In this document: piece by piece, positions 1-64,000 of the stretch
How positions within the stretch are numbered: position 1 is the stretch's first letter
Layout of the letters: each line of letters opens with the position of its first letter
Assembly: GCF_032062105.1 (NCBI RefSeq)
Contig: NW_026933969.1
Coordinates: 1 to 64,000 of the forward strand
Source: Saccostrea cucullata
Taxonomy: Eukaryota
Direction of reading: 5' to 3'
DNA: 64,000 nucleotides
The notes under the pieces: generated by a model
Database searches by the model: none
What the model saw: the letters and a program-made list of their open reading frames with translations, nothing else
What the model was told of the DNA's origin: nothing
Program-made: the position numbers and the translations under genes

Positions 1-1274
1 GGTGTTAATTCTACGGAAGTTCATTTCATCTATATAGAGTTTTGTCACATGACAATGTAACAAACATGATGCCAATCGTCAATTTGAAACACTCGTAAAC
101 GAGGGATGAATTTTTATTAAAAATGATCATTAAAAGATTTTAGCTTTAAGTGTTGCACACAAATGAAAGGAATTTTAGCGACATTTTCAAGTGTTCAAAC
201 TTATTTCGAAATATACATTTTCTAGCAAATGCATCGCTACATTTAGACTCTAAGTTTCATCTGAAAACTCGATTACCATCTCTCTTTCAATAAATAGGAA
301 TTTATACGCAAATATTACCTCTAATAGATTCCTACAAGGCGATGGGGAAAGAAAATATTTTTAAACAGAGAAATATTTTCCTGCAATTTCATGTATGTGA
401 TATTGATTGATATTTTGACAGAAGAAGAAAATGTAAAATGCTTAAAATAAAAAGGCATTTGACAATGTTGAATTTCATAATCAAACGGGAAGTTTTCAGG
501 ACTCACATATTTGATGTCCCAAACAACTGTGCTTGCCCTAGCGCTGTCGCGCTGTCAACATATTGCTTAAAATTCAATACAACAGGAAATTTAAATTCAA
601 AATAATTTTGATGAATTTCAAATCAATATACTTAGCGCTGCCTATTACTTTCAGTACTTTGATTTATTATGAAAACGTTGAAATTTCGTTATCATTTGTA
701 CTTCAATGGCAATTTACTTTCTTTGATTAGTACATGTACCTATATCACATGTAGAATAACTGCAGCTGGTAAAAGAAAAATTACTATTAATGTACTTATA
801 CTTACCCTTGCAAATGAATTGAATTGAAGTTCTCTCTTGAAATTATAAAATTTTATATTTAACAAATATCAAATATCTTGAAAGATTAAACGAATTGGAA
901 CACATTGTTTACTGATGAGCACAACTGTTTAACAGATAACAAATGTCCTTAAGAAAAGTTTGAATCAAGTCTATAAACCCATTACTTTACAATACTACGA
1001 CCAGTTGGTCAAAACATTCCGATCACATCTTCATTTGTGGTTCAGTGAAGCACAAACTTTACCAGAGTATACGTGAAGTTAGTAACTTTTCAACATTTTC
1101 TTGTATAATCTTTGTATACTAAACAAATACCAATATATTTTTTGTTGAATGAATATTTAATTTCCTGTTGTATTTTTTTTTTCTTTTTAAAATTTCAAAA
1201 TAGTACGAAAAATGATGATCAAAAGAATTCCTTTATTTAAGTGTATTACAAAACATTCTTAACAAGAACGAGGG

Positions 1275-1480
1275 CGCTTTTGATTGCCATTCGGCAGGAA
1301 TCGGCGCACTTGAAAATTTCATTAACATGTCACTTGAAATTTTGATTTTGATTGTCATTCGGCATGAATCGGCGCACTTGAAAATATGTCACTTGAAATT
1401 TTTATTTTGATTGCATGCCATTCGGCAGGAATCGGCGCACTTGAAAATTTCGTTGATATACATTTCACTTGAAATGTTCG
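1275..1480. repeat. Three tandem ~60-70-bp units
   Basis: cattcggca(g)gaatcggcgcacttgaaaat repeated at about 1289, 1356 and 1419. Confidence 0.75.
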
Positions 1481-2689
1481 CATTTTTAATGTATCAGAAT
1501 CCTGAAAAAGAAGAAGCTTGTTACATGTAAAGGGTTTCATGCATATTCAGCTTACAGTTATATAGCAAATACTTGTACGGTAATTTCTGGTAGATATATT
1601 GTAGAAAGACAGAAATAGCTAACATTTGATAATTTCGACGAAGTTGGCGGGAGCTTATTGTCCTTTCTGACATAATATATTTTATCAACAAAGTTTCAGT
1701 TGCTTCAATTTCAGTCAATTAAGGAATGACCGGGTTAGAGCAGGTTAAGGTTTTTGAGCAGGTCCTATTTCCAAGTACCTTAAAACCCTATGTTGATCAA
1801 ATCTGCATTAGATGATACTTCACCTGACTTGTTTCTGTTGCTGGACCTGACTTAGATTTTCCGGATGAGAGACCAGATTTGGTTTTAGAGCAAGTTCATT
1901 CTAAAGTAACTTTAATAAGCCCTTTGATGACCAAACTTGCATGGATGATACATCGATCTAAGGATGCACAATGATTACCTGACTTGCTTTGGATGCTGGA
2001 TCTGACCTTTATTTCTGAATGAGGGACCAAGTTAAATATTTTCTGGAGTAAGTTCATTCAAAGGTAAATATTTGCCGTATGCTGACCAAATTTGCGGCAT
2101 GGGTAATACTTCTGGGGATGCATACCACTTGATTTTTTTTTCTTGATGAGTGACTAGACTATCATAATTGCTTAGTGTTGCGTCTTGGGATATACATGTA
2201 ACTACTAGATTATCAGTGTAAAATGGGACTTTGCTTTACGCACTTAATTTTGAATTGAAATATTTTTTTGCAGTTGATGGTGTGTATGCATTTTTTACGT
2301 CTGGATTTTGTAAAAAAAAAAAAAAAAAAAAAATAGTAATATATAAATAAATAATGAAATAAAATAAATAATTATTTAAGGTACTCAAGTTCAGAAAATC
2401 GTACATTTACTAACTGAAAATGCTCACAATAATCTCTCCGAATTCTCAATCATGTGTTTTTACCCACGATTATTCAAAATTAATTCTAAGTTAATCAAAT
2501 TGTATTGGGAAAGTAGTAAATCTCTTTTTGTCAGGAAATGCAAATAAAAACACATACAATATACATCTGATAAACAGACATATTAATTTAGACATTAGAA
2601 TCATTTGGTACCCAGGCTTTTTGGAAAAAAAAATTTCTTATACATAATACATGTACAAGGTACTTTTATTTTCTTCTATTAACTTCGAT

Positions 2690-2935
2690 CAGTGTATATT
2701 TAATTCAACTAAAGTTATGATATTTAACTCAAATGGCAAGCCTCAAGGAAATGAATTTAGTTTTAATGGTAATGCAATACAAATTGTACCAAGATACATG
2801 TACTGTTATTTAGGTATTATGATGAAATGTAATAGGAAGTTTAATTTAGCAACAGCTTTGCTTATTGAAAAGGCTAGAAAAGCATGTTTTAAAATGAAAA
2901 GAATTATTGGATTTGATAACCCATGTAAACTTTGA
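2690..2935 (+). pseudogene. Degenerate non-LTR retrotransposon RT C-terminal fragment
   Basis: NSTKVMIF...YCYLGI...KARKA motifs typical of the post-RT region of RTE-X/CR1-like LINEs. Confidence 0.6.
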
Positions 2936-3339
2936 TACATGCATGGCGGAAAGGTGGATTAATAATTTTTTTCATTTCAATATTCAGACTTTTTTAATCA
3001 AGTGATTTCTTTTATTGAAGATTAAAAAAAATAAATATTATTGATTTGTAGTTTTTACTCGTGATTTTTTCTTTTATGTAAGGAAATCATTTTCTAAAAC
3101 GATCTACATTGTACATGTATCTTCTTTTTTTTTTTCCTTCAAAACATTTAATTTACTATGATTACGATGAATGCGTTTAGGTTACAAATAAATTTCATAT
3201 TAAAATAATTATTTTACGTAGTTTCACTCAAAACCAGACACAAAACACGAAATGTTGACCCTGATTTATAAATTACAAATATTAAAGAGAACTTGATCCT
3301 TCCGTTCTGAAAAATATCGGGCTAGGAATCCTTTTAATA

Positions 3340-3402
3340 GAAACCGGAAGTCTCAATGTTGTCGACGATCCACTCTGACGCAACGCACGTTGTCTTCACA
3401 CG
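3340..3402 (+). promoter_or_regulatory. SRPRB proximal promoter / 5'UTR motifs
   Basis: ETS ccggaagt 3344-3351; CRE/CEBP-ATF-like tgacgcaa 3376-3383; local CpG enrichment. Confidence 0.45.
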
Positions 3403-6400
3403 ATGGACATGTCAAGTATTTTCAGCAATACCGTTGAAGGAATAAAAAATGGGGATCCTTCAGCGATTGGAATCTTAGTTGCTGTATCTGTAGTAGTCTT
3501 AACTATACGTAAGTCTATTGTAAATAACAGTTCTTGTTTTTTTTTCACTATATACTAGACGGAGATCCACAATGAACATATGGACAGATGAAATTAAAAT
3601 GTTTGGTCAAGGAAGTATTTCTTTACCTTACCATTTAAAAACATCTTTTATCCAAAGTTATTGGAAATTGGCTAGCCTGAAAAAGAAACCAGAATATATT
3701 TACAATATAGGAAAGACTACATGTGCACATCTGACCTCAGCTGTTGAAAAATCATCTCTGATCTACTCAACCTTACAAATTTATTTCATTTTAATTTGAA
3801 TTCAGGAAAATTAGCGATCTGATAAACAGAGTACACTTGAGTACACTTGCTCCGAAGGAGAGGGGGATAATCCGATATATTTAGATTAATTATTTTTATT
3901 AAATAATATTGCAATATTTTAGTGTTGTCAAAGAGTACCAAGTTAACCATCAAAGAATGCAAGTGCATGTATCAGATAGTAAAACACAGCTATGCTGATA
4001 CTCGGATAAACCATATTTTACGTGATAAATACGTTAAATATTAATGTTATACTGTTTAGAAATGTATAGACTAACAAATTTCCTTCATTTTTATGTACCG
4101 TTAGACTCGATCTTGTTAGTAGTTCTTCACAAAATAGGATTGAATTTTTTTTATTAGTTTTCATTGTTTAATATAATTTGGGTAACACAAATCAAAGAAA
4201 TGGTTGCTGGGGGGGGGTATACAGTTTGAAAAACTGAGTTATAATGACCTCTTTTTAATGATTTCTATGAGATGCCGCCACAGACATATGACACTTGGAG
4301 GTGTTTTTAAAGAACTTAGTTGAAATCTGTGAAAGGTGAATTATCCAAATTGGAGTCATCATGTACGGGTTTGACTATAAATACATGTATGTAAAATCAC
4401 CTAAGCTTAAAAATTATTTGGAAACCAGCGTTTTACTGGACACTCCACAAATTAATCAGTAATAACAGAGTACAGTATGTAATAATTCAAAAGTTTCATA
4501 TAATGTTAAATACTGCTACTAATGATCTAATATATCTGTTTATCATTTATATAATAGTGTTGCATTATGCATGTACTATGCCTAAATAGTAGGCAGGGTT
4601 TGACACATGGTGCACGAGCCGGAGGCGAGTGCACTATGTGTTAAACCCTGCCTACTATTTAGGCATAGTACATGCATAATGCAACACTATTGTTATTATT
4701 ATGCTGACTGTTGTTATTATTTATGCGGCAATCCATTTGATTTTTTCCTGAAAATAATGGTGGTAACACAGCGCACTTGCAAATATTTGTCTATTTTCTC
4801 CTTCTTGTGTCAATTGTATAAATTAAGTTTATATATTTAATAAAATTCTCTCAATCAGTGATCGTCTCTGTGGCGTAATGGATAAGGCATCGGACTGGCA
4901 ACCTCACGGTCGTGAGTTCGATTCCCGGTGTGTGCATTGAAGAATTTTCTTCAGAGAGTAAGGTCGTGCACTGTTTCGGCATAGTATGCTTACGCTATAT
5001 AAATCCTTAGACCACTATGCGAGAATAGTAGGGTATGGGCTAATATAGAGACAAACTGACAGGAAGCATAATAATTTATGATAATTTTTCAACAAGTGTT
5101 CAAATTTATAGTTTTAGATAAAATTATTATAGATTTACAGTATTAGTAATTACACTTATAAAGTCATAAAGTCATAAAGTTATAAAGTCCAGGGATGGGC
5201 TTTGTTATAAGTGAAATTTGTTATATATCAGTTAAGTTTACAATATATTTTAAAGTCACAGGGAATGAAAGTCACTAAGTGACTTTGTTACAAACATAAT
5301 TCATTATAAGCTTGTTCACTAATCACTATATGAATGTTTTACTGTACATACTTTTTTTTTATCTAGATTGAACTTATTTTGCATACTTTCAGTGATATTT
5401 CTTCTGGGTGGCAAAAGCAACAAACGCCAGGGTGTACTACTACTGGGAATGTGTGACACAGGAAAAACCCTCATATTTCATAGGGTAATAGATTTTAGGA
5501 ATATTTTAGAGCAGAATAGAGTTGAAATAATTTTTTTACCTAGGCTATTAAAAGAATACAGTTCTACTATCAATCCTGTTTCCAATTTTAATTAACTGTG
5601 ATCAATCACATTGTAAATTGTGAATAGTGAAAATTGAATTCCTTTCGTAAATTCTTGATTATTATTTAGTATTTACCAGTAATTATTTTCTTTTGTAGCT
5701 TGTTCACAGAAGTGAAAAACCAATACATACTGTAACATCAATATCCCCCAACAGTGGAGATTATTCTGTGCCAGGAAAGGTAATGCTGCTTTATTGAATT
5801 CATTAAGTAATGTTCAAGTACAATTTATATTACATGTACAACTTGAACTATATCATTATGTGTTTGACTTTCAATTATCACATGGAATATTTACAGATAT
5901 CATATGAAATATCTTGGAAATTTTTTTTAAGAAAAAAGCAAGTGTGTCATACTGTTTGACAGAATCATCAAATTTTGTTACTGTCAAATTTATGTTTGCT
6001 GATGATTGCAAAGATCATGGTTAAACCATAGGCCCCAACCGCCCTAAAATTTTAAAGTTTTACTACCCCACAAAGATATATTGATAATATTTTCTGGATT
6101 TTAGATTTTTTCAAAGAGTATCCAGATAAATAAGGTAAAGATGATCTTAGACCCCCCTTAAAATACTCCTGTAGATGACCCTACCCCTTGCTAAAATGGT
6201 ATGTTAGGAAATGGAATTCATTTATTTAAGGAATCACTGTCTACATAGTAGAGTGTGTCGTCAACGATAGTTGGAAACATGGAATAATTTATGTAGAATG
6301 AGCTTCGAAATCCATGTTTCATTGATGTCCCTGGCATACTCTACTAAACTAGACACTGATTCCTTATATTTCCATTTCATTGAGAAATAAAATAGTAAAT

Positions 6401-7961
6401 TTAGATTTTAAAGATCGAGACTTATAGATTTAAATTACATGAGGCCTTCCATGTCAATTTCATTAGTCCCTGCCCACTGACAAAAACACAAGGACAATAA
6501 CAGGAGATTTTCATGCATGTTAGGTAGGCCTCCTTAGCATCAGACACAAAAATAGAATGATTCAGAAGATTGACATGCATATTAGACCTCCTAAGCTCCT
6601 GACCTTTTTCTTGCAGAAATTTACATTCACATTACATTTACATTTTGACATTTACATGATAATAAAAATCAACATAACAAACTTTAAAATCAACCTTCTA
6701 CAAGCATCTATAGCAAAAGGGGCATGTATCAACTTTCATATAATGTACAGAATATACTAAAAGATAAATGAGTTATTTCCCTTTTTAATATGTCAATAAA
6801 ATTGATCGATGAAACAATGTTTGACTAATCACAACTTCTCGACCTTTCTGACTAGCGGAAAATGTGTCTTGAATGTGTTATGTAGACGCCATGACAACCC
6901 CATTTTTCACAAACTTTGAAATAAATGTTAGAAAACATCTAATCTGTGGAGTATGGGGGTTTAACTTTATTTGATGTAAAGATATTACCTATTTTGTACC
7001 ACAGAAAGGACTTTAAAATCCTTCTATCCTAAAATTATATAAAAAGGAAGATGTATAGATTTTTAACATCCAGTGATCATAATAATTGTAAACTCTAATT
7101 TATTTTTCCCAGGTTTCTTTAATTACCTAATTTCATATAAACTTGGTGCTGAACGAAAAATTGATAACACTGCAGTGCTGGAAATTGGTTAAACCTAAAT
7201 AAACTGTATACTGTTTACTAATACATAGATAATCCAAGAAAAAGTCTCAGTGGTCGGAATTAAATACAGTGTACTTAAAATAAAAAAGAAAAACACGAAA
7301 AACCTCAGTCATACTGTATACTAATACTATACATATTTTTTAACAATGATTCCTTTCTTTACAGAATTTAACATTGATTCCTTTCTTTACAGAACAAGTC
7401 TTTGAAGATCTATGATCTGCCAGGCCATGAGAGATTGAGACTTCAGGTGTTGGATCAGTTCAAAGGACTGGCCAGGTAAGAGATCTCAGTAAATGAGGTG
7501 GATTTTTTTTTTGCCATTTATTGAACGGTACAATAATGTACATGTTGTGATGCGTCTAGGAGTACAGTTAAAGCTGTCAATTATAGGCTCATGGGATGAA
7601 CTTGCTAAATGATTAGCTTTGATTTGTATGATTTATGTAGGGAATCTATTGAGACAAACTGCCTATGAAATACTGGAATATTGATCCAGGCTGTTATATA
7701 CAATGTATATGTTAGATGTTTGAACTCTGCTTTGCCTTTTTATTGAACATATAGCCATTTAGGAAAGCAAAGATAATTATTATGATTAGAATGTTATAGC
7801 CTTGGCCTAGGCCTACCAATTTCAGCAGTCACTGAATGATTAGATTTTATAATGTTTTTATGTATTGATACTCTTTTTAGCTCACCTGAGCTGAAGGCTC
7901 AAGTGAGCTTTTCTGATCACATTTTGTCCGTCGTCTGTCTGTCCGTCTGTAAACCTTTCAC

Positions 7962-7998
<37 letters not shown>

Positions 7999-10900
7999 TG
8001 ACCAAACTTGGTACAAAGCATCTTTGGGTGAAGGGGAATTTAAATTGTCAAAATAAAGGGCCAAGTCCCCTCACAAGGGGAGATAATCAAGAAAAGACAA
8101 AAATAGGGTGGGGTCATTAAAAAATCTTCTTCTCAAGAACCACTGGGCCAGAAAAGCTGAAACTTATGTGGAAGCATCCTAGGGTAGTGTAGATTCTAAA
8201 TTTTAAAAATTATGACCCCCGGGGGAAGGGCGAGGCCACAATGGGGAATCAAAGTTTTACATAGAAATATATAGGAAAAATCTTTGCAAATCTTCTTCTC
8301 AAGAACCATTGGGTCAGAAAAGCTGGAACTTATGTGGAAGCATTCTGGGGTAGTGTAGATTCTAGATTGTAAAAATCATGACCCCCGGGGGAAGGGCGGG
8401 GCCACAATGGGGAATCAAAGTTTTACAAAGAAATATATTGGAAAAATCTTTGAAAATCTTCTTCTCAAGAACCACTGAACCAGAAAAGCTGAAACTTATG
8501 TGGAAGCATCCTGGGGTAGTGTAGATTTTAAATTGTTCAAATCATGACCCCTGGGGGAAGGGCGGGGCCACAATTGGGAATCAAACTTTTGCATAAAAAT
8601 ATATAGGAAAAATCTTTGAAAATCTTCTTCTCAAGAACCACTGGGCCAGAAAAGCTGAAACTTGTGTGGAAGCATCCTGGTATAGTGCAGATTCTAAATT
8701 TTTTTAAATCATGACCCCCCGGGGAAGGGCGGGGCCACAATGGGAATTTTACATAGAAATATATAGAACAAATCTTTGAAAATCTTCTTCTCAAGAACCA
8801 CTGAACCAGAAAAGCTGAAACTTATGTGGAAGCATCCTGAGGTAGTGTAGATTTTAAATTGTTCAAATCATGACCTCTGGGGGTAGGGTGGGGCCACAAC
8901 GAGTAATCAAAGTTTTACATAGAAATATATGGGAAAAATCTTTGAAAATCTTCTTCTCAAGAACCACTGGGCCAGAAAAGCTGAAACTTATGTGGAAGCA
9001 TCCTGGGGTAGTATAGATTTTAAATTGTTCAAATCATGACCCCCTGGGGAAGGGCGGGGCCACTATGGGTAATCCAAGTTTTACATAGAAATATATAGGA
9101 AAAATCTTTGAAAATCTTCTTCTCAAGAACCACTGGGCAAGAAAAGCTGAAACTTATGTGTACATGGAAGGATTCTGGGGTAGTCTAGATTTCAAAATGT
9201 CTAAATTATGATCAGTTGGGTATAGTGGGGATGCATTATGTATTACAAGGAGGAAATCTGGTAAAAAACAGAATGGTCAAAGCTTCTCAGGTGAGCGATG
9301 TGGCCCATGAGCCTCTTGTTTGAAAGAATTGTCCACATTTTTACTTCATAATGATCCTAACACCTGTGGTTATTGACATCCCAGTGAGTGCCTTTGCCCT
9401 CACATATCTATGTTTCAAAATCTCCCAGCCATTATTTAGTTTTTTGCAGTGTTTGAAACTCATCGTAAAATAAGCTAGACATGTAGGGCTGACTGTGAAT
9501 TATAAAGTTGTCAGCCCTGGAAAAAATGGCCCTAGAAAATATTAATAAATTCATTTTGTAGGCTGAAAAATTTTATCTGTTTGCTTGTTTCACGTAGCAG
9601 CAATCATGTTTAGAAGTTTTGAAAGAGATTTATCAAATACAGTTGTATCTAAATTTCAATTTTAAAAATCTTTACATATCCAGCATGGCTTCAATACATG
9701 CAAATCTGTTTGCCCACGACCAAAATTTGTGCAACTTAAGAAACAAAATAGAATTTAAAAACAGTGTGTCTATTAATTCTTTAAGTCCTTTTCTATGTCA
9801 TTGATGAGATCCCTCCATCATGTTTCAAGTAGTAGAGCCCTAATTGCAATGAAACCTTGGAAATTAAAAAAAAAATTGTTTCATATATCTCCTAATATTA
9901 ATTATGTGTGTGTAAATTGACTTTGAATACGGATGTGAATTTTTTGGTGCTCAAAAATTCTGTCAGAAACTTGAACTTTTCGAAGACATGCATATATACT
10001 GTAAATCACTTTTTACTCGTGAGAACTTTATTTTCATGTAATTACACAAGACAATAAGCTCGCAAAAATTTCATTTTTGCATATAATAGTATACCTTATG
10101 ATTTATTGAGAAGTAACACAATTCATGAAAATTATGTCTCGCTAATAAAAAGTAAATGACAATCTCGCGAAAATAAGGTGTCGTGAAAATTTATTGATCT
10201 ACAGTACATAAAAATATTAAGTTTCATGTATCTCCTAATATTAATAACGTGTGTGTGTAAAATGACTTTGAATATGGATGTGAATTTTTTGGTGCTCAAA
10301 AATTTTCAGAAATTTGACCTTTTCAAAGACATGCATATATGTACATAATGTATGCTCGATGACTTACATTTACATGTATATTTTACACAAAATATGTTGT
10401 TCACTAATCACTTTGTATAAGTCCAGATTTACTTGTTTCATTTACTTTTTGATATTAAATGTACAAAAATAAGACTTAGTGTAGAAGTCTTTTACTTGCT
10501 TAGTCTGCCCACTTGCCTATACTACATGTATATTGTGAACAATATGTGTGTGGAATTATACTGGAATAACTTAACTTTAATTTATAAATATTGTTTAGAG
10601 AATGCACTTTTAATTTTTTTTCCAGGGGTATTGTGTATGTGATAGACAGTACTTCTCTACAGAAAGATATCAAAGAAGTAGCAGAGTAAGTACATGTACA
10701 AACTCCTTTTTTTATGCATCAAGATCAAGAGGAAGGATAAAACAAGAGACTTCTGAATATTCCTTTCCAAGGTCTCAGGTTTTATCTTACATCTATAACC
10801 CCAAATGGAAATAGATGTATCTCATCCGATGTCGTATATTGTATCGAGGTAATATTAGGGAATGAACGAGTGGTTTACAATAGAGAAGCTCAAACAGAAA

Positions 10901-13076
10901 CTTCTGAAACGTTGACAAGAAAAAAGTCTCCCCAAGCAAACAAAGTCATTTTAAAGTAGGTTAATGATTGATTTACTCAATGGAGTACCCTGTATACGAA
11001 ACAAGTGCCTGTGATCAAGACCAGAGATTGTTGGAGGGGGTATAGTGTTTTTGTTCCATCGGATCATCTGTCATTCTTTGTCTATATCACCCTTCCTGAT
11101 AATTTTTTTACCACTAAACTTAGCAACTTTATATTTGATAGAGTGTTAGAATTAATGTTTTTCATCCTTCATTTTCCAGAAGTAAAAATTATGAATATAA
11201 GTGAAAATTGTATGAAATTTTAATTTTAAAACTTTTTTACTTACTCACTTGAGCAGAAAGATCAGGTTAGCTCAAGTAAGGTTTTCTGATACTTCAGATG
11301 TATACTTTAAAACAAATCTTGATTCAGAAGAATGTATTAACATTTACAAAAAATTATACATTTATAAAATGGATGTCTTTAATGAATATCTTGTAGGTGC
11401 ATGTAGGTGCATGCATATGTATTTCTTGGATGGAATCAAATTTTAGATTATACTGTATAAGTAGAAATTTTAGCTAGGATTGAATAATTATTTTAGCATA
11501 TTTAGGAAGAGCTTGCTAAAATTAAATGTTATACAAATATTGACTGGGGTTAAAGGCAACATTGACCACTTTGGACAGAGTTATGCCCCCTGGACTTAGA
11601 AAAATTAATTTTTTTTTTGCAGAGGTTGCACATATTGAAATGAAATTTGATAAACAGATTAAACATGAGAATATCTGGATCAAGTTTTGTTTTGGGTATG
11701 ATCGAGATATTTTGGATAGAGTTATGCCCCTTGGACTTTCAAAAATTCCAATCATTTGATTGAGGGGGACAAACATTTCTTGTTAAGTTTGGTATTATAA
11801 TATCACCAAATGATGGATATGGAGATAATGAACAGCATTCAATATCAAAGTCCATAAAAAAGTACAAAACAGAAGCAGAGCAAACACAGATCTCCAAAAC
11901 ATCAGAGGTGGGATCAAGTGCCATGGAGGAGTGAACATCCCCCAGCCGACCGGTCACACCCGCCTTGTGCTCATGATAGGGAAATAACAGAATAATCCGT
12001 CATCAATTCAGTGTATAAATAATAGACTCACAAAAAGTATGAAAATTGTCAGTCGGCATTTGACTCAATGATAAATTGTATTTGCTGACAAGGTCATTGT
12101 ATCGACCATAGAACTTACAAAATGATGACTTAAAAGGACACTGCTGATATTCTTGTTTCATCAACTTGTTTGCCAAAAATACTTCTTCCTAAAATTATGA
12201 CTGAATGTACTGATTTTTAAGCACAATTTTCTTGCTAAATTTGTGACTTGCTGAAAATTCAACTTACATGACATTGCATTTATATTTTTGCATCATGTGC
12301 ATGTATACATGTAATATTACGTTTTATAAAATATATGTTAAATTAACAAAAAATTATAAGTGCAAAAATGCTCAAGAACATTTTATTTTCAAATTACTGA
12401 GCCTAAGTTTTTGTTATAGATTCCTGTACACAGTACTGAGCGACCCAGTGGTTCTGGGTCATGCCCCTCCTGTTCTGATTGCATGTAACAAGCAGGATCA
12501 ACATCTAGTCAAAGGAGCTGGCTTTATAGAGAAACAGCTGCAAAAAGAAATGTAAGTCCTTCATTTAACACATTGTTACAATCATTGTTGATGGCAGTGG
12601 TATTTGCATTACTAATCAGTAATGATAATTATTTCTCCCCTCCTCCCTCCAAACAGAAAGGGGAATGGAATGTGAATTTCAGTAGAATTTATCCCAATGG
12701 TTGACCGGTTCCAAAGAAATTGGCTGAACTAGACAACATTCTGCAATATTTAACATTTTAAAAAATTGAAATTAATGAAAAGGACTTTAAGCTCACATCT
12801 TAATATTAGACAAAATTTTAGAATACACTACATCTAGATAAGATTTTACTGTATTTTAGGAACACTCTGAGAGTGACCCGCTCAGCTGCTCTCCAGCAAC
12901 TAGAGGGAACCACAGGAAATAATAACACCTACCTAGGCAAGCGCAACAAGGACTTTGAATTTTCAGATCTGAAGCCAATGAAAGTTCAGTTTGTAGAATG
13001 TAGTGCAGTAGACACTTCTGACAAAGATCAACCTGGACTCATGGAAGTGGAGAAATGGCTCTCAGCATTAGTATAA
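3403..13076 (+). CDS. SRPRB: Signal recognition particle receptor subunit beta (7 coding exons, 256 aa)
   Basis: GT-AG exons with matching phases: 3403-3508, 5393-5484, 5699-5779, 7393-7475, 10626-10685, 12420-12551, 12860-13076 (771 nt). N-terminal TM anchor (AIGILVAVSVVVLTILIFLL), P-loop GMCDTGKT, G3 DLPGHERLR, YVIDS, G4 ACNKQD, and C-terminal NTLRVTRSAAL..LGK..KDFEFSDL..FVECSA typical of SR-beta. Confidence 0.95.
4553..4691. repeat. Near-perfect hairpin (63-bp arms, 13-nt loop), probable terminus of a Crypton-like non-autonomous element extending to ~5075
   Basis: Arms 4553-4615 and 4629-4691 with 2 mismatches; loop gagccggaggcga; secondary IR ttattatgct (~4696) / agcataataa (~5064). Family assignment is inference. 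Confidence 0.75.
4864..4936 (+). pseudogene. tRNA-derived sequence (pseudo-tRNA / SINE-like head)
   Basis: A-box tggcgtaatgg, B-box gttcgattcc, tRNA-like spacing; acceptor and anticodon stems pair poorly. Confidence 0.6.
7874..9321 (+). mobile_element. Non-autonomous Helentron-like (HINE/DINE-type) element with ~166-bp central satellite
   Basis: 5' gctcacctgag..., (GTCY)n microsatellite, about 7 tandem ~166-bp units (aaaatcttcttctcaagaaccactgg...), 3' sub-TIR caggtgagc and hairpin ggcccatgagcc; sits in T-runs. Lies in SRPRB intron 4. Confidence 0.85.
9997..10206. mobile_element. Tc1/mariner-type MITE (TA-flanked)
   Basis: Ends ta|ctgtaaatca ... tgatctacag|ta; cgcgaaa subterminal motifs; same family at 55010-55221. 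Confidence 0.7.
11820..12175 (-). repeat. Interspersed repeat, probable retroelement 3' fragment (second copy 24598-24855)
   Basis: Both copies share ggagataa.gaacag.attcaa.atca...gccatggaggagtga.catccc...cggtcacacccgc...; class uncertain. Confidence 0.55.
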
Positions 13077-13295
13077 GTAAAGTTGATTAGATAATATTAT
13101 GGGTAACTTCAAGATGTACATGTAACAGATTTGTAGATTGTGTAAGGAAAATGTATTGGATGTACATTGTATAAATGTTGTTTGATGTTTATGAGTGAAA
13201 ACAGTTGACTGCAAAGGTTACAGACATATTTCTTCATTTATCAAGTTCATCACCAGTATCATTATTTTTTAGGGAGGATGGTATTTTCAATTTCA

Positions 13296-26640: not shown

Positions 26641-27693
26641 ATGGACAAGCAACAGCAAAGGGTCTTTTTAACATTGGATGTAATATTTATGTGTTGGATT
26701 ATTGTTTTCAACATTTCATCAATTGTTGTCATTATACGAAAATCAAAATTGAGGAATCCCAAAAATTACCTGTTAATTTGCCTTGCTTTTTCGGACCTGT
26801 GTATTGGTGTGTTCGTGATACCAAATGTAGTGTTCTTATCGCTTCATAATTCTCCTGTGTCTGCCTTGGTTTGCCAAATGTGTATGTATTCCGAATTCAT
26901 GGCAAAGGTAGCCCATGCGTGTTCGATTGTTGCACTTGCAATAGACCGATTTATAGCAATACAGTTTCCTATGAAGTCAAAGCAACTTAGAACCCAGAGA
27001 AACTATATGTTTGTTGTTGGTGCTATAACCGTTTTCTCTCTCCTGTACGGCATTCGTGGGCCTACCCTTTACAGACAGACAGAAAAAGTCATCCCAAGCC
27101 AGAACAACGGTAACAACACAGTGGTGAAATACCTATGTAAAGTTACAGATGATGTAATTCCCATTCATTTAGGATTTTTGATTGTGGACTTTCTAGTGCT
27201 TTTTCTTCTTCCCGCCATTGTATTAATCATCTCAAATACTGCCGTATCCCGGACGTTAAGCAAGAAAGCAATAACAAGGACCGGAAAGATCCCTCCGCCA
27301 TTACTTGCCACAAGGAAGAAAGCCATGCGTCTTCTGCTTATTATGGTCGCCATCTTCATCATCCTGAACTTTCCACTATGGTATTATCGAATGGCAATGG
27401 ACATTTTTAAGCAGAATATCCCGAATTCCGCAATAGTGAAACACAGTTTTTTGCTTCTAGTTTTCTTTTATAACTGTTCTAATGTGTTCTTTTACGGGAT
27501 GCTGAATAGTGAGTTGCGCATGATGCTGTTTAAGATATTCAATGCGTGTGGACTCTGCCAAGACGTGGATATGTTAAGAAGGTCCAGCTTCATGAGTCAT
27601 TGCTCCTCCAGTAACACAAGTTTATACAACATTTCAAGAAGAAATACGAACTCTTCACTGCGACAGATGACAGTAATTGTTGAGAATACTTAA
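26641..27693 (+). CDS. Class A (rhodopsin-like) orphan GPCR, paralog 2 (350 aa, intronless CDS)
   Basis: Same architecture as paralog 1, with shared blocks (VIPNV.FL.LHNS.VS..CQ.C.Y.E.MA, H.GF..DF..LF..PA, IFI.LNFPL, NVFFY..LN). AATAAA at 28082. Confidence 0.9.
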   Translation: MDKQQQRVFLTLDVIFMCWIIVFNISSIVVIIRKSKLRNPKNYLLICLAFSDLCIGVFVIPNVVFLSLHNSPVSALVCQMCMYSEFMAKVAHACSIVALAIDRFIAIQFPMKSKQLRTQRNYMFVVGAITVFSLLYGIRGPTLYRQTEKVIPSQNNGNNTVVKYLCKVTDDVIPIHLGFLIVDFLVLFLLPAIVLIISNTAVSRTLSKKAITRTGKIPPPLLATRKKAMRLLLIMVAIFIILNFPLWYYRMAMDIFKQNIPNSAIVKHSFLLLVFFYNCSNVFFYGMLNSELRMMLFKIFNACGLCQDVDMLRRSSFMSHCSSSNTSLYNISRRNTNSSLRQMTVIVENT

Positions 27694-29450
27694 CTAATAC
27701 ATGTCTTTGAAAGAAACCTTCATTTCATTATTAAACTTGTAAAATTTAAAATGCGTTTTGACTTGTGACCTTACATTTTATCCAAGAATGAAAACTACAT
27801 TCTACGTGTAGATCCATTTTGAGCAAATTGATTGTGACGACGTGTTCAATTCCTGCAATACCGCAACGTGAACAAATTTAACACCTCAATTAATAAGAAA
27901 CAAAAAATAAAACTATGCATCCACTTCATTATATTTCAGAAATGTACACACTAGTCCATCATGCTTTCCCTACCAATGCAGTCGCATTGACAAAAGAACG
28001 GAAAGATACACTTACAAGTCATGTATTTGTACAATGGATGTAAAGGGAGTTAACGCGATAAGATATAATTATACATCTCATAATAAAAGCTTTATTATTG
28101 ATTGTCCAATTGTCATCTTATTTCCTAATTACAGCATTAAAATTCATAACAAAAAATTAAGTAAATTTTAATATATTCTATATTTGATGAAATATAAGTG
28201 TGAATGGATGTCAATTCAACAAAGAAAATTTATAATGTTTCCCAGAAATTGTTGAGAATTTTTTGATACATTTACATGTCTATCCTAAAATGTTGAATTA
28301 ATAACGTATAATTTAACATCTGTGACTGCTGATGTTCAAATATTACTATCAAAAAGGAACCCTATTTTAAAAGTATTTGCAGACTGTTTAGCCAGTGATA
28401 TTTCTAAAACTGGGTATATTTCGCCGTCTACTTTGTATTTCTTGCTAGAAAATATTTTAAAAAGAAGAGGAATTAAGGTAAAGAAAAGAGTTGTAGAGCT
28501 AGAGTAAACTCAAAAATCACATATCAAAGAAGGATAGGACATTTGCTCATTAGAAACTGCATTTGGTTTAGAAAATGAGTTTCACTCCTATTGTAGCCCT
28601 ACTCTGTCTTTCTCTCTGCTGAATTCCTATCCATTTTTCAATATTTTGACATACATGAATCGATAATAGACAATTAATGAAATATCATGTTTCAGAGGCA
28701 TCCCTGCTTTTGTACTTCTTTGATAATAAATATCTATAATATGGTTTCTTTTTTAAAAGCACTCATTTTGAACATTAGCAATCGACTGGAAGAATGCAAA
28801 GGAAATGGTAAATTATTCGTGTAAACTGCATTGTACATGTAGCTGTGTCATTTGATAAAATAAATCACACATCATTTAGTGTGAAAAAAAATTCTGTGCA
28901 ATATTTTAAATGATTGTATTAAACAATGTTAAATGAATTGTATAAAAAGCATGGAACTAAAGCATTAAAAAAAAATTTCAAACTATTAATATTCCAATTT
29001 TTTTTAATATTTAAAAATCCAAAAAATATTCTCAATAATTTCTGGGAACACTATAATTAAAATCAGTAACAAAGCTTTGAAAAGATTAACATGTATATTT
29101 ATACAACATTTATACATGTACATATTGATCACATAGTTTATCTGAGAAACTGACAATCTCTTTTTATTTAATTCATTCTTATAAATCACCATCTCACATA
29201 CATGTATCATCAACAATGATATTGTTACTGATAAAACCTTGTCATAGTATTTTTCATCTGAAGAAAAGGGGTACATGTGTGTGAAAATGCAAGCCATTTA
29301 AAATGCAAAAAACAAAATTATCTTACGTGTACATGTATATCATATTTTACAGAAGAAAACAAGCCAAATAATACTGTATTTTGTAATTGTAAAGCAATGT
29401 TACATGCATTTATGTTATTTTTATAACACAGACACACAAGTAGTCTAACA

Positions 29451-30843
29451 AAACAAGAGGCCCAGGGGCCACATCGCTCACCTGAACAATTGGCTGGGAA
29501 AAACACATATCAGATCAGAACTGAAAGTTTACTGGGGGGAGGGAGGCTTGAATTTTAACCCCCCAGGGGGTCATGATTTGAACAAACTAGAATCTACAAT
29601 ACCTGAGGATGATTCCCTATAAATATCACTAAGCATGGCTTTGAAGTACTTGAAAAGAAGATTTTAAAAGGTTTTCCTATATATTACTACATGTATTTAA
29701 ACTTTTATTGGCCAATTGGCCCCACCCTACCCCAGGGGATCATGAATTGAAGAAACTTGAATCTACACTACCTGGGGATGATTCTACAAGAGTTTCATCT
29801 TTCCTGTCTCAATGGTTCTTGAGAAGAAGATTTTTCCTATATATTCCTATATAAAACTTTGATCGGCCATTTTGGCCCCACCGTACCCCCGGAGGTCATG
29901 ATTTGAACAAACTTGAATCTACACTACCTGAGTATGATTCCATATGAGTTTCATCTTTCCTGGCCCAGTGGTTCTTGAGAAGATTTTAAAGATTTTTCCT
30001 AATATATTCCTATGTAAAACTTTGATCGACCATTTTTCCCCCACCCTATCCCCGGGAGTCATGATTTGAACAAACTTGAATTTACACTACCTGAAGATGA
30101 TTCCACATGAGTTTCATCTTTCCTGGCCCAGTGGTTCTTGAGAGGAAGATTTTAAAGATTTTTCCTAATATATTCCTATGTAAAACTTTGATCGACTGTG
30201 GTTCCTTCCTACCCAGGCGATCATGATTTTGAACAAACTTGAATTTACACTACCTGTGGATGTTTTCACATGACTTTCATCTTTCCTGGCCCAGTGGTTC
30301 TTGAGAAGAAGATTTTTAAAGATTTTTCCTATATATTCCTATGTAAAACTTTGATCGACCATTTTTCCCCACCCTACCCCCGGGGGTTATGATTTGAACA
30401 AACTTGAATTACACTACCTGAAGATCATTCTACATGAGTTTCATCTTTCCTGGGCCAGTGGTTCTTGAGGAGAAGATTTTTAAAGATTTTTCCTATATAT
30501 TCCTATGTAAAGCTTTGATCGACCATTTTGGCCCCACCCTACCCCCAGAGGTTATGATTTGAACAAACTTGAATATACACTACCTGAAGATCATTCTACA
30601 TGAGTTTCATCTTTCCTGGGCCAGTTGTTCTTGAGGAGAAGATTTTTAAAGATTTTTCCTATATATTTCTATGTAAAACTTTGATCGGCCATTAAGGCCC
30701 CACCTACCCTCGGGGGTCATGGTTTGAACAAACTTGAATCTACACTACCTGAAGATGATTCCACATGAGTTTCATCTTTCCTGGCCCAGTGGTTCTTGAG
30801 AACAAGATTTTTTAATAATGCCATTAATTTTTCTCTAATTCAT

Positions 30844-30889
<46 letters not shown>

Positions 30890-30915
30890 ATGAATCCCCT
30901 TTACCCAAGGATACT

Positions 30916-30955
<40 letters not shown>

Positions 30956-31006
30956 GAAGAAGATGAAAATGTAAAATGTTTACGACGACAACGACAACGA
31001 AGACAG

Positions 31007-31067
<61 letters not shown>
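29451..31067 (-). mobile_element. Helentron-like element with ~165-bp central satellite (same family as 7874-9321)
   Basis: Same terminal boxes in reverse orientation; about 8 central units. Confidence 0.85.
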
Positions 31068-32116
31068 TCTGTTGTACTTGAATATTGACATTCAATATGT
31101 GTGACCAAGATAAAATAAAAAGACATGAAGGTTTAAGAATAGTTAAGTACATTTTCAAGTAAAGAACACATCAACATTCAAAAAATAGATTAAGTTTTAA
31201 AATTTAAAACATTGAAAAAAGTGTATGAGTACATATGGTACATGAAAAAATCATCATTCAGTTGGTTCACATAGTTACATGTATCACTTAATAAAAATTC
31301 TAGAGGAAAATAAAGGCACATTTTCATTATTATGTGTGTGTGTCTGCTTTGTAAATTATACTTTTCATGTACGATATTCAAATACTGATAGCATGTTACA
31401 AATATGGATAAAATAAAAAAAAAACATGTAGTAGTTATTCATGCTTACATATGATAAAAATTTGGCATAGCTTTAACTTGACAAACCACAGCCTATTAAT
31501 CCTCTAATGTAAGACTTCAACTCTATGACAAGTATTGCTACAAATAAGCACCAAAAAATTTCATTAATAGATTAAATAAATTTCATATTCTATCAAACCG
31601 GGCATCAATGCTATCAAATTTATCAATATTTTTCAATACTTCATACAGTACATGGATTAAAGTAGCTTAATTTTTTTTTAAAAAGTAAAAAAGAAATGAA
31701 GTTAAGTTCCTTTAAATACCTCAATCAAGATGATTTTAAATATTGATAAAACCAAATTAAACTTTAATTCTTTTGATTTTATATCATTATGGAAAATAGA
31801 TAAGCAGAGATCATGTTCTGGGCCATAAAACTTAAATGAGCTCACTTTTGATATCCGTCTCACTTTTACCAATGGAATTAGTAGTAGAAAAGAGAGACTG
31901 AGAGCAAAAGTGAGCTCATTTGACTTTTTATGGACCCTGAACCATATCAATATGCGAGTTTCGAGACTGTAACTCTCTTACAACAGAGACGCAAAAAGTA
32001 TCCAAATCAGCATGGAATTGGGACGGGTTGCTGTGTATACAAACGTGCATAAATAAATGAAAGAGTTTTTGGCTTTTAAAATTCATATAATGTTATAAAA
32101 AAGATAATAACAGTAA

Positions 32117-32593
32117 GGCCCCAAAAAATTAATCAATTGTTTCTCAGGCACCGCCGCATCAGTTCAAAAACGGCCGCATTGATCAATTTTATTGACATAT
32201 TGAAAAGGGAAATAACCCAATTTTCTAATTTTCCAAGTTGAAAAAGAAAATCGAGTTATTGCCCTTTTCATAAATGCTAAGATAGACGTTTATATTAGAA
32301 AAACAATGTCTTTCTTCTAAATCTACAGTATTTTATAAGTTAACTTTTAAATAAATGTTTGGAATAACATTATTTAAAGTTGAATACATACTATAACTAA
32401 TTTCAGAGAATAAAACTTAAAAATTACTTCAATTAGTAGATATTATCATTTTATGAGAACAAATGACTTTTAAAAAAGGTGTAGACTAAATCCTGCTTCA
32501 AAAAAAAAAAAAAAAAAAAAAAAAAAAGCCTGCCTGCCGCATTGAATTTAGATTTTTTTGGCCTGAGAAACAATTGATTAATTTTTTTTGGCC
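32117..32593. mobile_element. PIF/Harbinger-type MITE (TAA TSD)
   Basis: taa|ggccccaaaaaattaatcaattgtttctcaggc ... gcctgagaaacaattgattaattttttttggcc|taa. Confidence 0.85.
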
Positions 32594-33689
32594 TAATGCA
32601 TTTTAAGATTTCATTAAGCTCAACTATGCATATTTAATTTACATATCTACTTTCAATTAGGATATTTGAAAACTTGTAGTCTTTATAAAAAAATAAAAGA
32701 TTTCCTTCATTATGCAAACCTTTGCTAAAAAATTAGCGGGCTCCTTGAAGTTATAGTAAGGGAAAGAATCATTCAGATAGCTGACATTCAATGTCAGATC
32801 AGATATATATGTATTTCCTAGAGACCCATATCTCTTTCCTCGTCTGAAAAGTCTTACTTTGATTGATATTTCCTTTTGTTACAATTGTTTTGTTTAAAAA
32901 AAATTACGTCCTTTCATCAGTTTGGTTCTTTTTGAGTTGAAGAGTACATCCTGACAATCATGTACATGTAGTTATGATAAACCAGTATATCAATGATGCA
33001 ATGTGTTTAATATAACTAAGTGTCCCACCTGTCTGTTAATGCAGCAACAAAACTCCCCTCCTCAATGAAAGAGTGCAGAAAGGGAGATAATCTCGAAACT
33101 TGCGTATTGCTCCAAATGATCATTTTTTTAGCAATTTCTGATTAAGTTGATGTGTTCTTTCTTATTCGATATATACCAGTGCTTAAAGCGCAATAGTGAT
33201 AATGGTTTTAAACAATAAAGATATATTTACATAAAGCTGCCCTCCATATTTGAGCCAACAGTAGATGTCCCATTTAAAAGATAGATAATAGATAATACAT
33301 GCATTGTGATAAAACAATATACTAGGCACTTACATAGTCAAAAGCTTTCTAGAATTGTTATGCTCGGTATATGTTTTATCTATGGGCATTTCTGCTTTCT
33401 GAGAGCACCACGATCAGCACACATCATGAAATGGTTACCATAGATCCGTCCAATGGATATTGCAACTGCTTTATGGTTATGGGAATAAAGCTGCCAAGCT
33501 ATTCACACTCTTTAGCAGTCTGTTGCAGGAGCATGTATGCCTTGAATGGGACAAGTGACCATGGCCCTGATTTTTTCTGCGGTCAAGCGGGGCGCTGTTT
33601 GCAGGGACAGCCAGCGAGGGACTGGGATGCTAGTCTGAGTATTTAACAGTTTTATTTCAATCAAGACAGTTGAATGATAATTTTGAATG

Positions 33690-36600
33690 TTAACCTTTCT
33701 GATCAAACCCATCAGTTCCATCCGGACCACGTGGTTGTCTCAAAATAGCCACAGTACAGTTATTATTCACGTTAAGTCTTCCATCTTCTAGCTGCATCAG
33801 CCTCGGTGGTCTGGAATTAAAAAATAAAATATTTCAAAAAGCAAGGTTCTTAAGAGTCTTACTGGCAAGTGCTGTCTATATAAACAATAACAAGATTCCA
33901 TGGCCACAGTGCTCACATGGATTATCTTGGCCCTGTTATTCTGCTTCAGATTTTTTTCAAATTAACATGTACAGCTGCATTGCTGTGAAAAAAGTTTGAT
34001 TTCTTGTTAGAATATACCTATAAAATTCACTGCTTTCTAGTCCCTCACTTCTTATAATTCCCCAAGTTTCTTCATGTTGGCATCATAAACTGCATCAATG
34101 TCCCGTATTCATGAAAACTCCTTCAAACTTTCATAGCCAAGGACTTTTTTTATATCTTTGCCATTAGGAAACAAACTAACTTTGGTGACCCACTCTCTAC
34201 TGACCTGTTATTAGTCACTGTGACTTCCTCTTTCACTTCTGTTGATGAAGTTGAGCCTAAGATTCTTCTTCTTGCTTCAGCATACTCTGCTTCTCTTTGT
34301 TCCAAAGTCTTTGTAGGTTTGTTATTTGCTCTGCAAATTCAATGAACTCAATATTGAAAATCATTTCAATAAACAGAACATGTAAATACTGATGTACAGG
34401 TACATATGCACCTAAATGAACAAAGGTCGCTTTCCCATGTTTACAATGCATAAACAAATATTACATGTATTCCAAAATTCCAAAGTAGCATAGACTGTTG
34501 GAGAGATAAGACGTGTTTTTATGAGCTCTTATCAATACCTAGCTGATTACTAAAAATTGATAATGGAATAATGGATCTGAGTGGAAGTTCTAGTATTTTT
34601 AAATCATTTTTGAACTCATTTAGTGGATTTTCACAATCTTTTAATGGAAATGATAATGAATTGGACTTAAACCCATCGGCGAATTTACCAGACTTTATTC
34701 AGGTTAAGCTTAACACAGAAAGTGTCACCGTAAACTACGATGACCAGAAGCATGAATTTGTGTTATCCGTGCTTCAGAAATTGCTTTCATTTCATGGGAA
34801 TAATAAGAGGAATGGATGCATTTACAAATCTGTGTGTGATACAGTTACTGTAACTATCTACAGTAGCACACATACCATTCTCATTCAAGGGACTAGAGCG
34901 TTTGAATGGTACAGGAACGACTTTCTGAAAGAAATAAATTGTCAACCAGATATAACCCACAATGACTCTGAAACGGAGTGCAAAATTATTGTTGACCAGC
35001 CGAACTGTACCTCGACCCCACGGCCCTCTAAGAAACTGAATGAATCAAATATTGCGACAGGATGCGGTGGCCATTGTAAGAGTGCAGAAAGCATAAAACA
35101 TCTTTCCGAGACAGTGAAAATGCTCACCAAAGAAGTTGAAATCCTGAAGAAGCAGCTAATGGAAGCAGAACAAGCCAAGCCGCATTCTAATACTTCTACA
35201 CAAACTTGTGGGAAAAAAGTGAAGCAGAAGGAAACTATGACTGAGGGACTCTCTGTAACAAATGGGATTTCAAGGCATACCCAGTGTACAATTACTGTTG
35301 AGAAAAGAACCTCCAGTACCTCAACAGATGCAGATGTCAGTCCCAGTCCTGTGTTGAAAAACACCCAGTCCATCAAGAAAGTGACAAATAAAAAGACAGA
35401 TGCACACATCTCCAAAGAGAGTCAAAATATATCGACCTCTAACAGACAAAACATCATCACAAGAAATTCTCAGCCTCCTGCAAGAGAATATAACGAAATA
35501 CCGGTATCTACACTTGTCATCGGGAGTTCAATTCTTCAAAGAATAAAAACCCGTGGCTTAGATCAAAGTGTGAGAGTAAGTACAAATCGAGGTGCCAGTA
35601 TTGCACACATTCGTTCAAAACTACAAAAGTTTGATGTGTCCTCAATCCAAAATGTTATTATTCAGGCTGGAGGAAATGATATTGCAAATTTCCGTAACAT
35701 TGATGCGATTGAGAACGACTTTGCAGAAATAGTTGCTGATTTAAAAAGAAGAAATCCTAACATTGCAGTGTATCTATCGGAAGTGATTCCAAGACGGGAT
35801 GCAGATGTAACCGAAGTGAATAAGTGCATTAGATATGTTTGTGAGGAGTACGGTGCTGTGTTAATCGAATCGAATAAGTCATTCAAACACTGGAATTCCC
35901 CTTCTTTTTGGAGAGATGGCATTCATTTGTCCGACCGTGGCACTGCTTCGCTTCTCAAGCTCTACAGTACTCATGTGAAAATTCTAAAACATCAAAATTC
36001 CTCAACTGTGCAGAACTGCTACTACTGTGGAGAGCAAGGTCATTCTTCGCGCAACTGCCGACACGGTAACAAAGTAACTTGCTGGTACTGTGGTGAACAT
36101 GGCCACAAGCAGAAATTTTGCACAAAGTAGGATCGCGGCAAAGAAAGCTGTGCCGATTATACGAATTACTGTCCGATTATTAACAATGTCAAAAATTATT
36201 TTCACCCTTTGATTAATGTCTGTTTTGATTGTAATGAATCAATTTGCACCTGTCTTTTGTTCAATGATAACTCAAGTAATTATAGCTTAAAATCTGTAAA
36301 TTCAGATCTATGTAAATCTAAACAGAAAATCCTTTTGAACCAAAATCAAAGAAAACTTTACAATTCCTCTCCAACAACAGACACTCCAAAAAATCATAAC
36401 AAACAAAATGTGTGTGATTCAAAAGTTGGCCTTTTAAAAAAAGGTCTACATTTTGTAAATTTAAATGTTTGTCACATTTTACCGAAGTTAGATGAATTAA
36501 TTTTATTTTTACAGGATCAACAAAATGTTGACATTTTTTCTCTATGTGAAACTTTTCTTGACGAAAATATTAGTGATTGTATTATAAATGTAAATGGATA

Positions 36601-39491
36601 TACTTTTGAAAGAAAAGATAGAAAAGGAAAGGCGGGTGGTGGACTAGTTACATATATTTCAAATGATTTGAAATATAAACGGCGAACTGATTTAGAAATT
36701 AGTAATTTAGAAACATTGTGGCTTGAAATTAATCTTAAGAATTCTAAACCTATACTTTATTGTTCAGTTTACCGTCCACCATCTGCCCCCTCCTGCTGGG
36801 TAGACGATTTTGTTAGAGAGGTTCAGTGCGCTACCTGCTGTGACGATCAGGAAGTGATTATTACAGGTGATTTCAATATAGATATGCTCAAAGACCCCCC
36901 GCAGAGTTGGTCATCTGCAATTGTAGATTTGGGATTAACACAATTAATTAACACCCCAACAAGAATTACCAATAGCTCTAAAACTCTCATTGACCATTTC
37001 TACACTACGCACCCTGCTAACATATGTGAAATATCAGTACCCCCTGTAGCAATGTCTGACCATTATCCAATATGTGCTACCCGAAGATCTAACAGCATGC
37101 AACGCAAAGGCAGACACACTGAAATACAATACCGTGACTTTAAAACCTTTAATGAACATGATTTTTTGCATGATTTAAATAATGCAAATTTTGATGAATT
37201 AATTCTCCTGCATGATCCTGATGAAATTTTAACATATTTTTATGCAATTTTCAATTCTGTACTTAATAAGCATGCGAAAGTTAAAACAAAGCGTGTGAAA
37301 TCAGAAATTCGCACTAAATGGTTAACTCCAGAAATAAATGAGGCTAGGATTAAAAGAGATCAATTCCATAAACAGGGAGACATGGGCAATTTTAGATTTT
37401 GGAGAAACAAGGTCACCTCTCTAATTAATGATGCAAAATCTACATATTATAAGACAGTAATTGAAAATAGTTCTACATCAAAAGAAATGTGGGGTCATTT
37501 AAATCAGCTTTCCTCAAAATCAGATAAATATTCATCCCCTTCCAATATAACTTATAATGGATTAGAATTTGATAATTTAAAAGACATTTCAAATGCTTTT
37601 AATGAGCATTTTGCACATATTCCAAGAAAATTGTTAAATAATCTTTCATTGACTAGTTTTGATTCAGAAAAATTGAAAAGATACACGGAAACAAAACTTG
37701 GAGATCAAGACTTTTTTGAAATTCCATTGATTAATGAAACAAAAGTATTTGATATGTTAAATAGGCTTGACATAAACAAATCTGCTGGCATAGACTTTCT
37801 TGGACCCAGATTACTTAAAATTTCAGCTAGTGTAATATCCAAACCTCTAACACACTTAATAAATTCCAGCATAATCAAGGGGTCCTTTCCTTCACAGTTA
37901 AAAATAGCAAAAGTAACTCCTCTATTTAAAAAGGGTGATAAATCAGACCCAGGAAATTATAGACCAATCTCAATCTTACCAACTATTTCGAAAGTCTTAG
38001 AGAAGCATGTAGCAGAAAATATACGAATCTTTACTTCTCACTATGATTTATTAATGAAAGCACAATCTGGATTTAGAGAATTTCACTCTTGCCAGACAGC
38101 TCTCACAAAACTAACTGATAATTGGCTACATGCAATAGATGAAGGAAATTTCGTTGGCATTACTTATTTGGATTTTAGCAAAGCATTTGATCTCGTAAAT
38201 CATGATATACTTATTACTAAACTTAAATGCTACAACTTTGATCCTATATCGATTCAATGGTTTGAATCATACTTAAATGATCGAACGCAGAGTGTTAAAA
38301 TTGGTGCGTACACATCTGAATCACTGCCTGTCACAGCAGGTGTGCCACAGGGATCTATTTTAGGTCCCTTGTTATTCCTGTTATATATTGCTGATTTACC
38401 ATTATCTGTTGAACATTGTAATATTGATATGTTTGCTGATGACACTACAATGCATTTTCATGGTAACAATATTTCATATATTGAAGCAGCTCTGAATCAA
38501 GACCTTTTTCAAATACAAAACTGGTGTCAACAAAATCAGATGATTTTGAATACGGACAAAACTAAGAGTATGTTAATGGGAACACATCAAAAGAAATCAA
38601 AATTAGAAAACGCTAATCTTCATTTACAACTTTCTGGCCAACCCCTTGAAAATGTTACAACAGAGAAATTATTAGGTGTTCACATTGATCATAATCTTCA
38701 ATTTACTAGTCATGTAGATGCAGTTTGCAAAACTCTTGCTTATAAATTATTTACTCTACGAAAAATTAAGAAGTTCCTTCCATTGCATACTAGAAAGCTA
38801 TTTTATAACGCATTTATTTTACCATCAATTTTATATTGTCTATCTATTTGGGGTAACTCTCCTCAAACTCACATCGATAGAATATACAAACTTCAAAAAC
38901 GAGCAGCTAGGATTATTTTAAATGAAAAATACGATGCACCTTCAATGCCCTTGTTTAACATATTAGGCTGGTTAACAGTTCATGAACTTCTATATTTACA
39001 GAAAAGCATTCTGATGTTCAAAACATTCCATGGTATGTCTCCTGATTATATGCATGATTTGTTTGAATTTCAAAGTTGTGGATCATACACGCTACGCTCA
39101 CAGACAAATTCAGAACTTCGTTTACCAAAATTTAAAACTAATTTATTTAAAAATTCTTTGCAATATTCAGGGGTTATTATATGGAATGAGTTGCCTATTA
39201 GTATAAGGAATTCCCAATCCCTTTCAATATTTAAAAGTAGGGTAGAACATTTTTTACTTATGAAACGTTCTTCATGAAAAAAAAAAAAAAAAAAAAATTT
39301 TCATTCCTCTGAACTTATAATGAAACGAAAGTGTTTAATTTATTCTAGTGTAACATAATGTGTGTTTATATCTTATTGTTCCATGTTTGTGATTATTGTC
39401 TTTATTATTGTATAAAACATTGTATATGTGTTTTTAAGAAGGCCCCGAGGAAGACTAGTGCTCGCACTAATCGGATTACCTTCTATAAATA

Positions 39492-39529
<38 letters not shown>

Positions 39530-42500
39530 CTACACAAAAATACTGTCACATAATAACCCAAATTCCAATTTCAAGTTTCAAATTGTTTTTAAAATTGCCA
39601 ATTTAACTCTGACATAGTTAATTATGGTGTTATCTTTCTGTTTACTATGTCAGTATGTGATAAATTTAAAAGTTTTTTGACCACAGATAAACAAAATTTA
39701 CTTTGTACAGAATAATCAATATGTAAAATATTTTTTCCCCAAGGAAAGAATTCATTTCTCATTTCTGAATTATTTACACAATTTCCAGATTTCTCCACTT
39801 AATTCTTTTCTTCACTTTATAAATGTACTCTACAATAATTTTCAAAGACAAGAAAATTTCTCGCAGGATACATGTAATTGTTTTGACAATCTGACAAGTA
39901 AAATTCACTAATTTTGATAAATCTAATTAAACAGTCAATCTTGCCTTGTCCCTTGGTTTGCTGTAGAATTAGCATCTGATTTCCTTTTTAGTATGCGAAC
40001 CTGTGGAGCATACTGTGTTCTATTTCCATCTTCAACCACAACTGCTTCTGATGCAAGTCTACAAAAAATAAAAAGGCAAACACTGACATTTATTTATTTC
40101 ATTAATAAAACTCATTAATAAAATAAATAAACTGTACCAATACGTTCAAGCAGACATCATGCAACCTTAAAAGATCAGAGACATGCAATATAAAATATAT
40201 TTTATTAGGCCTCTAAGGGTTGTGATATGATGTATATTTTTGTGTTCGTCTCAGTAATGTTGAGTGTCTTATGCTTGAAACTGGAAAGTTCCAAAACGTA
40301 AAAAAAAAAAAAAAACATTTTCTATAACAAAAAAATCTTTCTTTTGGATAGTTAAATTTGGTATAATTTAACAAATTTAAACAGCTCTCTCCAGTTTTAG
40401 ACTAAATTTAAATCATTATAATTAAGAATTCCCTTTCATTACTTTCACAATAATGCACATGAATATACAAGCATAGACAGTCCTAAAAACATTGAAATAT
40501 CTTCTCAGTCCATGTGCACACTGCTAATACAGACTTACTTTTTGGATTCCTTTAATTTCATTTCTTCTAATTTCTTGTCAAGATCCTTTAAAATAAAGAA
40601 AAATTCTGAAATCACAAAATTGTCAGGAAAAAATCCACAGTTGTAACAGTGCATGTCAACATTGTAGACATACAATGTTTATTTGAAGTGAGAATATTAC
40701 AAAAATATGTGCATTTTTCAGAGAAAAATACATCAGGGCTCGACATTAATGCTTGTCCGGTACTGATGAAAAAATTTATGGACAAGTGAATATGCTGGGA
40801 ACTAGTCCAATTGGACAAGTCACTTTAGTGCATTTTAATGTAAAAGTCTCTTTATCATGTTTATAATAAAAAGAACAACTGTTGAAAGTTAATTCGTAGT
40901 TTCAAGTCAGAAGCTGTACATAAACCCAAGCTTCAATTGCTATTAATTGAGATCACATTCAATCAGGATCCAAGTTCACTAACTGCATACTTCTGGAAAG
41001 GCATGGAGCTTACAAAGTTTGGATTCTGTTGGATGTTGACAGGTTCACTTGTGAACATTTATGTTGTTGTCAGGACAGAAAGCCTAGATAAAATTTCATT
41101 TTCTTTTTTTTGTTGTATTTATAAATAATATCATGAATCAATCAAAATTTACAATAATATCACGGATCAATCAAAATTTATTGAAAAATTTTCAGACAAG
41201 TGAAGTTGAAGTTCCGACAAGTTAATGTCTTGCCGAATGGTTACTTGTTTGAATGGACAAGTAGGAAAAAATGTTAATGTAGAGCCCTGTGCATATATAA
41301 CTGCTCCCTATATAACACCTAAAACTTGGTTAATCAATATTTAATTTAATTGATACTTTCAGTTACTTTCCAAAAATCATGACAGAGTAAATCCATTCTC
41401 TTATTTACTAGATTGCAAATATATAGAACATGTTCTGAATGTCAGGGACCAACCTAGACCAAAAATTTAGGGAGACTTCACTTCTCCCTCAGAGAATTTT
41501 AGGGAGAAGTTTCAAATTTTAGGGAGACTTCTCAGCGCGCGCAATGCGCATGAATTATTTAATGAAATTTTAATGTATATTCAACCATTGATTTCTTTGA
41601 AGTATTCCATCATTCTAAACCTATTTAAGGAGACAGAAAATGTAGGTCTTTAAACAATGTATTTAATTATTTTTTCATCAATTAATTAGTCATCAATTCA
41701 TAGCATGAAAATACATTTTTACACAATCCATTTAAATGGCTGTCAACTTGTACAAAATGAGTTTTGAATCAGTATTTACAAATTTTACACATGTACACAT
41801 CATTTCAAAACTTTAAGATTGAAAAAGTTTTCTCTTTTTTTCATCTTTCCAGATTTTCAGAGCCTTAGCAAAGTCAAAGTTTTCAATTGATGGACCATCC
41901 TCTGAAATCCTCATTAAGTCATTCACTGAATTATTATTCAAGTTTGTTCTTAGCCTTGATTTGATCCGATTTTGAGTGGAAAACCCCCTCTCACAGGTAG
42001 CACTGTTCACTGGCAACAGTGTGCAACACTGAACAAGTTTGATGACGTTTGGCAGGATATCCTCATATTCTGAACCAAGTTTCTCACAAACTTCACTCAA
42101 AGAAGATGTTGCGAAAGAGCCTACCACAAGTCTTTTGTACTGTTTGTATTCCATAGGTACTTGATCCGTTTCTATTCCTTGGACAGCAAAATGTTCAGCT
42201 AAAACAGCTACACTTTCATTTCCAAATTTGGCTAACTCTCCTTTTTTGTGAGCTGAAGTGATATGAAGAGGCTGTAACACTTGCATTTTTTCAATTAATC
42301 CACTTTCTTGAAATCTATCTTTCAAATTCTTTACTATGTTGTCCACATATTGTGGCATGATAGATCTGAGAATGTTTCTCTGCTGGGAAAAGAATTTGAC
42401 TTGAACTCCTTGTTGTCCTTCATCTTCATCATCAGAGCTCTCAAATCCATCAAAACCATCAATGTTAGTGTCAATGGCCTCTTGGACAACTGATTTTTTG

Positions 42501-45500
42501 CTTTCACTCTCAGGTCGATTGTACGTTACATCATCCCCATCTATAGTAGTAAATTCCTCAAGTTTATCTACATAGATGCCTTGAGCCTTTTTGAAATCAA
42601 GAAGGGCTTCACAGGTACTTTCCACTATTGGTGTAAGTTTACTCTGGTCCAAGTCCTTGGTTTGGAAAATCCGACTCAATCTACCCAGGAAAGGCAAAAT
42701 GTCCATCAGCATATGAGTAATTGCAATGAAACTGTACTGGGAAACTTCTGCATGAATTCCCCTTGCAGCTGGGTTGGAAGTTCCTTCATGCTCTAGGGCT
42801 ATAAGAAGGGCAGGGTAAGTCCTATAGAGAATTTCAACTGATTTCTGAAGACTTAACCATCTCACAGAGTGAATTTGGGCAAATTTCAGTGTAGGAAGGT
42901 TAAGCAGCATTTGGATTTCTCGCAGCTTATTTGATCGTAGTGCAGATCCACTGAAATAAAAGAAAATGTTTGACACTGTATCAGAGTATTTTTTCAGTTG
43001 AGGAATACATTTTGATGCTTGTGAGGCAGCAAGGGCACATCGGTGTGCAGCGCAGTGAATCCCGACTAAAGCTGGGCTGTATTCTTTGAGCCTCACAATT
43101 ACTCCATTTTTCCTTCCTGTCATGACGCTGGCTCCATCAGTTCCAACACCAACAAGTTTTGACACATCTAGGCCCTTAACTCTCAGCTCTGAAATCACAT
43201 GACTAACTATGGTCTCTGCATCTGCCTTGGGTGTAGAAATTTCTATGTTGCTTAGAAACCGTGTTTCCAGTTGTCTCTCCTGCAGGTAGTGAGCATAGAC
43301 GAGGAGACGTTTTCGATTTCCCCGGTCTGTGCTTTCATCCAGTGTTAAAGAAAAGATGCCAGAGTTTGTGATATTTTCAACTAGATCGAGTGATATAACT
43401 TTAGCACATGCACTCTGAAATTCTCCAACACTTTTGGAACTGGTGTAAGAAAGTTCTTCTTTCAGTGTTTGGCTCCCTATTTCACCCATTAAACTAATGA
43501 TGTATGGAAATTCTTCCTTAGGTAGCTCTCTCTTGGCAAGGAAATAGGCACACTTAATGTAATGGGTGATGAGTTGCTCATCTTTGTCAAGCTTACTGGC
43601 TAGTAGCTTCTGGAGTGGTTGCTGTTTGGCCAGTTTGGACTTTGTAATGGCAGTCAAGTGGAGCTGAGCTGAAATAAAATTGTTGAAAAGTTATTATTTT
43701 TTAATTCTGTTCTTACATTGAGCTTAATTTTTTTTCCAGAGTGGTCATTTGAAATCTTGCTAAAAATAACAAAGTTAATGTATGAAAAATAAAATTATTG
43801 ATATTAAAAATTGTTCAGAAAAAAATATCTATTTTAAGTACAGACACTAATTAACTGTACAAAAAATAAAATTTTAAGGGTTTTATCTCAGAAAGTATTT
43901 AAGCGAAGTTTTTATTTTATGCAAAAATAAAATATTAACAAAAAATTCAATAAAACATAAAAACTTACAGGACGCATGTCGCATATGGTTCGTTGTTTTC
44001 GCTGGCTTTTCATGACCATGTGCGTATGGATTGTCCAAACCTGCAGCTCTACACAATGTACAGTGCCACTTTTTTTCAGAATCCAATTCATACCATTCAA
44101 ATGCATTTTGTGTGATTTCTTTAGCAAACTTCTTTCTTGGAGATTGGATTACATTTTCGTCTTGTAACTTTCGCTTACTTCCGGGTTTCGGCGAACCGCC
44201 TGTCAGCCACGCTTGTAACGACATTTATTCTTTCTTGTTCAATTTTCTCTTGTGCTCGTTTATACAATAATGATTTTTTATTTTTAGCACATATATATAT
44301 TTATAAATGAAAACAAAGGACAATAAATATATCAATTTATTATGTCAATATGTGTATACTTCATACTGCCGATCGAGCGATTTCATGTCTTGGACAGTCC
44401 AGTCCAATACGAAAAATCGTAATATTACTAAAATTCGTAATATAAGCAATTTCTAACTCTTATAAGAGTTACTTCCCTTTTTTCTGATACAATATCTTTG
44501 TTATGTTTCATCAGAGATTATATGTGTCTGGTTTTATCATCGTGGATATGTATGGTTAGTGCATTTTCTTTGTTTTTGTGCATTCGATCCAAGTGCAAGC
44601 AGATTCAGAGCCTAGTGAGAGTCTTACAAGTTATCTCTCGTAACATCTCGTTATTTGAGATGAGGGTCTGATTTTCAGGGTAGACTTCGGGAAAAAAATA
44701 GGGAATTCGGGGATTATAGACCACTGTGACAAGCTTGAGGATACATTGAAATTTTATGGAAAATTGTTCCCAACCTTGGGAAAATTCTTATATAAGAATA
44801 ATAAAACAAAATGTTCACTCACCCATTACAATTGTTACTTTCTTCTTGCTTTTCCATACTTTTCAATAGACGTCACTGACCAAGATGACCACGTGATACT
44901 AGTACCATTGGGGCATAATGTATTTCTGACGTCATACTTCCCTAAACATCATTCAGTTTTTTTCAATGCTTAATTTTGTCTTGCATTACGAAAACTTGTA
45001 ATATATTCTCTCTCAACTTGCTATATTATGAGTTTCAGTAATTTAACTATATTACGAAAAATAGTAATATAAGAATAATATTACAATATTCTGTAATATT
45101 ACGATTTCTTGTAATATTACTATATTTCGTAACATTACGATTTTTCGTATTGGACTGGACTGTTGGATGTTGACATGTGTATAGTAAACGGTACATTTTG
45201 ACAATAAAATTCTTGATATGCGACTGTATTTATGACATGAGTGTAATATGCAGTTAATTTAAAAGTCTAAAAATCGTCTTCAACAACTTTGACATCATAT
45301 CGATAGCTGGTCAGGTGTTTTTCGTCTCTTGTGTATTATTTCCACTTACAGACTTTTTCATATGTTAAAGCGTAAATTTTAGAGGTGTTCCGACGGAGTA
45401 TTCGCTCAGTGGCCAGTAGCAGTGAAACAGATGCAAGCGCCCTGCTGTGATTCATGTTACTTCAACGGTGAAAAACACCATAAATTTTTCTTAAAGACAG

Positions 45501-46221
45501 TGTCGATTTTACCAGTTGTTCTTGATAGATTTTAATGAATAAAAGAAAATAGGGGGGTTAACATTTTAGGGCGACTTAAACTTCGCTTTTGTGATAATCT
45601 ACGGCGAAGTTTGGAGCCCAAAAGCGACTATTTCGCCCCAGTCGCCCCCTAGGTTGGTCCTTGTGAATGTTGAAGGGGCTTGTTCAAAGATCCAGTTAGA
45701 TCATTTAAATTCTAACTTGTTTGTCCGAAACACAGTTACATTATTAGAAAGCAATTTGTTTATAGCCGCCCAATGTAGGACAAATAAGAAGATCATATGA
45801 AAATTGACAATAACTGGATGGTGCAATCTTTCAGAATTGTTAGCTTGTTTCAATCGATACAAAATGTTTTTGATCAGCACAGTACATATGTATTAATTAT
45901 CTCAGGATTAATGTTCCTTCATCAGCATGTCAGATAAGAGCATAATTTGATGAACCCCTTGTCACAAGAGCATAATTTGATGAACCCCTTGTCACAACAA
46001 GGAAAGCTTTATAGCATACAAACATCTGGGTTTTTTCCGTTTTAATGAGTATTTTTCAGTCAATTGAAGAAAATGCAAGGGGCTTTGAATGAAAAGATTT
46101 AAAAGACTTTCTAGCCTATACTAACACATAGGGCTAGAACTGTAGAAGATAACAACTTTACCCCAGTATCTTCAAACTCCTCCCAGCTATCAAGTACCTC
46201 TCCATTCGCGTCTTCTGCCAT
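33690..46221 (-). CDS. SZRD1: SUZ RNA-binding domain-containing protein 1 (5 coding exons, 155 aa)
   Basis: Exons 46221-46162 (MAEDANGEVLDSWEEFEDTG), 40585-40539, 40058-39945 (PQVRILKRK), 34330-34205 (KTLEQREAEYAEARRRILGS, SUZ) and 33810-33690 (ILRQPRGPDGTDGF, SUZ-C). Phases are consistent and total 468 nt. Intron 3 needs a GC donor. Absent from the ORF track because the exons are short. Confidence 0.93.
34571..36130 (+). CDS. LINE ORF1p: coiled coil, SGNH/GDSL-type esterase domain, two CCHC zinc knuckles (519 aa)
   Basis: SGNH blocks VIGSSIL, RGASI, QAGGND, DGIHL; knuckles CYYCGEQGHSSRNC and CWYCGEHGHKQKFC; heptad stretch IKHLSETVKMLTKEVEILKKQL. Confidence 0.88.
   Translation: MDLSGSSSIFKSFLNSFSGFSQSFNGNDNELDLNPSANLPDFIQVKLNTESVTVNYDDQKHEFVLSVLQKLLSFHGNNKRNGCIYKSVCDTVTVTIYSSTHTILIQGTRAFEWYRNDFLKEINCQPDITHNDSETECKIIVDQPNCTSTPRPSKKLNESNIATGCGGHCKSAESIKHLSETVKMLTKEVEILKKQLMEAEQAKPHSNTSTQTCGKKVKQKETMTEGLSVTNGISRHTQCTITVEKRTSSTSTDADVSPSPVLKNTQSIKKVTNKKTDAHISKESQNISTSNRQNIITRNSQPPAREYNEIPVSTLVIGSSILQRIKTRGLDQSVRVSTNRGASIAHIRSKLQKFDVSSIQNVIIQAGGNDIANFRNIDAIENDFAEIVADLKRRNPNIAVYLSEVIPRRDADVTEVNKCIRYVCEEYGAVLIESNKSFKHWNSPSFWRDGIHLSDRGTASLLKLYSTHVKILKHQNSSTVQNCYYCGEQGHSSRNCRHGNKVTCWYCGEHGHKQKFCTK
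36131..39277 (+). CDS. LINE ORF2p: APE endonuclease + reverse transcriptase (open from 36131, no upstream AUG)
   Basis: APE motifs NLNV, LCET, GGG, YRPP, GDFN, IDH, SDH; RT motifs NYRPISIL, QSGFR, LDFSKAFD, GVPQGSILGP, FADD, KLLG. The track start at 36209 is TTG; the first in-frame ATG is at 36884. Confidence 0.93.
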   Translation, partial: DRGKESCADYTNYCPIINNVKNYFHPLINVCFDCNESICTCLLFNDNSSNYSLKSVNSDLCKSKQKILLNQNQRKLYNSSPTTDTPKNHNKQNVCDSKVGLLKKGLHFVNLNVCHILPKLDELILFLQDQQNVDIFSLCETFLDENISDCIINVNGYTFERKDRKGKAGGGLVTYISNDLKYKRRTDLEISNLETLWLEINLKNSKPILYCSVYRPPSAPSCWVDDFVREVQCATCCDDQEVIITGDFNIDMLKDPPQSWSSAIVDLGLTQLINTPTRITNSSKTLIDHFYTTHPANICEISVPPVAMSDHYPICATRRSNSMQRKGRHTEIQYRDFKTFNEHDFLHDLNNANFDELILLHDPDEILTYFYAIFNSVLNKHAKVKTKRVKSEIRTKWLTPEINEARIKRDQFHKQGDMGNFRFWRNKVTSLINDAKSTYYKTVIENSSTSKEMWGHLNQLSSKSDKYSSPSNITYNGLEFDNLKDISNAFNEHFAHIPRKLLNNLSLTSFDSEKLKRYTETKLGDQDFFEIPLINETKVFDMLNRLDINKSAGIDFLGPRLLKISASVISKPLTHLINSSIIKGSFPSQLKIAKVTPLFKKGDKSDPGNYRPISILPTISKVLEKHVAENIRIFTSHYDLLMKAQSGFREFHSCQTALTKLTDNWLHAIDEGNFVGITYLDFSKAFDLVNHDILITKLKCYNFDPISIQWFESYLNDRTQSVKIGAYTSESLPVTAGVPQGSILGPLLFLLYIADLPLSVEHCNIDMFADDTTMHFHGNNISYIEAALNQDLFQIQNWCQQNQMILNTDKTKSMLMGTHQKKSKLENANLHLQLSGQPLENVTTEKLLGVHIDHNLQFTSHVDAVCKTLAYKLFTLRKIKKFLPLHTRKLFYNAFILPSILYCLSIWGNSPQTHIDRIYKLQKRAARIILNEKYDAPSMPLFNILGWLTVHELLYLQKSILMFKTFHGMSPDYMHDLFEFQSCGSYTLRSQTNSELRLPKFKTNLFKNSLQYSGVIIWNELPISIRNSQSLSIFKSRVEHFLLMKRSS
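40734..41289. mobile_element. Non-autonomous hAT-like element
   Basis: TIRs cagggctcgacattaa / ttaatgtagagccctg (1 mismatch); repeated ggacaagt subterminal motifs; flanks tacat / tgcat. Confidence 0.7.
41813..44224 (-). CDS. hAT transposase (ZNF862-like), 2 exons, 703 aa
   Basis: Exon 1 44224-43969 and exon 2 43668-41813 are joined by a phase-1 GT-AG intron that restores the zinc finger CTLC...RHASSQLH. DDE motifs LDESTD, TDGASVM, CERGFS; CxxH motif HCAAH; VRWLS; C-terminal hATC dimerisation region. Confidence 0.9.
44394..45163. mobile_element. 770-bp MITE with 3-bp TSD, nested in the hAT upstream of the transposase ATG
   Basis: 30-bp TIR acagtccagtccaatacgaaaaatcgtaat and its reverse complement; TGG on both flanks; subterminal gtaatattac repeats. 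Confidence 0.85.
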
Positions 46222-46645
46222 ACTATATATGTGTAAATATATATTTTCTCTCAATATCAAGATTACTATTTCATTTGATTCGAAAGAGGGGTGGTGTTTC
46301 TCAAACTATTTTCATTTCAAACGATTTTTGCGACCTGCCAAAAGTGAAGAGGAAGTTCACATAAAAGTAAACTGTAACCGTGAAATATATCCGGATAGAA
46401 CTAAGCACAATAAAAAAAATATGTTAAGATAGAAAATAATTCAACGTATGGTGTATATTCCATGTATATTGAATCATTTGATAACTATATTTTTTTAATT
46501 CTTTAAACTGAATAATTTTTAGTTCTTTGGTAACAAGGTGCAAGATCTACTAAACGTTTATATTATAATCAAGCGTGTATTGGAAGCGTTCATATGATTA
46601 AGTTTGTTGTCATTTTAGAAGGACAAACGTGAAACCGTCAGAACA
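46222..46645. promoter_or_regulatory. Putative bidirectional promoter SZRD1/TTC36
   Basis: Divergent ATGs 424 bp apart; ETS-like gaggaagt near 46349. TSSs are not visible from sequence. Confidence 0.6.
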
Positions 46646-49600
46646 ATGTCAAGTGGTGATCATAATCATGTTTCTGCTCATGACAATGCTGTATTGAACA
46701 GAATATTCAATCCCAATTTACCATACGGCGATGTTGTGGACGAAGAAGAAGTGGAGAATGAAACTGGTAGTTGCAAAAGCATTTTTTTTTCTGTGTCATC
46801 ATCCACCCAAATGTTAAATTTATCAATTGCCAGTTGATAAATTTAACTAATTTCTTCAATCAAATGGCAAGTCGTCACCTATGAGGAATGTTTTAATAAT
46901 ACCAATCTAATGTGTTTATGTTGCTTCATATCTTTACTTTATGGCCAAGCAAGTTCAATTTGCAATCTACATGTCAGATTGCTCATGAACTGATGAATGC
47001 AGTTGTTTCAGCTGTAATCAGGGTAATAGGAGGAGAGAGAAATGCAGTGGACCAGACTGGGATTCGAACTCTGAGTCCCTCAGAATCTCCAGTCAGGTGC
47101 GCTATCATCAGAGCTATCTGGCAACCAGTAATCGACCTGTCTCTTCCAGGGCATGGCACAGCACCAAATGTAATGGGAAAGGAGAAAAATTCAGCAGACC
47201 AGAATGAGATTTGAACCAAGGCCCCCTGAATCTGTAGTCAGTTGCTCTACCAACTGAGCTATCCAATCACTGCGAATTCAACCTGATATGACAGCCAAAA
47301 AACATTGTCTAGAATTCACAGGATCAAACTAAAGTTTGAATTCTGGTCTGCTCTGCTCGTTTTCTAACTTTCCTTTATATTGTCATGCCTTGGAAGTGAC
47401 ATGTAGGAGTCGTGATGTATTGCTGGGGCTTAATCCTGTTATGAGAAAATGTGACATGATGTAAATTATATACTGCAGAATGTAAGAAAATCTAGCATTT
47501 GAATGTTTGAAATCTTTTAAATTAATGTATCTGTTAATACAGAAATTAACCAACGTTTATGAGAAAATATATTTATGTAAGTATTTGTTTCATTTCAGAG
47601 GAAGAAACTGATGAAATTAAAGTCTCAAAGCAACTAGAAATTGAAGGGGTCCAAGCAGCTGAGAGTGGGGACATAGAGACAGCATTAAATTCATTCTCCA
47701 GGGCCATTCAAAACACCCCTCAAAGGGCCTCAGGTTATAATAATCGTGCACAGGCTCTCCGGCTTAAGGGAGATGTCCAGGGTAAATTATATATAGATAA
47801 ACATTGATTTGATGCAAGTATTTTTTTATATTCTCAGGCAGAGAAAAAACTTTATTTTTCACTACAATGTATATGATCTAAAACACCACCCTAACACCAG
47901 AACCTCTGACCAGGGAATATGAATTGCACATTTTAGAAGAAGTATTCTTGCTTGTCTTAAGGATACACCAAAGGCTTTTTTCAAGATTTTTGTCAATTTT
48001 GAGATTTGTGGCTAAAAAAACAATGCTAATGACTGCTTTATGATGCATGAAAAATTCTTCCTGATTATTAAATGGTTTCTAATTATTTAACAATAATCAA
48101 ACATAAACACTAACACATGTGAATGTGCCGTTATTGAAGCTTCTGATTTGGTCTGTAACTGCCTGCTTCTGAAAGGAGCAATAAATCACTGTGACCACTT
48201 GGGGAATTCTTCACTTAGCCACACAGAGGTTAACAGTAATTAAACTACAGGGACTCTACATTTAGGGAAGGAGATCTAACAGGTCACTAATGACCGTGAA
48301 ATAGGAGGTGGGGCTTAGCTTTTGCCATTTTGCCGGGAAATCTTTCTGATTCAGAAATGAACCTACATATGTATTTTACTTCATTAAAAGCACCTTAATA
48401 AAGAATAGAACCTCCCATTCTTGTGAATATGCATAGGAAATATGGATGTGACAGGTATCCAAAGCTGAATCTCCAAGGTGTCATATATTTCTAGTTTTGA
48501 CAGACTTTGTTGTGTAATGGGTTTTTGCCCTCTACTGTAAAGTAAGATCAGACAGTTGGTGGTATTATTTCAAAGGATTCAGCTCCCTCATTTATTGACC
48601 AATTTCTCTGAAAACTGGCCAGAATGCGTCTCAAATGTGTGTTCACAAAACCATATCTCAGATTTTTGATATCTTGCTCAGTTCTCGATTTACTCGGGGA
48701 AATGTAGAATTTTGGTATTAAATCAGTAACATTGAAAGAAAAATGAATGTAACTTTTGAATAAGAAGATTTATCAAAAATCTGAGATCCAGTTTTAAAGT
48801 TCAATCTTTAATCTACATTCAATGAGGCAAAATTTTGACTTTGAAAGGTGGAATACAAAAAAGTTGATTTATAAAATATAAATGCACTAATATTTATATT
48901 AAAATATTAATAATCTGTTAATAAGATAAAAATGAAAGTTTATATCCCAGATAGCAAGACATAGTTGGGCCAACGTTGGCCCAATTTTTTTTCCAACGTT
49001 GGCCCACTGTTGGTAACCTTACGTTGGCCCACGGTAATTTTGCTCATCGGCCCAACGTTGGTCCAACATGTTGGCATATTGTTGGGCCAACGTAGGTATA
49101 ATTGTATGACAACTAACAGCCAACCTTAATAACTGGTTGGTTAGGTTGGCCCAACGTTGGCCCTTTGTTGAAATGTGAGATGGCATATTGTTGGGCCAAC
49201 GTAGTTATTAGTGTATGCCAACTAGCAGCCAACCTTAACAACTGTTTGGTTAGGTTGGCCCAACGTTGGCCCTTTGTTGAAATGTCAGATGGCATATTGT
49301 TGGGCCAACGTAGTTTTTAGTGTTTGCCAACTAACAGCCAACCTTAACAACTGGTTGGTTAGGTTGGCCCAATGTTGACCCTTTTTTTACAATGTCAGTT
49401 GGCAAATTGTTGGGCCAACGTAGTTGTTACATTGAAACATTTGCAATTGGTTAAGTGATGCTTTACATAAACCTATTTTATGACTGTTTAAAAAATTAAT
49501 AAACAATTCAATCTGCATTCATAATGCATACATGGACATGTTCAATGAAAACATTACTAATGATTCACTGTGAAAATATTTTATATACATCAATTCAATC

Positions 49601-62497: not shown

Positions 62498-63213
62498 TAA
62501 TCTTAACGAGATGGGTAGAGACTGAAAATTTGGACTGACGTCTACTACCCATCTCAGACCATTCCCACACAACGTGATTCGGGGTCTTTTGCTCCAATTT
62601 TGGCAGCTCGTTTCAATAAATACAGGCTGAAATGAATTAGCTGCCCGCCTCAACTTTTTCCTTTGAACATCCCTTAAAGTCTCTATCACTATAAAACTTT
62701 CCTTTCTTACCTTTAAAAGGTTTAAATCCAATAAAATATAAAGTTGTTTATTTTTCCTGACAGCATGATGGCTGTTTGCTATTCATTTAAATCTCCGCTG
62801 CTGAAGAGTTCCACAATAATCTTTTTCAAATAATTCGTTCTACTACTATTTCTTATATGAATCATCTATAGTATGAATTATTTGAAACAGATAATTATGG
62901 AACTCTTCAGCAGCGGAGGTTTAAATGAATAGCAAACAGCTATCATGCTGTGAGGAAAAATAAACAACTTTATATTTTATTGGATTTAAACCTTTTAAAG
63001 GTAAGAAAGGAAAGTTTTATAGTGATAGAGACTTTAAGGGATGTTCAAAGGAAAAAGTTGAGGCGGGCAGCTGATTCATTTCAGCCTGTATTTATTGAAA
63101 CGAGCTGCCGAAGTCGGAGCAAAAAACCCCGAATCACGTTGTGTGGAAATGGTCTGAGATGGGTAGTAAACGTCAGTCCAAAATTTCAGTCTCTACCCAT
63201 CTCGCTGAGATTA
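62498..63213. mobile_element. Foldback DNA transposon: ~345-bp TIRs, ~26-bp spacer, 9-bp TSD
   Basis: Arms 62498-62842 and 62869-63213; aaatacgac at 62489-62497 and 63214-63222. Confidence 0.9.
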
Positions 63214-64000
63214 AAATACGACGGGCTCATCGACAGGTGTGTGTGGAGAGGGGGTGCGAACAAGAGTATGGAAGGTGAACAATAGCATCCCCTCCGCTCC
63301 AGCCAGATTTTTAAAAAATAATTATCATTTTTGCGTTCTTGTGCATTGTTGATTTTTTTTTCGCAAATTAAGTAAATGCAATCTAGTAGTATAAACTATA
63401 AAATATAAAGGAGATGGGTGAACTTAGCGTACAGAAAGCCCACTAGCTTCAGATATATAAACATCATACTAGTATTCAAATTGTGAATTTAGTATTTAGA
63501 GTAAACATGGTAAAGTTCTCATCATTGTTTTTTGTAAAATCATGATAAACAAATTGTTTTGAGGATTTTTTTAAAATAAAATTTATTCTTTTAATAACAA
63601 AAAATAATGTGGTATCCATTGGGTTTGAACCCTGGCAATAAAAATCCTGAGTTGCATTCTCTATTGAGACTAGCACGCTAACCACTGCGCTACACAAGTC
63701 CTGATGAAGTGTGGCATTTAAATCATGTTTGTGATATGACCATTGACTTAAGGGACTTCAAGTATTACTTGAAAAGATACGAAAGTTATGTCAAAAAATT
63801 ATATTTTTAAGGTATAGTGGGTCTTTGCTCCATAATTTTGGAAACCAACATATGTATGTTTGTATGCAAACTTTGAGGATTAACTCTCAGAAATATGGAG
63901 AGAAGACACACTCATATCGAAAAATAGTGTTACAAAGTGAAAAACTGACTCGTTTTGTCCTCTTTCGTGTGTGTACAGTATTTCATAAGCAAATAACTTC

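Follow-up and report, generated by a model that had tools for sequence, protein, structure and literature searches.

A single in-frame UAG as candidate readthrough site between ORF1 and the endonuclease-reverse transcriptase of an invertebrate LINE clade

Programmed readthrough of a single UAG codon is the likely source of the endonuclease-reverse transcriptase (RT) in a clade of LINEs represented by an intact element of the oyster Saccostrea cucullata, a reading to which we assign a probability of roughly 0.7 from comparative sequence analysis. ORF1 and ORF2 of these elements share one frame, the UAG between them is fixed, and no start codon for ORF2 is common to the families, so that ribosomes are likely to read through the stop occasionally. 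In the mechanism that we propose, ribosomes would initiate at the ORF1 AUG (34571) and mostly terminate at the UAG, releasing a 519-aa esterase-knuckle protein, whereas in a minority of cases a near-cognate tRNA would insert an amino acid at the UAG and elongation would go on to a 1568-aa fusion of ORF1p, Cys motif, linker, apurinic-type endonuclease (APE) and RT. A purine after the UAG and, in most families, a short GC hairpin about six bases downstream would determine the rate. A gag-pol-like readthrough had been put forward in a preliminary description of the sequence, and this interpretation has withstood every sequence-level attempt at refutation that we made.

The window, a stretch of 64,000 nucleotides, contains on its plus strand a full-length, intact LINE of about 5 kb, of APE-RT type and CR1/L2-like (34490..39529, 5' and 3' limits set by blastn against other copies). 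It is inserted in antisense orientation into a host SUZ-domain gene, between two stretches that resemble exons, the SUZ exon lying at 34183-34332 on the minus strand and the upstream exon, placed by eye, near 39920-40060. ORF1, taken from the sequence and the open reading frame list, runs from the ATG at 34571 to a TAG (34571..36130) and encodes an SGNH/GDSL esterase domain (35585..35941; Pfam Lipase_GDSL_2, E 5.9e-11), whose GSS, G, GGND and DGIH blocks do not vary across the ORF1 alignment and whose profile matches the "ORF1-encoded protein" of PDB entry 4c1b (3.9e-8). Two CCHC zinc knuckles follow (36014..36121), the first detected by Pfam (zf-CCHC, E 2.1e-6) and the second, which ends two codons upstream of the stop, read from the sequence; the knuckle profile matches retroviral nucleocapsid chains at 1e-7 to 1e-6. 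Beyond the stop, an in-frame, ATG-free open spacer of 109 codons (327 nt; 36131..36457, from the ORF and spacer analysis) carries the motif C-x2-C-x(2-6)-C-x-C (36221..36253; present in 31/33 family representatives) and is followed by the endonuclease (36482..37063; Exo_endo_phos, E 6.2e-12) and the RT (37940..38653; RVT_1, E 4.9e-32). The 3' terminal segment (39437..39529, from sequence and blastn) is common to distant families and ends with AATAAA and a (TAT)n tail.

An ORF2 with APE endonuclease followed by RT, dispersed copies, 5' truncations and a 3' repeat tail characterize the element as a LINE, and an RNase H domain is absent from the Pfam matches of ORF2, which comprise only Exo_endo_phos, Exo_endo_phos_2 and RVT_1. 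The element resembles the CR1/L2 group (Jockey superfamily) by domain content and by features typical of that group, the trees having unnamed rows only. ORF1 has the SGNH esterase with catalytic blocks of the Type IV class, but the two CCHC knuckles after the esterase depart from the description of that class as having no structural RNA-binding domain (PMC3905857).

At the junction of the window copy, ORF1 ends ACA-AAG-TAG (stop at 36128-36130) and the frame then stays open from 36131 to a TGA at 39275-39277, 1048 codons in all, so that the fusion counted from the ATG at 34571 would comprise 519+1+1048 = 1568 aa. The TAG is the sole in-frame stop and is followed by G (36128..36131). The first in-frame ATG (36884) is codon 252, lying inside the endonuclease six codons past the start of its GDFN motif. 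The preliminary description had these points right, from the split frame and the stop context to the fusion length and the position of the ATG. The openness of the spacer is itself beyond chance, with 7.2 stops expected and 2/300 shuffles open.

The layout of a single frame interrupted by UAG is not a quirk of one copy and is common to a large LINE family that extends to other hosts. In the 93 distinct copies from the genome whose second knuckle can be read, the ORF1 stop is TAG-G in 78 and TAG-A in 15; conservation of the in-frame TAG, which the preliminary description had proposed to check, thus extends to 93/93 copies, and no sense codon occurs there. Of 34 family representatives, which span about 40-97% endonuclease identity and include relatives from other hosts at about 40%, 33 have TAG and 30 have TAG-G; since the representatives were chosen as intact copies and are mutually related, these counts are not independent events. 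The terminator of ORF2 in the same elements is TGA in seven, TAA in seven and TAG in none (n = 14), and an ordinary stop therefore does turn over in these elements. Two distant loci show the contexts TAG-CAA-ATA (L129) and TGA-CAA-TTA (L135), both close to the Type I readthrough context as described in PMC3159437, and have an ATG at codon 8 and codon 13, respectively. A host code with TAG as a sense codon was rejected because 25 copies run for at least 900 codons past the TAG without any stop. Longer fused or natural single-ORF relatives with a sense codon at this site numbered 0 among 391 candidates, in a weak test, and viral contigs gave no match with either alignment.

The spacer behaves as coding sequence. 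It ranges from 162 to 654 nt among families, and 30/30 representatives have no in-frame stop, compared with 3.5-16.9 in shuffled sequences and 4-32 in the other frames. Frame-shifting indels or extra stops had been named as grounds for abandoning the readthrough idea; 68/81 copies are in frame and 65/68 of those are stop-free. Nucleotide-level gaps (30 multiples of three, 30 not) include compensating gaps in divergent alignments, so only net spacer lengths were used for the frame test. Between stop and Cys motif, dN/dS is 0.39 (Sd 80/315 and Nd 131/1179 sites; 13 pairs), compared in the same 13 pairs with 0.57 for the linker and 0.20 for both esterase and APE; judged by these substitutions, the spacer is under purifying selection as protein. 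The Cys motif, a possible zinc site, follows the stop by 13-39 codons, with 12 different spacings and always in frame; Pfam found no match for the motif, and the best ESM Atlas score for the spacer was 0.76, with no family.

A conserved start codon for ORF2, another proposed ground for rejection, did not emerge. No ATG precedes the endonuclease in the subfamily of the window copy, in 13/30 representatives or in 28/68 in-frame copies. Ahead of the Cys motif, 15/31 representatives have none of ATG, CTG, GTG, TTG and ACG, and ATG occurs in 1/31 only. The 34 junctions share no start-like codon within codons 1-4 after the stop; these codons are ATG-free in 34/34, and there is no SART1-type AUG touching the ORF1 stop in the ORF2 frame. 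An out-of-frame ATG at +11 was rejected as a start, being not conserved and missing from the window copy and many families. Because of this AUG-less layout, gene callers place the starts of ORF2 proteins at scattered Met codons, some of them inside the endonuclease.

The nucleotides after the stop are constrained as well. The predicted fold of the window copy (-8.4 kcal/mol) does join the proposed hairpin arms cggca (36136-40) and tgccg (36151-55), but taken singly this copy shows no more structure than chance would give (z -1.5; 20/200 dinucleotide shuffles equally stable; z about 0 in longer windows), and the suggested gat/att extension proved not to be conserved, its outer pairs past the first being kept in 7/27 and 12/27. 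Comparison among families singles out a GGC/GCC hairpin (36136..36155, with GGC at 36137-39 and GCC at 36152-54) as a candidate stimulator; it begins at +7, about six bases past the stop, and is found in 27/34 representatives with a loop of 12 or 6 nt, a difference of 6 nt by which translation appears to cover codon 4 onward. GGC and GCC-G are invariant at four-fold degenerate sites in 20/20 representatives from the element's own genome, although GGC makes up 14% of Gly codons and GCC 17% of Ala codons, and invariance extends to only 3/29 comparable four-fold columns. Between -150 and +220, no window folds as stably as the initial 30 nt counted from the stop (mean -5.9 versus at most -4.3 kcal/mol), whose mean z is -1.44 (controls -0.27, -0.08 and +0.24). 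Across families, the hairpin amounts to a conserved stem of 3-4 bp with little covariation: no variation occurs in its core pairs, flanking pairs are kept in 7-18/27, pairing probability is below 0.1 in 7/26 folds, and the hairpin is missing from 7/34 junctions. Rfam returned 0 matches for the junction structure, and no pseudoknot was found downstream of the stop. A long-range duplex near the YRPP codons, the best partner in several families, was rejected, as its register differs among families and G-rich and C-rich stretches pair by chance.

We regard it as unlikely that ORF1p ends at the UAG, the hairpin holds the ribosome and translation restarts without a start codon in the first three or four codons to give a separate ORF2p. 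The open, selected spacer would suit such reinitiation equally well, and in a sister element (L179) ORF1 runs in a different phase and overlaps an ORF2 frame that has in-frame ATGs, which places separate initiation nearby on the tree. There are also precedents in SART1, whose coupling is described as depending on RNA structure past the ORF1 stop, and in L1, where reinitiation is unconventional (PMC5972666, PMC10275272) and ORF2 initiation AUG-independent (PMC5009743). Reinitiation predicts, however, neither an invariant TAG, with the ORF2 stop turning over freely, nor a fixed zero phase from stop to restart, and codons 1-4 and the segment ahead of the Cys motif have no AUG or near-cognate codon in common. 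The invariant TAG and the zero phase with ORF1 are likewise left unexplained if ORF2 came from a shorter RNA with an internal promoter, or if ribosomes entered internally close to the hairpin, at a non-AUG codon, and a common start codon is again missing. This possibility, in which the post-stop constraint would reflect a promoter or entry element, draws on the weak promoter reported at the Tca2 junction (PMC2194720) and on the GGC/GAA/GCCG conservation, which may be linear instead of structural; we consider it very improbable. Stops are frequent in single LINE copies, but that the TAG arose by nonsense mutation within an element with one ORF, or that two frames happen to line up in a single copy, has a negligible probability: 93/93 copies carry the identical TAG, as do relatives in other hosts, which refutes both. 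At the protein level, database ORF1 entries from Mytilus and Patella likewise end 4-6 residues past the second knuckle.

Removal of the stop from the RNA seems quite improbable to us, either by splicing, with TAG|G as the 3' acceptor through which an ORF1 exon would be linked to ORF2, or by ADAR editing of UAG to UIG (Trp). TAG|G fits the acceptor core and UAG is a triplet favoured by ADAR. One database gene model (P0025) links esterase to endonuclease, but it lacks the knuckles as well as the initial portion of the endonuclease. The position -5 of the presumed acceptor is A in 22/30, and a continuous pyrimidine tract is absent. Splicing of the mRNA should moreover leave its trace in genomic copies that are themselves spliced. 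The genome has 248 occurrences of the downstream motif, 215 of them with TAG, against about 21 expected by chance, and the ten non-TAG matches examined were unrelated (6), 5'-truncated (1) or decayed (3), with none spliced, which counts against splicing. Against editing, no conserved duplex partner emerged for the 27-mer centred on the stop, which outscored all 15 controls in 0/33. RNA reads (three raw-read runs and one contig run) showed no joint at the junction, where the raw-read depth of about 0.6-2.4 is too thin to judge splicing or editing, with 40 of 819 variants listed.

Translation of ORF2 in LINEs has been called unclear (PMC3708506), and for the cases put to the test, reviews name reinitiation (SART1, L1) or 2A skipping. 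The clade described here offers a directly testable third route to ORF2, in which a single short signal has many natural variants. On balance, we think that a widespread invertebrate LINE clade makes its RT exclusively within a Gag-Pol-like fusion through programmed UAG readthrough, directed by a compact signal of UAG-purine and a GC hairpin at +7 whose context differs among branches (UAG-G, UAG-CAA, UGA-CAA-UUA), and that retroviral control of the ORF1p:RT ratio and tethering of RT to the RNP would have been reached independently, without a protease. If so, the functional enzyme of a LINE can be a fusion of ORF1p with ORF2p, contrary to the argument that ORF1 functions need production apart from ORF2p (PMC3708506), and a very small, naturally evolved readthrough element from an animal host would be at hand.

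Several known systems share parts of this layout. Readthrough as an idea for LINEs has a precedent in the germline non-LTR Group 3 of Paramecium, a separate ciliate clade, for which the suggestion as given in PMC5405496 rests on consensus sequences, without analysis of stop context, selection or structure; for animal LINEs it is apparently unreported in the literature searched. Like CR1/L2 elements of the ZfL2-1 type, the oyster element combines an SGNH esterase in ORF1p, an APE-RT ORF2 and a tandem-repeat 3' tail (PMC3905857, PMC4120745; PDB 4c1b). Esterase ORF1ps are described there as without structural RNA-binding domains and, in the Jockey superfamily, as restricted to vertebrates, whereas the oyster element has two CCHC knuckles after its esterase and an invertebrate host; the wording "stop codon" is missing from the main text of both papers. 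SART1 (UAAUG stop-start coupling) and mammalian L1 (reinitiation) also have bicistronic RNAs, SART1 with structure downstream of the ORF1 stop, but their ORF2 AUG lies at or near the junction and yields a separate ORF2p (PMC5972666, PMC10275272), in contrast to the oyster clade with no common AUG and a stop fixed in phase and identity. The 2A/StopGo LINEs of the CR1, L2, Crack, Rex1 and Ingi clades (PMC3708506) likewise use virus-like translational recoding in an APE-type LINE, yet by a peptide signal with no stop codon and mostly in single-ORF elements. Candida Tca2 is a retrotransposon with two ORFs and one in-frame stop between them, but it is an LTR element with UGA, and its gag-UGA-pol junction with a predicted pseudoknot gave no readthrough in a yeast reporter (PMC2194720). 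The gammaretroviruses offer the likeness of one frame, UAG then G, a zinc-knuckle protein just upstream, RT downstream and, as a candidate feature in the oyster clade, structured RNA a few bases past the stop, with MuLV gag-pol described as Type III readthrough by UAG-G and a pseudoknot after an 8-nt spacer (PMC3159437); the oyster element, known here from its sequence, differs in being non-LTR, in having no protease, integrase or LTR, and in placing a hairpin of 3-4 bp some 6 nt past the stop.

The window carries a full-length LINE on the forward strand (about 34490-39529), whose ORF1, from the ATG at 34571 to a TAG at 36128-36130, encodes an SGNH esterase followed by CCHC knuckles (Pfam). 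As the preliminary description had claimed, ORF1 ends in ACA-AAG-TAG and the same frame then stays open, for 1048 codons up to the TGA at 39275-39277, encoding APE endonuclease and RT (Pfam). Its first in-frame ATG, at 36884, indeed lies beyond NLN, CETF, YRPP and GDFN, and an in-frame AUG start would therefore lose most of the endonuclease. A two-codon upstream ORF (ATG GAA TAA, 34563-34573) overlaps the ORF1 start as TAATG; ATG-GAA/GAT also occurs shortly 5' of ORF1 at loci L074, L077, L099, L102 and L110 and is missing from some families. A SUZ-domain gene on the reverse strand flanks the LINE with two exon-like stretches, 34183-34332 (Pfam SUZ, E 1.9e-9) and ~39920-40060 (read by eye), to which the LINE is antisense. 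Elsewhere the window holds ORFs for a hAT-like transposase (41816-43690) and a galactosyltransferase (58456-59475) on the reverse strand and for two rhodopsin-family GPCRs (19930-20925 and 26590-27690) on the forward strand.

Copies in the Saccostrea cucullata genome were sought with DNA (best 40 of 84 candidates scored) and with the ORF1 protein (best 150 of 722 scored, 52-100% identity), and 60 loci from both searches were combined with 60 stretches from the protein-search list, favouring long open ORF1s. The second knuckle was pattern-readable in 114 of these 120 loci, with TAG always 2 or 4 codons after it; of the other six, three show the TAG and three start downstream of the junction. 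With duplicates removed, all 93 distinct copies have TAG-G (78) or TAG-A (15). The spacer between TAG and endonuclease likewise keeps its frame in 68 of 81 copies with a locatable endonuclease start (13 are shifted), and the in-frame spacers are stop-free in 65/68 and without ATG in 28/68. A junction-derived motif occurs 215 times in the genome versus 2 for the reversed control; among ten non-TAG matches looked at, three were decayed copies whose site reads TAA or TTG or is frameshifted. Copies L056, L057 and L058 have a common insertion between both knuckles.

The coding nature of the spacer was assessed on 30 representatives, 20 own-genome and 10 outside, chosen as intact and with a locatable endonuclease start. 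None of the 30 spacers (162-654 nt) contains an in-frame stop, against 3.5-16.9 in dinucleotide shuffles and 4-32 in the other two frames. Of 33 representatives, 31 carry a C-x2-C-x(2-6)-C-x-C motif, at 12 distinct distances from the stop and in frame every time, and dN/dS (13 partly overlapping pairs) is 0.39 from stop to Cys motif, 0.57 in the linker and 0.20 in esterase and endonuclease. Loci L074 and L177, by eye recombinants with a crossover in the spacer, have kept the frame; they apparently took ORF1 from one family and the endonuclease from another. The spacers of L122 and L123 carry the Cys motif three times in tandem. By these sequence measures, the spacer appears to be translated.

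Nor do the spacers share an ATG: 13 of the 30 have none before the endonuclease, and elsewhere its position varies between codon 8 and somewhere past codon 100. No ATG occurs in codons 1-4 after the stop (0/34 junctions), ATG, CTG, GTG, TTG and ACG are all absent before the Cys motif in 15/31 representatives, and database ORF2 predictions of relatives have scattered Met starts, several within the endonuclease. The ORF1 stop is TAG in 33/34 representatives; complete ORF2s end in TGA (7/14) or TAA (7/14). Judged from these codons, the identity of the ORF1 stop is fixed.

Related families, for which the same TAG had been asked, mostly carry it too. A metagenome scan gave 37 loci, 13 with a readable in-frame junction, and 12 of these have TAG (L121-L127, L129-L132, L136): ten are stop-free up to the endonuclease, L126 stays open as far as its contig goes, and in L131 the frame breaks after 54 codons. 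Another six (L128, L133, L134, L137, L138, L150) are cut short, disrupted or of a different build, and the remaining 18/37 have no APE or RT match. The thirteenth junction (L135:1384-2026, single copy), from a distant esterase LINE that lacks both knuckles and Cys motif, reads TGA-CAA-TTA followed by 214 open codons and endonuclease; an ATG at codon 13 makes a restart possible there. The similar L137 is frameshifted with another stop context. From a genome-collection scan, L178 has an esterase ORF1, TAG-G, 88 open codons and then APE; L179 is a counter-example, its esterase ORF1 (584-2626) overlapping the ORF2 frame (2473 onward) by ~150 nt in a different phase, and the single-TAG arrangement therefore marks a clade, not every esterase LINE. 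The L179 ORF2 frame has in-frame ATGs, a sister junction type. L178, L179 and L180 and proteins P0020, P0034 and P0048 are LINE sequences in assemblies labelled bacterial or archaeal, probably host or eukaryote contamination. In RT and APE trees, whose rows all lack named references, TAG elements occupy several long, separate branches. In Mytilus and Patella, named ORF1 homologues extend 4-6 residues past the second knuckle; named ORF2 homologues come from Saccostrea, Pinctada and Mactra. In the Saccostrea gene model P0025, which has an RT almost identical to that of own-genome family L107, the esterase continues directly into the middle of the endonuclease, with knuckles and stop left out; the model probably reflects faulty prediction or a copy with a deletion. 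Across the compared sequences, the junction is real, clade-wide and under selection.

Downstream of the stop, GGC (+7 to +9) and GCC-G (+22 to +25) are invariant in 20/20 own-genome representatives, against a background of 14% GGC among 533 Gly codons and 17% GCC among 548 Ala codons and with only 3/29 comparable four-fold columns invariant; nucleotide constraint here is solid at the level of sequence comparison. Both triplets are present in 27/34 junctions and absent in 7, with a loop of 6 nt in outside families versus 12 nt. The hairpin proposed after the TAG is predicted in the fold, but in the window copy alone it does not exceed chance. From -150 to +220 the most stable window is the one covering 30 nt from the stop onward (mean z -1.44; control windows -0.27, -0.08 and +0.24). 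Against such a structure, covariation is weak: the three core pairs are invariant, and the adjacent pair on their outer side is kept in 18/27 junctions with one two-sided change. The remaining flanking pairs are kept in 7-12 of 27, and predicted stem probability is <0.1 in 7/26 folds. An RNA structure is a plausible prediction.

Translation of the spacer would have to begin by about codon 4. UAG readthrough would, as one rule, cover spacer translation, the lack of a shared start and the fixed phase and identity of the stop, and we put programmed readthrough at this junction at a probability of roughly 0.7. A restart after the UAG without a start codon would equally account for spacer translation and the missing shared start, but leaves the fixed TAG unexplained and appears unlikely. 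Splicing at TAG|G, joining ORF1 to ORF2, is disfavoured by an A at acceptor position -5 in 22/30 and by the absence of spliced genomic copies, none being among the ten non-TAG matches looked at and the motif matching 248 times without the TAG requirement and 215 times with it (~21 expected by chance). RNA editing of the UAG is disfavoured as well, there being no conserved duplex over the stop.

UAG readthrough is a known kind of recoding, established between knuckle protein and RT in gammaretroviruses. For LINEs, the literature searched holds one suggestion, on Group 3 elements of Paramecium (PMC5405496), and no test; for animal LINEs its full texts hold no report, an earlier mention in supplements or Repbase being possible. 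According to reviews, SART1 and L1 rely on reinitiation; for CR1, L2 and clades related to them, 2A skipping has been reported. The passages and table rows consulted in PMC4120745 and PMC3905857 likewise show no ORF1 combining an esterase with two knuckles. We rate readthrough no higher mainly because the similar-looking gag-UGA-pol junction of the Candida retrotransposon Tca2 failed in a reporter (PMC2194720). As outlined in PMC3159437, Type III readthrough combines UAG-G with a 3' structure, and the LINE junction, with its UAG-G and predicted 3' structure, would fit this class.
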